Of a DNA stretch of 64,000 nt, positions 1 to 64,000 are shown piece by piece. A model generated the notes under the pieces. That model had not been told where the DNA came from. It did not search any database and saw nothing but the letters and a program-made list of their open reading frames with translations. Position 1 is the first letter of the stretch, and each line of letters begins with the position of its first letter. The position numbers and the translations under genes were made by a program. Source of the stretch: Verrucomicrobiota bacterium (GTDB lineage: Bacteria; Verrucomicrobiota; Verrucomicrobiia; Limisphaerales; Palsa-1400). The stretch covers positions 64,001 to 128,000 of the forward strand of contig JBEKYR010000005.1 in the NCBI GenBank assembly GCA_049510745.1, given 5' to 3'.

Positions 1-62
1 ATTTGTCGCCCATCAGGCTTTTCTTTGAGAGCGGGGAGATGAGCAACAATTTCTTCATGGCA

Positions 63-1472
63 TTACTTTCCATTTCCGTTCACGCCCCGCGGCCAGAGGC
101 GTTGAAGGGTTGAAAAATAGCTCCATAACGGGCCGACGGCGCCCTTTTTGCGCAACCGCTCGATCAGGCTTGTGTAGGCAGGCGCCGGGTCGCCCACAAT
201 CCAGTTGGGTGCCAGCCGGGCAAATTCCGTGAGCCGGGCAAAGACCCCGTCAACCGAAAGACCGGGCGCGAGATAATACGTGGGGCGGAGCAAATCGCTG
301 TCCCGGCCGATGCAGCCTTCGGCCAAAGCCTGCTGACTCAGGGGCGTGCCCGGATATATCCGCATCCCCACCACCGCCATTATCACCGCGTTCTTGATCC
401 GCAAGGACGCTTCGAACCCAAGCCGCAGGGTTTCCATGGTTTCGCCGGGGCCGCCGCTGATGAGGAAATGGCAGAAATCAATGTTTTCCCGGTTGGCCAG
501 CTCGCTGGAATGCAGGATGTCGTCGAAGATGAACCCCTTTTGATAAGCCGCCAGAACCTCATTGCAGAAACTGTCCGAACCAAACTCAATGTGCGCCAGC
601 CCGGCCCGCTTCATCAGCTTCATCAACTCCGGCGTCAGTCCTTGCGGGCGCAGAAAACAGCCCCAGGCCAGCTTCGCGTTGCGGCGCAGAACGGCCTCGC
701 AGATTTCCGTGACGTGCTGTTTGGAAGAGTTGAAGACAGAATCCACAATGAAAGCATAGCGGGCGCCCAGCCTCTGCAGTTGCTCGAACTCGCCGGCCAC
801 GGCTTCAGCGCAGTGATGGCGGTGATGTTTGCCTTCAATGACCGGATAGGTGCAATAACAACAGTGGCAGGCGCATCCGCGCTGCGTCTGAAGGTTGAGC
901 ATTCCGCTCGCGCGCAGGTAGTATTCCGCGATGGAGGCCGGGCGGTCGGCTTCTTCCAACGTTGGCCCGCCCGGGCTGCCGGCCCGCGGGTTGAGGACAA
1001 CATTCCCGTTTTCACGGTAAACCAGGCCGGGGACGCCGGAAAAGCTGTGTCCGTTGTTCAGGGCGGCGAGCAGGGAAACAAAACCCGCCTCGCCTTCGCC
1101 ATAGATGCCATAATCCGCTCCGGACATTTCCAGCAACTGTCGGGGAAAAATGCTGAACCCGCTGCCGCCCACCACCACCGGGCACTTGATTTTCCGCCGC
1201 AGGGTTTGACCCAGCCAGGAGAGGTTGTCAAAAAAGGTTTCCCGTTTGCGGATGATGACATCGTCAATGTTGCGGACGGAAATGCCGACGACATCGGGTT
1301 GGTAACGGGCTAAAACAGCCTCGAGGCTTTCCCCGCCGGCCAGACTGTCGGCCCAGAGGGTGCGGTGGCCGGCCCGGCGCAGGGCGGAGTTCAAATAGGC
1401 CAGCCCCAGCGGAAACACCGGGTCGGGCGTGGTGCAGCGATTGTTGCTGATCAGGAGAACATTGCCGCCCAT
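63..1472 (-). CDS. B12-binding domain / radical SAM protein (lipid-biosynthesis associated type)
   Basis: N-terminal FPLGLAYL...GISVRNID cobalamin-binding-type domain; RGCACHCCYCTYP = CxxxCxxC radical SAM motif. Confidence 0.9.
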   Translation of the reverse strand: MGGNVLLISNNRCTTPDPVFPLGLAYLNSALRRAGHRTLWADSLAGGESLEAVLARYQPDVVGISVRNIDDVIIRKRETFFDNLSWLGQTLRRKIKCPVVVGGSGFSIFPRQLLEMSGADYGIYGEGEAGFVSLLAALNNGHSFSGVPGLVYRENGNVVLNPRAGSPGGPTLEEADRPASIAEYYLRASGMLNLQTQRGCACHCCYCTYPVIEGKHHRHHCAEAVAGEFEQLQRLGARYAFIVDSVFNSSKQHVTEICEAVLRRNAKLAWGCFLRPQGLTPELMKLMKRAGLAHIEFGSDSFCNEVLAAYQKGFIFDDILHSSELANRENIDFCHFLISGGPGETMETLRLGFEASLRIKNAVIMAVVGMRIYPGTPLSQQALAEGCIGRDSDLLRPTYYLAPGLSVDGVFARLTEFARLAPNWIVGDPAPAYTSLIERLRKKGAVGPLWSYFSTLQRLWPRGVNGNGK

Positions 1473-1703
1473 GAGAATCCTGCCTCCACCATCGCGCGGA
1501 CAAACACTCGCCGGCCGAAAAGTTCTCTGGCGCCACAGGCCGCCTGTTCATGAAAGGCGGTTTGGTCTGCCCCGGAGGCGGTCAAATCCATCGCTGTTGG
1601 GAAATAACCCATGCGCGCCAATGGTAGCCAGCGAAGCGTCCGCGTTGCAAGCGCAACGGGCATTTCTCTTGGGTTTTCCCCGGTCGTCCGTTAGGCTGAT
1701 GTT

Positions 1704-2474
1704 GTGGATCGGCTTGAAAATCACGTCGCCGTTATTCCTTGTTTGAACGAGGCGCAAACCATCGCTTTATTGGTTCACTCGGTTCGCCGCCACATCCCCA
1801 ACGTGGTGGTCGTGGACGACGGTTCAAGAGACAACACCGCCAAACTGGCGACCGAGGCCGGCGCCTGGGTTGTTTCCCATCCCCAAAATTTGGGGAAGGG
1901 CGCGGCCGTGACAACGGGTTTGACCACGGCGATGCGGACAGGATTCGACCGGGCCTTGCTCATGGACGGCGACGGACAGCACCAACCTGGCGACATTCCC
2001 GCGTTTGTCCAGAAGGCGGAAGCGACCCAGGCTGCCTTGGTGATCGGCAACCGCATGCATGAGGCCCTGTCCATTCCCTGGTTGCGCCGGCGGGTCAACC
2101 GTTGGATGAGCCGGCAAATTTCGCGCCGGGCCGGAAAATATTTGCCCGACACCCAGTGCGGCTTCCGTCTTGTGGATTTGAGAATCTGGGCGGCGTTGCC
2201 CTGCCACGCCCGTCGTTTCGAAATTGAATCGGAGATGCTGATCACCTTTCTTGACGCCGGTTGCCGTGTTGAGTTTGTTCCGATCCAGGTCATTGGCCGG
2301 GCCGCGCACAGTCACATAAATCCGTTGACCGATACGTGGCGATGGTGCAAGTGGTGGCGCAGTCTGCCCGCCGGCAGAAGGATTTTGGATTCATTTTCTT
2401 CTCGCCGCGGCCTGGAGAGCAACAGTTTCAAATTGCATGAACCCCATCCCCGGCAGATCCAATCCAGCGAGTAG
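1704..2474 (+). CDS. Glycosyltransferase family 2 (DPM1-like)
   Basis: VIPCLNE, VVDDGS, NLGKG, MDGDGQH, DTQCGFR motifs. Confidence 0.9.
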   Translation: MDRLENHVAVIPCLNEAQTIALLVHSVRRHIPNVVVVDDGSRDNTAKLATEAGAWVVSHPQNLGKGAAVTTGLTTAMRTGFDRALLMDGDGQHQPGDIPAFVQKAEATQAALVIGNRMHEALSIPWLRRRVNRWMSRQISRRAGKYLPDTQCGFRLVDLRIWAALPCHARRFEIESEMLITFLDAGCRVEFVPIQVIGRAAHSHINPLTDTWRWCKWWRSLPAGRRILDSFSSRRGLESNSFKLHEPHPRQIQSSE

Positions 2475-2487
2475 TTGCTCCCGTCGT

Positions 2488-2868
2488 ATGCGGACCTGGG
2501 GCATCAAGCTGATCTGGCTGGTGCTGGCCGGCATTTTGCTTGGTTGTTGTTACAAGGAGGCTGTCCCCAGACTTTATCGCCCCGAAACCAAAGCCGGATT
2601 CTGGCTGGGCACCGTTCATGGCTTTTTGATGCCCGTGGCGCTGCCCAATCTGCTGGCGGGAGAGGACGTGCCGATCTTTGCCGCCAATAACACGGGCCGC
2701 AATTACAAGCTCGGTTATATCGCGGGCATCAATCTTTGCGGCTTGATTTTCTTTGGCATGGCCTTCCGTCCCAAAAAGGAGGAGAATCCCGCGCCGAATG
2801 GATCATCACCTCAATATATCCAGCCTCGGAAAACTTCGATCACGTCCACCCGGCCGCCCGCCCAGTAA
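2488..2868 (+). CDS. Small membrane/lipoprotein, hypothetical
   Basis: ATG 2488; hydrophobic N-terminus with LLGC; GFWLGTVHG and YKLGY segments; 3' end overlaps the convergent ORF. Confidence 0.6.
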   Translation: MRTWGIKLIWLVLAGILLGCCYKEAVPRLYRPETKAGFWLGTVHGFLMPVALPNLLAGEDVPIFAANNTGRNYKLGYIAGINLCGLIFFGMAFRPKKEENPAPNGSSPQYIQPRKTSITSTRPPAQ

Positions 2869-3545
2869 TGATTGCGCGGAAATTGAAAAGTCTGTTCCGC
2901 GCGGCGATAAATCAACTGTGTTGGCTGGCCAGGCTGATTGGGATCATAAGCGGCAAAGAGGATCTCCGTTTCAGTTTCCTGATGGCCAAACAACACGACC
3001 CCATGATTGATCGTCAACCGGGGAAAGCGCACCAGGTGGACAATGGGAATGGCTCTCCGGCCAAAAGATTCGAGCAACTGCCCCGAGACGTTTTTTTGAT
3101 TCCGCCGCGAAATCGGAAAGACCATCCGCCAATGGCTGCGCAATGCGTAGGACTGCCACGCCCCCCCGCACTCCGCTTTGACCAGCGTTTCCTCAGCCCG
3201 GCTGAAGGCGCGCAAGCCATCGTAGCCCGGGAAGACGATCTTGTCTGGTTCCCTGCTGGGTTGCCGGGGGCTGCGGCTAACCACTTGCCGGATGAGCCGG
3301 CGATACGAATCCGCCGCGACCGGAGGTTGATGGCCCTCAAACCGGGCGTGGTAAAAGAACTGGCGCGCGCTTCGAACCATGACGAAACAACGATGGGCGA
3401 ATTGCGGCGGGGGATTATTCTTCAGCGTCGTCATGGAACCGGTGGCCGAATCGAGCCGGTATTCCCAGACCAGTTCGTTGGCGAACGAAAAAGTGTCCCG
3501 TTCAAAATCAAACTGTCGCGCTGGCTCGGCGGGCGGTAAAAACAT
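2811..3545 (-). CDS. Hypothetical protein, possible papain-like Cys/His/Asp enzyme
   Basis: Only the 3' part of the 597-aa ORF (from MFLPPAEP, ATG 3545) is free of overlap with the AMP-ligase; motifs HRCF, NHGVVLF, AYDPN. Confidence 0.6.
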   Translation of the reverse strand: MFLPPAEPARQFDFERDTFSFANELVWEYRLDSATGSMTTLKNNPPPQFAHRCFVMVRSARQFFYHARFEGHQPPVAADSYRRLIRQVVSRSPRQPSREPDKIVFPGYDGLRAFSRAEETLVKAECGGAWQSYALRSHWRMVFPISRRNQKNVSGQLLESFGRRAIPIVHLVRFPRLTINHGVVLFGHQETETEILFAAYDPNQPGQPTQLIYRRAEQTFQFPRNHYWAGGRVDVIEVFRGWIY

Positions 3546-3584
3546 GCTTGCGCCGCAAGGTAGCCTTGCGATACGAAACTGTAA

Positions 3585-4892
3585 ATGCTTTACGAGCGCT
3601 GGCGGCAGATCGTCCGGGAACGAAGCGGGCAATGCGCCTTGCGTGACCTTTCTTCGGACCGTCAGTGGACTTTTGCCGAAATAGCGCGGCTTGTGGAAGG
3701 CACGCCCGCAGCCTCCCGGAAGGTAATTTTTCCCCGCGGCCACGACGCCGGGTTCGTATTTGCCGTCTTGCAGGCGTGGCGTTCCAATTCCGTCGTCTGT
3801 CCCATGGAGGCCGACCAAACAACCGCGCAAGTGATGGGCCTGCCACCGGCACACTGCCTCCATCTCAAAACCACCTCCGCCACGACGGGCGCTCCCCGCT
3901 TCGTCGCCTTTACGCCGGAACAACTGGCGGCGGACGCGGAAAATATCGTGTCCACAATGGGATTGCGTCCGGATTGGCCCAACGTGGCTGCCATCTCCCT
4001 GGCGCATTCTTACGGCTTCTCCAATCTGGTTTTGCCGCTCCTGTTGCATGGCATTCCACTGTTTATCGCGCCATCGCCTTTGCCGGAAATCTTTCGCCAA
4101 GCGATAAAACGCGCGATAGTTTCGGATCTGACCCTGCCAGCCGTGCCGGCCTTGTGGCGGGCCTGGCATGCCGCCGGGGTCATCCCGGCCCAGGTTCGCC
4201 TGGCCATATCTGCGGGAGCTCCCTTGCCGCTGGCGTTGGAAACGCATGTTTTTTCCGCCACTGGAATCAAGATCCATAATTTTTACGGCTCTTCCGAATG
4301 CGGCGGCATCGCCTATGATGCAACTCCGGTTCCCCGCACGGAGGAAAGCTGCACCGGGAAGCCGATGCGAAATGTTGATTTGCAGATTGGAGACGCCGGC
4401 TGCCTTGAAGTGCGCGGCAAGGCGGTTGGAGAAACTTACTGGCCAACGCCGTCCAGTGTTTTGAAGGCGGGCTGTTTTCAGACAAGTGACCTGGCCGAGA
4501 TCATCAACGGCGAGGTTTATCTTCGTGGCCGGCTCGCCGACCAGATCAATGTGGCTGGCCGGAAGGTATCCCCTGCCGCCATCGAACGAGCGTTGCTGGA
4601 GCACGACCAGGTTGCCGACTGCCTGGCCTTCGGCGTGCCCAGTGCCGATGCGGACCGCGCTGAAGTAATCGTGGCCTGCATCGTGGCAAAGTCACCTCTC
4701 ACAGGAGAAGAGTTGAAGCAATTTTTGTTGAGAAAAATTCCGGCCTGGCAAATTCCGCGCGAATGGTGGTTTGTGGATTCGCTGGACTGCAACCACCTCG
4801 GCAAAATTTCCCGCGCGCAATGGCGGCAGGATTTTCTCAAACGGAAGGAATCGGTCAGTTCCCATTCTGATCAGAAAGGCATTCTGCCGTGA
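3585..4892 (+). CDS. Class I adenylate-forming enzyme (acyl-CoA/acyl-ACP ligase family)
   Basis: TTSATTGAPR P-loop, HSYG, FYGSSECGG, FQTSDL, GRxxDQINVAGRKV, C-terminal GKI. Confidence 0.9.
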   Translation: MLYERWRQIVRERSGQCALRDLSSDRQWTFAEIARLVEGTPAASRKVIFPRGHDAGFVFAVLQAWRSNSVVCPMEADQTTAQVMGLPPAHCLHLKTTSATTGAPRFVAFTPEQLAADAENIVSTMGLRPDWPNVAAISLAHSYGFSNLVLPLLLHGIPLFIAPSPLPEIFRQAIKRAIVSDLTLPAVPALWRAWHAAGVIPAQVRLAISAGAPLPLALETHVFSATGIKIHNFYGSSECGGIAYDATPVPRTEESCTGKPMRNVDLQIGDAGCLEVRGKAVGETYWPTPSSVLKAGCFQTSDLAEIINGEVYLRGRLADQINVAGRKVSPAAIERALLEHDQVADCLAFGVPSADADRAEVIVACIVAKSPLTGEELKQFLLRKIPAWQIPREWWFVDSLDCNHLGKISRAQWRQDFLKRKESVSSHSDQKGILP

Positions 4893-4897
4893 ATTGT

Positions 4898-5344
4898 TTA
4901 TTTAGGCTCGGAACCGCCCAAGGTCAGCCCGGCGGTCAATACTAAACGGTCCCGGACGTGGATTTGCGCCCGGGCCTGAACCAAGCCGGCCAGCCGGCCA
5001 ACGATAAGGGCTTGGACCCTCATCGTTTCGCCCGGACACAATGTCCCAAGGATTTTCACCGCGCTCAAGGCAGCCAGTTTCAATTTTCCCAAGGGGGGGA
5101 TGGACGGATCGCTCTGGGCGACGATTCCCGCGAGTTGTGCCGCGGCTTCAACAAGGAGAACACCAGGGAAAATCGGATCGCCGGGAAAGTGCCCTCGAAG
5201 AAACGGTTCGTCGCCGCGCACCCGGTATTCGCCAACGCCTTCCTTGCCGGGCGTCAGGCTGATCAGCCGGTCAATAAAACGGAACTCCGGGCCGTGAGGC
5301 AACGTCTGCAACGCGGTTTCGAGCATGTCGGCAGGAGGGTTCAT
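4898..5344 (-). CDS. FabA/FabZ-like 3-hydroxyacyl-ACP dehydratase
   Basis: LPHxxxFRFID and GHFPGDPIFPGVLLVEAAAQ hotdog-fold motifs. Confidence 0.9.
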   Translation of the reverse strand: MNPPADMLETALQTLPHGPEFRFIDRLISLTPGKEGVGEYRVRGDEPFLRGHFPGDPIFPGVLLVEAAAQLAGIVAQSDPSIPPLGKLKLAALSAVKILGTLCPGETMRVQALIVGRLAGLVQARAQIHVRDRLVLTAGLTLGGSEPK

Positions 5345-6024
5345 TGCCGGAGCGGTTCTACGACGGTGAAATTCGTATCGAACTTGGATTCAAACAGGCT
5401 CGCCTTGAGAGGCGGGTTAATGATCCCGTTGGTAAACTCGTTGCGCATGATTGAGCCATCACTGAATCTTAATTCGGTCGAAGCGGGCGAAAAATCGTTG
5501 GTGTGAACCGTGACTGAGATTTCACTCATGAACTTGCGGGCGGCCTGGCTCCTGGGCTGCAGGTTCACCTGAACAATGGCGTTGGTCTGGATGACCGACA
5601 GCAACCGGAAGTGTGAATCCAACTCCGCCCGGTTGCGCGGGAAACTGGCGTCCAACAAGGCCAGCGCATCGCGCCAGGGGCCGGATTGATTGCCGTTGAG
5701 CGGATATTTTTCCACCCGCTTGAGCCTCGGATAAATGATGAATAATTGGTCCGGCTGCCGCAGCGCAATGGTCTGCGCCGGTTGTCCCAATTCCCAACGG
5801 AACCGGTTCGGCATGGCCACCCAGACTTTGCCGGTGGAAACCAGCGGTTGCGAAAGTGTTTTCAGAGCGCGGGTCTCGACAACATCCGCCGACCAGGTGA
5901 GGAGGTTCGTCTGGGCGGCAATCCACTGGTCTAAAAGCTTGTCGGATTGGGCTCCTGCGGTCATGGCAACCAAGCTGAACGCGAGGCAAAACCAGGCAAC
6001 TGGGAAACTGGGTTGAGGTTTCAT
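5341..6024 (-). CDS. LolA-like outer-membrane lipoprotein/lipid carrier protein
   Basis: Signal peptide; LSQPLVSTGKVW..PNRFRWE motif; ATGA overlaps with neighbours on both sides. Confidence 0.8.
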   Translation of the reverse strand: MKPQPSFPVAWFCLAFSLVAMTAGAQSDKLLDQWIAAQTNLLTWSADVVETRALKTLSQPLVSTGKVWVAMPNRFRWELGQPAQTIALRQPDQLFIIYPRLKRVEKYPLNGNQSGPWRDALALLDASFPRNRAELDSHFRLLSVIQTNAIVQVNLQPRSQAARKFMSEISVTVHTNDFSPASTELRFSDGSIMRNEFTNGIINPPLKASLFESKFDTNFTVVEPLRQ

Positions 6025-9000
6025 GGGGTCGGTCGAACACCGGAAGAATTCCCTGCGGACGGCTCCGGCCAGATGGGAACAAAATGAAACCATTGGTCGG
6101 CATGTTGTTGAATTCCCGGTTCAAATGCACGCATGATTTCCTGCGTGAGCTTGCCGCGCCCCTCTCGATTGCCCAACGACTGGCGGTCGTATTCAAATTC
6201 GGCCAGCAGACGGGCTTCATATCCCTGGTTGGTCCGCACGATGGTCACGCCCACGAGGGCGCAACCGGTTGCCCGGGCGACTTCCGATACCGCCAACGAG
6301 GCTTGAAAGGGCCGCCCAAACAGCGTGACCGTTACCGACTTAACGCTCGGCGGCCGGTCAATCAACAGCGCGACGGTGGCGCCGTCCTGCAATCGCTTGA
6401 GTATCTCCACAAAGGCAAACGGTTCGTCGCCCACCACAATGGTCTCGATTCCCCAGCGCGCTCGCGACTGGCGGCGCATTTCAGTGAATCCTTGGCCGGG
6501 TTCGGCTTGCGTGACGGTGATGAGCTTGACTCCGCGTTGCACCAGCAGCGGTCCCCCAATTTCCCAGTTGCCCAAATGCGGAGTAATCAGCAGCACGCCG
6601 CGCCCGCGCTGCCGGGCCTTTTCATAGATGGCCCAGTCGGAATCTTTTGTGAGCCATGTGTTCACTCCGATGCCGCCTTCATAACGCCACAGGTCCTTCA
6701 TCTTGATGGCGAACTGACGGAAAAGCTGGTGAGCCGCCTTTTCCGCCGCCCTCTGATTGTAATTCAACACGGGGAGCAGATTGTGAATCACGACCTCCCT
6801 CCTTCGGGTGTGAAGGCGGTAATAAATCTCCGCCACCCACAAGCAAGTTTGCTCCAGCGCTGCGCCGGGCAAAATCCTCACGACCCTCAAACCCAACCGC
6901 CACACTGCGGCCGAATAAAATCTTGAGGGAGCAGCCGGATGGCTCGTGGAGTCTGGTTGCTTTTTCCTTTGCAGACAACTCCACCATGCCGGAAGCAGAC
7001 CGACGGCAATCAACATATTGGCGGCGATACCGGCCGCACAGACCTTGCCCAAGCTGGCCATGCCCGCGTTGCCTGACCACGCCAAAGACCCAAACCCGGC
7101 AATCGCCGTTCCGCCGCACAGCAGCAGGGCGCGTCCAATGGAACGACGAACCGCTCCGAGGTCGCCGCCGTGCCGCCGCAAAGCCAGTTGCATGAAAATG
7201 CTGTAGTCCACACCCGTGCCCAATACCAGGGGCACAGCCATCAGGTTGAGCAGATTCCACGACCAGCCTGCCAAAGACATCGTGACCAGCAGGCAAAGAC
7301 TGCTCAACAGCAAGACCCCCAGCCCCAGCAGCACTTCCGCCAGCCGGCGAAAAGTCAGCCACAACGAACCCAGGACCAGCGCAATCATCGGTGTCACCAC
7401 CAGCCACAAACGGCTCTGCACACGCTCAAGTGTGACGCCTCCCAGCAATCCCCAACTGGACAGCAAAACATTTTTCTCCTCCAACTGCCTGGAAAGTTCA
7501 GCCAGCGCGCCCGCGGAGGCTCCATGGCTTGCCGGATAGACCAAACCCATGACAAACCACTCATTGCCGGAACGGGCGACAAATCTTTTTAACAACCACC
7601 GGCTCATGTCGTTTGTCGGCCAAAACACCTCCCGGCAACCGCCCGCCCGCGTCCATGTTTGCAGCAACTCATCGGTTAGGAACAGCGCGTTGGTTTCGAA
7701 GCCTTCCCGCACGGCGGCGGCGCGCAACGCCGGACCTTGGACTCCGAGAGCGGCGGCGGCGGCACGGTTGGCCTGCTGATATTCCACCCGCGGCCACATC
7801 ACTGTCGGCAGCAAATACCCGCTGATGGTCCGGTTTGAAACCGCCCGCTGCAAAAGGCCCTCGGTCCGCGAAAGGATTTCAAACACTTCCCGCTCCTGAT
7901 GGCCGGAAATGATCACCCAAAGCGGATCCTGGGGAATGCCGATGGCCGCCGTCATTTCCTCCAATGCGGCTTCGGCTTCGCTGTGCTGCGGCTTAAGCGC
8001 GTTGGCCGATCTGTCCAGCGGAGGAAGATGAAACGATAAAGCCAGGCTGGCACAAGCCGCCAGAACGAGGGTGACGATCACCGCCCGGCGGCTGTAGGAA
8101 TGATCGGCATGGCTGCCTGCCACAAGGGTGTTTTCACGGGGCGGCATCAGATAAGACCACCAGGGCTGACGAGGCTGATTTGCGCCGGACTTCCAGCGCG
8201 CCGGAAAAAGCGGCGGCAGATAAACCAGCACCATGACCAAAGCGGCCAGCGCAACGCCGATGGCCACCAGCGTGCCCAGTTGGGCCAGTCCCGGCAGCCC
8301 GCCTAAATTCAGAACCAGAAAGGCGCTGATGGTGGTGATGGCAGCCCAAAGAATGCTGGGGGAGATGGCGCGCCGGATCTCCGAAATGCTCAGTTGCGGG
8401 TGGGACAACGCTTCCTGATAATGGACCACGGCATAGTCCACCGCCAACCCCAGCAGCACGGCGGCAAACCCCAGGCTGATGACGCTGATCGTTCCCAAAA
8501 TGAGGCTTCCCACCGCCACGGTCGCAATCAGAATCACAGCCAGCAACGCCAACAGCCACAGCATGGGCAGCCAGCGCCGATGCATGAGCCAGAACAGCGC
8601 CGCAATGATCAGCGCCGTGCCAGTGACGGAACCGCTTAAATCGCGCCGCATGCTTCCGGATATTTCCGTCACAAATGCCGGCCGCCCTGTATAACGCACG
8701 GCCACACCCGCCCAATCGGTCTGATTTGACCTGACATCCGCGACCGTTTTCCGGAGCGCTTGCAGCCAGGCCGAGTTGGCGGTGTAAGTGGTCAGGTCAG
8801 GCCGCGCCGCCACATACAAAACGCGAAGTGTGCCATCCGCCGAGGCAAACATTCTTTGTCCTTGTTCAGCCGAAGCTCCGCTGAAATTTGTCAGCACGGG
8901 CACACTCATCAAATTGTAGGGATCAAATGACCGCACGGCGATGTCCATCGGAGAGAGCGATGTGGCGAGGACTTCCCGGGTTTCGGCCAGCACGGAGTGA

Positions 9001-9392
9001 AGGCGGCCGGCGGACAACCGATTGGTCAGCTCGCCAAAAATCAAGGGAGGCTGGTTGAACCACAGATAGCCCACAATTTCCGCCGCCTGCGACGCATTTT
9101 CCATCCACGGCGGCTGCCAGGAGACGGCGGCGACCAGATTGGATTCCCCGCGCAGACGGGTTGCCAGAACTTCAGCCAGACGTTCAGCCCTGTCGGCATC
9201 CGCGGCCCGCAGCGTGATGATCAGTTCGCGCGCGTTGGCGAAGTGCTGTTGATAAATTTTCAAACCCCGCACCGCCGCCTCATCCGGCGGCAACAAGTCA
9301 AGGACCTCCGTGTCAATTCGAAGCCGGCTCAAACCGAATGCCAATGGCACGAACAACAACAGCCACCCCAAGCGGTTCCACCGGCCTTTCAT
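6021..9392 (-). CDS. MMPL/RND-type lipid exporter fused to a C-terminal lysophospholipid (HtrB/LpxL-like) acyltransferase
   Basis: Two TM blocks with GLAVDY and GTGVDY motifs; C-terminal TPHLGNWE, LLIDR and QWFHF acyltransferase motifs. Confidence 0.85.
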   Translation of the reverse strand: MKGRWNRLGWLLLFVPLAFGLSRLRIDTEVLDLLPPDEAAVRGLKIYQQHFANARELIITLRAADADRAERLAEVLATRLRGESNLVAAVSWQPPWMENASQAAEIVGYLWFNQPPLIFGELTNRLSAGRLHSVLAETREVLATSLSPMDIAVRSFDPYNLMSVPVLTNFSGASAEQGQRMFASADGTLRVLYVAARPDLTTYTANSAWLQALRKTVADVRSNQTDWAGVAVRYTGRPAFVTEISGSMRRDLSGSVTGTALIIAALFWLMHRRWLPMLWLLALLAVILIATVAVGSLILGTISVISLGFAAVLLGLAVDYAVVHYQEALSHPQLSISEIRRAISPSILWAAITTISAFLVLNLGGLPGLAQLGTLVAIGVALAALVMVLVYLPPLFPARWKSGANQPRQPWWSYLMPPRENTLVAGSHADHSYSRRAVIVTLVLAACASLALSFHLPPLDRSANALKPQHSEAEAALEEMTAAIGIPQDPLWVIISGHQEREVFEILSRTEGLLQRAVSNRTISGYLLPTVMWPRVEYQQANRAAAAALGVQGPALRAAAVREGFETNALFLTDELLQTWTRAGGCREVFWPTNDMSRWLLKRFVARSGNEWFVMGLVYPASHGASAGALAELSRQLEEKNVLLSSWGLLGGVTLERVQSRLWLVVTPMIALVLGSLWLTFRRLAEVLLGLGVLLLSSLCLLVTMSLAGWSWNLLNLMAVPLVLGTGVDYSIFMQLALRRHGGDLGAVRRSIGRALLLCGGTAIAGFGSLAWSGNAGMASLGKVCAAGIAANMLIAVGLLPAWWSCLQRKKQPDSTSHPAAPSRFYSAAVWRLGLRVVRILPGAALEQTCLWVAEIYYRLHTRRREVVIHNLLPVLNYNQRAAEKAAHQLFRQFAIKMKDLWRYEGGIGVNTWLTKDSDWAIYEKARQRGRGVLLITPHLGNWEIGGPLLVQRGVKLITVTQAEPGQGFTEMRRQSRARWGIETIVVGDEPFAFVEILKRLQDGATVALLIDRPPSVKSVTVTLFGRPFQASLAVSEVARATGCALVGVTIVRTNQGYEARLLAEFEYDRQSLGNREGRGKLTQEIMRAFEPGIQQHADQWFHFVPIWPEPSAGNSSGVRPTP

Positions 9393-9877
9393 GGCTCGAG
9401 GTACCCTTCCAGGGTTTCGCCTGATTTGGTGTTTTCCAACTTCCAGCCGCCGTCCGGCTTCCGGGAAAAATGCAAATCGTCCGGCAGGGATTCGCCAGCC
9501 AAAGCCGCGCGCAGGCAGAGCCAGAGAAAGCGGGGCGGAGGATTGCCTTTTCCGGCAAAACTCATTTGCCTGGGTGGAAACTCAACGAGCCAATGGGTTG
9601 AGCTGGTTTGCGCCAGCACGAGCGGAATCGGCGTTTTGACAAACTCAACCGAGCATCGCCCGTCCGGATGACTGGCCACAACCACTTCGCCGCCAAGTTC
9701 CGGATAATTGCGGCCCGGACGCCAAAGGGCCTGTCCTTGCTGCACGTGCCAACCCGGACCGGAAGCGGTGAACAACGAATCGTTTGCCGCCGTCCGACAA
9801 CCGGTCGAAAGAGAACTGCCTGCCAGCAGCGACAGCCCAACCCCAAAGCACAACCATCGGTGTTCGCATGAACCCAT
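9389..9877 (-). CDS. Hypothetical lipoprotein
   Basis: Lipobox-like STGC; stop overlaps the MMPL start codon. Confidence 0.65.
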   Translation of the reverse strand: MGSCEHRWLCFGVGLSLLAGSSLSTGCRTAANDSLFTASGPGWHVQQGQALWRPGRNYPELGGEVVVASHPDGRCSVEFVKTPIPLVLAQTSSTHWLVEFPPRQMSFAGKGNPPPRFLWLCLRAALAGESLPDDLHFSRKPDGGWKLENTKSGETLEGYLEP

Positions 9878-10246
9878 AAACTGCGCTCATTGTTGGGGCG
9901 GCATCCCGATTGTCAAAACTTTCATTTTGCCCTTGTTGAACGCGCATCGGGGTCATGAGCGTAACGGTGGGGGTTGGACATTGGCTGTCCCAGTCCAAAA
10001 GAACTGGGAGGATTCGGGAGATCGCCGGGATCCTTGGGTTCACATCAGCCCCGCCAAAAAAACACCCCGCCGTAATGCCGTGTATCAACAGTTCCGTTGA
10101 ACAAACTTAGGACAGGGAGAGCCGAATCGATCGCTTTCGACTTCCAATCAAGGTTTGTCGGCCACAACCGACGTTAAGGCTCTTTATGGACTAATTTCCG
10201 GTTCAAGGATCAGGTTGATAATCACGAACATGGCAGGGTAAAGGCT

Positions 10247-10429
10247 TCAAAAAATCACAATCCGCTTCGGGCCGTGAAACTCAATCAGATGCACCGCCAC
10301 GGCGAGCTGAATGATTCCTTTGGCCCTGCGTTTGCCCCAAGTGTCGTAAACTCCCGCCACGAAATCGCCGAAGGTCAACGGCTTTCTCCCGGGACGGGCT
10401 TTCATTTGCGAGATTGGCTCAACTTTCAT
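10247..10429 (-). CDS. Small hypothetical protein (60 aa)
   Basis: ATG 10429; protein-like LTFGDFVAGVYDTWGKRRAKGIIQLAV segment. Confidence 0.5.
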   Translation of the reverse strand: MKVEPISQMKARPGRKPLTFGDFVAGVYDTWGKRRAKGIIQLAVAVHLIEFHGPKRIVIF

Positions 10430-10560
10430 TATACGATTATATTCTGCATCCCTGTAAGCAGGAGGCTTGCCATCCCCAGAATTGAGACGACCCTTTTGCG
10501 CCCGGAACCGCGATTGCTGATTTCCGTTGACGGCCTTCGGGTTGGCCTTAACATGCCAGC

Positions 10561-10941
10561 ATGGCAAGCTTGCCGTTCAAGTCCTTGTTCTGCGAGAGAT
10601 TTGGATGCCCGCCCGAAGATTACGAGGAGCGGGCTTTCCGCAAGTTTCTGTTCTGGCACGCCCGTTTTCTCGCGCCTGTGGTCCGAACCCTCAAGCCGGA
10701 CTTCTTCGCTGATGATTTCGAATTCATTCGCTACCTGGGTAATGCTGTGGACGTGCGCCAAGCCAAAGTGGACGCGCTGGATTTCAGGGACTTGGACCGC
10801 AAACACTGGCGATTGCTGCACACCGGCCTGAGAATCCGTGTTTCCCACCGGAAAGCAAGACGGCTCGCCTTCCAACTTTTAGGCAAACCGGACTGGACTG
10901 ACGCCTCCGGGTTGGTCAATTCCACGCACAATACAGATTAG
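10561..10941 (+). CDS. Hypothetical protein
   Basis: 126-aa ATG ORF filling the gap before tRNA-His. Confidence 0.55.
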   Translation: MASLPFKSLFCERFGCPPEDYEERAFRKFLFWHARFLAPVVRTLKPDFFADDFEFIRYLGNAVDVRQAKVDALDFRDLDRKHWRLLHTGLRIRVSHRKARRLAFQLLGKPDWTDASGLVNSTHNTD

Positions 10942-10948
10942 AGAGGGG

Positions 10949-11024
10949 TGGGGTGGCCAACGGGACTCGAACCCGCAACAACAAGCTCCACAAGCTTGGA
11001 CTCTACCATTGAGCTATAGCCACC
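10949..11024 (-). tRNA. tRNA-His (GTG)
   Basis: Cloverleaf GGTGGCTATAGCTCAATGGTAGAG...CAAGC-TTGTGGA-GCTTG...GGTTCGAGTCC...GCCACC-CCA, with G-1 and encoded CCA. Confidence 0.97.
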
Positions 11025-11118
11025 GTCCGCCGTTAAGGTAATTTCCGCCGGGCGGAACGTCAAGTTTCCTCTCGCCGCCTCCCGCCATGGTCCGCGGTCC
11101 GCGGCCCGCGGAAAATCT

Positions 11119-11556
11119 TCAACTTGACGCCGTCAGAAGTTCCGCCACCACATTCTTCAACTGCGCCGGCTCATAGGGCTTGCCCAAAAAACGATGCACC
11201 CTGGCCGGGTGCGTCGAAGTCATCGAGAAGTCCACCGTCCCGCTCAAAATGACGGTTTTGAGCCTGGGATGGATTCGGTGTGAAGAGATGATCAACTCCA
11301 GCCCGTTCATCCCTTCCATGTCATAATCCGTCACCAGGACTTCCGGCTTCGGGTCCGCCTTTTGCAGCGCCTGCAAAACGGCCTTCGGATCGCAAAAATA
11401 CCGCACTTGATAGCCGGCCGACTCGAGCACCCTGGCGGCGAATTCGACCAGCGTGGCGTTGTCATCGACGACAAAGATCGATCCGGGCGAAGCCGGGTCA
11501 CGACGGGCGGATTTGCGTCTTTTCATGCGGGCGTTTGGTTTCGGGGATTCTCCCAT
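11119..11556 (-). CDS. Single-domain response regulator (receiver)
   Basis: VVDDN, VTDYDMEGMNGLEL, LSG, KPY motifs; start could be 11526. Confidence 0.9.
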   Translation of the reverse strand: MGESPKPNARMKRRKSARRDPASPGSIFVVDDNATLVEFAARVLESAGYQVRYFCDPKAVLQALQKADPKPEVLVTDYDMEGMNGLELIISSHRIHPRLKTVILSGTVDFSMTSTHPARVHRFLGKPYEPAQLKNVVAELLTASS

Positions 11557-11729
11557 CTTCCGCCCCGGTTTGCAAGCGCGATTTTGGCCTGCCGAAGTCC
11601 CGTTCCCGTAACGGGATACAACAGAAAGAGAAACTCGTTTTGGCAGGCCCCTCGGACGCGCCTTTTAGCCAAACTTTATCTGGGATGGACCGCTTGGCGG
11701 TGCGGCGTGTCTTTCGCAACACAGTGAGA

Positions 11730-11744
11730 TGGCACTGCTCTAGC
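11730..11744 (+). promoter_or_regulatory. Putative sigma-54 -24/-12 promoter
   Basis: TGGCAC-TGCTC-TAGC, correct GG/GC spacing, 30 bp before ATG 11774. Confidence 0.5.
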
Positions 11745-11773
11745 TCTATAAGCGGATTCGTAAGGATTAGAAA

Positions 11774-12301
11774 ATGAACGTAAACCTGATGGCGCCCGGC
11801 GCGAAAACCGCATTTACCGCCGAATCGCTGCCCGACCACCCGCTGTTCCACGGCTTGACGGGGCGGCATCGGCATACCCTGGCCGAATGCTCAATGCCCG
11901 CCAGCTTCGAGCCGGGGGAAATAATCGTCGAACTGGGGGAACCGGCCAATTGCTTTTACTTGGTGATCAGCGGGCTGATCGGCTTGGAATCCCTCGGGGC
12001 GCCTTCACCCTTGCGCGTTCAAACCATTGGTCCGGGCGATATTCTGGGCTGGTCGTGGCTTTTCTCACCGTATTACTGGCATTTCAACGCCATCGCCGAA
12101 GTGCCCACCGAGTCGATCTTCTTCTACGGCAGCCGTTTGCGCCAGGAATGCGACCGGGACCATGACCTTGGCTACGAGTTGTTCAAGCGGATGTCCCATA
12201 TCCTCGTCACGCGCTTGCAAGCCACCCGCGAGAAATGGATTGAAGCGGCTCAATTGAACCCCCCGCGCAACGGACTCGCAGCCGATTACCTGATCATTTA
12301 A
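11774..12301 (+). CDS. Cyclic-nucleotide-binding (Crp-type cNMP) domain protein without HTH
   Basis: F.PGEII..GEPA..FYLV.SG and GPGDILGWSW motifs. Confidence 0.85.
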   Translation: MNVNLMAPGAKTAFTAESLPDHPLFHGLTGRHRHTLAECSMPASFEPGEIIVELGEPANCFYLVISGLIGLESLGAPSPLRVQTIGPGDILGWSWLFSPYYWHFNAIAEVPTESIFFYGSRLRQECDRDHDLGYELFKRMSHILVTRLQATREKWIEAAQLNPPRNGLAADYLII

Positions 12302-12308
12302 CCGTCCT

Positions 12309-12737
12309 TCACCCGTAACGATACGGCGCCGTCAGCGTGAAGGTGTTCGGCAGGTGCCGCACCTCGCCCACCTCCCCGTCTTCCAGCAGCACTTCGACAA
12401 CGTCAAACCGGATTTTAATGGGCGGATTCTTTATCAGCCGCAGATAATCAAAGGCGCAGCGGGTCAGCCGGAGCCGTTTGTGGGCGTTGACCGCCGCCGC
12501 CGGACGCAACCAGCCCCCGGAAGAGCGCGCTTTCACCTCGACAAACACCAGGCAGTCGTCGTCCCGGAAGATTAGGTCGATTTCCCCCCGGTCGGAGCGG
12601 AAATTGGCGGTCAAAAATTTCAGCCCGCGCTTTTGCAAAAACTTCTTCGCCGCCAGCTCTCCCAGCCTGCCACGCCTCAAATTTTCCGGCTCCGCCTTAC
12701 CGGCGAAACGTGATTTGAGCTTTGCAATGAGATTCAC
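12309..12737 (-). CDS. yraN: YraN family (UPF0102) endonuclease-like protein
   Basis: GRLGELAA, GEIDLI, LVFVEVKAR, IRFDVV motifs; GTG start estimated. Confidence 0.9.
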   Translation of the reverse strand: MNLIAKLKSRFAGKAEPENLRRGRLGELAAKKFLQKRGLKFLTANFRSDRGEIDLIFRDDDCLVFVEVKARSSGGWLRPAAAVNAHKRLRLTRCAFDYLRLIKNPPIKIRFDVVEVLLEDGEVGEVRHLPNTFTLTAPYRYG

Positions 12738-12909
12738 CAGCCACCGATTGAACCCGAATTGGACGCGGAAACAACTATTTTCAGAAAGCCCGCGCCACTC
12801 ATCCAGACTCCCCCAACTTCCACCTGACCACATGGCTCTCCATCGACTATAAATGCCGCGTCCATTTTGTAATTGCCCTAGAAGTCCCTTTGGGGGATCA
12901 TGCTAAACG

Positions 12910-15414
12910 ATGGATAATAGCGAAAATCCAAGACAAGAAGCGCCTGCCAAAGGGAGCGACCAGGCAACGCCCGTCGAGTCTGATAAGCCGGTGCAAACTG
13001 TTGACGACGGGTCAGGCGAGACGCAAGGCACAGCAGAAACGGCCAAGCGGGCACAGGGTTGGAGATTTATTAAATCGCTGACGAGCGGCCTGAAATTCTT
13101 TGAAGAAAGGTGGAGGGTGATCTGGCCGGTGCCCGCACGATATTATGGAAAGGCTAAAAAAGCCTTAAACTATTCTTATGCATTGAGTTGGCATCGCTAC
13201 ACCTGGATAAAGTATCGCATTAACCTTTGGAACTCGCAGAACGGTCGTTATCTAGCAGGTTTCGCTGCTATCCTAATAATAGGGTCAGGCTTTTACCTGT
13301 ATCCGTTTTTCCGAAGCCTCTTAAGCCCTTATCTTACGAATGCACAACGGCTTGCCGACATAAAGGCAATGTTATTGGCGCTTGGAGGCGCATTGATCGG
13401 AGCGGCTGCAATTGCCTTTTCCTTAATCATGTTTGCATTGCAGGTGAACGTCGATAGGATGCCTCACGGTTTATTTCGTAAATTGAACGAAGATAAACGC
13501 CTGATCGGCGCGTTTTGTGCAGTGTTCATTCTCGCACTCTTGATCTTATGCACTTCTCTAGTCCCCGATACGTCACATTTAGCGGCTGCCATACTGATTG
13601 CCACTCACTCCACATTTTTTCTGTTTGTCATTCTGCTATACGCATATCGTCGCGCAATTGCACTAATCAGTCCTGCGGAACAACTTAAAATCATCGTTGA
13701 CGACGCTACAGTTGCATTGAAGTTGTGGGGCAAACGTGCAACGCGTGCAACACCCCTGTTCATACAGCATGAAGATCCAGTGACTACAGTTCCAACAGAA
13801 TTTGATTCCTCCCATGACTTGCCTCGCATCGCATACTTCCAATTTAATCCACACTGGACGACGGAAGCAGTAAAGGCGGTTCACTATGCGATCTCCTTTG
13901 CCCGTCGCTATGCTGAACGCGGAGACTATGAGGTATCAGTTATTGCACTGAATGCGATTGTTATCATAAACGAGGCCTACATTCAAGCGAAGGGCAAGAC
14001 ATTCTTTAGCGGCAACGCCTTTCTTTCGACTGGATTAGAAACCGATGGCTTCATAAATAACACTTTAGAGCATCTGCGGCAAAATATACAGGTTGGAATT
14101 TCCCGCCACGACGAGCAGCAATTAGAACAAACTCTCAGGGCATTGTGTGGGCTTGTGAAGTTGTATGCCCGTATAGATTATTCAAACGCGTTTTTGGACA
14201 AGCCTCATGCACAACTTGCGGCACTCTACCTCTCGGAGGGCGTCCAGAGCGTAATGCCACATAATATGACTGAGGTCATGATGGAGGGCGTGAGATTGAT
14301 TGGAGGTGCTGCCGAAGCGCTTTTGAAATACGCTAAGCCGATGGATATTACTTCACTTGCAGAGAAACTAGCTATTATCGCCTGTACATTTGCAGCGCCA
14401 AACGACTCCCGGCCAGTAACGTCAGTGGCAGTCGAACAACTGGCGAAGTTGACGGCGCATCTTCTACAGACGAAATCGAAGGATATTAGCTTCGCCGTCA
14501 AACAAGTTAAGAATAATTTAAACACACTTTCGACCTTTGTGTTGGATGTTGTTCCCGACAATTTCCCAGCAAGCGTCCACAGCAGCACCTTAGCCGCGTA
14601 TTACTCCGGCACGAGGGACCAGACTTTTTTGGGCTTCCTGACAGCTTTGACCAATGCTATTGTCGCACGACCGGCGGAAGATCAAGATGCCAAAAACACA
14701 TTGGCAAATATTGAAGAATGGTCGGATCAATTAGATTCCACAGCAAAAGAGCTGCTGCTTAAAGCAGTCGAGAGGCGGTCGCATTTTACATTTGATATTA
14801 TCGCTTGGATTGGATACGTGACGAAGGTGCTTATTGTCCTATCAAAAGCGCCAACTTGTGATGATGATACAAAGACAAATCTGCGAAAGAACGCCAGGTG
14901 GCTTATTTATGTGCTCTCGTTTATTCCAGATGATGCCGAAGCAATTGCCCACGTCGAGAATTATTGTGTTTCAGAAACCATATTCCAGGCTGCGTTAGAT
15001 GCATACTCGACTGGCGACTGTGAGTTTGCGGCTGATATCGGCAAGTTGCTATTTGATTGGGGATTTAAAGCAGGACAATACCGCGCTCGTCGTCTGATAC
15101 TAATTGACTGGCTTTACGGTCTAGCAACCATTGCCTTGCTTCCTAACTCATGGTTGAGTCCACTGTCTCTTAAGGAGCAGTTTCGCAAATATCTCACTCA
15201 ACCACATGCTCCTAATCCTGGAATTCTTAAGTCTACGGCTGATTACATTAGGCGGGAAATGTTGACCTTCCGACGGAGTTTCGATTCCGACTCTTTTTCC
15301 TGTATTCGTCGTAAGATGAGGGAGGTGGATCAAGGGCAGCTAAGACGATTATTAACGGATTTAGCAAATGTCCTTTCTCCCTCGTCAGCAGACAATGTAG
15401 CAGACCAACGGTGA
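12910..15414 (+). CDS. Large hypothetical membrane protein (N-terminal TM helices, helical C-terminus); AT-richer than host
   Basis: 834-aa uninterrupted ORF, about 4 hydrophobic segments near aa 115-245, atypical composition; start uncertain. Confidence 0.75.
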   Translation: MDNSENPRQEAPAKGSDQATPVESDKPVQTVDDGSGETQGTAETAKRAQGWRFIKSLTSGLKFFEERWRVIWPVPARYYGKAKKALNYSYALSWHRYTWIKYRINLWNSQNGRYLAGFAAILIIGSGFYLYPFFRSLLSPYLTNAQRLADIKAMLLALGGALIGAAAIAFSLIMFALQVNVDRMPHGLFRKLNEDKRLIGAFCAVFILALLILCTSLVPDTSHLAAAILIATHSTFFLFVILLYAYRRAIALISPAEQLKIIVDDATVALKLWGKRATRATPLFIQHEDPVTTVPTEFDSSHDLPRIAYFQFNPHWTTEAVKAVHYAISFARRYAERGDYEVSVIALNAIVIINEAYIQAKGKTFFSGNAFLSTGLETDGFINNTLEHLRQNIQVGISRHDEQQLEQTLRALCGLVKLYARIDYSNAFLDKPHAQLAALYLSEGVQSVMPHNMTEVMMEGVRLIGGAAEALLKYAKPMDITSLAEKLAIIACTFAAPNDSRPVTSVAVEQLAKLTAHLLQTKSKDISFAVKQVKNNLNTLSTFVLDVVPDNFPASVHSSTLAAYYSGTRDQTFLGFLTALTNAIVARPAEDQDAKNTLANIEEWSDQLDSTAKELLLKAVERRSHFTFDIIAWIGYVTKVLIVLSKAPTCDDDTKTNLRKNARWLIYVLSFIPDDAEAIAHVENYCVSETIFQAALDAYSTGDCEFAADIGKLLFDWGFKAGQYRARRLILIDWLYGLATIALLPNSWLSPLSLKEQFRKYLTQPHAPNPGILKSTADYIRREMLTFRRSFDSDSFSCIRRKMREVDQGQLRRLLTDLANVLSPSSADNVADQR

Positions 15415-15657
15415 CTAGCTATACTTTTTTTTCGGTTTTCGCGCGCCTCTCATAGCGGATGAAATTGAATGGATCCATATTCCATGGATAATTCATACGC
15501 TTCTGTCGCCTCTGTCTGACGGCGAATCGAGTCGCCATCGGATTGCCCCATCGTGCTGAACCGAACATAGCTGATTGCCAACTTCTGTTTCATGACGGAC
15601 CAAAATCAGCACAGCAATATGTTTCTGGCAAATGAAACAAATTTTCCCGCCAATGGA

Positions 15658-17349
15658 TCAGAACAAACCGACGGTGTTGCCGTTGGCATCCACGTCCATC
15701 GCTTCGGCGGCGGGGACTCTGGGCAGGCCGGGCATAGTCATGATGTCGCCCGTGAAAACCACCACAAAGCCCGGACCGGCGCTGAGACGGGCGTTGTACA
15801 GCGGCACCACGAAACCTCGCGGACAGCCTCTCAGGTTCGGATCCGCGGAGAAGGAATACTGGGTCTTGGCCATGCAGATCGGCAGATCGCCGAAGCCGGC
15901 ATCCTCGAAGGCGCGGAGCTTCTCGGCGGTCTTGCCTTCGGCCACCACGTCGTCGGCGCCGTAAATTTTCCGCGCAATCCGGCGCACCTTTTCGAGCAAC
16001 GACAGCTTGTCGGGATAAGTGAAGTTGAGCGCGCCGTTGGCAGGGCGGGCGGTGGCGTCGAGCACCAGCCGGGCGAGGTCTTCCGCTCCGGCGCCGCCGC
16101 GGGCAAAATGCTCCGAGAGCGCAACCTTCACCCGGACTTTGGCGCAGGCTTCGCGGATGACCTGCCATTCGTCGGGGGTGTCGCCGGCAAAGACATTGAT
16201 GCAGACGATGACCGGCAAGCCGAAGGCCTGGAGATTCTCGATATGCTTGAGGAGGTTGGCCAAACCCGCTTCCAAGGCCCCGAGGTTCGGCTTGCCCAGT
16301 TCCGCCACCTTGGCGCCCCCATGATACTTTAACGCCCGCACGGTGGCGACCAGCACGGCCAAGTCCGGGCGCAAACCGGCTTTGCGGCACTTGATGTTGA
16401 CGAACTTCTCCGCCCCGAGGTCCGCGCCAAAGCCGGCTTCGGTGATCGTGAACTCGGCCAGGCGCAAGCCCAGCTTGGTCGCGACGACGCTGTTGCAGCC
16501 GTGGGCGATGTTGCCGAACGGCCCGCCGTGGATCAGGGCCGGGTTGCCTTCCAGCGTCTGCACCAGGTTCGGCTGCACGCCGTAGCGCATCAAGACGGTC
16601 ATCGCGCCATCCGCCTTGATGTCGCGGGCGGTGATGAGTTTGCCGCCGCGCGAGCAGGCCACGATGATCCGGCCCAGCCGCGCCTTCAGCTCGGCCAGCG
16701 ACTCGGAGAAGCACAGGGTGGCCATGACCTCGGACGCCGGCGTAATATCGAAGCCCGACTGCCGCGGGATTGAGTTGCTGGCGCCCCCGAGTCCAATGAC
16801 GATCTCGCGCAGCGCCCGTTCGTTCATGTCCATGACCCGCCGCCAGACAATTTGGTGCTGGTCGATGCCGAGGGCGTTGCCGAAGTGCAGATGGTTGTCC
16901 AGCATGGCCGCCAGCAGGTTGTGGGCGGAAGTGACGACGTGGAAATCCCCGTTGAAATGCAGGTTGATCTCCTCCATCGGCGCGACCTGGGCGTAGCCGC
17001 CGCCGGTGCCGCCGCCCTTGACGCCAAAGCACGGTCCGACGGCCGGTTCCCGCAGGCAAAGGATGGTCTTCCTGCCCAGCCGATTGAGGGCGTCGGTCAA
17101 TCCGATGCTCGTGGTGGTCTTGCCTTCGCCGGCGGGAGTCGGGTGGACGGCAGTCACCAGGATCAGCTTGCCTGTCGGGGCGTCTTGCAGCCGCCGGTAA
17201 AGGTCAAGGCTGATCTTGGCCTTGGTCTTGCCGTACAACTCCAGGTCCTCTTCCTTGACGCCGACCTTGGCGGCGACGGCTTCAATCGGCTGCAGCTTGG
17301 TTTTTCGGGAGATTTCGAGGGCGCTCAGTTGTCCTGATGACGGGTTCAT
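15658..17349 (-). CDS. fhs: Formate--tetrahydrofolate ligase
   Basis: PTPAGEGKTT, GVKGGGTGGGYAQV, HGGPFGNIAHGCNS, MAKTQYS, MTMPGLP. Confidence 0.97.
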   Translation of the reverse strand: MNPSSGQLSALEISRKTKLQPIEAVAAKVGVKEEDLELYGKTKAKISLDLYRRLQDAPTGKLILVTAVHPTPAGEGKTTTSIGLTDALNRLGRKTILCLREPAVGPCFGVKGGGTGGGYAQVAPMEEINLHFNGDFHVVTSAHNLLAAMLDNHLHFGNALGIDQHQIVWRRVMDMNERALREIVIGLGGASNSIPRQSGFDITPASEVMATLCFSESLAELKARLGRIIVACSRGGKLITARDIKADGAMTVLMRYGVQPNLVQTLEGNPALIHGGPFGNIAHGCNSVVATKLGLRLAEFTITEAGFGADLGAEKFVNIKCRKAGLRPDLAVLVATVRALKYHGGAKVAELGKPNLGALEAGLANLLKHIENLQAFGLPVIVCINVFAGDTPDEWQVIREACAKVRVKVALSEHFARGGAGAEDLARLVLDATARPANGALNFTYPDKLSLLEKVRRIARKIYGADDVVAEGKTAEKLRAFEDAGFGDLPICMAKTQYSFSADPNLRGCPRGFVVPLYNARLSAGPGFVVVFTGDIMTMPGLPRVPAAEAMDVDANGNTVGLF

Positions 17350-17472
17350 GAGGCTCAATTGGAGCAGGAAACGGTTGACGCTTCAATGATGAAGAAATGC
17401 GCCCGTGTTTTGGCCATGATCTGGCGGTGCGTTCGCGACATCGCCCAGGCGCGCGCAAAGGAGGCCCCGTCT

Positions 17473-18132
17473 TCAGGGAAACAATTCCGTCTGGGCCGGC
17501 GGCCGGCACGGCGCAAACGAGCGGCGGTGGATGGGACAGGCCCCCAGCGTCTTGAGGGCGGCAATATGGCCGCGGGTGCCGTAGCCTTTGTGCGCGGCAA
17601 AACCATAGCCAGGATAGGCCTGGTCCAATTGAATCATCACCCGGTCGCGGCTCACTTTGGCCAGGATGCTGGCGGCGCCAATCGAATAGCTCAAAGCGTC
17701 GCCGGAGACCAGCGCCGTCTGCGGCAGTTGCATCGAGTTGAACGGCAGGCCATCGACCAGCACGTGTTCCGGCGGCGGCCACAACTGCGCCAGGGCGAGA
17801 TTCATCGCGCGATGAGTCGCGCGCAGGATATTGATCTGATCGATGAGGGGAGCATCGACCTGCCCGATGGCCCAATGGATTTCCGGGCGCGAGGTCAGTT
17901 CGGCGAAGAGGCGCTCGCGCGTGGCGGGCGTCAACTGTTTGGAATCGTTGAGCTTCTGCAGCGGCTCGGGCAGACCGTAGCGCATCCACTCGGCGGGAAG
18001 GACCACCGCGGCGGCGAAGACCGGTCCCGCCAGCGGACCGCGCCCGGCTTCATCGACACCCGCGATCCGCGTCAGGCCCCGTTCCAGCAATTCGAGTTCG
18101 TATCGAAAGCGCTTGGAAATCATCTTCGCCAC
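17473..18132 (-). CDS. rnhB: Ribonuclease HII
   Basis: AGVDEAGRGPLAGPV, LNDSK, AASILAKVSRD, HKGYGT, IHRRSF. Confidence 0.97.
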   Translation of the reverse strand: MAKMISKRFRYELELLERGLTRIAGVDEAGRGPLAGPVFAAAVVLPAEWMRYGLPEPLQKLNDSKQLTPATRERLFAELTSRPEIHWAIGQVDAPLIDQINILRATHRAMNLALAQLWPPPEHVLVDGLPFNSMQLPQTALVSGDALSYSIGAASILAKVSRDRVMIQLDQAYPGYGFAAHKGYGTRGHIAALKTLGACPIHRRSFAPCRPPAQTELFP

Positions 18133-18222
18133 GATGCCTCATTCTGAAACAAAAACGGCGCCGCGCGCAAACAGAATCCGCCGCGACACAAAATCCGCCG
18201 GTGAGACGCGCCCCCGCGCCCT

Positions 18223-18313
18223 CCGAATCCTGAGCGCCTTTTTTGGAGCGACTGTCTCGGCCGCGCCTGGCATTCCTGTATGATATGTCATGCTGTCATA
18301 TGACAGTATGCAT
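18223..18313. repeat. Dispersed ~100-bp repeat, copy 1, with palindrome CTGTCATATGACAG (18293-18306)
   Basis: Shares CGAATCC...GCGCCTTTTT(T)GG...ATGTCATNCTGTCATATGACAGTAT with the copies at 43021-43241. Confidence 0.8.
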
Positions 18314-18401
18314 TACCGCGTTCACTTCAATGCCGACGCGCCAATGCCGACGCGCTGGTGTGCTGCCAACTGGTCCCCTGAAGGCTGCATAATCCGCGGG
18401 T

Positions 18402-20585
18402 CTAAACCAATCCCGCCCACTTGCGTCCGGCCCAATAGACGGTCAGCAGGGCGAGAAGGATGCCGCCCCAGGCCGGTTCGCTCCAGAGACGGAGCCGCTT
18501 CTGCGCCGGCTTCGGCTCGGGCAAAAGCGAAATCTGCCGCACCAGCTTGTCGAGATCAGTCGTCGGGAAGACCGCGCCGCGGGTCAGGGCGGCGATTTCG
18601 TCCAGGACCGGCGCGTTGACGGGCTGGCCTTGCTTTTCGATCAAGGGCTTGGCGACCAGCAGTTGGGTCGTCAATTGCCGGCCATTCGGCTCCGAAGCCA
18701 CGTCGATTTTGTATTTGCCCGTTTCCTGGGCGGTGAAGCCTGACTTGAAAACACCCCACCCGCCCTCGACTTGCGCGAAGTCCAGTCGTTCCGTCCTTCC
18801 GGACGGGGCGGTCACTTTGCCGGTGACCGGGCCTTTGTCAATAGGAAAGCCGGACGGGTCGAGGACGGTGCTTTGCAGGAAAACGGTGTCGCCCGCCGCG
18901 GGCGTCTCCGGGCTGTAGGCCAGGCGGATGCCCTCCTTTTCCGAAAGGTGCCGCTGATGGGCCATCCAGCGGACGACCTGGCCCCAAAAGCGGTAATGAA
19001 ATTTGTCCTCGACGCCGCGGCGCCAGCGCCAGGCGCTGTCGGTGCCCAAAAAGAGCACCTTGCCGTTGCCGGCGGCGCGGGTGACGAGCAGGGGCATGCG
19101 GCCCCACTCGTTGCGCATGGCCGAATGCACCGCCAGGACCTCCGAGCCGGGCCGGCTCTTCTGGACTGCGGCGGACCAAAAGAAGCCGGGCAGTTGTTTC
19201 CATAGCTCCTCGTTTTTCGATTCATCGGAATCGAACCGCGTCAGCCAATGCCGTTTGCCGGTGCTGGTCAGCGTCAATTGCGATTCGTTTTCCAAGCCGA
19301 GGCCGCCCGGCTTGGCGCCGTCCAATTCGACCGGATACAAATCCTTGAGCGGACCGTTCAAGAGGGTGGCTTGGCGTCCGCGCCGGCCCGGCACAAAAAC
19401 CAAACCGCTGCCCTGCTGCTCGACCAGGCCCTTGAGCAACTCCGCGTTGGCCGCCGTCAGTTCGCCCTCCCCCAGGCCGACGTCGCCGAGAAAGACGACA
19501 TCGTAAGGGGCCAGAGCCTCCTTGCTGCCGGGGAAAGCGGAGATATAATGGGCACCTTCGCCCGGCCCCAATTCGGGATGCCAGAGCAGACAATGCATCT
19601 CAACGCCCGGATCGCGCGCCAGGGCGTTGCGCAAGTAGCGGTATTCCCAGCGGGGCAGCGAATCGACCACCAGCACCTTGAGTTTCTCGACCCGCACCGA
19701 CATGTGAAAGCGGGCCTCGTTGTTCTCGGCAATGGCCTCATCCGGCTCGACGGGGAGTTTGACGATGGCGTTGACATCGCCCATCTGGCGGGGCGACCAA
19801 AGGATCGAGTCCTCGACCTGGCCGTTGGGCGGGATGGTGATCGGTTTGACGGCGGACTCTCCGAAATCGTCCGAAATCGAGACGGCGGTGCTCACCTGGC
19901 GCGGGAGATGGCTGGACACCTTGAAGGAGACGGCGATCTCCTCGCCAAAGAGGCCGTAAGCCGGGGCCGAAACCGTTTCCAAAACCAAATCCGGCACCGG
20001 CGTCTCGCGTCCGACCGGCACGGCGAAGACGGGGATGTTCTGTTCACGATACTGCGTGGCGACGCCCAGGGGCGATTTGCCGAGGTTCCAATCGCCATCG
20101 CTCAGGAGCAGGACGGCCTTGAGATTTTTGTAGCGGTGCAGCGCGCCTTCCAGCGCGAGATTGAGGTCGGTGCCGTTGAGGGCGTTTTCATTGGTCGAAG
20201 GCGCGGCAAAGGACTCGACGGAAACCTTCGCGCCGGCCTGTAGCGGCAGCCAGAACTGCCGCCCCAACTGCTGGGCCAGCCATTGCCGGCGGCTGATGAC
20301 ACCGTTGCCGGCGGCGATGTCGCGCGTTTTCATGCTGTCGGAAGCGTCGGCCAGAATGGCGATTTCCGGCATCAAGGCGCGCCGCAAATTCTCCACGTAT
20401 TCCGGGCGCAGCAGGGTCAGGGCCAGGAGGGAAATCAACAGCAGGCGCAACGCTTCGAGCCGCGCGGCGACGCGGCGGTTGGCGGCGCGGCGCCAATTGG
20501 CGTAGCACAGCCACGCCGCCGCCGCCCAGACCAGCGCGGCGGGAATAAGGACGGAAACGGGAGCGGCCAGGGAGAGATGGGTCAT
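18402..20585 (-). CDS. Membrane-anchored vWA / glutamine-amidotransferase-like domain protein (MoxR operon)
   Basis: DASDSM MIDAS-like, LLSDG, PRWEYRYLRN, WRWR...FWGQVVRW. Confidence 0.8.
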   Translation of the reverse strand: MTHLSLAAPVSVLIPAALVWAAAAWLCYANWRRAANRRVAARLEALRLLLISLLALTLLRPEYVENLRRALMPEIAILADASDSMKTRDIAAGNGVISRRQWLAQQLGRQFWLPLQAGAKVSVESFAAPSTNENALNGTDLNLALEGALHRYKNLKAVLLLSDGDWNLGKSPLGVATQYREQNIPVFAVPVGRETPVPDLVLETVSAPAYGLFGEEIAVSFKVSSHLPRQVSTAVSISDDFGESAVKPITIPPNGQVEDSILWSPRQMGDVNAIVKLPVEPDEAIAENNEARFHMSVRVEKLKVLVVDSLPRWEYRYLRNALARDPGVEMHCLLWHPELGPGEGAHYISAFPGSKEALAPYDVVFLGDVGLGEGELTAANAELLKGLVEQQGSGLVFVPGRRGRQATLLNGPLKDLYPVELDGAKPGGLGLENESQLTLTSTGKRHWLTRFDSDESKNEELWKQLPGFFWSAAVQKSRPGSEVLAVHSAMRNEWGRMPLLVTRAAGNGKVLFLGTDSAWRWRRGVEDKFHYRFWGQVVRWMAHQRHLSEKEGIRLAYSPETPAAGDTVFLQSTVLDPSGFPIDKGPVTGKVTAPSGRTERLDFAQVEGGWGVFKSGFTAQETGKYKIDVASEPNGRQLTTQLLVAKPLIEKQGQPVNAPVLDEIAALTRGAVFPTTDLDKLVRQISLLPEPKPAQKRLRLWSEPAWGGILLALLTVYWAGRKWAGLV

Positions 20586-22576
20586 GCCGGTTGCTCCTCG
20601 CGGCGCGCGGTTTTGGGGGCCGGACGGATTGGGTCCGGCGGGGGCGGCTTGGCCGGCAGGATCAGAATCGCTTCGGCAATCAAAAGCAGAAGCATGGCAA
20701 AGGCAAAGAGCCGCCAGATTTCGCCCTGCAATTGGCCGGCGCCGAAGGGGTGCTCCTGCCAGGTTTGCACGGGCAGATCGCCAAAAAGTTTCCGGGCTTC
20801 GTCGCTGTCAATAATTTCCGGATCGTCCTCCGCCGCCGGGCGGTTGACCGCGATGAGCCGGTCCCCCGCGCGATACACCCCCGCCTGCCAGCGGATGTCC
20901 TTGGGCGTGGTGGAATCGAGCGAGACCCACTGGCGGGTCTGATCGACCGCGCCCAGCTCGCCGCAAGCGACGGTGGAAACCTGCTGCAAGCGGCGGCCGC
21001 CGGCCAAAAGCAGCCGCTGCAACATCGGCACGAGCACCGGCCCGTCCCCCAGACTGGACCAATCGGGATGCGGCAGGGAGGAACAGAAATAGACCTCTCC
21101 CCTGCCGGCGCTTTGCCGCGCCAGGAACGCCGCGCCATCCTCGAACGCGGCCAGGACATTCTTCCGGCCGGTTATGGCCTGTCGGCGCGCGAATGAGGTT
21201 TGCGAGAGCGGCAGGCTGAAATGTTCATCGCTGCGGGCCAGCGGCCCTTCGTCCTCGTTCCAGCGCAAAATGTGAAAACCCTCCGGCCCCGCGGCATTTT
21301 GCGCCTCGCCCCATCCCAGGCCGTTGAACTGTCGCCCGTCCGCCTGGCCCGGCGGAAAGAAAATGACGACTCCGCCCTCCTCCACGAAGGCCCGCACGCG
21401 GTCGGCGTCGGCCCCGGCGGGCAAGGGCGCCTGCCAGAGCAACAGCGAGACGCCGTCGAGGGGGGCGTTGGGAAATTCCGCCGTCGGAATCCACTCCGCC
21501 GGCTCGGCGTTGCGGGCGGCGGCGGCAAAGCGCAAGGCGCGCGCCGCGTCCTTCTCCGCGCTCACCGCCACGGCCCGCAACGGTGTGTCCGGGCCATAGA
21601 CAAAATAGGCCGTGTTATCGCGCAAGTTGGCGTCCGCCGGCAGGGCGAAGCTCCCCCAGCCGCCCTCGCGCCGCGCGCCCAGATCGATCTTGCGGCGCCA
21701 GCGCAGGGCCGGCCCGTCCAGCGCGACCTCCGTCTCCGAGCGGGCGCCGTCGAGCGTGAGGGTGACGGGCAAGGTGGCCGGGGCGGCGCGATTGCGCTGA
21801 ACGTCCAGAACCACCTGCAGCTCGGAGGCCTCGCCGCGCGGGCGGCGCAGCAGTTCCTGGATGGAAATGGAGGCGTTGGCTTCCGGCGCCTGCTTGAGTT
21901 CAAGCAGGCGGACGCGGACCTTTTGCGACAATCCCCCGAGTTGGGCGAGGACGTTCTTCCAGCGCGCGTCCTCCGGCATCCAATTGCTCCGCTGGTTGTC
22001 GGAAGCGATCCAGATTTCCGCCGCGCCGGCGCGGTTTTCCACCAGCCAGTCGAAGGCGGCGCGGAGCATCGCGGGCAGGTCGGCGGCGGTGTCGCTCGGG
22101 CCGGCGACGGGCAATTGGGCCAGGTTGGCGGCCCGGGCGATTTCCTGGGGGGAACGGGTGGCGCTGTCAATGAGAACGAGGTGGCTGGTTTCCTCGAATT
22201 CTTTGGCCGCGTTAGTCAACACTTGGATTGCCTGCTGCCGTTTGCTGGTCCCGCCGGTTTGCGTTTCCATGCTGGCGGAGCGGTCCAGCAGGATGAGGAT
22301 GGCGTCCGGCGCGGGCGAGAGCGCCCAGCCGAGCCAGCCGCCCGCCAGGGGCCGGGCCAGGAAGAGGATCAGCGCGGCCACCGCCAGCACGCGGCAGGCG
22401 AGGATGAGGAACTGGCGCAGCTTGGCATGGGCGGTCGAACTGCGCGTGGCCGAGACAAGGAAACGCATGGCGGCCCAGGGCTTGGGCCGGTGGCGCATGC
22501 GGTTGAGCAGGTGGATGACGACGGGCACCAGCACCAGCGGCAAACCCAGCAGGACGAATGGTTGCAGAAACGTCAT
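20582..22576 (-). CDS. BatA-domain / vWA protein
   Basis: MTFLQP...PVVIHLLNR...WAAMRFL N-terminus; DRSASM; C-terminal TM helix. Confidence 0.85.
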   Translation of the reverse strand: MTFLQPFVLLGLPLVLVPVVIHLLNRMRHRPKPWAAMRFLVSATRSSTAHAKLRQFLILACRVLAVAALILFLARPLAGGWLGWALSPAPDAILILLDRSASMETQTGGTSKRQQAIQVLTNAAKEFEETSHLVLIDSATRSPQEIARAANLAQLPVAGPSDTAADLPAMLRAAFDWLVENRAGAAEIWIASDNQRSNWMPEDARWKNVLAQLGGLSQKVRVRLLELKQAPEANASISIQELLRRPRGEASELQVVLDVQRNRAAPATLPVTLTLDGARSETEVALDGPALRWRRKIDLGARREGGWGSFALPADANLRDNTAYFVYGPDTPLRAVAVSAEKDAARALRFAAAARNAEPAEWIPTAEFPNAPLDGVSLLLWQAPLPAGADADRVRAFVEEGGVVIFFPPGQADGRQFNGLGWGEAQNAAGPEGFHILRWNEDEGPLARSDEHFSLPLSQTSFARRQAITGRKNVLAAFEDGAAFLARQSAGRGEVYFCSSLPHPDWSSLGDGPVLVPMLQRLLLAGGRRLQQVSTVACGELGAVDQTRQWVSLDSTTPKDIRWQAGVYRAGDRLIAVNRPAAEDDPEIIDSDEARKLFGDLPVQTWQEHPFGAGQLQGEIWRLFAFAMLLLLIAEAILILPAKPPPPDPIRPAPKTARREEQPA

Positions 22577-22610
22577 TGGCTAATCGCGCACGGCCATGAG
22601 GGCTGCGGGG

Positions 22611-23534
22611 CTAAGGCGACGCCGCGGCCAGGGCGGCGCGCTCGACCAGGAAATCCGCCAGGACCTTCTCGTAACCCTGGTCGGTGACGACCCGGCGGTA
22701 ATCGGCGCCGAATTCGTGGCAACCGGCGCGCAGCCGCTCCAGGAACATCCCGATTTGCCGCAGGTATTCGTCCCGGATGCTGGCCGGCTCGGTCACGATG
22801 CTGGAGGAACTCTCCAGATCGACAAAGCGCACCGGGCGGTCGAATTGAAATTCCAACTCCGAACGGTCCAGCAATTGAAAGACCGCCAAATCGTGTTTTT
22901 GAAAGCGCAAATGCTGAAAACAATTCAAAAGCGCGTCCAGCTCGCAAAAAAAATCCGAGAGCACGATGACCAGCGCCCGCCGCCGCACCTTTTCCGCGAC
23001 ATCATGCAGGGCGGCGATCAAGCCGGTCGGACCGCGCGGCTGGGCCGTTTCCAGCGCCTCAAAAATCGTGCGCAAATGGGCGGGATTGCGCCGGGGCGGC
23101 ACTTCGAGGAAGGTCTTGCCCGCCGCGCACAGCAAGCCGACGGCGTCCCCCTGGTGGGCGGTGATGTAGGCCAGGGTCGCGACCAGGCGCTTGGCGTAAT
23201 CGAGTTTGGTGAACAGCCCGTTGCCAAACTTCATCGACCCGCTGCAATCGAGGACGAAATAGCAGCGCAAATTGGTTTCGGCCTCGAACTCCTTGAGAAA
23301 AAAGCGGTCGGTGCGCGCGAACACGCGCCAATCCAGCCGCCGGATGTCGTCGCCCGGCACGTAATTGCGGTATTCGGCAAACTCGACGCTGGAGCCGCGA
23401 TGGGGGCTTTTGTGCAGGCCGGAAACGGAGCCTTCCATGGGCGAGCGGGCCTGGAGCGAGAGGTGCATCAAGCGATTGAGCACCTGCGAATCCAGAAACT
23501 GGGGCGCCTCAGCCACGATGCTTGTCTCCGCCAA
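22611..23534 (-). CDS. DUF58 domain protein (vWA-like)
   Basis: GSSVEFAEYRNYVPGDDIRRLDW, KEFEAET, DCSGSM; start may be GTG 23516. Confidence 0.92.
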   Translation of the reverse strand: MAETSIVAEAPQFLDSQVLNRLMHLSLQARSPMEGSVSGLHKSPHRGSSVEFAEYRNYVPGDDIRRLDWRVFARTDRFFLKEFEAETNLRCYFVLDCSGSMKFGNGLFTKLDYAKRLVATLAYITAHQGDAVGLLCAAGKTFLEVPPRRNPAHLRTIFEALETAQPRGPTGLIAALHDVAEKVRRRALVIVLSDFFCELDALLNCFQHLRFQKHDLAVFQLLDRSELEFQFDRPVRFVDLESSSSIVTEPASIRDEYLRQIGMFLERLRAGCHEFGADYRRVVTDQGYEKVLADFLVERAALAAASP

Positions 23535-24576
23535 TCTCCTCCAGCAGCCGGGCGATGATTTCGATGCTGCTGACCCCTTCGGACTGGGCCTGGAAATTGG
23601 TCAGGATGCGATGCGTCAGCACGGGCGCGGCGACCGCTTCCAAATCCTCCATGCGCACCAGGTAACTGCCGTGCAGGACGGCGCGGGCCTTGGCGCCGCG
23701 AATTAAATACTGCACCGCGCGCGGCCCCGCTCCCCACGTCACCCATTTCTTGATCCACTCCGCCGCCGCCTCCTCCCGCGGGCGCGTCCGCCGCACCAGA
23801 TCGACCGCCAGATCGTAGATGTGATCGGGCACCGGCACCCGCTGCATCACTTCCTGGAAAGCCATGACCTGCCCGCCGTCGATTCGTTTGGACAATTGCG
23901 GCGGAGCGGCGCCGGTCGTCTCCCGCGCAATCCGTCGCTCCTCCTCGCGATTGGGATAATCGACCTGGATAAAAAACATGAAGCGATCCAACTGCGCCTC
24001 CGGCAGCGGATAGGTCCCCTCCTGCTCGATGGGGTTTTGCGTGGCCAGGACAAAGAAAGGCGAGGGCAGCGAAAAAAAGCGGCCCGCCACCGTCACCCGA
24101 TGCTCCTGCATCGCCTCCAGCAGCGCCGACTGCGTTTTCGGCGGCGTGCGATTGATTTCGTCGGCCAGGATGATGTTGGCAAAGAGCGGCCCCTTGACGA
24201 AGACAAAGGCGCGGCGTCCGGGCTGGTCGGTTTCCTGGAGAATGTCCGTGCCGGTAATGTCCGAGGGCATCAGGTCGGGGGTGAACTGGATGCGGTTGAA
24301 TTGGAGCGACATCGCCTGGGCGAGGGAATTGACGATGGTGGTTTTGGCCAGGCCGGGCACGCCCATCAACAGGCCGTGTCCGCGCGCCAGGACGCAGATG
24401 AGCAAGCGTTCGATCACAATGTCCTGGCCGATGATGACCCTGGCCAGTTCGGCGCGGAGGTTCTTGTAAGTCTCCCGCAACTGATCAATCGCGGTCACAT
24501 CGTCGTTGGACAGGGCGGCAGGCGCGGGGGCGGCGGCAGCGGGACGGGGGCGATTGGCCAGCGTTTGATCGGTCAT
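23509..24576 (-). CDS. moxR: MoxR family AAA+ ATPase
   Basis: GVPGLAKT, RIQFTPDLMPSD, ADEINRTPPKTQSALLEAMQE, ATQNPIEQEGTYPLPEAQLDRF. Confidence 0.95.
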   Translation of the reverse strand: MTDQTLANRPRPAAAAPAPAALSNDDVTAIDQLRETYKNLRAELARVIIGQDIVIERLLICVLARGHGLLMGVPGLAKTTIVNSLAQAMSLQFNRIQFTPDLMPSDITGTDILQETDQPGRRAFVFVKGPLFANIILADEINRTPPKTQSALLEAMQEHRVTVAGRFFSLPSPFFVLATQNPIEQEGTYPLPEAQLDRFMFFIQVDYPNREEERRIARETTGAAPPQLSKRIDGGQVMAFQEVMQRVPVPDHIYDLAVDLVRRTRPREEAAAEWIKKWVTWGAGPRAVQYLIRGAKARAVLHGSYLVRMEDLEAVAAPVLTHRILTNFQAQSEGVSSIEIIARLLEEIGGDKHRG

Positions 24577-24708
24577 AAATAGCCTCTAGTGAAGGCACGG
24601 CGGCGCGGCAGGTCAATTCCAGAATGAAAAAAACGGCGGCGGCGGGAAGCCGGGCAAATCTTGCGCTTTCGCCCTGCTGTCCAAAAATCGTTCACTTTCG
24701 GAAACGAA

Positions 24709-24791
24709 TTGACAGGATGAACAGGATGAACAGGATGCGGAAATGGAAGAACAACCGGACTTTATCCTGTAAATCCTGTTCATCCTGTCAA
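24709..24791. repeat. Inverted repeat with 9-bp periodic arms (ACAGGATGA-type), 28-bp arms
   Basis: TTGACAGGATGAACAGGATGAACAGGAT (24709-24736) vs ATCCTGTAAATCCTGTTCATCCTGTCAA (24764-24791), 2 mismatches. Confidence 0.85.
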
Positions 24792-25076
24792 AACGTCTTT
24801 TTTGGTTGCGGCTGGCCGCGCTACGCCTTATGCCCTGCATTTCGTCTGGTCAGCAAAGAGGAAAAAGATCGGGTCCGGCAAGTCTGGCGACCAGGGCTTA
24901 CCGGTCCGGTGCTGGGGAATCGGGGGGATGTTAAGGAAAGAGGGACAAACCGGCGCAATGCGCCGACGCCGGCAACCCACCCCAAAACGCCAAGTTCCTA
25001 GGCCTGACCCTTTGGCTTTCCACGGCAGGGTGAAATTCGCTGCGGGACCAATTCCGCCGGCGGCTGGAAGGTCAGT

Positions 25077-25102
25077 GGACGCGGGGCACCGGCGTCCCTA
25101 CC
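25077..25102. repeat. REP-like short palindrome ending in CCCTACC
   Basis: GGACGC-GGGGCACCG-GCGTCC-CTACC; the reverse strand begins GGTAG, like GTAG-type REPs. Confidence 0.45.
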
Positions 25103-25301
25103 GGATAGGGGTTCCGGAAAAGTCGCCAGGGATTGGGGGGATGGGGAAACCACGGCGGGGCGGGTGACGAAAAATCTCAAAACTTTGCCGCAAAAGTCCA
25201 TTGTGTTGCCACGACCGAAAGCGGTAGGTTCGATTCATGTCGATGCCAGAGCCGTCGCTGGACTGGAGTCGCTGAAACGATTATTAAGACCTTTTTTCAA
25301 C

Positions 25302-26930
25302 ATGCAGACGAAATCATTGCCCCTCCGACATGTTTATCTGATGGCCAACGGCGACCTTCGCCTCAGCGCCAACCAGAAATGCTGGCCCGTCCAGGCCAAA
25401 ATGGAGGCCCTCCTGGCCAAATCCCTCCAAGCCGAAGGTTGGACGTGCGTCCGCGCCCATCCGTTCGACCGGGCCAAAAACCACGGCTTCATCGATTCCC
25501 AAAAAATGGGCATGGAGGTCTTCCGCAAACTGGATCGCACCGCGCCGTTGATCGTGGCGGAAACAGTCTGGCAATACAGCCATCACCTGTTGCATGGGCT
25601 TTACACGCATCGAGGCCCCATTCTCACGGTGGCCAATTGGAGCGGGACCTGGCCGGGGTTGGTCGGCATGTTGAATCTCAACGGTTCCATGACCAAGGCG
25701 GGCATCGCCTACAGCTCGCTCTGGAGCGAGGATTTTGCGGACGGTTTTTTTGAAAAGGGCCTGCGCCAATGGCTCAACGCCGGCGTCCTGACCCACGATC
25801 AAAGCCATGTACGCGATCTGCAAAACGTCAGACTGCCCCAGGCGGACGAGGAACTGGGCCGCCGGGTGGGCCGCCAGTTCAAGGAGAACAAAGCCATCCT
25901 GGGGGTTTTCGACGAAGGCTGCATGGGTATGTTCAACGCCATCATCCCGGACGAACTGCTTCACCCCACCGGCGTCTTCAAAGAGCGCCTCAGCCAGTCC
26001 AGCCTCTTCGCCGCCATGCGGGAGGTAACCGACGCCGAGGCGCGGGCGGTGCTGGCCTGGTACGTGAAGAAAGGGGTGACTTTCCATTGGGGCAAGAACG
26101 AACAAACCGAATTGACCAAGGCCCAAACCCTGCAGCAATGCAAAATGTACATTGCCGCGATGCGCCTGGCCGATGAATTCGGCTGCGCCACCATCGGCAT
26201 TCAGTATCAGCAAGGGTTGAAGGACCTGGCCCCGGCCAGCGATCTGGCCGAAGGCACCCTCAACAACGTGGATCGTCCGCCCGTCAAGTCCGCCCGCACC
26301 GGACGCCTGCTCTACCCCGGGGAAGCGTTGCCGCACTTCAACGAAGTCGATGAATGCGCCGGCCTGGACGGGCTGGCCACCTACCGCCTCTGGCGCGAGC
26401 TGGGCTATCCGCCCGAAAACACGCTGCACGACTTGCGCTGGGGCCAGCAGTTCCAGGAGAACGGATTCAATGAATTTGTCTGGGTGCTCCTCATTTCCGG
26501 CGCCGCCCCGCCCGCGCATTTCATCGGCGGCTGGAAAGGCGCCTCCAGCGAACGCCAGCCGCCCATGTATTTTCGCCTCGGCGGCGGCACGCTCAAAGGC
26601 ATCAGCAAGCCCGGCCACATCGTTTGGAGCCGCATTTTCATCATGGGCGGCAAGCTCCATTGCGACCTGGGCGTGGCCCGGGTGGTCAAACTGCCGCGTC
26701 AGGAAACGGAGCGGCGCTGGCTGGAAACCACCGCGCAATGGCCCATCATGCACGCCTGCTTCGACGGCATCTCGCGCGATCAGATGATGGCCCGCCATAA
26801 ATCCAACCACATCCAAGTCGTTTATGCGCCCGACGAGAAAAAGGCCCGTCGCGCCTGCCGGGTCAAAGCCGCCATGCTGGCCGAACTGGGCCTCGAGGTC
26901 CATTTCTGCGGCCCGGTCGGCCTCGAGTGA
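25302..26930 (+). CDS. L-fucose/L-arabinose isomerase-like protein
   Basis: ANWSGTWPGLVG, FDEGCMGM, GIQYQQGL, PHFNEVDEC, TLHDLRWG, HKSNHIQV; start refined to ATG 25302. Confidence 0.75.
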   Translation: MQTKSLPLRHVYLMANGDLRLSANQKCWPVQAKMEALLAKSLQAEGWTCVRAHPFDRAKNHGFIDSQKMGMEVFRKLDRTAPLIVAETVWQYSHHLLHGLYTHRGPILTVANWSGTWPGLVGMLNLNGSMTKAGIAYSSLWSEDFADGFFEKGLRQWLNAGVLTHDQSHVRDLQNVRLPQADEELGRRVGRQFKENKAILGVFDEGCMGMFNAIIPDELLHPTGVFKERLSQSSLFAAMREVTDAEARAVLAWYVKKGVTFHWGKNEQTELTKAQTLQQCKMYIAAMRLADEFGCATIGIQYQQGLKDLAPASDLAEGTLNNVDRPPVKSARTGRLLYPGEALPHFNEVDECAGLDGLATYRLWRELGYPPENTLHDLRWGQQFQENGFNEFVWVLLISGAAPPAHFIGGWKGASSERQPPMYFRLGGGTLKGISKPGHIVWSRIFIMGGKLHCDLGVARVVKLPRQETERRWLETTAQWPIMHACFDGISRDQMMARHKSNHIQVVYAPDEKKARRACRVKAAMLAELGLEVHFCGPVGLE

Positions 26931-27027
26931 AATGTCCCCTCTTTCCATCAGGGCTTAGGGTCGTGGCGAGGGAGATTAAGGACGTGACGACTGATCGGAT
27001 GATGCTACCCTCCCCGGAACAGACTCG

Positions 27028-28383
27028 ATGAACACAAGACTCAAATCGCGCCGGAGCTTCATCAAAACCGCGGCGCTGGCGATGCCCCTGGCCATTGCCG
27101 GCTGCAACGTCGCGCCGCGTGCAACGGGCGGACGCAAGGACTTTGCCTCCGTCCGCAACGGCCGATTCGAACTGCGCGGCCGCCCCTATTTTTTTGTCGG
27201 CGCCAGTCTTTGGTACGGATGTTATCTGAGCGATCCGGCCCTGGCCGGCGGGCGCGCGCGGATGACGCGCGAATTGGACCGGTTGCGGGAAATGGGCGTG
27301 GACAACCTCCGGCTGCTGGCAGGATCGGAGAGTTCGCCGCTGGCGGGGGCGATTCGGCGCGGCATCACCAAGGCGCCGCTGGAGTGGGACGAGGACCTGC
27401 TGCGCGGGCTGGATTTCTGCCTGGCGGAAATGGCCAAACGCGACATGCGGGGCGTTCTATTTGTTTCCAACTATTGGCAATGGTCGGGCAGTTTTGCCCA
27501 GTATGTGCGGTGGATCACCGGGGAGAACATCCCCGACCCGGACCTCCCCATGATGGCCGCCGGGGATTGGGGCGGGTTCATGCGGTTTTCGGCCAGGTTC
27601 TACTCGATTCCCGCGGCCAACCATCTCTATCGCGAATATGTCACCCGCCTGATCCATCGGCGCAACACCGTCAACGGCCGCATTTATCGCGACGACCCGG
27701 CCATCATGACGTGGGAACTGGCCAACGAACCGCGCCCCGGCACCAACGTGGCGGCGGATGTCCCGGTTTTTTGCCGGTGGGTCGATGAGACCGCGCGGTT
27801 TATTCACGACCAGGACCCCAATCATTTGGTTTGCACCGGATCGGAAGGAATTGTTGGCTGCCTGCAAAAGCCCGAAATATTCGTGCAGGCGCACCAGACG
27901 CCGGCCATCGATTACGTGACCGTCCACATGTGGCTCAAGAACTGGGGCTGGTTGAAGGATCCGTATTTGTCACCCGAATATGAAACGGCGGCCAACAGGG
28001 CCAAAGACCACGTCGAACAACACACCGTGCTGGCCACCGGGACGCTGCACAAACCGCTGGTGCTCGAAGAATTCGGGCTGCCCCGCGACCACGAGAAATA
28101 CACCCCCGAAAGCCCCGCCCTGGCGCGGGACGATTATTACCGGCGCCTGTTCGACCAAGTGGCCGATTCGGCGCGGGCGGAGCGCGCGCTGCAAGGGGCC
28201 AACTTCTGGGCCTGGGGCGGCGAGGGCCGCTCCCGGGCGGGCCAGCCCGAAGCCGCCGCCGCCGCCTTCACCGGCGACCCGTTCTGCGAGCCGCAAGGGC
28301 TGAATTCTGTATTTGACACAGATGCGACCACCCGGGCCGTCATCGCCAGGGCCAACGAAAAGCTGCGCGCGCTGGTTGCGTGA
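27028..28383 (+). CDS. Glycoside hydrolase family 5 (beta-mannanase/mannosidase-like), Tat-exported
   Basis: SRRSFIK Tat motif; WELANEPR acid/base and LEEFG nucleophile motifs. Confidence 0.88.
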   Translation: MNTRLKSRRSFIKTAALAMPLAIAGCNVAPRATGGRKDFASVRNGRFELRGRPYFFVGASLWYGCYLSDPALAGGRARMTRELDRLREMGVDNLRLLAGSESSPLAGAIRRGITKAPLEWDEDLLRGLDFCLAEMAKRDMRGVLFVSNYWQWSGSFAQYVRWITGENIPDPDLPMMAAGDWGGFMRFSARFYSIPAANHLYREYVTRLIHRRNTVNGRIYRDDPAIMTWELANEPRPGTNVAADVPVFCRWVDETARFIHDQDPNHLVCTGSEGIVGCLQKPEIFVQAHQTPAIDYVTVHMWLKNWGWLKDPYLSPEYETAANRAKDHVEQHTVLATGTLHKPLVLEEFGLPRDHEKYTPESPALARDDYYRRLFDQVADSARAERALQGANFWAWGGEGRSRAGQPEAAAAAFTGDPFCEPQGLNSVFDTDATTRAVIARANEKLRALVA

Positions 28384-28450
28384 CCGGCACAGGTCATTCC
28401 CCGTCGGGAATGGCCTTGATAGTTCCTTCGACTCCTTCTTAAATGGAGCC

Positions 28451-29794
28451 GTGACTACGAAAGTTTTTTTCATTTCGCGCCGTTCCTTCCTGAAACGCTG
28501 TTCGCTGGCGGCCGCCGCCACGGGCCTGCCCGCCTGGTTCGTCGAACGCGACCTGGCCGAGGCCGCCCCGGCGCCCAAACTTGGGCCTAACGACCGTCCC
28601 GCCATCGCCCTTATCGGGTGCGGCGGCATGGGCCGCGCCGACGCCGGCAACGCCCGGCGCTTCGGCGATCTGGTCGCCGTGTGCGACGTCGATGACAGCC
28701 ACGCCGCCGCCGCCGCCGAACAATTCTCCGCCGACGGCAAAAAGCCTGTCATATACAATGATTTCCGCAAGGTCATGGCGCGGCGCGACATCCACGCCAT
28801 TATCAACGCCACGCCCGACCATTGGCACACGCTGATCAACCTGGCGGCCGCCAAGGCGGGCAAGGACGCTTACGGCGAGAAACCGCTGACCCTGACCATC
28901 GGAGAAGGACAGCGCCTCGTGCGCGCCGTGCGCAAGAGCAGGATCGTTTTTCAAACCGGCACGCAGCAGCGCAGCAGCGCGCGGTTCCGTCTGGCGTGCG
29001 AACTGGTGCGCAACGGGCGGATTGGCCGGCTCAGGCAAATCACCGTCTGGCTGCCCGCCGGCTTGCGCGGCGGTCCGTTTTCCGCCAAACCGGTGCCGGC
29101 GGGATTGAACTGGGATTTCTGGCTCGGCCAGGCGCCCAAAGTCGAGTACGTGCCGCAACGCTGCCATTCGACTTTCCGGTATTGGTACGATTATGCCGGC
29201 GGAACCATGACCGATTGGGGGCCGCACCACAACGACATCGTCCTCTGGGCCTTGGGCCTGCCTGGACCGGTGACGGTGGAGGCGACGCACTCGAGCGAGC
29301 CGATTCCCGGCGGTTACACCGCTTACAGCGATTACGAGGTCCATTTCACCTACGCCAACGGCGTGCGCCACACGGTCAAGAGCACGCGCGACGACACCAT
29401 TTACGGCGCCATTGTCAACGAAACCGGCCAGCGCAACGGGATCAAGTTCGAGGGCGACAACGGCTGGATATGGGTCAACCGCGAGGAACTCGAAGCCGGC
29501 GACGAATCCCTGCTTTCCACGCCGCTGCCGGCCGGAGCGCTGCGGCTCTACAAGAGCGACGATCACATGAGGAATTTCTTCGAGTGCATCCGTTCCCGCC
29601 AATTGCCTGTGGCGGACGTGGAAGCGGGCCATCGCTCGGCGTCGATCTGCCATCTTGGGGTGATTTCCCTGCGCCTGGGCCGCAAACTGCAATGGGACCC
29701 CGCGCGCGAAGAATTCACCGGCGAAGGCGCCAGGGAAGCCCGCGCCTTCCTCACCCGCGAAATGCGCAAGCCCTTCAACTATCACTTCGCGTGA
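28451..29794 (+). CDS. Gfo/Idh/MocA oxidoreductase with Tat signal
   Basis: SRRSFLK, IGCGGMG, ATPDHWH, EKPL, QTGTQQRS; GTG start estimated. Confidence 0.92.
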   Translation: MTTKVFFISRRSFLKRCSLAAAATGLPAWFVERDLAEAAPAPKLGPNDRPAIALIGCGGMGRADAGNARRFGDLVAVCDVDDSHAAAAAEQFSADGKKPVIYNDFRKVMARRDIHAIINATPDHWHTLINLAAAKAGKDAYGEKPLTLTIGEGQRLVRAVRKSRIVFQTGTQQRSSARFRLACELVRNGRIGRLRQITVWLPAGLRGGPFSAKPVPAGLNWDFWLGQAPKVEYVPQRCHSTFRYWYDYAGGTMTDWGPHHNDIVLWALGLPGPVTVEATHSSEPIPGGYTAYSDYEVHFTYANGVRHTVKSTRDDTIYGAIVNETGQRNGIKFEGDNGWIWVNREELEAGDESLLSTPLPAGALRLYKSDDHMRNFFECIRSRQLPVADVEAGHRSASICHLGVISLRLGRKLQWDPAREEFTGEGAREARAFLTREMRKPFNYHFA

Positions 29795-29804
29795 AGCCGC
29801 GCGG

Positions 29805-30308
29805 TTACCACGTCCCGTCCACCAGAAGGGAGACGGCGTTTCGCGCCAGGTCGTCGGTCAGCATCGGGATGGCTTGGCGCTCGGCGCTGCTTTGATCGTA
29901 GCCGAGGCGGATGTAGGTGCGGCCCGACACGTTGCGCTCGAAGTTGATCTTGCCGCTGTGCGCCTCCCTGGCCACCAGGTGGGCCACCAGCGTGAGGGTG
30001 TATTCCTGCGGCGTGAGCACGTCGTTGGTCTGGTAGGACAGTCCCGTGCGGTCAAACCGGATGATTTCGCCCGTCATCAGAATGTCCGCCCCGCCCGCGG
30101 TGGCGAGGCGGAAGGTGCCGTCCTGCTGGAGTTGGCGGCGGAGGGAGGCGGCCAGGTATTCGCTCACGCGCGGTTCGCGGGTGCGATTGACGAAAGGGTT
30201 CACCTGCACTGAACGGCTGCCGGCGGGCAGGCCGTTGGTCGGCCCGAGTTTGTAGCCGGCGCACCCCGCCAGCGCGAGGGCCAGGATGGACAAGAGCAGC
30301 CGGCGCAT
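29805..30308 (-). CDS. lptE: LptE-like LPS assembly lipoprotein
   Basis: LAGC lipobox followed by AGYKLG; FVNRTREP; downstream of bamD-like gene. Confidence 0.75.
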   Translation of the reverse strand: MRRLLLSILALALAGCAGYKLGPTNGLPAGSRSVQVNPFVNRTREPRVSEYLAASLRRQLQQDGTFRLATAGGADILMTGEIIRFDRTGLSYQTNDVLTPQEYTLTLVAHLVAREAHSGKINFERNVSGRTYIRLGYDQSSAERQAIPMLTDDLARNAVSLLVDGTW

Positions 30309-30315
30309 GTTCCTC

Positions 30316-31296
30316 CTATTTGGCGGCGGCGCGCTTCTTGAGGAGATCGATGCGCTGGCGGGCCTGGTTGGCCAGGGGCGAACCGGCATCCTTGATCAGC
30401 ACCTCGTTGTAATACACCAAGGCCCCATCCCACTTCTTGTTCTTCTCGTAAAACTGGGCGACGCGGAAATTGCCCCGCGCCTCCTCGGACTTGAGCGCGC
30501 TGATGATGCGGGTGGCGTCGGCCACGCGCGGGTCATCGGGATAGAGCGCCATGAAATCAGTGAAGGCCGAAATGGCCTGGCCCGCGATGCTTTGGTCGTA
30601 ATCGGCCTTGCGGGCTTGTTTATTGTAAGCCAAAGCGGCTTTGTAGAGAGCGTCGGCCGCGACTTGTTTCTGCTCGCTGTAACGGTCGGCCGCCAGCTCG
30701 TAGGCTTTGACGGCCAGGGGATAATCCTTTTCCTTTTCGCGGGCGGCGCCGATGTTCATCTGCGAGGCCGGGCCCAACTCGCCATAGGGGCCGAAGCGGA
30801 CGATTTTCTCGAACATATCCGCTGTTTTATCCATCGACGGGAAGAAAGGAATGTAGCCGAAGAGCTTGAACCATTGGCCGTGGAGGAAGCGCAGGGCGAT
30901 GACAAACTGGCGGTGCTGGACGTCACTGGCGTTGGCCGATTTGGGGTATTTGACCAGCAACGTTTCGTAGGCATTGAAGGCCTTTTCATCCTGTTTGCGT
31001 TCCTCGAAACAACGGCCCAAAAGGTATTGCGCCTGGGGGGCGTAGTCGGAGAGGGGCCAGACTTTTATGACCCGCTCGGCCGCCTTTTGGGAGAGCTTAA
31101 ATTTTTTCTGGTCGAAGGCCTGCTGGGCAACGGCCAGTTGATCCTTGGCCCGTTGCCGGTGCCAATCTCCCTTGGTTCCGGGCGTCTCGTAAGTCCACCC
31201 TTCGCCGGGCCGGTAAACCAGGGGAGCGGGCGAGCGATAGGGCAGCGCCACCCAAAGCAACAGGATCAAAACAATGCGCGCGAACGGCCGATTCAT
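30316..31296 (-). CDS. bamD: Outer membrane assembly factor BamD-like TPR protein
   Basis: TPR repeats; DYDQSIA..AI..F.DF..LYP, AQFYEK, ALVYYNEV. Confidence 0.8.
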   Translation of the reverse strand: MNRPFARIVLILLLWVALPYRSPAPLVYRPGEGWTYETPGTKGDWHRQRAKDQLAVAQQAFDQKKFKLSQKAAERVIKVWPLSDYAPQAQYLLGRCFEERKQDEKAFNAYETLLVKYPKSANASDVQHRQFVIALRFLHGQWFKLFGYIPFFPSMDKTADMFEKIVRFGPYGELGPASQMNIGAAREKEKDYPLAVKAYELAADRYSEQKQVAADALYKAALAYNKQARKADYDQSIAGQAISAFTDFMALYPDDPRVADATRIISALKSEEARGNFRVAQFYEKNKKWDGALVYYNEVLIKDAGSPLANQARQRIDLLKKRAAAK

Positions 31297-31338
31297 CGCC
31301 CGCATCGTATCGCAGCCGCCGACGCCAAGTCAACCCTC

Positions 31339-33195
31339 TCAGTAAATCATGTCCGCCACGGTGCGGTTGGCGGGGATGAATGGGATGACGTGTTCGGTGT
31401 AGGGGCAGGCCACGTCCAGCACATAGGGCTGGTCGGAGTCGAGCATTTCCTGCAAGGCGCGGCGCAGGTCTTTTTTATACATGACGCGCTGGGCCGGGAC
31501 GTTGAAGCTGTGGGCCATGGCGACGTAGTCGGGATAAATCTGGCGGCGTTTCTCCGGGTCGCCCAGATAAGTGTGCCCGCGGTTGCCCTGATAAAAGTCG
31601 TCCTCCCATTGCATCACCATGCCCAGATGCTGGTTGTTGAGAATCATGGCCTTGGCCGCGATGTTTTCGATGTGGGCGGTGGCCAGTTCCTGGACGTTCA
31701 TCAGGAAGGAGCCGTCGCCGTCGATATCGACCACCTGCTTGTCCGGCCGGGCGACTTTCGCCCCCAGGGCGGCGGGGTAGCCAAAGCCCATCGCGCCCAG
31801 GCCGGCGCTGGTCAGGAACTGGCGCGGGGAAGTGAATTTGTAATACTGCCCCGTCCACATTTGATGCTGGCCGACGCCGGTGGTGATGATCGCCTCGCCC
31901 TTGGTCAATTCGTAGAGCATCTCGATGGCCATCTGCGGCAGGATGACTTCGCTCTCGCGCCCTTGCAGGTGCTCCCGCGTGTGTTCGGAACGGGAGACTT
32001 CCTCGGTCACGCCGTAGTGAAACGGGGCGCGGGCTTTCCATTCGGCGATTTGCTGGTGCCAGGCGGTGAATTTCTTGGCGATGGGCCGCTGGCGGATCAT
32101 TTCGTTGAGCCGGTGCAGGGCGTATTTGATGTCGCTTTCGATGGCCAACTGCACCTTGCGGTTCTTGTTGTGCTCGGACTGGTCGATGTCGATATGCACA
32201 ATCGTGCCGGATTTGCAGAATTCATCCACCTTGCCGGTGACGCGGTCATCGAAGCGCACGCCAAAGGCCAGCAGCAAATCGGCGCCCGGTTTGATCTTGA
32301 CCAGGGGTTCGTCCACGCTCTTGCGCTGTTTGTATTCGCCGCTGACGGCCCAATTGGCGTAGGCGGCGCCATGCATGCCCAGCCAGCGGAGGGACAGCGG
32401 GTGTGTTTCCGGAAACGCGCCGCAGCCCATGAGGGTGGTGGTGACAGGAATCTGCGTGGCTTCGACAAATTGCCGCAACTCGGCCGCGGCTTCTCCCGTG
32501 ATGATGCCGCCGCCGCAATAGAGCACGGGCCGCTCGGCCTTTTCCAGCAAGCCGATGATTTCGTTGAGCGCCAGGTCATCGGCCCTTTTGTCCGGATTGT
32601 ATCCGGGCAAGGTGACCCCCGCGGGCCAGACGGGCTGGGTTTTGGCCTGCTGGAGGTTCTTGGGGAAATCGATCACCACCGGGCCGGGCCGGCCGGTGGA
32701 GGCGATGTAAAAGGCCTCTTTGACAATGCGGGCGATGTCGTTGACGTCGGTGATGAGATAGCTATGTTTGACAATGGGCAGGGTCAGGCCGAAGAAATCC
32801 GTTTCCTGGAAGGCCCCCTTGCCGATCATCGACTGCGGCACCTGGCCGGTGATGGCGATCAAGGGGACCGAATCCATGTAAGCGTCGGCGATGGGGGTGA
32901 CGAGGTTGGTGGCGCCCGGGCCGCTGGTGGCCATGCAAACGCCCGGCCTGCCGGTGGCGCGCGCGTAGCCGCCGGCGGCGAAGGAGCCGCCTTGCTCGTG
33001 GCGGGGCAGGATGGTGCGAATGGCCGAGCGGGTCAGCGACTGATGGATTTCCATGCTGGCCCCGCCGGGATAGGCGAAGAGGCATTCGACTCCCTCGCGT
33101 TCCAAGGCCCGGACGAGGATATCGCGCCCCAACATCGGCTCGCCGATGCCGGCTTTGGGCGCTGCTGTTTTCTTTGTTCGGATTTTCGTGCTCAT
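31339..33195 (-). CDS. ilvB: Acetolactate synthase large subunit (biosynthetic)
   Basis: [43 protein letters not shown]...NN TPP motif. Confidence 0.96.
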
Positions 33196-33225
33196 ATCTT
33201 CATTTGGCTGGGGGGGGCCGGGGCC

Positions 33226-33259
33226 AAAAAAAAAGCCCACGACCGTGACCAGCCGTGGG
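33226..33259 (-). terminator. Attenuator terminator upstream of ilvB
   Basis: Minus strand CCCACGGC-TGGTCACG-GTCGTGGG followed by C and T9. Confidence 0.85.
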
Positions 33260-33275
33260 TAGTTATCAACCTGCG

Positions 33276-33359
33276 CTAAACGCGACAAGTCCCCGCGGCG
33301 TGGCCGCCTGCGACGACGACTACGCCCGACAGATTGACTTGCGGCACATTGCCTGACAT
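33276..33359 (-). CDS. ilvB leader peptide [27 protein letters not shown]
   Basis: 27-aa ORF with four consecutive Val codons directly before the terminator and ilvB; absent from the ORF track. Confidence 0.85.
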
Positions 33360-33513
33360 GCGACCAGAATAGTGGAGTGGCGGCAGCGGGTCAAGCAGGG
33401 AATTGGCTTGTTTCGTTTTTTTCGCGCTCGCCCGGCGCTGGATTTGTGGCAGGGAATGGCAAACGAGATGGATCGGACGCTCCGTGAAGAAGCGCCGTAG
33501 TGTGTCTCCCGGA

Positions 33514-34950
33514 TCAGCGCGCGCCGGCCCCGCTGCCGCTGCCGAAGCCCAACCCGCCGGCCGGGCCGGTCGCGGGGGACTGGCTGCCGGCGGTGTTCCC
33601 CGGGCGCAAACTCAACGGCGTTTGCAGCGCGGGCTGATTTTGGGAGCCGCCAAAAAGGGCGCCAACGGCTGCCTGCATGACGGCCGGGTCGGCGCTGTCA
33701 ATTGGAAAGATGGAGACAAAGCGCATGTCCTTGTCGCCCTCATCCCATTTGGCGATCAAACCGCGAATGGTCGTCATGGAAGTCCTCGAGGCGGTGATGG
33801 CAACGGATTGGGTGCGCCGGTCGGCCACAGCGCAGACGCTGGCTTGGCGTTTCAGGCGGTTGCTTTCATTCGCGCGGCCGGATGACGGCGATGCCATCCC
33901 AGGCGGGCCGAACTGAAAACCCGCCGTCCGGCTGTTCTGGTCCGAAGTTCCGGCGGGGGCGGCGAACAGCGCGGAGATTTGGTCGGCGATCTCCGTTGGG
34001 TCAGCGTGCTGGAGGGGGAAGATCTCGATCTCGGTGATGTCCTGGCTTGGTTTGTCCAATTGCGCGATGACGTTCGTGATCATCGGCATCGCGCCGGGTG
34101 GCGCGCTGGCGATGACCGCGTTCATTTGCTCGTCGGACACGAAGACGGCATGAGTCTGCGCGTTTTTTGAGTTGGGATCGGCGCCGGCGCCGCCGTCAGC
34201 GGGGTTGAAGCCGGCCGCCACGCCGCGCCCAAACCTCCGCGGGTTGGCGCGGATGACCTCCGCATCGGCGCTTTGGAAAGCCTCCTTCAACTCCGCCGCG
34301 ACGGACCTGGCATCGGCGTAAGTGAGAACAAAGACCTCAATCTCGGAAATGGCGGTGCTGTCCAAAGCGGCGATAATCGCGGCGATGCGGCGAACGTCTT
34401 TTTGCGGAGCGGTCATGAGGAGGGCGTTTCCCGCCTCGTTGGCGGTGACCGTGTCGGCGGCCGGAATCAACGGCTCAAGGTCTTTGGCCAGTTGACCGGG
34501 GTTCAAGGCATGCACCGGCAGGATTCCGGTCACGATTTCATTGTTGACTGGAATCTTCGCCGGATCGTTGGCGACGACCAGCGGCGTCAGCGCGCTGGTC
34601 CGGGCGCGGCTGGCATCCATAATGGTCAGAGTCCGGCCCCGGCGCAGGGCGGCGTAATTGTTCCGGCTCAGTTGGTCGCTGAGCAAATCGACCGCCTCGC
34701 TGGCGGTGACCGGTTGCCGCGCAGCCACGCTGACTTTGCCCGTCAAATCCACCTCCGAATCGACAATCAACCCCGCCTTGGCGCTGAGGTAATTGACCAC
34801 CGCGCTCAAAGGTGCGTCGTGGAAGTTCAGGAAAAGGCCGGCGCCGGGCGTCGGCTCCGCGGGCAGGGCGGCGTTGTCTTCCGCGGCCGAGCCGAGCCGG
34901 ACGACCGCGAAGGCGGCTGATAGTATCGCAAGGAAGTTTCTTGTATTCAT
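33514..34950 (-). CDS. Secretin N-terminal (GspD-like N0/N1-N3) domain protein lacking the secretin barrel
   Basis: Signal peptide; LNFHDAPL N0 domain; repeated LxYADA/LQHADP and D.RTQSV N-domain motifs; ends in a Gly-rich tail. Confidence 0.75.
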   Translation of the reverse strand: MNTRNFLAILSAAFAVVRLGSAAEDNAALPAEPTPGAGLFLNFHDAPLSAVVNYLSAKAGLIVDSEVDLTGKVSVAARQPVTASEAVDLLSDQLSRNNYAALRRGRTLTIMDASRARTSALTPLVVANDPAKIPVNNEIVTGILPVHALNPGQLAKDLEPLIPAADTVTANEAGNALLMTAPQKDVRRIAAIIAALDSTAISEIEVFVLTYADARSVAAELKEAFQSADAEVIRANPRRFGRGVAAGFNPADGGAGADPNSKNAQTHAVFVSDEQMNAVIASAPPGAMPMITNVIAQLDKPSQDITEIEIFPLQHADPTEIADQISALFAAPAGTSDQNSRTAGFQFGPPGMASPSSGRANESNRLKRQASVCAVADRRTQSVAITASRTSMTTIRGLIAKWDEGDKDMRFVSIFPIDSADPAVMQAAVGALFGGSQNQPALQTPLSLRPGNTAGSQSPATGPAGGLGFGSGSGAGAR

Positions 34951-34980
34951 TTTATGGCACGATGTGCGAAACCACCTGAG

Positions 34981-34995
34981 GCAAGTCGTGTGCCA
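34981..34995 (-). promoter_or_regulatory. Sigma-54 -24/-12 promoter
   Basis: Minus strand TGGCAC-ACGAC-TTGC, exact consensus, 31 bp before ATG 34950. Confidence 0.7.
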
Positions 34996-35168
34996 ACTGC
35001 CGTCCCGGCGCAGCCCGGCGCAAAAGGCCCGTGGGCCGCGCAACAGATGCTCAAAAACAGGCTGGCGTCGCGCAGGGATTGCGCGCTGATCGGCGATCAA
35101 AGTTCTTGCGGGGAAAAACGCGGCAGGATCAGGCGTGATGAACGGCCTGCCTCCCTGTCCAATTGCAT

Positions 35169-35984
35169 GTGAACACGAAAAGGCTCAGACGCCGGAGGCC
35201 GATTCGGTCTTCGGCCGCAAGAGCATTCACGCTGGTCGAACTGCTGGTGGTGATGGCCATCATCTCGATCTTGGCGGCGCTCCTCTTGCCGGCGCTGGCC
35301 AAGGCCAAAGCCCAGGGATACTCCACCACCTGCAAAAACCACCTGCACCAAATGGGCCTCGCGCTGGAAATGTATGTCCACGAAAACCGACACGAATATC
35401 CTTACCTGGTTTCCAGTACGGCGATATGGTTCGACAGCCTTTCGCCTTACTACCCAGTCAAATGGACCGACCGAGCGTACCATTGCCCGGGATACAAAGG
35501 AGCCCTCTCGCTCTTCGCGGGGAGGCTGCCGCACGACCCGCTTGGCAGCTATGCTTACAACGCCTGGGGCGTTGGGAGCTGTGACTCCCTGTCTCCATCC
35601 TATCTGCATGGTCTTGTGAGTCTCGGCCTTGCTGGCAGGGGGCGAAAAGCGCCTCCCATTTCCGAGTCCCAGGTAAAAGCGCCGAGCGAGATGCTTGCCA
35701 TTGGCGAATCCAGGCACAGAGGCGAACGGGAGGTGTCCAATGACTCCTGCGTCTTCATTATGTTTTGCGGCAACATTTGGGGAAGGCATGTCCCGGAAAA
35801 TTATTACGGCAACCCCCCGCTCCCGGAGCGGCACGGAAAGAACTACAATCAGCTCTTCTGCGATGGACACGTTGCGTCAATGGATCCCCGCATTTTGTTC
35901 AATCCCACCAATACAGCCGCGCTGTGGAACTACGACCACCAGCCGCATCCGGAACTATGGACCGGTCTTGACGTTCAGCCCTGA
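35169..35984 (+). CDS. Prepilin-type N-terminal cleavage/methylation protein with H-X9-DG motif
   Basis: [25 protein letters not shown] and [15 protein letters not shown]. Confidence 0.92.
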
Positions 35985-35993
35985 CGCGGGCGG

Positions 35994-37328
35994 CTACGCT
36001 TTGCGTGCCGCGGGCAAAAGCACTTCGCTGCCTTCGCGGGCGGCTTCGACGATGAGATCGGAGTGGCGGTTGGCAGCCATTTGACGGGCGCGCGCCACCA
36101 TGCGCGAAATCTGCTCGTCGGTGTGGTCCGGGTCGTGGTGAAAGAGATAGAGGCGCTTGACGCCGGCGTGGAGGGCGAAGGCGACGGAATCTTCCACGCA
36201 ACTGTGGCCCCAGCCGACGTGCTGGTCGTATTCGGCGGCGTCGTATTGGGAATCCAGAATGAGCAGGTCAGAGCCGCGGATGAAATCGACCAGACTGCGG
36301 TCCTCTTCGGGAGCCGTCTGACGCTCTTCGCGCGGGACCACCTTGGTGTCGGCTTTCCAGCGCTCGCGCAGGCGCCGGAAAAGTTCGACATCGGGCAAAT
36401 AAGCGATGGAGCCGCCCGGGGTGAAGAGGCGGTAGCCGGTGCAGATGCCGGGATGGTTGAGGAAGTGGGCCTTGACGGGCACGCCGCTGACTTCGAAGCT
36501 CATCTCTTTGAGTTCGTGAATGGTGATGTAGCCGGGCATCTGCTGCATGCTGATGGGGAAATAGGGGCTTTCCATTTGACTGCAAAGGGTGCTGCGCAAT
36601 CCCTGGCTGGCGCCTTCGAAGCCGTAGATGGCCACGATGTTCTTGGGATCATAGGCCGGAAGGAAAAAGGGGAAGCCCTGGATATGGTCCCAATGCGTGT
36701 GGGTGATGAGCAGGTTCAAGTTAATGGGCCGGTCTCGGAACTCGCGGATCAGGGCCAGGCCCAGTTTGCGCAGGCCGGTGCCCGCGTCCAGCACGATCAA
36801 CACATCATTGACGCGAATTTCGACGCACGAAGTATTACCCCCATAATGCACGGTGTCCGTTCCGGGAGCGGGAATGGAGCCGCGCACGCCCCAGAATTTC
36901 AAGCGTGTGACGCCTCCCTGTTCCGGAGCGCCATTGAACTGGCAGCCGGATTGGCCTGTTCCCGCCCCGGCGACGCGCGCCAGGAACTGATCCAGCAGAG
37001 GGTAATTGAGGGGTTTGGGGAGATACTCGTCCGCGCCGCATTCCAAGGCGCTGAATTTTTCGGCGCCATTCCCGGCGCCGGTGGCGATGATGACAGGCCG
37101 CGGGCCGGCCGTGTCCGATTGCGCCTCCAATTCGCGGCAAAAGCCCAGGCCATTATTCGAGACGGAGGGCCAGTCGCAGAGGATCAGGGCGGGCAGGTGC
37201 TCGCGGGCCAGGGCGAGGGCGCGCTGGCGGTCTGGCGCGTCCAGGACACGCCAGCCCCGTTCGTTCAGCCAGGGCATCAGCCGGCTGCGAACAGACTGCT
37301 CACTTTCCACGACCAAAACCGTTTTCAT
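35994..37328 (-). CDS. Response-regulator receiver fused to MBL-fold metallo-hydrolase
   Basis: N-terminal receiver-like domain; FWGVRGSIP, YGGNTSC, DAGTG, THTHWDHIQG, WGHS, FHHDP. Confidence 0.9.
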   Translation of the reverse strand: MKTVLVVESEQSVRSRLMPWLNERGWRVLDAPDRQRALALAREHLPALILCDWPSVSNNGLGFCRELEAQSDTAGPRPVIIATGAGNGAEKFSALECGADEYLPKPLNYPLLDQFLARVAGAGTGQSGCQFNGAPEQGGVTRLKFWGVRGSIPAPGTDTVHYGGNTSCVEIRVNDVLIVLDAGTGLRKLGLALIREFRDRPINLNLLITHTHWDHIQGFPFFLPAYDPKNIVAIYGFEGASQGLRSTLCSQMESPYFPISMQQMPGYITIHELKEMSFEVSGVPVKAHFLNHPGICTGYRLFTPGGSIAYLPDVELFRRLRERWKADTKVVPREERQTAPEEDRSLVDFIRGSDLLILDSQYDAAEYDQHVGWGHSCVEDSVAFALHAGVKRLYLFHHDPDHTDEQISRMVARARQMAANRHSDLIVEAAREGSEVLLPAARKA

Positions 37329-37415
37329 GGTGGCACCGTTATTGTCACATATCTGTAATAAAAGGCAAGTCTTTGTTTGACACCTCTGCGGGCCGGTTTT
37401 GGGCCAATAAGACGA

Positions 37416-37445
37416 AGGCCGGGAGACTTCTCGCTCTCCCGGCCT
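37416..37445 (-). terminator. Hairpin downstream of the Hsp20 pair
   Basis: AGGCCGGGAGA / TCTCCCGGCCT perfect 11-bp stem. Confidence 0.6.
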
Positions 37446-37469
37446 GTTGTCAAATGAAACCGCCCTTGT

Positions 37470-37850
37470 TTAGCTCACCTTGATTCTGCGGGGCTTGACC
37501 TGCTCGGTCTTGGGCAGGGTGAGGGTCAGGATGCCCTGCTCGATCTTGGCGGCGATTTTCGCCGTGTCGATGGTCGGGTCCAATTCAAAGACCCGGCGGT
37601 AATCGGCGTTTTCCGATTCGCGGTAGAGAAGGCTTGCGCCAAACTCGGCCTGCCTTCGGCCAACAATTGTTAACTCGTTGTTGTCCAAGCTGATATCCAG
37701 GCCTTCCTTGTTCACTCCCGGCAATTCCGCTTCCAGGACGTAGCCGTCCTGGTTCTCGACGATGTTGACTTTCGGCGTGAGAAACTCACGCTCGGTGTCC
37801 GCCGGTTGCGGGCAAACGGGTTTTTCCTGCTGTTGAGCAACTGCGTTCAT
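37470..37850 (-). CDS. Hsp20/alpha-crystallin small heat-shock protein
   Basis: AELPGV, YRRVFEL, GILTLTLPK. Confidence 0.93.
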   Translation of the reverse strand: MNAVAQQQEKPVCPQPADTEREFLTPKVNIVENQDGYVLEAELPGVNKEGLDISLDNNELTIVGRRQAEFGASLLYRESENADYRRVFELDPTIDTAKIAAKIEQGILTLTLPKTEQVKPRRIKVS

Positions 37851-37901
37851 AAGTTCCTTTCGTTTCCCGGGCAAGCTGCGCTCGCCCGGCAGTGGGGGTT
37901 G

Positions 37902-38390
37902 TTATTTGACCGTAATGGGGATTTGTTTCGGCTTCGCTTCCTCCGCTTTGGGCAGAGTGACCGTCAGGACACCGTCGGTGTAGGTGGCCTTGATTTTTTC
38001 CGCATCGACCCTGCAAGGCAGGCTGATGGTGCGATGAAAACGGCCCAGCCAGCGTTCCGAGCGGTAGGTCTCCGCCGTCTCGTACTTCTCCTCCTGTTTC
38101 CGTTCGCCGGAGAGGGTCAGATAGCCGTCGTGCAGCGAGATTTCGATGTCTTCCTTTTTCATGCCCGGCACTTCCGCCCTGACGACCAGGCTGTCTTTGT
38201 CCTCGTACAAATCCACCGCCGGAAACCAGCCTTCGAGCAATTGTGTGCTCTGCTCGGAATCCTGGGGCGATCCCAAGAACCGTCCAAGGGTCAGGTTGAA
38301 CAGATTATCCACTTCGTCCCGCAAGGTCGCGATGCGACGAACCGGGGCCACGCTCGATAAGTTAGGCTTTTGCCATCTTGTTAACGTCAT
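37902..38390 (-). CDS. Hsp20/alpha-crystallin small heat-shock protein
   Basis: PAVDLYE, AEVPGM, ERxxGRFHR, DGVLTVTLPK. Confidence 0.95.
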   Translation of the reverse strand: MTLTRWQKPNLSSVAPVRRIATLRDEVDNLFNLTLGRFLGSPQDSEQSTQLLEGWFPAVDLYEDKDSLVVRAEVPGMKKEDIEISLHDGYLTLSGERKQEEKYETAETYRSERWLGRFHRTISLPCRVDAEKIKATYTDGVLTVTLPKAEEAKPKQIPITVK

Positions 38391-38458
38391 AGGTCTTCCT
38401 TTCTCTATCTCAAAATGTTGTTTGTTAAGACTGTTTCAGTTCTTCGATGTTCTGAATA

Positions 38459-38473
38459 GCGTTTCCTGTGCCA
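38459..38473 (-). promoter_or_regulatory. Possible sigma-54 promoter of the Hsp20 pair
   Basis: Minus strand TGGCAC-AGGAA-ACGC; GG/GC spacing correct, -12 element imperfect. Confidence 0.4.
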
Positions 38474-38607
38474 AAACATTCAAAAGTCATAAGATGCTAC
38501 TGCACAATAATATACGACTTACAATATTATAAACCCAGTTTCATAAAGAGACAAAGTGACTCATATTGAGAGTTGATTGAAGTGTCATTATGTCCCACAA
38601 TGACCGC

Positions 38608-38633
38608 AAAAACGCCGCCTTCCGAGGGCGGCG
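38608..38633 (-). terminator. Intrinsic terminator of fba
   Basis: Minus strand CGCCGCC...GGCGGCG stem followed by TTTTT, 16 bp after the stop. Confidence 0.75.
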
Positions 38634-38648
38634 AAGCTTCACTCAGTA

Positions 38649-39614
38649 TTAATCAAAGGCGTGCCCCGCGCAGCAGAGGACATCCCGAATCTTATGGCGG
38701 ACAAGCTCTTTGACGCCGGTTCGGGCCGGGCCGAGGTACTTGCGGGGGTCGAACTCTTTGGGGTTTTCGGCGAAACATTTGCGAATGGCGGCTGTCATCG
38801 CCAGGCGCAGGTCAGTGTCAATGTTGACTTTGGTGCAGCCGACCCGGCGGGCGATTTCGATGTCGGCTTCCGGCACGCCTGCGGTGTCTTCGCCCAATTT
38901 GCCGCCGTATTTATTGATCTCCTGGACCAGGTCCTTGGGGACGCTGGAAGCGCCGTGCAAAACCAGCGGATAATCGCCCAGGCCGGCATCCATCAGCGCC
39001 TTTTTGATCGCGCGCAGGCGGTCCAAATCCAGCCGTTGTTCTCCCTTGAACTTGTAGGCGCCATGCGAGTTGCCGATGGCGACGGCCAGGGAATCAACGC
39101 CCGTCTGGCGGACAAACGCCACGGCTTCCTCCGGGTGCGTATAGACGCCCCCTTTTGAATAGCCGCCGCCCTCTTCGCCGTCGTCGTGTTGCGCGCCGAC
39201 GAGCATGCCCAATTCGCCTTCCACCACGCAGTTATGCTTGTGGGCGTAATCGACGACGCGCCTGCAGATTTCGGCGTTTTTCTCAAATGGCTCGTGGCTG
39301 CCGTCGATCATCACGCTAGTAAAGCCCTCGTCGATGCATTCCTTGCAGAGATCGAACGAATCGCCATGATCCAAGTGGACGGCAATGGGGATGTTGGAGG
39401 TGCTGACGGCGGCCTCGATGAGTTTCTTGAGATAAACGGGGCTGGCATATTGGCGGGCGCCTTTGGAGATTTGGAGCATGACAGGGGCCTTTTCCTCCTC
39501 GCAAGCCTCGACGATGGCCTGGAGCAGCTCCATGTTATTGACGTTAAAGGCCCCAAGGGCGTATTTGCCTTTGAGCGCTTTGGCGAACAGATCCTTAGTA
39601 TGTGTCAGTGGCAT
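38649..39614 (-). CDS. fba: Class II fructose-1,6-bisphosphate aldolase
   Basis: AFNVNN, HLDHG, SVMIDGS, VEGELG, GNSHGAYK, LVLHGAS, KVNIDTD. Confidence 0.96.
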   Translation of the reverse strand: MPLTHTKDLFAKALKGKYALGAFNVNNMELLQAIVEACEEEKAPVMLQISKGARQYASPVYLKKLIEAAVSTSNIPIAVHLDHGDSFDLCKECIDEGFTSVMIDGSHEPFEKNAEICRRVVDYAHKHNCVVEGELGMLVGAQHDDGEEGGGYSKGGVYTHPEEAVAFVRQTGVDSLAVAIGNSHGAYKFKGEQRLDLDRLRAIKKALMDAGLGDYPLVLHGASSVPKDLVQEINKYGGKLGEDTAGVPEADIEIARRVGCTKVNIDTDLRLAMTAAIRKCFAENPKEFDPRKYLGPARTGVKELVRHKIRDVLCCAGHAFD

Positions 39615-39861
39615 AATCTTTGATCTTTATGCGGGCAACGTGCGGGTTTCCACGTCTCCGGGACCCAGATACTAGGAAGCGCAACGGGAAAGGGGAAGGA
39701 AAAACTACGGCCGGATAAACCGCCCTGCGCGCGGGAGCTGAATTCCAGGCCGGGGCAGGTGGCCGGACCGCCCTGTTTGAGGCTCCAGTGACATCGACGG
39801 ACTTGGGCGGGTTAAAAACCGCTTTACAATTGCGCCGCGCGCGGCATGTTTGGGCGTTTTT

Positions 39862-40002
39862 ATGACGGATACCGACTTGAATTTGTGGGGGCTTATTGCC
39901 GTGCCGGTGGGTTTGGCCATTTGCTTTGGCGTCCCCCTTCTGGTCTGGCTGCGCGATGAAATCCGCGCCGGGGCCGAGGAAAAGAAAAACGCCCGTCACT
40001 GA
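39862..40002 (+). CDS. 46-aa single-pass membrane microprotein
   Basis: MTDTDLNLWGLIAVPVGLAICFGVPLLVWLRDEIRAGAEEKKNARH; fits the intergenic gap; below the ORF-track cutoff. Confidence 0.55.
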   Translation: MTDTDLNLWGLIAVPVGLAICFGVPLLVWLRDEIRAGAEEKKNARH

Positions 40003-40017
40003 GCCGCTGAAGCACCT

Positions 40018-40746
40018 TCAGGTTTTTCGCGCGAAATGGATGCTCATCGCGCCGCCAAGCAGGTTGCGTACCCGGATGTCCCGGCAACCCAAGGCCGCCA
40101 TTTTTTCCGCCACGCCGCGCTGCGCGGGATAGTCTTGCAGTGATTCATATATGTAAGCGTGCGTGGCGGAGTCACGGCAAAAAATCCTTCCAAACAGCGG
40201 AACGGCCCATCGCAGCCAGCTAAAATAAAGCCGCCGCCAGAGCCAGCCTTCAGGCTTGCCGAAATCCAGCGCCAGGAGCCTTCCGCCGGGCCGGGCCACG
40301 CGCGCCATCTCTGCCAGGCCGCGTTCCCAACTTTCCAGATTCCTCAGTCCGTAGCCGATGGTGACAATGTCGAAAGAAGCGTCGCCGAAGGGGAGGCGCA
40401 TGGCGTCGCCGCTCATAAACCGCAACGGAGGGGCGGACGGCGCGGCGGGCGGGTTTTTGGCCCGTTTCTCCGCCACCGCCAGCATCGCGGGGCTGAAATC
40501 CAGGCCGACAACTTCCGCGCCGGCGGCGCGCAAGGCGAACGCGATGTCGCCCGTTCCACAGCAGAGGTCCAGCGCTTTTTCGCCCGGTTGCACGGCGGCC
40601 ATTTCGACCAGGAGCTTTTTCCAGCGGCGATGCAGCCAGAAGCTTTGCAGGTCGTTGATCAGGTCGTAACGCGGCGCGATGGCGTCGAAGAGGTCTCCGA
40701 CGCGGGCGGCCCTTTGTTCTCCCGGTTGGTAATACTTGTTGCTCAC
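40018..40746 (-). CDS. ubiE: Ubiquinone/menaquinone biosynthesis C-methyltransferase (UbiE/MenG)
   Basis: FDAIAPRYDLINDLQSF.LH..WK, LDLCCGTGD, YGLRN, YIYES. Confidence 0.92.
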   Translation of the reverse strand: MSNKYYQPGEQRAARVGDLFDAIAPRYDLINDLQSFWLHRRWKKLLVEMAAVQPGEKALDLCCGTGDIAFALRAAGAEVVGLDFSPAMLAVAEKRAKNPPAAPSAPPLRFMSGDAMRLPFGDASFDIVTIGYGLRNLESWERGLAEMARVARPGGRLLALDFGKPEGWLWRRLYFSWLRWAVPLFGRIFCRDSATHAYIYESLQDYPAQRGVAEKMAALGCRDIRVRNLLGGAMSIHFARKT

Positions 40747-40772
40747 GCCTTCCGGGCCGATAGTCTCATGTC

Positions 40773-43031
40773 ATGGCGTCTCCGATTCAAGCCGGGCCTC
40801 GAAGTGAATTGCGCATCGCGGGAATGAACTGCGCCAACTGCGTCCGTCACGTCACGGATGCCTTGCAGGCCGTGGCGGGCGTGGCGAGCGCCGTTGTCTC
40901 GTTGCAGGAAGCGCGGGCGCGGGTCCGCTGGCAATCCGGCGCGACCCCGGACGTTTCCGCTCTTGCCGCGGCGGTGCGCGCGGCGGGTTATGAGGCAGAA
41001 CCGCTTTCGGCGGAAAACCAGCCGAAACGGGCCGCGCCCTTGGATGGCTGGCGTTTGAACGTGGCCGTCGGCCTTCTCTGCACCGCGCCGCTAATGGCGG
41101 GCGAATGGGTCTTTGGGCTGGGAATGAGGACTTGGTTCCATTGGCTGGCGTTTGCGCTGGCGCTTCCCGTGCAGGTTTTTTGCGGCGCGCGATTTTACAG
41201 GGGCGCCTGGCAACAACTCAAATCGGGCGGGTCAAATATGGACACGCTGGTGGCGCTGGGATCGACGGCCGCCTTCGGCTACAGCGTGTGGGCGCTCTTT
41301 TCCGGCGCGGGCGGACATCTCTATTTCATGGAAGCGGCCGCCATCATCACGTTGATCAGCGTGGGCCACTGGCTGGAGGCGCGCGCGACCAGCCATGCGG
41401 AAAAATCCCTGCGCGCCTTGTTCCAATTGGCTCCGCCTACAGCCCGCCGCCGCAACGTCGATGGCACCGAAACGCCCGTGCCCGCCGCCGAGCTTCAGCC
41501 TGGCGACAAGGTCGTTTTGCGGCCGGGCGACCGGGTCCCAACGGACGGCCAGTTGCTCGAAGGCCAGTGCAGCATGGATGAAGCGATGTTGACCGGCGAA
41601 TCGATGCCGGTGGAGAAGGCGGCGGGCGGACGCGTTTATGGCGGGACAGTGAACCTGAACGGGCAGGTTGTGATGGAGGTGACGGCGGTCGGCGACGCCA
41701 CGGCCCTGGCCCAGATCGTCGCCGCCGTCGAGCGCGCGCAGAACAGCCGGGCGGATATTCAACGTCTGGCAGACCGGGTCAGCAATGTCTTTGTGCCCAT
41801 CGTGGTGGCGATCGCCATCGGGGCCGCCCTTTGGTGGGGCTTGGCGCCCGGCCAGGCCCATCGGTTCAGCGCGTTGCTGGGCCGCTATCTGTGGCCTCCG
41901 CACATGCCATCGACGCCCCTGGCCGCGGCGATTCTCAGCGCGGTAGCGGTGTTGATTGTGGCCTGTCCGTGCGCGATGGGTTTGGCCACGCCGGTGGCGA
42001 TCATGGCGGGCGCCAACGTGGCCGCCCGGCGCGGCATTCTAATTCGAGACGGCATCGCATTGGAAAAGGCGGGCGGCATCACGGTGCTGCTGGCTGACAA
42101 AACCGGCACATTGACCTGGGGCAAACCCACTGTCGTGGCCACCGAGGGCAACGACTTGCCACTGGCCGCGTCATTGGCGGCGGGTTCCAAACATCCCCTG
42201 AGCCAGGCGGTGGCGAAACTGGCCACGGAAAGGACTTCGTTCCGGGACTGGCGGGAAATTCGCGGGTCGGGGGTGGAGGCGGTCTTGGAAGGCGCGGTCG
42301 TGGCGCGTCTGGGTTCACTGGCGTGGTTGAAGAGTTGCGGCATCGACACGCCGGACCGAAATGGATTCGCGGAAAAATGGAGCGCCGATGGCGCCACGAT
42401 TCTTGGCCTGGCGGCGGGGTCGAACTTATCAACCCTCATCGCGTTGCGGGACACCGTCAAACCGGCCGCCGCCGAAGTGGTGCGCGAGTTGACGCAAAGC
42501 GGTTTGAAAGTGTTTATGGTCACGGGTGATAATCCGCGCACGGCCCATGCCATCGCCCGCCAGGCGGGCATCGCGGCGGAAAATGTTTTCGCGCAAATCC
42601 GGCCCGAGCGCAAAGCGGAGTTGGTCAGCCAATTGCAGGCCAAAGGCGAGCGCGTGGCCTTTGTCGGCGACGGCATCAACGACGCGCCGGCGCTGGAACA
42701 GGCCGATTTGGGCATCGCCGTCAGCGAAGCCAGCGATGTCGCCGGAGCGGCGGCGGACATCATTTTGCTGAAGACGGAGATAGAGGCGATACCGGAGGCG
42801 CTGGCGTTGGCGCGGGCCACGTTGCGGACCATCCGGCAGAATTTGTTTTGGGCCTTTTTTTACAACGCCGCCGCCGTGCCCCTGGCGGCGCTGGGCTTCT
42901 TGAGTCCGATCCTTTGCGCGGCGGCGATGGGCCTTTCGGATTTGGTGGTGATTGGCAACGCCCTGCGGCTGGGCAAAACTGCCCCGAGAAAACCGGCCGC
43001 GCCTCCGTCTCTTTCCTGTCCGAATCCGTAG
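40773..43031 (+). CDS. copA: Heavy-metal (Cu+-type) translocating P1B ATPase
   Basis: GMNCANC HMA, TGES, CPC, DKTGT, HP, GDGIND, YN and M...S TM motifs. Confidence 0.93.
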   Translation: MASPIQAGPRSELRIAGMNCANCVRHVTDALQAVAGVASAVVSLQEARARVRWQSGATPDVSALAAAVRAAGYEAEPLSAENQPKRAAPLDGWRLNVAVGLLCTAPLMAGEWVFGLGMRTWFHWLAFALALPVQVFCGARFYRGAWQQLKSGGSNMDTLVALGSTAAFGYSVWALFSGAGGHLYFMEAAAIITLISVGHWLEARATSHAEKSLRALFQLAPPTARRRNVDGTETPVPAAELQPGDKVVLRPGDRVPTDGQLLEGQCSMDEAMLTGESMPVEKAAGGRVYGGTVNLNGQVVMEVTAVGDATALAQIVAAVERAQNSRADIQRLADRVSNVFVPIVVAIAIGAALWWGLAPGQAHRFSALLGRYLWPPHMPSTPLAAAILSAVAVLIVACPCAMGLATPVAIMAGANVAARRGILIRDGIALEKAGGITVLLADKTGTLTWGKPTVVATEGNDLPLAASLAAGSKHPLSQAVAKLATERTSFRDWREIRGSGVEAVLEGAVVARLGSLAWLKSCGIDTPDRNGFAEKWSADGATILGLAAGSNLSTLIALRDTVKPAAAEVVRELTQSGLKVFMVTGDNPRTAHAIARQAGIAAENVFAQIRPERKAELVSQLQAKGERVAFVGDGINDAPALEQADLGIAVSEASDVAGAAADIILLKTEIEAIPEALALARATLRTIRQNLFWAFFYNAAAVPLAALGFLSPILCAAAMGLSDLVVIGNALRLGKTAPRKPAAPPSLSCPNP

Positions 43032-43241
43032 CGCCTTTTTGGGAGCGCAATCGTCTCAAAAAATGACTCCAAAAACACTTCGCACTCCCGCATGAAATGT
43101 CATACTGTCATATGACAGTATGGATTGTTGGGCGTGCTCGAATCCTTGGCGACTTTGTGGGAGTGCGGCCATGCGATTGTCTCTAAAAATTACTTGGCGC
43201 TCCCGCATGCAATGTCATCCTGTCATATGACAGTATTCATT
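43021..43241. repeat. Dispersed repeat, copies 2 and 3 in tandem (118-119-bp period)
   Basis: Units start CGAATCC at 43021 and 43139; perfect 22-bp palindrome CATACTGTCATATGACAGTATG 43101-43122; 14-bp core again at 43220-43233. Confidence 0.85.
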
Positions 43242-43297
43242 TCCGGCTGGCTGCAACGCTGGCGCGCTGGTGTGCCGGTCTGGTGAACAGAGCGACA

Positions 43298-44965
43298 TCA
43301 TCGCTGAGAATCGGGGTTTGTGACGAAGCGGGCCGAATAAAACGCCGGCTGCCCCTGCGCATCACACCAGGTTTGGATGGATAGGCGCTTGCCGGCAGGC
43401 GGGACGAGCCGGGCGAAGTTGTGACCGAACGTGAACAGGCTGTATTGATCCGGGTGAAAAAGGTAAACCAAATTGTCCCCATCGGGTGGACTTGACAGGT
43501 CCACGCCGGGGTTCGCATTCCATTGCCAGATCGGTTCCTCCATGCGCGGGCCGTCGGCCAGGAATAGCAGTGGCTCGTTAAATCCCCAATCCAGGCTGAT
43601 GATGACGAGGTCGGTGCGGCCTTTGACCTTCTGGCAGAATTGGACCAACGCCTCGCTCCACCAACCCCGTCCGCCCGTTTCCCGAATCAACCGCTGGGTT
43701 CGGGCAATCGCCACGGTCTGCCAGCCGAGCAGGACGACAAAGCCGGCCGCGAGCAGAGCGCGCCCGGTTCGCGCGGCGCGCCGCCCGTCGCTCCACCGTT
43801 GCCACCCGCCCACCAGCGCGGCGGCGATGATCAAATGCGGAAAGGGCAGAACCAGGAGAGCGTGATGCAGCCGCACCGCCCCCGGCAGCAGCAGGACGCC
43901 CGCCGTCACAAAAACGGTTGTCAAGAGGAGAAATAGGGACAGGCGTCTGGCTTTTTCCTCGCCGTCCCGCCGGAGCACTCCGGCCGCCAGCGCCACTGCG
44001 GCCGCCGCCAACACCACCGAAAAAGGCGTCCACGCCGCCGACGGGACTTGGCACATGGTGTCAAATCGCCCGCCGGCCGCCATCAGCCGGTAAAAATACG
44101 ATCCGTCGCCCATCATTTGCAGAGTGTGGAGTTTCTCGTTCAACTCGCCCGGGGGGGCAAAGCCATGATGATGGGCATGGATTTCAGCCACTTGCGAGAG
44201 CATCAGCCCGCCGCCGAGCAAAAAGCCCAGGCCGCCCATCTCCGCCAACAGGCGGCGGCGGACCACAAACGCGGCAAGCGGGCGGCCAAACGCCCCCGCA
44301 GCGCCCAACCCCGCGCCCAGCAACAGGACCGCGAAGTCGATCTTATTGAACAATCCCAGCCCGAGGCAGAAGCCCGCCAGGAACGCGTCGCGGGCCTTTC
44401 CTTTCTCCCACGCGCGCACCGCGAAAAGGAAACCGGCGAACCGGAAGAGCAAACCCGGCGCGGCGGAGCCCCAGTCAAGCACACCTGTGAAAAAGAACGC
44501 CGGGTCCAGCGCCAGCAGCGGGCCGGCGGCCAGCGCCACTTTCAGCCCCGCCATGCGCCAGGTCCAGAGCATGAACAAGAGCAACCCGGCCGCGCTCCAG
44601 GCCAGGTTGGTCAGGCGCAGCGCCGGCACGTTCGGTCCAAAGAGCGCCACCGAAGGAATCAGCATCCAGCTCTTGACGGCTCCCAGGTAGGATTGGACAA
44701 AGACAGGAAACGGACGGCCAAAGACCTCGACCACCCCGGTATTGGGCATGTGCTGGCCGCGCGCCGGGCCGGCCACAAAATCCCTGGCCAACCCCCCAAA
44801 AATGGCCTCGTCATAATACAGGCCCGGCTGGAACGCGTTCTCTCCGCCCAAGCAAAACAGAATCGCGGCCAGCGCCAGCCAGACACCGAGCACCGCCCGC
44901 AGTTCGCCGGAGCGGTTGCCGGCCCTGGCCGCCGGCTCGGAGGAATCTGGAGAATCACTTTGCAT
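43298..44965 (-). CDS. GT-C fold membrane glycosyltransferase (ArnT/PMT family 39-like)
   Basis: Polytopic; PGLYYDEA in the first loop; GLGLFNK; start refined to ATG 44965. Confidence 0.75.
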   Translation of the reverse strand: MQSDSPDSSEPAARAGNRSGELRAVLGVWLALAAILFCLGGENAFQPGLYYDEAIFGGLARDFVAGPARGQHMPNTGVVEVFGRPFPVFVQSYLGAVKSWMLIPSVALFGPNVPALRLTNLAWSAAGLLLFMLWTWRMAGLKVALAAGPLLALDPAFFFTGVLDWGSAAPGLLFRFAGFLFAVRAWEKGKARDAFLAGFCLGLGLFNKIDFAVLLLGAGLGAAGAFGRPLAAFVVRRRLLAEMGGLGFLLGGGLMLSQVAEIHAHHHGFAPPGELNEKLHTLQMMGDGSYFYRLMAAGGRFDTMCQVPSAAWTPFSVVLAAAAVALAAGVLRRDGEEKARRLSLFLLLTTVFVTAGVLLLPGAVRLHHALLVLPFPHLIIAAALVGGWQRWSDGRRAARTGRALLAAGFVVLLGWQTVAIARTQRLIRETGGRGWWSEALVQFCQKVKGRTDLVIISLDWGFNEPLLFLADGPRMEEPIWQWNANPGVDLSSPPDGDNLVYLFHPDQYSLFTFGHNFARLVPPAGKRLSIQTWCDAQGQPAFYSARFVTNPDSQR

Positions 44966-45012
44966 TCCGCGGCACCCGCGTAATCGTGTGTTTTTGGAGA
45001 GCGGGGCCTTGG

Positions 45013-45240
45013 TCAAGACTTGCGGCAGCGCGAGGCCAACGCCTTCACGACAGGAACAAGTCGGCAGTCTTCCAACGGGCGGTAATGCAGTGGCCTGCGG
45101 CGGGCGCGTTTGAGCCAAGCCACATCCTCGGCGTCCTCCACGCGCTCCAAGAGTTCTTCATAATTCTTGATGGGGATGATGACCGAGACGGGTTTGCCGT
45201 TGCGCGTCACGATTTCAGGTTCTGGCATTGTCGCCTTCAT
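45013..45240 (-). CDS. Phd/YefM-like antitoxin (3' end possibly degenerate)
   Basis: IVTRNGKPVSVIIPIKNYEELLERVEDAED. Confidence 0.7.
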   Translation of the reverse strand: MKATMPEPEIVTRNGKPVSVIIPIKNYEELLERVEDAEDVAWLKRARRRPLHYRPLEDCRLVPVVKALASRCRKS

Positions 45241-45264
45241 AGTCGTGGATTACCGTCTCCACGT

Positions 45265-45453
45265 TCAGGCACGCGGAGTGTTCTCCTCCTCATCCAGCGC
45301 GCGGAAAGATGCCGCCGCCAGAGCCGCGAAATCGTCATCCGTCAAATCATCAGACATGGGAGCACGTTCGACGATGGCGCGTCGAAGCTGTTGACGCTCC
45401 TTTTCCGAAAGCTGCTCGAACTCGCCAAGAATTTGAGTGACTGCTTGTGTCAT
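45265..45453 (-). CDS. Small acidic antitoxin-like protein
   Basis: MTQAVTQIL.EFEQLSEKERQQL...LTDDDFAALA..F..LDEEE, addiction-module-like composition. Confidence 0.55.
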   Translation of the reverse strand: MTQAVTQILGEFEQLSEKERQQLRRAIVERAPMSDDLTDDDFAALAAASFRALDEEENTPRA

Positions 45454-45542
45454 GTCCTGAACATACGCCGACGGAAAGGACTGAGCAAGCGCCGGGTATT
45501 AAGCGATTGACAAGCAGTACGATTCGTGATAAAGGAGCGATC

Positions 45543-46172
45543 ATGACTAAGGAAGGGATTATCATTGCCGCTTTCACGACAATGGCCATGTTCTCTTTAC
45601 AACGGTTGGAAGCTCAGGGGACATTAACGATGGCGACTGATCCGACATTCGGGCCAAACTCACTAATTGTTGACACGGCAACAGGTCTGAACTGGCTAAA
45701 CCTAAAATACACAGATGGCTTGAGTTATGACCAGGTCATTGGGGAGATGGCGCCGGGAGAGCTCTTCGCGGGATTTACGTATGCTAGCTCTGCCCAGGTG
45801 ACTACACTTTTTGCGGATGGTACGCCAGGGAACGCAAATTATTCGCCCACGAGTCCTGCAATTGCGACATTCATTGATTTGGTTGGAAGCACCGGAGAGC
45901 AGAACGGATACCCTTACTCCATGGGTGAAGTGCTAAACGGACCACCTGGTATTATTGGTGGCGAGCTTATCATACCGACGTGGGGCCTTTTTGTTGCAGG
46001 TTACAACGGCGTCTTTTCTTATGGTGTGCAGGGGTCCAGGCAAGGAGAGTGGTACGGGGGCGGTTTCGGAAGCTGGCTTGTGGAAGCTGTACCGGAGCCC
46101 AAGACATGGTGCTTGTGTTTGCTTGCCGCACCATTTGTAATCAGCGCGGTTCGGAAAAGAAGCAGAATATGA
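45543..46172 (+). CDS. PEP-CTERM sorting-domain surface protein
   Basis: Signal peptide; DTATGLNWL motif; C-terminal VPEP + hydrophobic helix + RKRSR; AT-richer. Confidence 0.85.
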   Translation: MTKEGIIIAAFTTMAMFSLQRLEAQGTLTMATDPTFGPNSLIVDTATGLNWLNLKYTDGLSYDQVIGEMAPGELFAGFTYASSAQVTTLFADGTPGNANYSPTSPAIATFIDLVGSTGEQNGYPYSMGEVLNGPPGIIGGELIIPTWGLFVAGYNGVFSYGVQGSRQGEWYGGGFGSWLVEAVPEPKTWCLCLLAAPFVISAVRKRSRI

Positions 46173-46385
46173 TACTGTTTGGGATTTTTTAGCGGATTTC
46201 TGAGGATTCGTGAGGAGCGCGCGATTTCGGAAGCGCCCTAACGATAACGCCTTGCAACGTGTGAGGATTGGTGAGTAAATAGTATTGTCACTTTCGAGTC
46301 AGTCAGCCTTATGCCAGTTGCGCTGATATGATACATGAATATAACTAATGCGTTAATTTTTCGCTTGCTTTGTTCGCTCTGTTCG

Positions 46386-46424
46386 TAATGCGGGGAATGG
46401 CGGGAGTGGCGGGGCTCGAACCCG
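46386..46424. repeat. att site distal to the tRNA (39-bp direct repeat)
   Basis: TAATGCGGGGAATGGCGGGAGTGGCGGGGCTCGAACCCG, identical to 51307-51345. Confidence 0.95.
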
Positions 46425-46439
46425 CTACGAATCATTGCA

Positions 46440-46484
46440 AATCAAGGACTTAGGTGGGCTGCCATCACAAGGAGCCTCACAAAT
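46440..46484 (+). promoter_or_regulatory. IHF-consensus site and putative integrase arm-type sites
   Basis: AATCAAGGACTTA matches WATCAAN4TTR; GAGCCTCACAAAT 46472-46484 recurs at 51159-51171. Confidence 0.6.
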
Positions 46485-46607
46485 CTCTGGCGTGTTGGGG
46501 CAGGACCTGTCACGCGTAGTCACTGCATGGGCTGATCTTCCTCCGCCTCTCAAGGCTGCAATCCTCGCCATTATCGAGGCCGCCGGGAAATAGGAAAGCG
46601 GCTACCT

Positions 46608-47546
46608 GTGGACACGCAAGCCAGTGGGGGCACGGAAGGGCCGGGGGCGGAGCGGCGCGAAGCGCCGCCCGCACCCGGCCTTCCTTGTCTAAATAGTAAC
46701 AATTCAGACAACGCGGAAGCGAGTCCGTGGAATCTCCTGACGGGTTCGCATCGCAAGGTGGCCTTCTGTCTGCAAGGAGAAATTCTCGCTTTGGTTGAGG
46801 ACTTCGGTATTGAGCATCTTGGATTTTTAACCCTCACTTTTGCTGATCATGTCGTTGACATCAGGGAAGCGTCTCGGCGGTTTAACAATCTCAACCGGCG
46901 CGTATTGAAGGCCCGTTACAAGCGCCTGGTGGCGGTGCCAGAGCGGACGAAGATTCAGAGGCTGCATTTCCACTGCCTGTGCGTGTTAGACGTTGATATC
47001 CGCACTGGCTGCGATTTTGAGGCTTTCAAGAAAGGGGATTACCGGTCGGCATCGGCGGTTCTTAAGTCCGAGTGGAAGTTTTGGCGCGAGACTGCGCCCA
47101 AGTATGGCTTCGGTCGGACTGAGTTGCTGCCGGTTAAGTCAACCGCCGAGGGCATCTCGAAATACGTTGGGAAATACATCGCCAAGCACATCGACTGCCG
47201 GGTCGAAAAGGACAAAGGCGCGAGGTTGGTTCGCTACATCGGTTATCGCCCTGGGGAGCGGTCGTTCCACCCACACATGATGTTCAATTCGGAGCATGCC
47301 TGGCTGTGGCGGCAGAAGGTAGAAAAGTTCACCCGCCAAAATCGCATTTTTGACATGGAGCATTTCACGAAGATTTGCGGGCCTCGTTGGTGCTACTTTT
47401 TTCAAGACGCGATTCTTCACACGGATTTGCCTCCTGGCACGGTGTTTCCGTCGTTGGCTCTGGGGTTGGACGAGTCGGAGCGCAAGAGCGCCAGGGAGTG
47501 TTTGCTTTTGAAAGTTCGTCTTTGCAAAGACATCGACAAGCTGTGA
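46608..47546 (+). CDS. Rolling-circle replication initiator (HUH endonuclease, two-Tyr type)
   Basis: Motif I FLTLTF, motif II LHFHCL, motif III YVGKYIAK; start codon uncertain. Confidence 0.88.
   Translation: MDTQASGGTEGPGAERREAPPAPGLPCLNSNNSDNAEASPWNLLTGSHRKVAFCLQGEILALVEDFGIEHLGFLTLTFADHVVDIREASRRFNNLNRRVLKARYKRLVAVPERTKIQRLHFHCLCVLDVDIRTGCDFEAFKKGDYRSASAVLKSEWKFWRETAPKYGFGRTELLPVKSTAEGISKYVGKYIAKHIDCRVEKDKGARLVRYIGYRPGERSFHPHMMFNSEHAWLWRQKVEKFTRQNRIFDMEHFTKICGPRWCYFFQDAILHTDLPPGTVFPSLALGLDESERKSARECLLLKVRLCKDIDKL
46634..46705 (+). other. Candidate double-strand replication origin (GC hairpin plus AT-rich tract)
   Basis: Stem GGAAGGGCCGGGGGCGGAGCGGCGC-GAA-GCGCCGCCCGCACCCGGCCTTCC followed by TTGTCTAAATAGTAACAATTC. 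Confidence 0.6.
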
Positions 47547-47748
47547 GTCCGCACTGTCAATTACACCGTGTAACCTCGGAACTGCGCGGAGCGTAACCAA
47601 CACAACCAAACAGGACCACCCTTGCCACCCTGGGCAATAGGGAGAACCTGGCATTGGAAAAAACCATCCTGGGCAAGGGGCATCTCAATGCGATTTGTCT
47701 TGCTAGGGCCATCAAAAAGCGCAATGGTGGCCGAAATTTAAAACACGC

Positions 47749-48594
47749 ATGACAATCGTTGTTGGACTAATAGGCAAGGAATCAATCGTTTTAGCGAGTG
47801 ACAGCCAGTCAACCTATGGAGTGGCAAAGTTACTGAACGCAAGAAAAATAGGCGTCGTCGCATTTGAAAATGGAACGGCACTTGTTGCACAAGCTGGCGC
47901 GGCGTATCCGGCGTCTCGCGCAGTGCAACTTTTTGAACGGAAGGCAAAAAGCCTTCGCGTTACTGATTCCGAATCGTTTATTAAGGCCGCTCGTGACTCT
48001 GTATTAGAAGTGAAACATTGCCTAATTGAAGGACAAGGGGGAGCAGCGTTTTCAGAAGATAGACGGGAGCAATTTTTTAGATGTGACTACTACTTTAAAT
48101 TGATGGTCGCTTACTATCTTAACGACCAGCCTTTCATTTTCACGATTGATAGTTATGACTGTCTGCCGGTCCATCTGAAATCGGATTATGTGGCAATGGG
48201 ATGCGGTGACACTTTAGCGTATTACCTTTTAAGCGAGATTGTGGAACTAGGGATGCCATTTACGAACTGCATGGCGCGTGCAATCTACGTTGTGGAAAAG
48301 GTCAAACAAAACGTTGAGGGATGCGGGGGATCGACATGCGTTGGAGTTGTTCATAACGTCCCTGATTCGGATGATGATTATACCGCGAAAGTCCGCCGTT
48401 CAAAAGGATTGACATTACCGTATAGCAGTGCTCGTGTTCTTGATCAAAATAGAATCAGCGATATTGCAAGGAGACTTACAGACGTTGATTTTAAATGCAG
48501 GAAAGATAGAAACAAGCAAATTATAGCGATGATTCAAGGTGTGGAGGCTGATTATCAGAACGAATGGGACGAATCGCCGGAGGAAGTACAATGA
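47749..48594 (+). CDS. Proteasome-beta/HslV-fold Ntn-hydrolase-like protein (element cargo)
   Basis: M-T1-IVVG...VLASDSQ...RKI; later VAMGCG and GCGG at the positions of the GSG and SGG motifs. Confidence 0.75.
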   Translation: MTIVVGLIGKESIVLASDSQSTYGVAKLLNARKIGVVAFENGTALVAQAGAAYPASRAVQLFERKAKSLRVTDSESFIKAARDSVLEVKHCLIEGQGGAAFSEDRREQFFRCDYYFKLMVAYYLNDQPFIFTIDSYDCLPVHLKSDYVAMGCGDTLAYYLLSEIVELGMPFTNCMARAIYVVEKVKQNVEGCGGSTCVGVVHNVPDSDDDYTAKVRRSKGLTLPYSSARVLDQNRISDIARRLTDVDFKCRKDRNKQIIAMIQGVEADYQNEWDESPEEVQ

Positions 48595-48713
48595 GTAAGC
48601 CAGGTATCCAAGTCGGTTTTTACTGGCGATAACCAGGATTTGTTTCTTGAAGACACTGTTCCTGTTTTGAGGACTGCGTGCGGCTTAGTGCAGTATCACA
48701 TGTGGCAGCAAAT

Positions 48714-49154
48714 TTACTTGAGGTTTTGCCACCGGACCAATATTCCATCGCTGAAATAGAGGAAAATGTCCGGTTCGGCAGTTTCGAGAGTGACAGGGTC
48801 GGGATCTAAATATGACCATAAATCAAATGAACCGCCAATTCCTTGACTTGTTTCAATATGCCACGGGCGGCCCATGACCACGCGGACTTGCTCTTCGTCC
48901 ATACCGATTGAAATCCGTCCGTTCTTGAAGTTGTCCAGCAATCTGGGGTCGGCATTTGGATGTGCTTCCATGTATGCTCGCGCTCTCTCGGAAATTGCAG
49001 ACGGGAGACGTTGGTCGAGTTCGTCGAGCGTAAATTGCGCTGCGGATTTATAGTGCTCTGTGGCCGTGTCGGCAGGGGGTTGTCCATATTGAGGGGGGAT
49101 GGGAGACCCACATCCCGCGATTGCGACAAGAATGACTGACAGAACGATTCTCAT
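48714..49154 (-). CDS. Lipoprotein with SmpA/OmlA(BamE)-like C-terminal domain
   Basis: IAGC lipobox; ISIGMDEEQVRVVMGRP...W.Y...LYFSDGILV. Confidence 0.75.
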   Translation of the reverse strand: MRIVLSVILVAIAGCGSPIPPQYGQPPADTATEHYKSAAQFTLDELDQRLPSAISERARAYMEAHPNADPRLLDNFKNGRISIGMDEEQVRVVMGRPWHIETSQGIGGSFDLWSYLDPDPVTLETAEPDIFLYFSDGILVRWQNLK

Positions 49155-49478
49155 TGTTTGGATAGTATCACGCCCGATAGCTGTCCGTCAATAATGTGAG
49201 AATGCGCCTGGTGGTGACGGCATTGGCCGCAGTGTTGCGGTGGCAGAAAGGGCGCAATCCTGGGGACAAGGACGACACGACCAGGCACTTGTCGGGGCGG
49301 AGCGTTCGCGTGTTGGCATTTGGCTTGGCCTTTGTGTTCGCAGCAAGCCGGATGCCAACACGGGAACGCGCAGCGGGGAAATGCTCATGGTTTCTAATGT
49401 GATAATGATTGCAATTAGAATTACTAAAAACGTTTTTATTTGATTGCTATGTTCGTTTTGTTCGTTTAGTTTGATGCC

Positions 49479-49877
49479 ATGAAAAGAAAACGAACAGGCG
49501 CGAAAGTGATAGCCGGGAAGGCAACGCAAAAGGCCCCCGTGCGAGCGGAACAAAAATCAGAGAACCAATGGCCGCCCGGGCATCTCACAGAATCCTCGGA
49601 TGGGGTGCTGAGAATCCGTCCGTTTCCAGAGAGCCTTCTGCACGAAGCCGAACGAGAGCCTGATCATGTGGACTTGGCGGAATACTGGCGGGTGATTTTT
49701 AAGCTGCGCGAAAAGGGCTTCACGTTTCGTGATATTGCACTGTGGCTTTCGGAGCGCAACGTTGAGGCGGACCACAACGCCGTTTATCGGGTGTACTCCA
49801 ATCATATGACCGCCGAGCAGACTGCAATAGAATCGGACCTGGAAGAACGGGAAAAGCAAATGATCGAGGAGTTGTGA
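49479..49877 (+). CDS. Putative HTH DNA-binding protein
   Basis: LREKGFTFRDIALWLSERNVEADHNAVYRVY; first gene of a tight HTH-xis-int run. Confidence 0.65.
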   Translation: MKRKRTGAKVIAGKATQKAPVRAEQKSENQWPPGHLTESSDGVLRIRPFPESLLHEAEREPDHVDLAEYWRVIFKLREKGFTFRDIALWLSERNVEADHNAVYRVYSNHMTAEQTAIESDLEEREKQMIEEL

Positions 49878-49878
49878 T

Positions 49879-50100
49879 ATGTCTGACGTTGTCGAAAGGG
49901 CGAGCGAGGGCAATGCGGAATCGAAACTGGTGCGGCTGAAAGGGGCGGCGGCTCGGCTTGGTGTCAGTGTGCGGACATTGTACCGCATCATTGCGGAAGG
50001 GGGCTTGCCCTTGGTGCATATTCGAGGGTGTTCGTGTTTGAAAGAAGGCGACTTGAGCGCTTACGTGGAAAAAAGCAAACGAAGGAAAATTTATGATTAA
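49879..50100 (+). CDS. Excisionase-like (HTH_17/AlpA-type) protein
   Basis: AAARLGVSVRTLYRIIAEGGLP; overlaps the integrase start. Confidence 0.85.
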   Translation: MSDVVERASEGNAESKLVRLKGAAARLGVSVRTLYRIIAEGGLPLVHIRGCSCLKEGDLSAYVEKSKRRKIYD

Positions 50101-51376
50101 CAGCATTTACAAACCCAAGGGGTCGCGGATATGGCGCTGGAGATTCCGGCAGGTCCCTGCCGATGGCAAAATTGAAGATGTATCGCTTGGGACATCTGAG
50201 AAACAGGTGGCGGAAAAACGGCAGGGTGAGCGGCGGCGAGAAAAGGAGCTTGAAAGAGGGGGGTTCATTCCTCCAAAGGCTATACGTGATGCGTCACACC
50301 GCAAGCTGTCGGACCATTTGCAAGACTTCCTGGGCGATATGCGCCGGCGGGGGAAGTCGGAAAAGTATCTGGCAAACCTTGAATTCCGTGTTGGCAGACT
50401 GATTTCGGATTGCGCTTGGAACACAGCAAGCGACGTTTCGGCTGATTCATTCCAAGCCTGGTTGCGTAGGCGACAGGAATTGAAGGACAAGACGGCGAAT
50501 GATTATTTAGAAGCTGCGCGGTGTTTTTTTAACTGGCTGGTGAAACTCGGTCGGGCGGGGTCTAATCCTCTGCTGTCGGTGGAAAAGGCAAAAACGAAAG
50601 GCGGCAAAGCACAGGGGCGCCGGGCGTTTAGTGATGACGAAATGGTGCGTTTGCTGGCTGTTGCTGGCGAGCGCAAGGCGGTTTACCTGATGGCGGTCCA
50701 TACGGGCTTGCGGAGAGGGGAATTGGCGGCGCTCAAGTGGGGAGACTTGCATCTGGATGCGGTGACACCGTTTGTCAACGTCCGGGCATCGACAACTAAG
50801 AACGGCAAGGCTGCGGATATGCGATTGCTTCCTGAATTGGTGGCAGCACTGGCTGAACTTAAAACCAACGGGACAAATGGCGATGACCTTGTTTTCAAGC
50901 GGATTCCCCGGATTGAGAGGTTTTACAGGGACTTGAAAAAAGCCGGGATTGCGCTCAAGGACGCATTTGGACGCAAGGCCGTCTTTCATTCCCTGCGGCA
51001 TACATTCGGGACTAATCTGGCGCGGGGTGGAGTGGCAAGCCGGGTTGCAATGGCTCTGATGCGGCACAGTGACCGAAGATTGACGGATCAGATTTACACT
51101 GATGAAAACCTGCTCGGCACCTGGGCGGCGTTCGACAGTCTGCCCAATTATGGGGAGCGAGCCTCACAAATAGCCTCACAGATTTTAGTCGCAACGGGTC
51201 AAAACGTGTCATTGCCTGTCACAACGAGTGCCGGGCCGGAAGTGGCAAAAACCCTTGTAAACATTGGCGATTGTCACGTTTTGGCACTGCCTGGCACAAC
51301 GGGTCATAATGCGGGGAATGGCGGGAGTGGCGGGGCTCGAACCCGTAACCTCTGCCGTGACAGGGCAGCGCTCTAA
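50093..51376 (+). CDS. Tyrosine recombinase/integrase; frame runs through att and stops inside tRNA-Asp (antisense)
   Basis: TGLRRGE, TKNG, FHSLRHT, MRHSD, QIYT catalytic set complete. Confidence 0.95.
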   Translation: MINSIYKPKGSRIWRWRFRQVPADGKIEDVSLGTSEKQVAEKRQGERRREKELERGGFIPPKAIRDASHRKLSDHLQDFLGDMRRRGKSEKYLANLEFRVGRLISDCAWNTASDVSADSFQAWLRRRQELKDKTANDYLEAARCFFNWLVKLGRAGSNPLLSVEKAKTKGGKAQGRRAFSDDEMVRLLAVAGERKAVYLMAVHTGLRRGELAALKWGDLHLDAVTPFVNVRASTTKNGKAADMRLLPELVAALAELKTNGTNGDDLVFKRIPRIERFYRDLKKAGIALKDAFGRKAVFHSLRHTFGTNLARGGVASRVAMALMRHSDRRLTDQIYTDENLLGTWAAFDSLPNYGERASQIASQILVATGQNVSLPVTTSAGPEVAKTLVNIGDCHVLALPGTTGHNAGNGGSGGARTRNLCRDRAAL

Positions 51377-51395
51377 CCAATTGAGCTACACCCCC
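51319..51395 (-). tRNA. tRNA-Asp (GTC), integration target
   Basis: GGGGGTGTAGCTCAATTGGTTAGAGC...CTGCC-CTGTCAC-GGCAG...GGTTCGAGCC...CACTCCC-G-CCA. Confidence 0.96.
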
Positions 51396-51484
51396 GCTCA
51401 GGAACCCAAAACCTAACCAATCCTTCGCCCCCAGTCAATGGCGAACCCGCGGTTCGCTGATTCGTCCTTCGTCATTTCCCCCGG

Positions 51485-52954
51485 TCAATCAACGCTTGCC
51501 CTCCTGTGGCGGCGACGCCTGCCCAAACCTGGGATTCCCCCTGGCTGCGGGAGGACCGACTCCGCCCGCGCGAAGTGGAGCACATTGCTCACCTCGGGCT
51601 GGACGCCGGTGAAAACGATTTCCAGCCCCTGTTGCAGGCCGCTCTCCCTGGCCCGCAGCATCAGCCAGGCGCCGGCGCTGTCAATGAATTTCAGGGCGGA
51701 GAGGTCAATCAAAAAACGGCTGCCGGCCTTGGCCCGCGCCGCGATCTGGCTTTGCGTCGAACGCCACACCTGCTCCACGTTGGCCGCGGTGATTTCCCCC
51801 TGCCAGAAGACCGAGGGGCGCCACGGAAAATAATTGGGCCGCGCCAGGACCGGCCGCGCGGGGGCGGGATTCTCCATCAGTTCGGCCGCCGCCGCCATGT
51901 CCGCCGCCACGGTGAAGAGGCCCTCCAGGCGCATCCACCGCAGCGCGGCGCGCGCCGCTGGGCTGGGCGAGAGGAGGATCACTTTGCGATGGGACAACCG
52001 CGCCCGCTGCCGCAAAGCCAGCAGCAGCCCGGCGCCAGTGCTGTCAATATAAACCACGTTCGACAGGTCCAGCAGGCAATAACGCCCGTCCGCCAGGGCT
52101 GCTTCGCACGACGCCCGGTCGCGCCGCGCCGCCGCGCCGTCCAGCCGCGCGGGCATCCTGATCCGCTGCCAATTATTGCGGGGCCGGAGCGCCGCCTGCG
52201 TAACCGCGCCGGCGGGCGCGTGGACTTGTCGAAGCTGTATCCGCCACCATTGCTGGGCGATGGCCAGGGCGAAGACGGCCAGGTTCCGCGCCGCGCGGCC
52301 CCAGTGGCGCCCAGGCTCGCCCCGGACGCGGCCCCTCACCGCCTCCATCGCCGCGCCGACGCCCACCGCGATCGGCACACCGAGCGAACGATAGTGCATT
52401 GCGATCCACTTTTCCTCTTTGGGACAGCCAAAGGAGACGAACAACAGGTCGGGGCCGGCCTGCTTGATTCGCCGGCAAATGTCTTCGTGGTCCATTTCCA
52501 GCAAAGGCGCGCCGGGCGGCGCGTACGAGCCGGCGACGATCAAATCCGGATGCCGGGCGCGCAGTTTCGCGCAGGCGTCGGCGGTGGATTCGGGCGTGCC
52601 GCCCAGGAAAAAGACGCGGTATTTCCTGCGCGCCGCGACCTGGAGCAGCAACGGAACAAGGTCAGCCCCTGCGACGGGCCTGGGCAGGGGATTGCCCAGC
52701 AGGCGCGAGGCCCAAACCAACGGCCGCTCATCGGCCAGCACCAGATGCGCGTCGGTCAAGATGCGGTGCAATTCGATGTCGGAGAGCGCCTGCACCAAAA
52801 AGCCGACGTTGGCGGCGACCAAATGATGCGGTTGGCGGGAGGCGACCATTTGCTCGATCAACTCGACGGTTTGGGCGGCGGTGACGTTGTCGAACGGCAC
52901 GCCCAGGAGCACGATAGGCTGGGCGGCGGCATCGGGTTGGGGAACGGTGCTCAT
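51485..52954 (-). CDS. WecB/TagA/CpsF glycosyltransferase fused to two STAS domains
   Basis: LLGVPFD, VAGADL, FFLGG, FGCPKEEKW; two DLSxxxxIDSxG STAS motifs. Confidence 0.88.
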   Translation of the reverse strand: MSTVPQPDAAAQPIVLLGVPFDNVTAAQTVELIEQMVASRQPHHLVAANVGFLVQALSDIELHRILTDAHLVLADERPLVWASRLLGNPLPRPVAGADLVPLLLQVAARRKYRVFFLGGTPESTADACAKLRARHPDLIVAGSYAPPGAPLLEMDHEDICRRIKQAGPDLLFVSFGCPKEEKWIAMHYRSLGVPIAVGVGAAMEAVRGRVRGEPGRHWGRAARNLAVFALAIAQQWWRIQLRQVHAPAGAVTQAALRPRNNWQRIRMPARLDGAAARRDRASCEAALADGRYCLLDLSNVVYIDSTGAGLLLALRQRARLSHRKVILLSPSPAARAALRWMRLEGLFTVAADMAAAAELMENPAPARPVLARPNYFPWRPSVFWQGEITAANVEQVWRSTQSQIAARAKAGSRFLIDLSALKFIDSAGAWLMLRARESGLQQGLEIVFTGVQPEVSNVLHFARAESVLPQPGGIPGLGRRRRHRRASVD

Positions 52955-53423
52955 GGCGTCAAGAAGTCTGGCGCCCTTGCCGCGCTTCGCGCCCCTCCCC
53001 CCACTCGGAAGTTACGCAAAGGTTCGATGGGCGGCAAGGGCGCCGCAATGTCTCCAACATGTTCTGAGTTCATGTCTCGCCTGCCTGTCACGCCGCGCTC
53101 CTGGCGTCGGTGGGTTAAAATCCAGATTCCCGCTGCCGATCCGAAAGCATTCCCACCCGAGCGTGACAACAATTCATCGGCAGGTTCCGGCATTTTGTTA
53201 AATTTCGGGTCAGGGAACAACTGAGGCAGCGCCTTAAAAAGAGCGGCAAAAATTGCCCACTGCATGGACAGGAAGAGATTTCGATTTGAAATCAACTTGA
53301 TGAATTTGTCGAGCGTTGTAAACTTGCTTCGTGCGCAAAACAAAAGAAACCGCGTATCAACTCACCCGCCATCATTTAGTCCACATTCTTCGCGAGGAAG
53401 CGCAGTCGAACAGCGTCCACTCG

Positions 53424-54302
53424 ATGACGATTGGCGATTACACCGATGCGATCATTTGCGGCGATGCAGAGTCCACGGTGCGCGCCCTGCCATCCGAATC
53501 CGTCAACGCGATTATCACGAGTCCGCCTTATTACCAACAGCGGGATTACGGCGCGGGGTTGCAAATTGGAAACGAATCTTCGCCGGAAGCTTACGCGCAA
53601 AAGTTGGCGGGCGTTTTCCGCGAATGTTTCCGAGTGCTGGCGAAGGATGGCACGTTGTGGTTGAACCTCGGAGACAAATACAAGGAGGGGCGGTTGTTGG
53701 GAATGCCGTGGCGCGTCGTGTTCGCCTTGGAAAGCCTCGGCTGGATTCTCAGGTCTGACATCATTTGGCATAAAACCAACGCCATGCCCGCTTCGGTGAA
53801 GAACCGCCCGACGACGGATCACGAATACGTCTTTATGTTTTCCAGGTCGCCGGATTATTTCTACAACGCCGACGCCATTCGTGAACCGCACGTCACGTTC
53901 ACGGAAAAAAGCAGGATGAGGGGCGGGCGCGGGCATTTCGGAAAACGGGGAGGAACGCCGGAGCAAGGCAAGAACGGCGGAAATCCCAATCTCCACAATG
54001 GGCGCTGGGACCAGGCGTTTCATCCGTTGGGCAGAAACAAAAGAACCGTTTGGCAGATTCCTCTGTCAAAATTCCCGGAGGCTCACTTCGCGGTGTTCCC
54101 GGAAAAGTTGGTTGAAACCTGTGTTATGGCTGCGACGAAGCCAAACGGTTTGGTCCTCGACCCGTTCGCTGGCAGCGGCACTGTTGCAATTGTAGCCCAG
54201 CAGTTGGGGCGTCACTTCGTCGGGATTGATTGCAGCGAGAAATACTGCGCTCTGGCCAAAAAGCGTCTCGAAAAAAGCCAACTGGCATTTGGCCTGGCCT
54301 GA
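53424..54302 (+). CDS. Site-specific DNA methyltransferase (N4C/N6A, beta class)
   Basis: TSPPY precedes DPFAGSGT; IIWHK, HFAVFP; start may be GTG 53331. Confidence 0.93.
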   Translation: MTIGDYTDAIICGDAESTVRALPSESVNAIITSPPYYQQRDYGAGLQIGNESSPEAYAQKLAGVFRECFRVLAKDGTLWLNLGDKYKEGRLLGMPWRVVFALESLGWILRSDIIWHKTNAMPASVKNRPTTDHEYVFMFSRSPDYFYNADAIREPHVTFTEKSRMRGGRGHFGKRGGTPEQGKNGGNPNLHNGRWDQAFHPLGRNKRTVWQIPLSKFPEAHFAVFPEKLVETCVMAATKPNGLVLDPFAGSGTVAIVAQQLGRHFVGIDCSEKYCALAKKRLEKSQLAFGLA

Positions 54303-54303
54303 A

Positions 54304-55194
54304 TCAGGCAAACCGCTTGAAAAATGGAATCAACTTTTCCACTTCATTTTCGAGCATCGGTCCGATGGCCTCGGTCTGGTTTGGATTGGCGCGAAGATAA
54401 ATCCAATGCTCGCACCGGAGGGATTTCAGATCTCCGCCCCAAGACTCCGCAATGATGACAGGCACGCATTCGTATCCGTTCTCATGCGCCACTGAAATTG
54501 CCTTGAAAATATCTCGTGTGAACAGATTGGCATGGCCGCCGCCCATCGTTTCGCGCGTTTTGACTGGCACAAGAATCGTTCGCTTCTTGCCGATGATCTG
54601 CACATCGAATGTTTCTTCTTTGATTCGCTTTTCGCCATCTCCGATTTCAAGCCGAACGGAGCGTCTCTCAAAAACTGTTCGGAAAGCCCCGCGAACAAGC
54701 TCCTCAAATCTCGTTCCTTTGAGCGCCCGGCGACTTCCCTCAAGCCTTGCCAGCATCACTTCGGACAACGCCGGCCACGACCAACTTTCGGCCTGCGGAA
54801 ACAATGGTCCGACGAATTTGCGCAACTGATTCAAGAGGTTTGCGCGCTTTTCATCCAGGGATTCGCCTTGCACTGAAGTCAGGAGCGGTCGCAGCCGTTG
54901 AGCAGGCGCGTCCCGTAGAATCCACGCGAGGAAATACCATTTTGCCGTCGCGTCTTTGTAAGGTCTGGCCAAACCATCAAGCAATTGAACACCGCTCCGC
55001 CTCGCCAAATAATTTCCAATGACCTTCGTCGCTTTCGCATCCGACGGCTCGTTTATGAAAACGTAAATGTTTTGATAGCCGTGCTGCTTTAAATACACGC
55101 AGAAGTCCTCATAGTATTTTTGATTCTGGCGGACGATGGCCACCAAATCTTGCAGCCGCAGATTCTCGATTATGAAGCCCATGAAATGTTTCAA
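54304..55194 (-). CDS. Putative PD-(D/E)xK restriction endonuclease
   Basis: GTRFEE...FDVQI...VPVKTRE; convergent with the MTase, stops 1 bp apart; AT-richer; ATG alternative 55182. Confidence 0.65.
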   Translation of the reverse strand: MKHFMGFIIENLRLQDLVAIVRQNQKYYEDFCVYLKQHGYQNIYVFINEPSDAKATKVIGNYLARRSGVQLLDGLARPYKDATAKWYFLAWILRDAPAQRLRPLLTSVQGESLDEKRANLLNQLRKFVGPLFPQAESWSWPALSEVMLARLEGSRRALKGTRFEELVRGAFRTVFERRSVRLEIGDGEKRIKEETFDVQIIGKKRTILVPVKTRETMGGGHANLFTRDIFKAISVAHENGYECVPVIIAESWGGDLKSLRCEHWIYLRANPNQTEAIGPMLENEVEKLIPFFKRFA

Positions 55195-56981
55195 TGATAT
55201 TCCTGCACCGTCTTGACGCCGTAGCCGCTTTTTTTGAGGGCGGCGATGCCCAGGGCGGCGGCGCGGGCGCCGCCGAGCGTGGTCATAATCGGCGTGCCCG
55301 TATAGACGGCGGTGGTGCGGATTTTCACTTCGTCGGCCCGCGGCGTCTGGCCGGCGGGGGTGTTGATGACCAGGTGAATTTCACGGTTCTTCAGCAGGTC
55401 CAGCGTGTTGGGGCGGCCTTCGGCCAGTTTGAAAACGCGCGAAACCTTCAGGCCGGCTTCCTCCAGGACTTTGGCCGTGCCCACCGTTGAAATCAGCTCG
55501 AAGCCCAGGTCGGCGAATTGCCGGGCAATGGCGGCGACTTGTTTCTTGTGCGCGTCGCTCACGCTGATGAAGACGCGCCCGCTCAAGGGCAGCGGCGCCC
55601 CGGCGGCCATCTGCGATTTGGCGTAGGCGATGCCCAAATCGGCGTCCAACCCCATCACCTCGCCCGTCGAACGCATTTCCGGCGAGAGCAAAATGTCCTG
55701 GCCCTGAAAGCGGTTGAAGGGAAAGACCGATTCCTTGACGGCCCAGTACCGGGTCCAAATCTCCCTGGTGAAACCCAGTTCGGCCAGTTTCTTTCCCGTC
55801 ATGACTTTGGCGGCCAGCTTGGCCAGGGGCACGCCGATCGCTTTGCTGACGAAGGGCACCGTGCGCGAGGCCCGCGGATTGACTTCCAACACATACACCG
55901 TTTCTCCCTTGACGGCGTATTGCACGTTCATCAAGCCGATGACGCGCAATTCCCGCGCCATGGCGTGCGTGTACTGGCGCATCGTTTCAATGACTTTGGC
56001 CGAAAGGGTGTGCGGCGGCAACACCATGGCCGCGTCGCCCGAATGCACCCCGGCAAACTCGATGTGCTCCATAAATCCCCCAATCACAATCGTGCCTTCC
56101 GCCGCGTCCGCGAAATGTCCCACGTCGGCAATGCAATCCACGTCCACCTCGGTGGCGTCTTCCAGGAATTTGTCCACCAGCACGGGCCGCTCGGGAGAAG
56201 CCTCCACCGCGACGCGCATGTAATGGTTCAACTCCGCGTCGGAATAGACGATCTGCATGGCCCGTCCGCCCAGCACAAAGGACGGACGCACCAAAACCGG
56301 GTAGCCCAGGCCGCGCGCCGCCTCCAGCGCCTCCGCTTCGTTGGTGGCCAGGCCGTTGGGCGGTTGCGGAATGGCCAGTTTATTGAGCATGGCGGCAAAG
56401 AGTTTGCGGTCTTCGGCGATCTCGATGCTTTGCGGAGAGGTGCCGATGATGTTGACGCCGTTCTTTTGCAGGCCCAGCGCCAGATTCAGCGGCGTCTGCC
56501 CGCCAAACTGCGCGATCGCCCCCCGGCATTTTTCCCGCTCGTAAATGTGCAGGACATCCTCCAGCGTCAGCGGCTCGAAAAAGAGCTTGTCGCTGGTGTC
56601 GTAATCGGTCGAAACGGTTTCGGGATTGGAATTGACCATCAACGTTTCAAAACCGTCCTCCTTCAGCGCAAAGGCGGCGTGGACACAGCAATAATCAAAT
56701 TCAATCCCCTGTCCGATGCGGTTGGGGCCGCCGCCCAGGATCATGATTTTCCGCTTGCCGCCCGGCCGGATTTCGTCGTCCCCGCAATCGTAGGTGGAAT
56801 AATAGTAGGGTGTGTAAGCCTCGAATTCCGCCGCGCAGGTATCGACCAGCCTGTAACTGGGGACCAGGCCCAGTTCCTTGCGCAAGGCGCGGACGTCCTC
56901 CTCGGATTTTCCGGTCAAACAGCCAATTTGACGATCGGAGAATCCGAGGGATTTCGCCTTGGCGAGCAATTCACGATTCAT
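55191..56981 (-). CDS. carB: Carbamoyl-phosphate synthase large subunit, C-terminal half only (split carB)
   Basis: Begins [32 protein letters not shown], second ATP-grasp and MGS domain; 596 aa. Confidence 0.92.
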
Positions 56982-57091
56982 TCCGCGGAACTTTTCTTAA
57001 AGTCAATCGGATGAGGAGCCAACCGTTGTCCCCGCCTTTAGGCAAGAAAAATCTTTCGTTTCAAAATAATAAACAGAAAGATGCTTCCGCC

Positions 57092-57610
57092 ATGAACTCC
57101 ATGCCCGCTTTAGAGGTCGTCCAGTCGGACATCACCAGACTGGCCGTCGATGCGGTGGTGAACGCGGCCAATACCACTTTGTTGGGCGGCGGGGGAGTCG
57201 ATGGCGCCATCCACCGGGCCGCCGGCCAGCGCCTTCTGGAGGCCTGCCGCCGGCTCAACGGCTGCAAAACAGGCGACGCCAAGATCACTCCCGGTTTCGA
57301 TCTCCCGGCCCAATTCGTCATTCACGCCGTCGGCCCGGTCTGGTCCGGCGGGAAGCGGGGCGAAGCGCAATTGCTGGCCTCATGCTACCGGCGCTCCCTT
57401 GAAATCGCCGCCGAACATGGATTGAAGAGCATCGCCTTCCCGTCCATCAGCACGGGCGCTTACGGCTATCCGTTTCGCGCCGCCGCCCAGACCGCCCTCG
57501 AAACGGTGCGAAACTTCCGCCCCGATCCGAATCCGCTCCAGGAAATCATTTTCTGCTGCTTCTCCCCCGAGCATCACCGCGTCTATGTGGAATTGATTGC
57601 GGCGGAGTAG
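57092..57610 (+). CDS. Macro-domain O-acetyl-ADP-ribose deacetylase (YmdB-like)
   Basis: [39 protein letters not shown]. Confidence 0.95.
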
Positions 57611-57749
57611 ATGTCGCCATTCAATTGAAATGGGAGCGCGACTGTCTCGGTCGCTCTGGCCGGCCCACGCGCAAGCCCACGCGCAAGCGTCAGCCCAACA
57701 ATTTGTTCTGATGTCCCGCCGGCCAGCCACGCCCCACAGATACTTCCGG

Positions 57750-58196
57750 TTAAGGCTTTCGCGGGCGCTTCATGATTTGGGCCACTTGACCATAAAACGC
57801 CCCTTGCAGGCTCGAAAGCTTATTATGTTCGATGTCTTCCAAGTCTCCGAGTTTGCTGGTCCATGCGCCAGACTTCAATTGGCGGGCCGCGTGCGTGACT
57901 TGGTTGAACAGGTCCCGAAAAATTGCGATTTTTTCGATTCCCTCCTCCAGCGAGTCATTATCGCAGACGATATATCCGCACTCAGCCTCGTATAGCTTTA
58001 TGAAGCTTTCGACATCCAAACTGCGGGGAATGCCGCTAGGCCAATACCTTCCAGACGTTGGGTCTGGGTCCCACTTTCTGGTGGTATCGTCTCCGGTCCA
58101 AGCGATGCAGTTGTAATCGTCGGTCTCATCGCTGGTTTTGGAATAGCCATCGACGAGAAGTTGCGGCCACTCTGCCTCAATTGCCTGGAGCGACAT
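57750..58196 (-). CDS. Hypothetical protein with putative Cys/His catalytic dyad
   Basis: YNCIAW...THAARQ...WTSKLG..EDIEH; AT-richer. Confidence 0.7.
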   Translation of the reverse strand: MSLQAIEAEWPQLLVDGYSKTSDETDDYNCIAWTGDDTTRKWDPDPTSGRYWPSGIPRSLDVESFIKLYEAECGYIVCDNDSLEEGIEKIAIFRDLFNQVTHAARQLKSGAWTSKLGDLEDIEHNKLSSLQGAFYGQVAQIMKRPRKP

Positions 58197-58202
58197 CTGG
58201 TT

Positions 58203-58556
58203 TTAATCAATGAGAGAATTCTCCCTGCCCCAGGCCAACCAAGCCGCTACCGCCTCCTTAAAATTGGCGATCCCATTGGCTGGATTTCTTCTGGAAATTG
58301 CCTCAAGCGCCCAGAGCCAATCTCCGCCGCGATCTCTTAATTCTCGCAGGATCAATGGCAACGCGCCCCTGCCCATCCCGATGATTTTCTGGTAAGCCGG
58401 ATGGACCGCCTTTTGGCGGATAAAGGACATCATTCTTGTTTCGCGATACCATTGTTCGGCAAGCTCTCTGAACTCATGTTCCAACTCGAACTCAAGCCAA
58501 GACGGAACGCCGGGGGCATCGGCTGATGTTGCTTCTTCTGCCATAATTTCTGTCAA
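58203..58556 (-). CDS. Small helical hypothetical protein (HPAYQxIIGMG motif)
   Basis: FRELAEQWYRET...HPAYQKIIGMG..ALPLILREL....WLWAL; GGAG upstream; 6 bp from the partner gene. Confidence 0.7.
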   Translation of the reverse strand: MTEIMAEEATSADAPGVPSWLEFELEHEFRELAEQWYRETRMMSFIRQKAVHPAYQKIIGMGRGALPLILRELRDRGGDWLWALEAISRRNPANGIANFKEAVAAWLAWGRENSLID

Positions 58557-58581
58557 AATATAGTCTCCTGCTTCAATATGG

Positions 58582-58756
58582 TCAATGCAATCTGCATTTG
58601 CAGAATATATCCTGATTGATTTGTTCCTGCCGCCGGTGGCGGATCATCTCACGCATGTATTCGCTCATGGAATCAAAGGCGTGCGCTTCCGAATCCGACC
58701 CGCGCGAACTCCGCCAGCTCCGGGTTCAACGAAATGCTTATGGTCACGGCTTTCAT
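58582..58756 (-). pseudogene. Frameshifted ribbon-helix-helix (ParD-like) antitoxin
   Basis: MKAVTISISLNPELAEFAR, one extra base near 58700, then SDSEAHAFDSMSEYMREMIRHRRQEQI. Confidence 0.6.
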
Positions 58757-58833
58757 GCCGTCAAAATAATCCGTCGGCAATGTATGTCAAAAGTCCGGTT
58801 AAGAGGCCCTCGGCGCCTGCGGCAAAAAATCAA

Positions 58834-58860
58834 AGAGGCCGGGTTTTTGGCCCGGCCTCT
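58834..58860 (-). terminator. Intrinsic-terminator-like hairpin
   Basis: AGAGGCCGGG / CCCGGCCTCT 10-bp stem, followed on the minus strand by TTGATTTTTT. Confidence 0.65.
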
Positions 58861-59094
58861 CCGACTGAGAACAGAACAAACGCTTAAAAATCGTTTAGCA
58901 GACCAAGGCAGCGCCGCGGAACATTACGCTGACACACACACACGGAAACCGCATTTCGCCCCGTCAACTATCCACAGCTTACCTCATCCCGAAAAACCCG
59001 CCAGTCACCAGTACTGGGGACAAGGGCGCACACCCGTTTCCGGCAACCCCATTGTCCACAGGAGATCATGGCCCGCGGCAAACAGGCCCGCAAG

Positions 59095-59176
59095 AATGAC
59101 GAATGTCTAAGCTCTAATGACGAAACAATGACGAAGCCCGAATGACGAGGGTGCTTCCGGTTCCGTATTCGTCATT
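59095..59176. repeat. AATGACGAA short-repeat cluster with one inverted copy
   Basis: Copies at 59095, 59116, 59127, 59141 (last ends G); inverted TTCGTCATT 59168-59176. Confidence 0.7.
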
Positions 59177-59322
59177 TTCCCCGGGCGATTGCGGCTTCCC
59201 CTCCAGCGGCAGCAACGAGTGTCCAAAGAGTGAGACGCGCGCCCAGGGCCGAAGGCCGTTCCCGATGGAATTCCGTGGAAAAATTCCGGGAAAGTGAGAC
59301 AGTATCCCTGTCAGATCATGCC

Positions 59323-61287
59323 ATGAAGACTGCCGCTGCCAACGCTCGTCGCAGGCGCCGTTGCGCGCCCGTCCCGCTCCGGCTCTTCCTGCCCGCCTTG
59401 TTTTTTTTGATGGCGAAGCCTGCCTCGGCTCAACGCCCGCTGGGGACCGACGTTTCCCACTATCAAGGCGCGGGCATCAACTGGACGAACGTCAAGAATG
59501 ACGGCGTCTCGTTTGCGTGGGCCAAGGCGACCGAGGGGACGTATTACTTCGATGCGGATTTCACCCTGAACGAAGCCAATGCCAGGGCCGCCGGGGTGAT
59601 GATCGGAGCGTATCATTACGCCCGTCCGAGCGACGACACCAACTTGACGGGCGCGAACAGCGCGGAGAGCGAGGCGGCGTATTTTTGGAGCAAGGCCAGC
59701 AACTACGTGACCGGGGGCGGCGCCTATCTCATGCCGATGCTGGATTGGGAGGACGTGTATGTCACCAATGCCGGCCTCAATTTCACCGCGGCGGCCCTGT
59801 CGCAGTGGGTCAACCAGTGGTGCAATGACGTGTCCAATTACGCCCGCGCCAACGGCGTGACGGTGCGGCCGGTGGTGTACACGGGCACCTGGTATTCCAA
59901 GCCGGGCGGCTATCCGGGATTGACCACCGCGGTGACAAATTGGGCATCGTGGATCGCCGATTACCCCAGTCATCCCAATCCCCAGACGGGCGCTCCCAGC
60001 GATGGTTCGAGCGACCCTTTCTTCCCGTGGACTTCCTGGAACATCTGGCAGTACGCCGACACCAACTGGTCGGGCGGCGATGCGGATGTGTTCAACGGCA
60101 CAACAAACCAGTTCTGGCAACTCTTCCTCGTCGGCGGCGTCAACGGGCCGCGCATCACGACGAATCCCCCCAGCATGACGGTGGCTCAAGGATCGAATGC
60201 CACTTTGTCGGTGTCCGTATCCGGCGCGACGCCGTTGTACTATCATTGGCAGTTCGACGGAACGAATGTGGCCGCGGTGACCAATTTCAACACCAACACC
60301 GTGCAGTACGCCATTGCCAACGTCCAGTTGGCCAATGCCGGGAACTACGCGGCGCAGATCAGCAACGCCTACGGGACGGCGAGCAGCGCGCCGGCTTTTC
60401 TCTCGGTGACGGCGCCACTGTCAAACGCGGCCGGAGCTGTCATTGCCCCCGCCGGGCTGGTGAATTGGTGGCCGGCGAACGGGAACGCCATCGACATCGT
60501 CAGCGGCTGCAATGGCCTCGCCGCCAACGGGTTCTTTTACGCTCCGGGCGAGACGGGCCTGGCCTTTCACTTTGACGGCTCGACGGGTTACCTTTCGCTG
60601 ACGAACTCTCCGGCGGACGTTCCCGTGCCGTGGACGGCCTGCCTGTGGGTGTACCGGCAACAAACGCCGCAAACTTCGGCCGCTCTGCTTTCCGACGGCA
60701 CTTATACACTCAAGCTGGAGCAATGGAGTAAAACGCACCAAGTCGGCATGACGCAGTCAAGCGTGGCGGATTGGATTTTCACCAACTCAAACTACACCGT
60801 TCCGCTGCAAACCTGGACGCACCTCGCCTTTGTCGCCAGCGGCAGCGGCGCCGGCGGCCTGACGACGCTCTACGTGAACGGCGCGCAAGAAGGCATCCTG
60901 AACACGACCATTCCCCTGGGCCGAACCACCCTGGGCGCCACTTATGTCAGTTCCACCGATTACGTGGATTACCTGGAGGGCGCGATGGATGAGGTCATGA
61001 TTTTCAACCGGGCGCTGACGGCCGCCCAAATTCAGTCGATCTACAGCGCCGGGGCTTCCGGGCTGGTTCAGGCGCCGCAATTCCTCGGCTTGACACCAGT
61101 GGCCGGCGGGAATTGGACCCTGAATCTGGAAGGCTTGACCGGCAGGAATTTTACAATTGACTCCTCAACGGACTTGATCCGTTGGTCCGCGCTGGCGACG
61201 CTGGGAAACCCCGGCGGGACCGTTCTTTATACCGACACCAACGCCGGCTCCAGCCCGGCCACGTTCTACCGGGCCATTCAGCCGTAG
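59323..61287 (+). CDS. Secreted GH25 lysozyme/muramidase with Ig-like and LamG domains
   Basis: GTDVSHYQG, KATEG, GAYHYA, LDWE, IWQY; Ig-like YHWQFDG; LamG WTHLAFV, MDEVMIFNRAL; C-terminal STDL..W...FYRA. Confidence 0.9.
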   Translation: MKTAAANARRRRRCAPVPLRLFLPALFFLMAKPASAQRPLGTDVSHYQGAGINWTNVKNDGVSFAWAKATEGTYYFDADFTLNEANARAAGVMIGAYHYARPSDDTNLTGANSAESEAAYFWSKASNYVTGGGAYLMPMLDWEDVYVTNAGLNFTAAALSQWVNQWCNDVSNYARANGVTVRPVVYTGTWYSKPGGYPGLTTAVTNWASWIADYPSHPNPQTGAPSDGSSDPFFPWTSWNIWQYADTNWSGGDADVFNGTTNQFWQLFLVGGVNGPRITTNPPSMTVAQGSNATLSVSVSGATPLYYHWQFDGTNVAAVTNFNTNTVQYAIANVQLANAGNYAAQISNAYGTASSAPAFLSVTAPLSNAAGAVIAPAGLVNWWPANGNAIDIVSGCNGLAANGFFYAPGETGLAFHFDGSTGYLSLTNSPADVPVPWTACLWVYRQQTPQTSAALLSDGTYTLKLEQWSKTHQVGMTQSSVADWIFTNSNYTVPLQTWTHLAFVASGSGAGGLTTLYVNGAQEGILNTTIPLGRTTLGATYVSSTDYVDYLEGAMDEVMIFNRALTAAQIQSIYSAGASGLVQAPQFLGLTPVAGGNWTLNLEGLTGRNFTIDSSTDLIRWSALATLGNPGGTVLYTDTNAGSSPATFYRAIQP

Positions 61288-61311
61288 GCAGCCGCCGGGC
61301 GGAGTTGTCAA

Positions 61312-62763
61312 TTACAAATTGAATCCCGGGCCGCCCGCCGGCCCGCCGCGCCGGGGGTTTTTCCCGGCGGAGCCGCCGGGGAGATTCATCCAGTGATCGG
61401 CGCCGTTGCCTCCGGCGTCGAACGGGTCGAGCATGTGCAGCGAGCTGCCGCCTTCGGCCCCGATGACTTCCCAGTCGATGTAATAGGAGGCGCAGCCCTC
61501 GTCTTTGAGCAGGCGCATCGCCCGGGAACGGACGGCGGCGCGGGTGTTGTTCGGGGGCTGGCTGGCGGCTTGCGTGATTTCCTTGTGGGGCAATTCCCAC
61601 CCCGGCGGGTTTTGCGCCAGGGCGGCGCCCAGGCCGCGCGCGGGGTCAATCTGGTGATACTCCAGGTCCTGCGACTTGAGCCACGGATGGCTCCAGGGAA
61701 TGTTCTCCTGCTCGCAGAATTGCCGCAAGAGCCACCGCTTGGTGATCCAATCCACCTTGCCAACCAAGGCCTCGGGGTCTGTTGCCAGCGCCTGGAGCGT
61801 GTCGGCCCAAATGGACAGGAGCAGGTCCGTTTCGGCGTCGCGTCCCTGCAATTCCGCCTTCGCGGCTTGCTGGTAATCGAACAACAGGCTCACGGCATCG
61901 GCGCACCGGCCGTCGGCCAAGCGCACCAGCCACGGGCCGTCGGGTTGGTGGGAGAGGTTGCGAAACGCGGCCACGGCGTCGGCCAGCGCCGTTCTGGGCA
62001 GGCAATTTATTTCCAGCAAATCCAGCGCCAGCGCCGTGGTGCCCGCCTTCAAAAGGAGGCTGGCGGGCAAAACGTTGGTGTCGCCGTGCAGGAGGTGGAG
62101 GCGGCGGTATTTGCGGGCATCGGCCAGCGGCTCGTCGCGGGTGTTGATGATGGCGCGATTGAACTGCACCCACTCGAAAAGGTCGTTGTTGATGTAATCG
62201 GCCCGCTGGCTTATTTGGAAACTGTCTTCCACGCCGGGCCGCGCCGGTTCGCCGCGCGCCTCCGCCGCCAGGCTGGCGCCCACCCGCCCCGTGCTTACGT
62301 ACAACATGCGCAACGTCAGGAATGCCAGCAGCGACTGCACGTTCGCCTCCGTCAGGGGCGCGGTGCGGCGCACCAGGTAATTCTCGTGGCACCCGAAGGT
62401 CGTGCCGAAATAATGATCGATGTTGTTGCGGATGAAATGGATTTCACGCTCGGCCCGCATCGACTTGACAGCTTGCAGCAGGATGGCGTCGCCGGCTTGG
62501 TCGTAGCGCAAGACATCCAGCAGGCTCAGGCATTCGGGCGTGCAGTATTCCAGGTGGCCCATGTCGATGTAGCACCGGCCGCCGTTGAAGAGGAAACCGC
62601 CGTTGCCCGCCGGTTCGTCCCAATCCCGCTGATGCACGTCAATGAGGCCGAAGCGCTGCTCCTTGAAAATCCAGTCGCGCACCCGCGTGACGGCGGTGGC
62701 CGAGCCGGGAAATTCGGGGGTCAAACAACCATATTCTGTTTCCAGGCCAACGATCCGGTTCAT
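61312..62763 (-). CDS. pafA: Pup/UBact-protein ligase, PafA family
   Basis: GLETEYG, NGGRCYIDMGHLEYCTPEC, GCHENY, INTRDEPLAD, YRRLHL, DLEYH; start refined to ATG 62763. Confidence 0.88.
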   Translation of the reverse strand: MNRIVGLETEYGCLTPEFPGSATAVTRVRDWIFKEQRFGLIDVHQRDWDEPAGNGGFLFNGGRCYIDMGHLEYCTPECLSLLDVLRYDQAGDAILLQAVKSMRAEREIHFIRNNIDHYFGTTFGCHENYLVRRTAPLTEANVQSLLAFLTLRMLYVSTGRVGASLAAEARGEPARPGVEDSFQISQRADYINNDLFEWVQFNRAIINTRDEPLADARKYRRLHLLHGDTNVLPASLLLKAGTTALALDLLEINCLPRTALADAVAAFRNLSHQPDGPWLVRLADGRCADAVSLLFDYQQAAKAELQGRDAETDLLLSIWADTLQALATDPEALVGKVDWITKRWLLRQFCEQENIPWSHPWLKSQDLEYHQIDPARGLGAALAQNPPGWELPHKEITQAASQPPNNTRAAVRSRAMRLLKDEGCASYYIDWEVIGAEGGSSLHMLDPFDAGGNGADHWMNLPGGSAGKNPRRGGPAGGPGFNL

Positions 62764-62786
62764 AAACGCGCCTTGCCCAAAAAACG

Positions 62787-63527
62787 TCAAAGTCCCAGTT
62801 CCGAAATCGTTGGCGCCTGGTAGCGCGCCGGGCGCGGGCTTTGCCGCGCCAGCCACCCGATCTCGACCGTCTTGCCCCGGACGCTTTCCCGCCAGCCGGC
62901 CCGCCGCGCCGCCTCGTCCGGCCCCGGTTCGGTCCACGACTTTTGCTCCGACATCCGCCACCAGGCCTGCAAGAGAACCTCCGCCGCCTCCGCGCGGCTG
63001 GTTTTGTTCTTGACGGCCTCGTTGAGCCACTTTTGGGCGGCGGCTTCGGCTTCCGGGTCGGGCGCCGCGATCATCGCGCCGCCGAACTGCGTCTGGTACG
63101 CCCCGTCAAAATGGAGGCGGAAAAACAGGTCGTGCGCCGGGTCCGCCCCCAGCTCGGCCAGGAGCGCCTCGACCAGGAACGGGGCGCTGAAAATCTGCTC
63201 GAAATTGGTTTTCAACTGCGGCCCCAACCCGAAACCGACCAGCCGCCGCAAACTCACGTCCTCCGGCGCCCGTGTAAAGGCCTCGATATGCGCGGCGTCG
63301 ATGGCCGCCTGGCGTATCTTCTCGATGTCCGCCGGATGTCCCAGCCCGGCCAGCGCGTGGCGGTCAAACAACTCGAACACCTTCGATTGGCCCCCGCCCA
63401 CGCCCAGCAGAAGGATGCCCTCGGGAAGGCTGGCGGCGAACACCGGCGAGCCGCCCTTGAGCTGCTCGCGCACGTATTCGCGGCGGTTGGCCACCGCCTC
63501 CAGCCAGCGATAGGGTTCCTCAGTCAT
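62787..63527 (-). CDS. prcA: 20S proteasome alpha subunit
   Basis: EEPYRW...RREYVREQLKGGSPV, KVFELFDR; lies between prcB and pafA. Confidence 0.82.
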   Translation of the reverse strand: MTEEPYRWLEAVANRREYVREQLKGGSPVFAASLPEGILLLGVGGGQSKVFELFDRHALAGLGHPADIEKIRQAAIDAAHIEAFTRAPEDVSLRRLVGFGLGPQLKTNFEQIFSAPFLVEALLAELGADPAHDLFFRLHFDGAYQTQFGGAMIAAPDPEAEAAAQKWLNEAVKNKTSRAEAAEVLLQAWWRMSEQKSWTEPGPDEAARRAGWRESVRGKTVEIGWLARQSPRPARYQAPTISELGL

Positions 63528-64000
63528 GCAAAAACTCCCGCTGCTGCTCGTCGGTGATGGTCTCGACCCCGGCCGGCCGCAACACCTTGATGGTGGCGTA
63601 AGTTTGGGTCGAGGGATTGACGCCCCCGGTGGCGGAATCAAACTCCGAGGCGGTCGAGAGCAAACGCGACCCAAACCGCACGGCCTCGCGCAAATTCATT
63701 TGCGACGGCGCGGGTTGTCCGTACCGCTCCTGAAAACTCAGGACGCTGCGAATGGTCGCCGACCCGGAGCCGGAGGCGGCGTAGCCGACCGCCTGGAATT
63801 GCGCGCCGAGCGGATCGTAAAAGAAAATCTGCGGTTTGGGCGGCGCGACCGAATGGTCCACCCCCGCGAAGAGCGGCACGACGATCCCAATGCCCTGCAT
63901 CGTCAGGGTCAGGTTGTCGCGCAGCAACCGCGCCAGGGCGCGCACCCGCGCGGGCAGGCTCAACGGCTGGAGCTGGCTGCGCCGGTAGTATTCAAAGGAG
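63520..64000 (-). CDS. prcB: 20S proteasome beta subunit (5' end outside the window)
   Basis: FFYDPLGA, ASGSGS, ASEFDSATGG. Confidence 0.88.
   Translation of the reverse strand, partial: SFEYYRRSQLQPLSLPARVRALARLLRDNLTLTMQGIGIVVPLFAGVDHSVAPPKPQIFFYDPLGAQFQAVGYAASGSGSATIRSVLSFQERYGQPAPSQMNLREAVRFGSRLLSTASEFDSATGGVNPSTQTYATIKVLRPAGVETITDEQQREFLHD

Follow-up and report, generated by a model that had tools for sequence, protein, structure and literature searches.

How can a nicking initiator and the origin on which it acts reside in a chromosome without rolling that chromosome out? The question is raised by a 4.9-kb integrated element with its own int and xis genes, found in a 94% complete genome of a peat bacterium of the Verrucomicrobiota. 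The window, i.e. the whole stretch of DNA that was analysed, spans 64,000 nucleotides. We consider it likely that the element, present as one intact copy, is an integrative rolling-circle replicon in which excision acts as the gate to replication. The new feature, as read from the DNA, appears to be that the att core lies inside int, so that excision would add a conserved tail to the integrase and place rep behind int. Such a switch would offer a testable answer to the question.

Anatomy of the element

The element is bracketed by two exact 39-nt direct repeats whose starts lie 4,921 nt apart (Table 1), in agreement with the 4,921-bp circle predicted in the first-pass annotation. In an identical metagenome contig (L088) no exact repeat around Rep is longer than this one. 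A tRNA-Asp(GTC) gene overlaps the right copy with its 3' end, and an Rfam search returned this tRNA, one sub-threshold tRNA-like match and nothing more. The first-pass annotation names neither this gene nor the integrase tail nor the double hairpin. The G+C content is 0.52 in the element and 0.60 in the genome. An intact tRNA, a displaced fragment and an integrase within or overlapping the island make this a tRNA-targeting genomic island in the sense of Islander. The definition of an integrative mobilizable element (IME) applies in part, since the element has its own integration and excision module and no T4SS. Within attL and attR, several relatives carry second repeats similar to the 13-nt repeat of the putative arm-type sites.

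Table 1. Coordinates of features in and around the element (positions in the window)
Feature	Position	Strand	Evidence or remark
attL core	46386..46424	.	displaced 3' end of tRNA-Asp plus 12 nt; exact 39-nt repeat
Integrase tail	46425..46593	+	in frame with int across the core, just inside attL
Putative Int arm-type site	46472..46484	+	13-nt repeat also at 51159 and 51171; presumed role
Two-tyrosine HUH rolling-circle initiator (Rep), phasyl Arp-like	46608..47546	+	PF23343, E 9e-9, over cut-off
Putative double-strand origin, inside rep	46634..46702	+	GC hairpin 46634-46684, then CTTCCTTGTCT-N4-AGTAACAA (46680-46702)
Cargo: Ntn-hydrolase/proteasome-beta-like protein	47749..48594	+	PF00227, E 1e-6; Atlas
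Cargo: probable lipoprotein, weak BamE-like domain	48714..49154	-	PF04355, E 0.008, under cut-off
Conserved double hairpin	49207..49383	+	candidate single-strand origin, or packaging/transfer signal
HTH-like regulator	49479..49877	+	weak family matches only, E 0.04-0.09, none over cut-off
Xis, excisionase-like HTH_17 protein	49879..50100	+	TIGR01764, E 6e-8; PF12728
Tyrosine integrase (Int)	50093..51376	+	PF00589, E 4e-20; reads through the att core
Two putative arm-type sites, 3' part of int	51159..51183	+	presumed role
attR core	51307..51345	.	exact 39-nt repeat with attL
tRNA-Asp(GTC), intact target gene	51319..51395	-

The gene content described earlier was recovered in full: an intact int, xis, an HTH gene, a two-tyrosine HUH Rep and two cargo genes. 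The absences reported with it also held, as no Zot, coat or capsid, relaxase, T4SS or primase family was found in the nine ORFs scanned, eight of them inside the element. Int carries the R-K-H-R-H-Y motifs at residues 204-335, and homologues of the HTH-like gene lie upstream of xis in four relatives (L090, L280, L284, L294). Rep belongs to the HUH class by its family score and by motif I (FLTLTF), motif II (LHFH, H120/H122) and the two tyrosines of motif III (Y186-x3-Y190-x2-K193), which are invariant or nearly so among 60 homologues. Its predicted fold has a pLDDT of 84.6; HUH Rep structures fill nine of the ten best Foldseek rows, all at E > 0.01, and no match reached E <= 0.001.

The hairpin had been placed beside rep; it lies instead within the 5' end of the gene. 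Its z score is -5.8, and in the origin the codons CCT and TGT are each used in 127 of 128 sequences, against 16% and 30% elsewhere in rep. This segment is a putative double-strand origin, conserved at the DNA level. Rep shares 42-47% identity with the phasyl Arp of plasmids of 1.3-1.8 kb, and these plasmids have the same origin motif. The origin pattern was also found in 14 viral contigs of 5.5-11 kb, eight of which share a contig with Zot-bearing loci; a search of a phage collection gave a single weak Microviridae match.

The middle of the element would be an exchangeable cargo slot, often filled with anti-phage genes. The Ntn-hydrolase-like protein has a threonine after the initial methionine and invariant D18 and K33, with eight homologues at 31-42%. 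The lipoprotein-like product has a signal-like N terminus that ends in GC. PADLOC found no defence match in the window's cargo. The relatives carry type I, II and IIG restriction-modification, Kiwa, TIR, AbiU2, RloB and Cap15, as well as toxin-antitoxin genes and integrons. That scan covered 185 ORFs of 27 of 31 elements (leaving out L098, L038, L161 and the window-identical L088), taken mechanically at 60 aa or more, so that smaller coat proteins would be missed. The double hairpin beyond the cargo (z -6.4) shows compensatory change in 17 of 55 pairs over 15 copies, lies on the same strand as rep in Rep loci where listed and has no match in Rfam. A 43-nt repeat in L098 was rejected as an att site; it is the double hairpin.

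The integrase tail and a proposed excision switch

Rather than ending at attR, the int ORF reads through the core, and in the integrated state the last 9 aa of Int are derived from the host. Because the core lies inside int, these nine residues are swapped in the circle for a 55-aa tail, giving a protein of 473 aa instead of 427. With the att core inside the ORF and a C terminus that integration changes, this is an Mx8-type arrangement. The tail ends in a conserved helix pair, W-x-x-L-x-x-x-L-K-A-A-I-L-A-I, which lies beyond the putative arm site. A homodimer prediction for the tail (score 0.21, mark 0.42) weighs neither way on binding. Many orphan look-alikes of about 55 aa, mostly from Planctomycetota, are present in databases (score 0.90, a lead only). 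The tail stop is 15 nt from the rep start, which is preceded by AGGAAAG.

Of 29 distinct elements in which tail, integrase and core are present, 28 show an open, in-frame fusion, over several different tRNA targets. The frame is likewise kept in 13 of 14 elements of a phylum sample found by the tail profile alone, a set in which the frame was no part of the selection, the chance expectation is about one in three each and kin are not independent. Natural full-length fusions are on record as proteins (P0138, P0135, P0141, P0150). P0138 is 80% identical to the window Int and reads through the same tRNA-Asp core on a contig of 4,704 bp; the others lie on contigs of 5,239 bp (P0150), 8,479 bp (P0135) and 625 kb (P0141), circularity being judged from length only. 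Since attP-type junctions occur in tandem arrays too (L011, L280), fused proteins need not come from circles. Among 41 distinct loci with a tail followed by Rep, the rep start overlaps the tail stop in 16 and lies within -12 to +40 nt of it in 23, and the gap is 500-770 bp in five. The 20 loci fetched yielded 21 elements, and in 15 of them the gene that follows the tail encodes a rolling-circle initiator. Thirteen of these belong to PF23343, several outside the subfamily of this Rep, and two are unrelated Rep_trans proteins; four of the 15 score below the curated cut-off. Near-identical Reps, in turn, are paired with different integrases and tRNAs (L008 Asp, L009 Gly).

These data suggest the following sequence of events. 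Int and Xis would recombine attL with attR, as the att anatomy predicts, releasing the 4,921-bp circle and leaving tRNA-Asp whole. In the circle the conserved tail would replace the host-derived end of Int, as the reading frame and the protein records of sister elements indicate. Because the tail stop abuts rep, the circle would hold a single run of HTH-xis-int(+tail)-rep, presumably expressed as such. Integration would deprive rep of both the transcript arriving from upstream and translational coupling, and would thereby keep the nicking enzyme silent for as long as its origin is chromosomal. Once made, Rep would nick the origin within the 5' part of its own gene and roll out the plus strand; the double hairpin may serve to prime synthesis of the complementary strand. 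As in phage Mx8, the long form of Int probably either promotes integration or has a different activity. As unrelated initiators (HUH or Rep_trans) stand behind the tail, excision probably switches replication on, and the arrangement fits an SNJ2-type excision-gated layout.

Free circles of this copy left no sign in four contig runs. Read depth of the rep contig and its flanks was 27.7 vs 29.1/24.3, 15.1 vs 17.6/13.5, 6.2 vs 5.2/4.9 and 5.0 vs 5.7/4.2, i.e. without clear excess, and contigs reveal neither copy number nor rare forms. A joint of 51345 to 46425 is not listed in these runs, which can neither show nor exclude it because assemblies break at the repeat. A promoter scan gave six sites, compared with 3.1 +/- 1.9 in shuffles; a promoter-like site at 51281-51310 that would face rep in the circle was set aside as not clearly conserved among 15 element ends inspected by eye.

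The tail might also be a separate small protein, or a by-product of arm sites in an open frame, with the Int fusion having no function. The tail can be read as a 52-aa ORF from TTG 46435, it partly overlaps the putative arm site, and the orphan look-alikes would fit a protein of its own. We regard this reading as improbable, given that the frame with Int is kept across several tRNA targets, that the conserved helix pair lies outside the arm site and that full-length fusions are on record. The proposed excision switch is not universal among elements with this Rep. In nine elements with a second type of integrase the int ORF does not span att, and in three more (L022, L024, L029) it does so without the tail motif.

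Descent and possible transfer of the element

Where does such an element come from, and how does it move? It shares its Rep family and origin with complete inoviruses and could be a filamentous prophage that has lost its morphogenesis genes. However, every gene of the element is intact, and it lacks the Zot/pI morphogenesis ATPase and small coat genes that mark an inovirus prophage. The first-pass annotation would have given way had Rep homologues always been located in complete inoviruses or larger islands; the locus counts contradict this. Among 194 loci with this Rep (some of them duplicates), 67 carry an integrase and 23 Zot, and none carries both, which supports its reading as an integrative rolling-circle plasmid. 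The 96 loci of at least 8 kb comprise 56 with integrase, 14 with Zot, two with a PM2-like capsid module and 24 with none of these, and 24 Rep contigs are circles of 1.5-2.5 kb by terminal repeat. None of the 23 Zot loci has this integrase type or tail. In the tree, the window's Rep falls in a starred clade of 73 rows, made up of 12 att-bounded elements, 13 mini-circles and 48 unclassified members with no inovirus, and the Reps of Verrucomicrobial inoviruses group apart as a pair. Decay from a prophage is thereby largely refuted, and we give it hardly any weight.

Being without transfer genes, the integrative replicon would have to hitch-hike. It might be a phage satellite whose single-stranded circle is taken up into particles of a filamentous phage or of a tailless phage of the double-jelly-roll type, the double hairpin acting as packaging signal. 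The same Rep family occurs in Neisseria-type inoviruses and, in the host's order, in the candidate helpers L221 and L223 (Zot prophages) and L234 (double-jelly-roll); L234 and L065 are PM2-like proviruses. The origin motif occurs in inovirus L001 too, defence-rich cargo is typical of satellites, and a jumbo phage moves island I55, which has an inovirus Gp2-like gene (PMC12595487). We nevertheless hold this route to be possible rather than probable. No Zot or capsid match and no candidate helper was found in the host genome at its 94% completeness, the double hairpin was not detected in Zot or capsid loci, the strict origin pattern was not found in L221, L223, L234 or L065, and neither the window Int nor P0138 retrieved a contig in IMG/VR scans. 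The element also has no capsid-redirecting gene. Phage satellites of the PICI/PICMI type have a primase/theta replication module; no primase family was seen in the ORFs scanned. Somewhat less probable still is mobilization by a conjugative helper with Rep doubling as relaxase. Among 144 streptococcal IMEs, 118 encode putative relaxases of the rolling-circle initiator type, and 35 of these 118 have no coupling protein; the minimal gene set is the same (PMC5704250). Against this stands that in its known cases such mobilization depends on TcpA-type helpers (PMC5704250), that PF02534 and PF19044 are unmatched in this genome and that the 185 ORFs of 27 relatives contain no coupling protein or relaxase family.

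The predicted excision switch is common to a widespread family of tiny elements that often carry defence genes. Of 300 further genomes from the phylum 26 have the tail, and of 300 further genomes from the order 22 have a match to this Rep. More speculatively, and doubtful as a whole, there may be a class that spans the Verrucomicrobiota, and perhaps the Planctomycetota as well, in whose members a single recombination both edits Int to an integration-tuned long form and couples it translationally to any initiator behind attL, of two unrelated folds. Its members would be the integrated form of a pool that includes the 1.5-2.5-kb Rep circles, their anti-phage cargo being ferried in filamentous or tailless phage particles with the same Rep family. 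The mobile DNA of soil and peat Verrucomicrobiota is little studied, and there the family appears to carry restriction, Kiwa, TIR and other defence genes, even integrons. A small replicon with tRNA-specific integrases provides starting parts for genetic tools in the phylum, and the tail suggests what a group of orphan hypothetical proteins of about 55 aa may be.

Relation to known systems

The earlier statement that no named family with this gene set is known in this lineage agrees with our searches of mainly open-access literature, in which no published account of the family was found. As a combination, an integrase with a rolling-circle initiator and no coupling protein is already known from streptococcal IMEs (PMC5704250). 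Charybdis elements (10.1101/2025.08.03.668216) were considered and rejected, as the part of the source seen shows no likeness in integrase and Rep.

By Rep alone, the closest relatives are the phasyl mini-plasmids of Enterobacteriaceae, Pasteurella and Aeromonas (41-53% identity, 25 of 26 plasmid records, top E 3e-69), which have the same origin motif inside the 5' end of rep. These are free replicons of 0.7-2.3 kb, with no integrase in the two records opened, and while our element has an Arp-type Rep with the origin motif, it is no free 1-2-kb replicon without integrase. The word phasyl comes from record annotation and was absent from the papers searched. The Neisseria-type inoviruses (with L221 and L223) and the PM2-like proviruses share the Rep family, and the former also the origin motif, but they encode Zot, or a capsid and an ATPase, and lack all of these integrases.

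The streptococcal IMEs likewise combine a site-specific integrase and a rolling-circle initiator with cargo and no T4SS. They differ in phylum and in Rep family (Rep_trans, Rep_2, PHA00330, Viral_Rep), most carry TcpA, and an attP inside int with a rep-coupled tail does not appear in the text compared (PMC5704250). The phage-transduced tmRNA islands such as I55 have a tyrosine integrase, a tRNA-type target and defence cargo without transfer genes, and the inovirus Gp2-like gene of I55 is a further common point. Unlike our element they are much larger (the region in common alone is 18 kb) and AlpA-regulated, and the text searched does not mention rolling-circle replication (PMC12595487).

The proposed switch itself has its nearest parallels elsewhere. 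Integrases of the myxophages Mx8/Mx9 and of the SSV1 type have attP inside int, and upon integration Int acquires a different C terminus and changes its behaviour; Mx8 is a phage of 49.5 kb, and coupling of a tail to a rolling-circle initiator is not described in the text compared (PMC6070905, PMC4383910). The pleolipovirus SNJ2 is an archaeal virus with structural genes and a Rep of the Rep-Arvir family, and its new ORF is separate from Int and not a C-terminal extension. As in our proposal, however, excision joins int to the replication genes and creates an attP-spanning ORF that is needed for replication, the replication operon of SNJ2 being restored only on excision (PMC13107129, in the part compared).

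Anatomy and Rep of the element

The element is bounded by exact 39-nt repeats, and the right-hand copy overlaps tRNA-Asp(GTC) at its 3' end. With a G+C content of 0.52, the element is poorer in G+C than the genome as a whole (0.60). All of its genes are intact: rep, genes for an Ntn-hydrolase and (on the opposite strand) a lipoprotein, an HTH-like gene, xis and int. The exact att repeats, intact integrase, Xis-like and HTH genes and two cargo genes of the first-pass annotation stand. The rep gene is single-copy in the host genome, and a metagenome contig (L088) carries an identical copy of the element. At least half of the element's words are present in 11 runs, three of which may be its source. 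Judged from record titles of relatives and run labels, the host is a member of the Verrucomicrobiota living in peat.

The two-Tyr HUH Rep proposed at first pass was confirmed, since the protein matches PF23343 and the HUH and two-tyrosine motifs are kept across 60 homologues. Nine of the ten top structural neighbours of its predicted fold are HUH Rep structures, with none at E <= 0.001. In the DNA encoding the LPCL peptide of Rep, CCT and TGT each occur in 127 of 128 distinct loci, versus 156/972 and 120/395 where rep encodes these residues at other positions. Thus, conservation of LPCL acts at the level of DNA and not of peptide. A GC hairpin (z -5.8) lies upstream, and hairpin and motif together are probably the double-strand origin. 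The nick site would fall within this rep origin, whose CTTG presumably resembles the nick site of phiX174 and pC194. A double hairpin (z -6.4) recurs on the rep strand in relatives; across 15 copies, 17 of its 55 pairs have changed in a compensatory manner. The simplest reading is a putative single-strand origin, at which the second strand would start. Partial copies of its first hairpin occur in the host genome, some adjoining toxin-antitoxin-like genes, and the summed run depth of this bin is 4-20x that of the element.

Left of attL lies a low-GC stretch (0.52) that holds a PEP-CTERM gene and a pair of small antitoxin-like and toxin-like genes. Other genomes (L242, L243, L245) also have part of this stretch next to tRNA-Asp. 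Since, in addition, the repeat runs 12 nt beyond the end of the tRNA, the stretch may be what is left of an older element that used this site. Direct repeats of TGTTCG, at a spacing of 9 nt, are a possible operator.

Coordinates of features in the window, the host genome and fetched loci
Feature	Sequence	Coordinates
attL repeat	window	46386-46424
Tail-coding stretch	window	46425-46593
Double hairpin	window	49207-49383
First hairpin	window	49207-49310
Partial first-hairpin copies	host genome G000	C45:33046, C17:52426, C6:100275, C6:182937, C9:46204, C39:32647
attR repeat	window	51307-51345
TGTTCG repeats, just outside attL	window	46363-46385
TGTTCG repeats, before HTH gene	window	49450-49465
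Low-GC stretch left of attL	window	45013-46385
Part recurring beside tRNA-Asp	window	45063-45495
Low-GC patch right of element, DNA methyltransferase-like and restriction-enzyme-like ORFs (by eye)	window	53331-55194
Two tandem elements	L280	3538-16074
Inovirus-like Zot prophages	L221; L223	8674-14206; 4746-9552
PM2-like proviruses	L065; L234	9926-14345; 8995-12207
Complete integrons	L018; L107	11653-16192; 1870-5958
Complete integrons	L016, L116, L145	
Cas9-like locus	L038	4168-9401
Ntn-hydrolase-like cargo (by eye; without Pfam hit)	L072	11554-12360
Mini-circles	L019, L094, L101, L106, L109-L112, L120, L135, L142, L144, L148, L152, L153, L156, L158, L162, L164 and others	

The int frame across the att core

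The int ORF continues through the att core. When attR and attL are joined in silico, Int grows from 427 to 473 aa by a tail with a conserved helix pair. The int-tail frame is kept and open in 28 of the 29 distinct elements with tail, integrase and detectable core, a count that leaves out three truncated loci (no repeat) and four duplicates. Since the profiles were partly built from counted elements, we take the 14 found by tail profile alone in the phylum sample as the fair test; 13 are in frame. Natural proteins carry the same fusion: P0138 (480 aa, 80% identical to the element's Int, on a 4,704-bp contig) runs via the same core into the tail, as do the Int proteins P0135, P0150 and P0141. 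A junction of this kind stems from either a circle or a tandem array, and two loci (L011, L280) do hold arrays. At L280 the tandem elements sit at tRNA-Asn with different Reps, and their junction resembles an attP-type int-tail fusion. The two Int forms may differ in activity.

The rep GTG start lies 15 nt past the tail stop, where a related locus (L090) has ATG. Among 41 distinct loci, tail stop and rep start overlap in 16, rep starts within -12..+40 of the tail stop in 23, and an insert of 500-770 bp separates the two in five. The tail profile gave 31 matches in the phylum sample; 20 were fetched, yielding 21 elements. In 15 of these an RCR initiator follows the tail (13 PF23343, two Rep_trans); in one more the candidate gene had no match to an initiator, and at five loci no candidate was seen. 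Retention of an initiator there across unrelated folds argues that its position behind the tail matters.

Building on the observed anatomy, frames, conservation and natural fused proteins, we propose that the element would excise, and that excision would put int and its tail in front of rep and would thereby probably gate rep expression. Against the generality of this switch, the ORF does not span att in nine elements whose integrase is of a second type, and in three elements att is spanned but the tail motif is absent. Current activity of this copy is opposed, in a weak test, by four contig runs with no clear depth excess over the element and no listed joint of 51345 to 46425. In two peat runs (X1, X3) a contig (46433 to 51162; depth 21.9, 27.6) resembles attL of a sister tRNA-Asp element; no second attL of this kind was seen in the host assembly.

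Relatives, cargo and transfer

We found 1,866 Rep homologues. The 194 fetched loci, some of them duplicates, carry a tyrosine integrase in 67 cases, Zot in 23 and a PM2-like capsid module in two; 25 are circular by terminal repeat, one of them an inovirus and the other 24 measuring 1.5-2.5 kb. Rep homologues are thus not always in complete inoviruses or larger islands, which the first-pass annotation had tied to a decayed prophage. We reject a decayed filamentous prophage on Rep occurrence, trees and Pfam content: Zot never co-occurs with integrase or tail in these loci; FastTree on 149 Reps (14 short or duplicate rows removed) puts the element's Rep in a starred 73-row clade free of inoviruses, and IQ-TREE on 74 rows separates two Verrucomicrobial inovirus Reps from that clade; and 185 ORFs of 27 elements gave no Pfam match to Zot, coat, relaxase or coupling protein. 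Integrative and mini-circle Reps interleave, and since many forks are weak we make no claim on the direction of origin. The small circles encode nothing but Rep and, in most cases, a single small DNA-binding-like protein, and several are binned into unrelated MAGs.

Att-bounded elements with this Rep measure 3-10 kb and target Asp, Gly, Ser, Val, Pro, Thr, Glu, Arg and Cys tRNAs and tmRNA. Cargo in the 27 elements comprises restriction-modification, Kiwa, TIR, AbiU2, toxin-antitoxin, superinfection immunity and two integron integrases. Some mini-elements contain complete integrons (integrase and repeat-separated cassettes). Beside a same-family Rep in L038, two integrases flank a Cas9-like gene, two cas-like genes and a repeat array (all names by eye).

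The element encodes no transfer function, in line with the reported lack of capsid or conjugation genes. It might be a satellite carried by a phage, like I55, a transfer-less island moved by phage according to PMC12595487. Potential helpers with the same Rep family occur in the host's order: two of its genomes hold inovirus-like Zot prophages. PM2-like double-jelly-roll proviruses (P2-type capsid, ATPase) also share the Rep family, and PM2-like prophages are reported in Verrucomicrobia (PMC9502842). The host genome, 94% complete, has no Zot or capsid match, and we regard phage carriage as less likely than not. Mobilisation by a conjugative helper, which PMC5704250 illustrates for streptococcal IMEs, appears only slightly less probable, so that neither route is firmly preferred. 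The same genome has no match to a coupling protein or TraG-type ATPase. Other or mixed routes take the remaining weight.

Comparison with known systems

Arp of the small free phasyl plasmids (25 of 26 small plasmids) is 41-53% identical to the element's Rep, and two opened phasyl plasmid records share the origin motif. The literature searched held no description of the int-tail-rep combination or of the family. The myxophage Mx8 offers a precedent for a C-terminal change of Int (PMC6070905, PMC4383910) and the archaeal pleolipovirus SNJ2 one for a replication operon created by excision (PMC13107129). Each single ingredient of the element has its precedent, and the combination would be the new part.

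What the first reader, a model, noticed from the sequence alone, without database searches (positions are those of the whole stretch)
46423..46593. Recombination-switched integrase C-terminus: att lies inside the int reading frame
Seen: int (50093) has no stop before att and ends in the antisense tRNA as ...ARTR-NLCRDRAAL (427 aa). Joining the repeats as in the excised circle keeps the frame open for 55 more codons: ...ARTR-YESLQIKDLGGLPSQGASQISGVLGQDLSRVVTAWADLPPPLKAAILAIIEAAGK, stop 46591-46593 (473 aa). In the integrated state this segment has no ATG and an in-frame stop just upstream (46354). Its end looks like an amphipathic two-helix unit; I recall similar DLxxVVxAWxxLPxxxxAAILA peptides as orphan ORFs beside integrases in PVC genomes (unverified). 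Established analogies: attP inside the repressor gene of mycobacteriophage BPs, and SSV1-type split integrases. Inference: integration state sets which integrase isoform is made, controlling directionality, stability or oligomerisation, with the catalytic domain intact in both.
Basis: partly seen in the sequence, partly recalled or inferred. Interest (0 to 1): 0.9.

Follow-up and report, generated by a model that had tools for sequence, protein, structure and literature searches.

The report
Integrase that loses tail on insertion
A small mobile element's insertion enzyme has its gene running across its own insertion site, so inserting into a tRNA gene cuts off a conserved two-helix end that only the free circle can encode; this switch is known from one phage but here is the rule in a large family, and it explains thousands of orphan 'hypothetical proteins'.

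Summary
Observation confirmed. A 4,921-bp element sits in the 3' end of tRNA-Asp between 39-nt repeats. Its tyrosine integrase reads through the right repeat (427 aa); the computed circle gives 473 aa.

The tail is real coding sequence of the circle form. In integrase-selected relatives the frame stays open for 46 or more codons past att in 25 of 26 elements, against 1 of 52 for the other frames. Held-out tails are in frame with their own integrase in 16 of 16 and 17 of 19 pairs, across many tRNAs, all three att phases and both orientations. The helices show dN/dS about 0.21 and have no conserved start. Three integrases that stop before att lack the tail.

The W-x-x-L hairpin (6,874 clusters) matched no family or paper I searched. 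Its function is inferred, not shown: probably it makes the circle form the active integrator. This scan has noted the same layout before on other DNA, mostly serine integrases.

The parts
46386..46424 (+). Left copy of the att core (displaced 3' end of tRNA-Asp, antisense, plus 12 nt beyond the tRNA end)
   Evidence: 39-nt exact repeat with 51307-51345
46426..46593 (+). Detached 3' end of the integrase gene: 55 codons, in frame with int only in the circle
   Evidence: in-frame in relatives
46461..46482 (+). Tandem direct repeat, putative arm-type integrase binding site, written over the first part of the tail
   Evidence: shared with 51160-51182; this part has dN/dS 0.94 and lowered synonymous divergence; function inferred
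46504..46581 (+). Conserved two-helix hairpin with invariant W (46528) and L
   Evidence: W and L invariant in 22 tails; dN/dS 0.21; two helices at pLDDT about 93 in a natural fused relative
46608..47546 (+). Rolling-circle replication initiator, starting 15 nt after the tail stop
   Evidence: Pfam REP_ORF2-G2P E 9e-9; PHROG 3419
47749..48594 (+). Cargo: proteasome-beta/HslV-like Ntn hydrolase
   Evidence: Pfam Proteasome E 1.4e-6; PHROG 1040
48714..49154 (-). Cargo: lipoprotein-like ORF, weak BamE-like match
   Evidence: Pfam BamE E 0.0075, under the cut-off
49479..49877 (+). 132-aa ORF upstream of xis, possible regulator
   Evidence: no family over cut-off; homologues in 3 other elements of 29 examined
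49879..50100 (+). Excisionase-like helix-turn-helix gene overlapping the int start
   Evidence: Pfam HTH_17 E 5.4e-6; excisionase role inferred
50093..51376 (+). Tyrosine integrase, integrated form (427 aa); catalytic R207, K236, H299, R302, H325, Y335
   Evidence: Pfam Phage_integrase E 3.5e-20; motif positions
51152..51306 (+). Linker: attP arm DNA (tandem repeat at 51160-51182) kept stop-free in the int frame
   Evidence: dN/dS 0.80, pS 0.28 against 0.56 in the catalytic domain; disordered in the model of a relative
51307..51345 (+). Right copy of the att core, inside the int reading frame (residues 405-418)
51319..51395 (-). tRNA-Asp(GTC), the integration target; its antisense supplies the last 9 residues of the integrated form

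Best explanation
This is an Mx8-type self-modifying tyrosine integrase on a small rolling-circle integrative element. SHOWN from sequence and comparative data: attP lies inside int. The free circle encodes arm, core-binding and catalytic domains, then about 90 residues of unstructured read-through over the attP arms and core, then a conserved two-helix W-x-x-L hairpin. Integration swaps the hairpin for a few residues of antisense tRNA and strands its coding sequence, startless, at the far end of the element. INFERRED: the hairpin is a protein-contact module, most likely for integrase self-association. It makes the circle-encoded enzyme the efficient integrator, while the tail-less chromosomal form is weaker and needs the adjacent Xis to excise. 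The element thus switches its own recombinase down once inserted and back up once excised. Also inferred: circularisation places rep directly behind xis-int-tail, so the same joint could switch on replication.
For: Integrase-selected set: 32 loci with a repeat, 3 dropped because the repeat was not att (L053, L063, L073). Of the other 29, 26 read through att. Their own frame stays open for 46 or more codons in 25 of 26, against 1 of 52 in the other two frames; 23 of 26 carry the W-x-x-L helices in the int frame and none in another frame. The 3 that stop before att have no tail in any frame. Held-out tails: 16 of 16 pairs in frame and open (G235 rechecked at the att core) and 17 of 19. Two tandem elements in one tRNA-Asn with the same att core use different phases, and each tail follows its own integrase. 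The layout holds with att reversed and with a 5'-half tRNA-Leu repeat. Helices dN/dS 0.21, variable columns 15/7/22 of 24 at codon positions 1/2/3. Natural fused proteins exist (P0014, P0020 with Pfam integrase domain; P0006). Model: catalytic domain, disordered linker, confident hairpin. Precedent: in Mx8 integration replaces 112 C-terminal residues by 13 and the product is less active (PMC4701971, passage).
Against: No activity, expression or binding data. No sequence link to Mx8 Int beyond a weak N-terminal match (E 0.004), and its tail lacks the motif, so the function is carried over by analogy. 9 of 52 related integrases end early (one, L068, is an artefact of my position estimate), so the tail is dispensable in some lineages. 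3 of 26 read-through elements have a variant or shortened tail without W (L056, L067, L068). 2 of 19 pairs fail (L171 broken by an inserted repeat, L233 one frameshift). Relatives are not independent, and the dN/dS values are pooled pairwise counts over 7 elements of one clade. A rep homologue behind the tail was detected in only 6 of 29 elements.
Confidence: 0.65

Rival explanations
1. The tail is a real part of the circle-form integrase but acts on its half-life, not its activity: a degradation signal (as for the BPs repressor) or a cap that protects the long disordered C-terminus.
For: BPs precedent: the long, attP-spanning form carries an ssrA-like tag and is degraded (PMC4557955, abstract). 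Both forms here end in a long disordered region.
Against: Conservation is in an internal helical pattern followed by ends of variable length and sequence, not at the extreme C-terminus as terminal tags require (own knowledge). The integrated ends differ with each tRNA and phase.
Confidence: 0.15
2. The fused tail binds a partner other than integrase (the element's Xis, Rep or a host factor) and so ties integration to the circle or its replication.
For: Hydrophobic hairpin on a long tether; xis directly upstream and rep directly downstream in the circle.
Against: The tail is kept in elements where no homologue of this rep or xis is detectable, though these may be too diverged to see.
Confidence: 0.1
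3. The tail is a small stand-alone gene translated from the integrated element, acting in trans as a directionality factor or inhibitor; the fusion is incidental.
For: Gene callers list it as an orphan ORF. In most elements of one att phase an ATG, GTG or TTG from the antisense tRNA end lies in frame 5-12 codons upstream of the tail. A few proteins carry 2-4 tandem copies of the hairpin without an integrase.
Against: In this window no start has a usable Shine-Dalgarno site (nearest 17 nt away). L075 and L087 have no ATG, GTG or TTG at all. The tail's phase relative to the att core changes in step with the integrase frame, which a stand-alone gene would not require.
Confidence: 0.08
4. The open frame is a by-product: the region is conserved as DNA (arm sites at fixed spacing) and the peptide is meaningless.
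For: Linker and first half of the tail do behave as DNA-constrained (dN/dS 0.8-0.94), and the arm-to-arm distance is a multiple of 3 in 22 of 24 measurable cases.
Against: The helices vary freely at third positions (22 of 24 columns). The frame is kept where the arm distance is not a multiple of 3 (L038, 221; L046, 214). The integrase frame alone is depleted of stops over the linker (43 of 52, against 12 and 5).
Confidence: 0.02

Closest known systems
Myxococcus phage Mx8 integrase IntP/IntX (and Mx9)
   Same: Tyrosine integrase with attP inside its gene, downstream of the catalytic domain; integration replaces a long C-terminus with a short one (112 by 13 residues; PMC4701971 passage; PMC6070905 passage). 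The Mx8 protein shows the same order of catalytic end, linker, tRNA-derived core and tail, with an excisionase gene just upstream.
   Different: No detectable homology beyond a weak N-terminal match; the Mx8 tail has no W-x-x-L hairpin. Here the carriers are mostly 3-9 kb elements, not 50-kb phages, and the layout spans many tRNA and tmRNA targets, three att phases and both orientations.
Archaeal suicidal (SSV1, pTN3, pT26-2) integrases
   Same: att site inside the integrase gene (PMC8371274, passages).
   Different: There the gene is split into Int(N) and a catalytic Int(C), both described as inactive; here arm, core-binding and catalytic domains stay in one frame and only a tail is lost.
Mycobacteriophage BPs integration-dependent immunity
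   Same: Integration removes a C-terminal segment of a protein whose gene spans attP (PMC4557955, abstract).
   Different: The protein is the repressor and the lost part is an ssrA-like degron; here it is the integrase and a folded hairpin.
rumA-targeting serine integrases of streptococcal ICEs
   Same: att inside the integrase gene, so the C-terminus differs between integrated and excised forms (PMC4701971, passage).
   Different: Serine recombinases, protein-coding target, no conserved tail described in the passages read.

Membership tests
Tyrosine recombinases (phage integrase family) | Catalytic domain with R-K-H-R-H/W-Y | tested here: met
   PF00589 E 3.5e-20, over cut-off; R207, K236, H299, R302, H325, Y335; the model of relative P0020 matches Xer, lambda Int and Cre folds
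tRNA-targeting integrative element | Direct repeat of the tRNA end at both borders; intact tRNA in the occupied and the empty site | tested here: met
tRNA-targeting integrative element | Excision to a circle in vivo | tested here: inconclusive
   Contigs of 4 runs break at the repeat, no joint listed; att-spanning fused proteins exist for relatives
Mx8-type self-modifying integrase (layout) | attP inside int, downstream of an intact catalytic domain; C-terminus replaced on integration | tested here: met
Mx8-type self-modifying integrase (layout) | Integrated form less active than the free form | not testable with these tools
   needs recombination assays
Mx8 Int sequence family | Homology to Mx8 IntP, including its tail | tested here: not met
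   Pairwise BLASTP best E 0.004 over 55 N-terminal residues only; no W-x-x-L hairpin in the Mx8 tail; the window's tail finds nothing in 50,697 phage records. A profile comparison was not run, so remote kinship is not excluded.
SSV-type suicidal integrases | Integration separates Int(N) from the catalytic Int(C) | tested here: not met
   All catalytic residues lie upstream of att, which starts at residue 405
BPs-type integration-dependent immunity | attP inside a repressor gene | tested here: not met
   The interrupted frame is the integrase
BPs-type integration-dependent immunity | Removed tail is a degron | not testable with these tools
   No conserved terminal tag in 22 tails; half-life needs experiment

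The most novel reading that the evidence does not exclude
The W-x-x-L hairpin is an undescribed, covalently attached directionality module: an oligomerisation domain that exists only on circle-encoded integrase and is needed for integration. The attP DNA is dual-coded (arm sites and reading frame, arm spacing clustering at 222, 243 and 264 bp, steps of 21 that keep both helical phase and frame). The reading phase of the att core then works as a compatibility code that decides whether a newcomer in a tandem array hands its tail to the resident integrase, and circularisation also joins xis-int to rep.
Probability: 0.25. Interest if true: 0.8.

Novelty: new variant of a known kind. Interest (0 to 1): 0.6.

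Why it matters
Papers read here treat att-inside-int as rare in bacteria (PMC4701971: 'very few integrative elements'; PMC8371274 calls self-disrupting integrases exclusively archaeal). Here it is the norm for a family found in 40 of 401 sampled genomes of this phylum, with a conserved detachable module. It explains a large orphan family: the tail profile hits 6,874 protein clusters at 50% identity and no Pfam, NCBIfam or PHROG family. Every integrase of this family annotated from a chromosome is the clipped form, so mining such integrases as genome-engineering tools may test the wrong protein (inference). The element is small and gives a clean two-form test of how a tyrosine integrase can control its own direction.

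Tried and rejected
Homodimer prediction of the tail: no verdict (0.28, mark 0.42), no evidence either way. Fold searches with a four-repeat hairpin protein gave only generic helices; the tail was not folded and searched alone. PDB sequence search and Pfam gave only weak, partial HMG-box and armadillo matches, not accepted. The ESM Atlas could not be searched, and cluster membership could not be looked up, so the four-repeat proteins have no known source. No RNA holder listed. Contigs of four DNA runs break at the repeat and list no circle joint; element depth is like the flanks; uninformative on excision. No close integrase in viral contigs, cultured phages or plasmids (best 30% identity or less). 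A promoter-like site at 51281-51310 is within chance (6 found, 3.7 expected). Independent starts at TTG 46435 and GTG 46492 rejected. The primary Mx8 paper is not held; Mx8 facts come from passages of two other papers. Nine literature searches showed no title or abstract on this tail or family; subscription journals are mostly absent from the library, and no supplements were opened. A tyrosine-recombinase classification paper (PMC8138268) has no mention of these phyla or Mx8 in its main text.

Full report
OBSERVATION. The window holds an exact 39-nt direct repeat at 46386-46424 and 51307-51345, bounding 4,921 bp. The right copy overlaps the 3' 27 nt of tRNA-Asp(GTC) on the minus strand. The element is lower in G+C (0.52) than its flanks (0.61 and 0.68). 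It carries, left to right: the 55-codon segment in question, a rolling-circle Rep, an Ntn-hydrolase, a lipoprotein-like ORF, a 132-aa ORF, an HTH_17 excisionase-like gene and a tyrosine integrase. All six catalytic residues lie before residue 336; the repeat encodes residues 405-418. Integrated, the frame ends 9 residues later in antisense tRNA (427 aa). In the computed circle it runs 55 residues further (473 aa). The host is inferred to be a verrucomicrobium, from the labels of the nearest tail-bearing records.

IS THE TAIL REAL? Test 1, selected on the integrase only. The integrase has relatives at E 1e-30 or better in 40 of 401 genomes sampled from the phylum; I fetched 40 regions for them and 65 metagenome loci. 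A repeat was found in 32 loci. I dropped three where it was not att: L053 (897-bp partial duplication), L063 (repeat in the linker) and L073 (inserted repeat, truncated). The 29 left include L071, identical to the window, and L099, a near-copy of L096. In 26 the integrase reads through att. After rebuilding attP, its frame stays open for 46 or more codons in 25 of 26, against 1 of 52 for the other two frames. The W-x-x-L helix pair is in the integrase frame in 23 of 26 and in no other frame; W and L are invariant in the 22 aligned. L056, L067 and L068 have a variant or short tail. The three integrases that stop before att (L041, L054, L061) have no tail in any frame. Over the linker, 43 of 52 integrases are stop-free for 50 codons in their own frame, against 12 and 5 in the other frames. 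Seven of the nine early stoppers fall in one well-supported clade that also holds read-through members; one of the nine, L068, is an artefact of my position estimate.

Test 2, held-out tails. A profile of the 22 tails hit 39 of the same 401 genomes. For hits not used to build it, 28 tails were scored: 16 could be paired with an integrase through a shared repeat, 2 were junctions in place and 10 had no partner in the DNA fetched. All 16 are in frame and open; for G235 the script had picked the arm repeat, and reading across the att core gives the same result. Test 3: 82 further tail-selected loci gave 81 tails, 19 paired, 58 without partner in the locus, the rest only at junctions in place. 17 of 19 are in frame and open; L171 is broken by an inserted repeat and L233 is off by one frameshift. 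Chance would give about one in three in frame, though relatives are not independent.

The strongest single observation is that the tail follows the integrase, not the att core. Targets next to these integrases include tRNA-Asp, Ser, Glu, Val, Met, Pro, Leu, Tyr, Gly, Lys, Gln, Arg, Asn and tmRNA, and all three phases of the core are used. In G246 two tandem elements share one att core in tRNA-Asn but read it in different phases; each tail is in frame with its own integrase and the junction between them is out of frame. In L207 and L242 the core is in the sense orientation, and in the Phycisphaerales record L239 it is the 5' part of tRNA-Leu; the tail is still in frame. Natural att-spanning proteins are on record (P0014 and P0020 with a Pfam integrase domain, P0006).

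PROTEIN OR DNA? Among seven tRNA-Asp elements, pooled pairwise dN/dS is 0.09 for the catalytic domain, 0.80 for the linker, 0.94 for the first part of the tail and 0.21 for the helices; the helices vary at 15, 7 and 22 of 24 columns at codon positions 1, 2, 3. Synonymous divergence is halved in the linker (0.28 against 0.56). Linker and first tail part hold matching tandem repeats on both sides of the core, which I read as arm-type sites (inference from lambda-type attP anatomy, own knowledge). So attP is dual-coded: arm DNA that must stay stop-free, followed by a real protein module. AlphaFold2 on the natural fused relative P0020 gives a confident catalytic domain, residues 209-301 under pLDDT 50, and helices 305-314 and 320-333 at about 93. 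An independent start is unlikely here: none has a usable Shine-Dalgarno site, and two close relatives have no ATG, GTG or TTG before the helices. In elements of one att phase a start codon from the antisense tRNA end does lie in frame, which explains why gene callers list the tail as an orphan; translation there is not excluded.

SIZE OF THE FAMILY. The tail profile matches 6,874 clusters (50% identity) at E 0.001 or better. Of the best 150, 111 have an antisense-tRNA-like peptide pattern upstream of the W (loose patterns, no control). A few carry 2-4 tandem hairpins. No Pfam, NCBIfam or PHROG family covers the window's tail.

HOW IT PROBABLY WORKS. Shown: two isoforms set by recombination state, differing by a selected two-helix module on a long tether. 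Inferred: the module is a contact surface, most simply for integrase self-association, that makes the circle-encoded enzyme the efficient integrator; after insertion the clipped enzyme is weaker, which stabilises the element until Xis is made. This rests on the Mx8 precedent and on the hydrophobic pattern, not on a test. A second inferred layer: rep starts 15 nt after the tail stop here, and co-oriented rep homologues follow the tail in 6 of 29 elements, counting the copy of this one, so circularisation would put rep behind xis-int. Of nine junctions found in place, two are in frame and open (G045, G232) and seven are not (G246 and six, several of them decayed or frameshifted), so tandem arrays sometimes give the resident integrase a tail. 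Rivals are a half-life signal (0.15), a partner-binding role (0.10), a stand-alone peptide (0.08) and a by-product of DNA conservation (0.02).

COMPARISON. In myxophage Mx8 attP lies within the tyrosine integrase gene, and integration replaces 112 C-terminal residues by 13, giving a less active enzyme (PMC4701971, passages; PMC6070905, passages; PMC4383910, passages). The Mx8 protein is not detectably homologous beyond its N-terminus and lacks the hairpin. SSV-type integrases lose their catalytic part (PMC8371274, passages) and BPs splits a repressor (PMC4557955, abstract); both fail the membership test. Nine searches of the open library found no description of this family or tail. Earlier notes of this scan report att-spanning integrase genes in many other genomes, mostly serine integrases and one other tyrosine family; these are unchecked AI notes, but they suggest the design is common.

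VERDICT. Real, well supported as coding, and family-wide; the kind of switch is known, the module and its scale appear undescribed, and the function is untested. New variant of a known kind; interest 0.6.

Noticed in passing
window 46461-46482 and 51160-51182; loci L033-L112: Arm-to-arm distance across attP clusters at 222 bp (10 of 24), 243 (6) and 264 (1): steps of 21 bp, which keep both two helical turns and the reading frame. Others are 234 (2), 221, 214, 210, 198 and one spurious 75. Kin are not independent.
   Followed up: partly
P0033, P0103, P0164, P0042: Proteins with 2-4 tandem copies of the hairpin and no integrase; P0033 has four after a lipoprotein-like N-terminus. The model was not informative.
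   Followed up: partly
window 47749-48594: Cargo gene of the proteasome-beta/HslV-like Ntn-hydrolase type with a Thr after the start Met; could be a defence or protease gene. Not detected in 28 other elements.
   Followed up: no
window 49250-49391: Imperfect inverted repeat (48-nt arms) inside the element that attracts very many other contigs in peat metagenomes (depth 130-290 against about 25 in one run): probably a dispersed REP- or MITE-like repeat.
   Followed up: no
L073 11200-11423 and L171 near 9500-10000: A repeated sequence has inserted at or beside the att core and truncates the integrase frame in two relatives.
   Followed up: partly
L041, L054, L061, L042, L066: A sub-clade whose integrases stop before att; in the three with both ends, the left end lacks the tail. 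A natural loss of the switch.
   Followed up: partly
G000 contigs C73, C74, C75: Dense arrays of tRNA genes on three small contigs of the window's genome, possibly from a phage or plasmid.
   Followed up: no
window 43071-43241: Two 56-nt copies, each holding a palindrome, just after a heavy-metal P-type ATPase-like gene; possible regulator binding sites.
   Followed up: no
G000:C20:53357-53905: A partial second integrase of this family near a tRNA (C20:54052-54125) in the same genome, with no second tail match in the genome.
   Followed up: no
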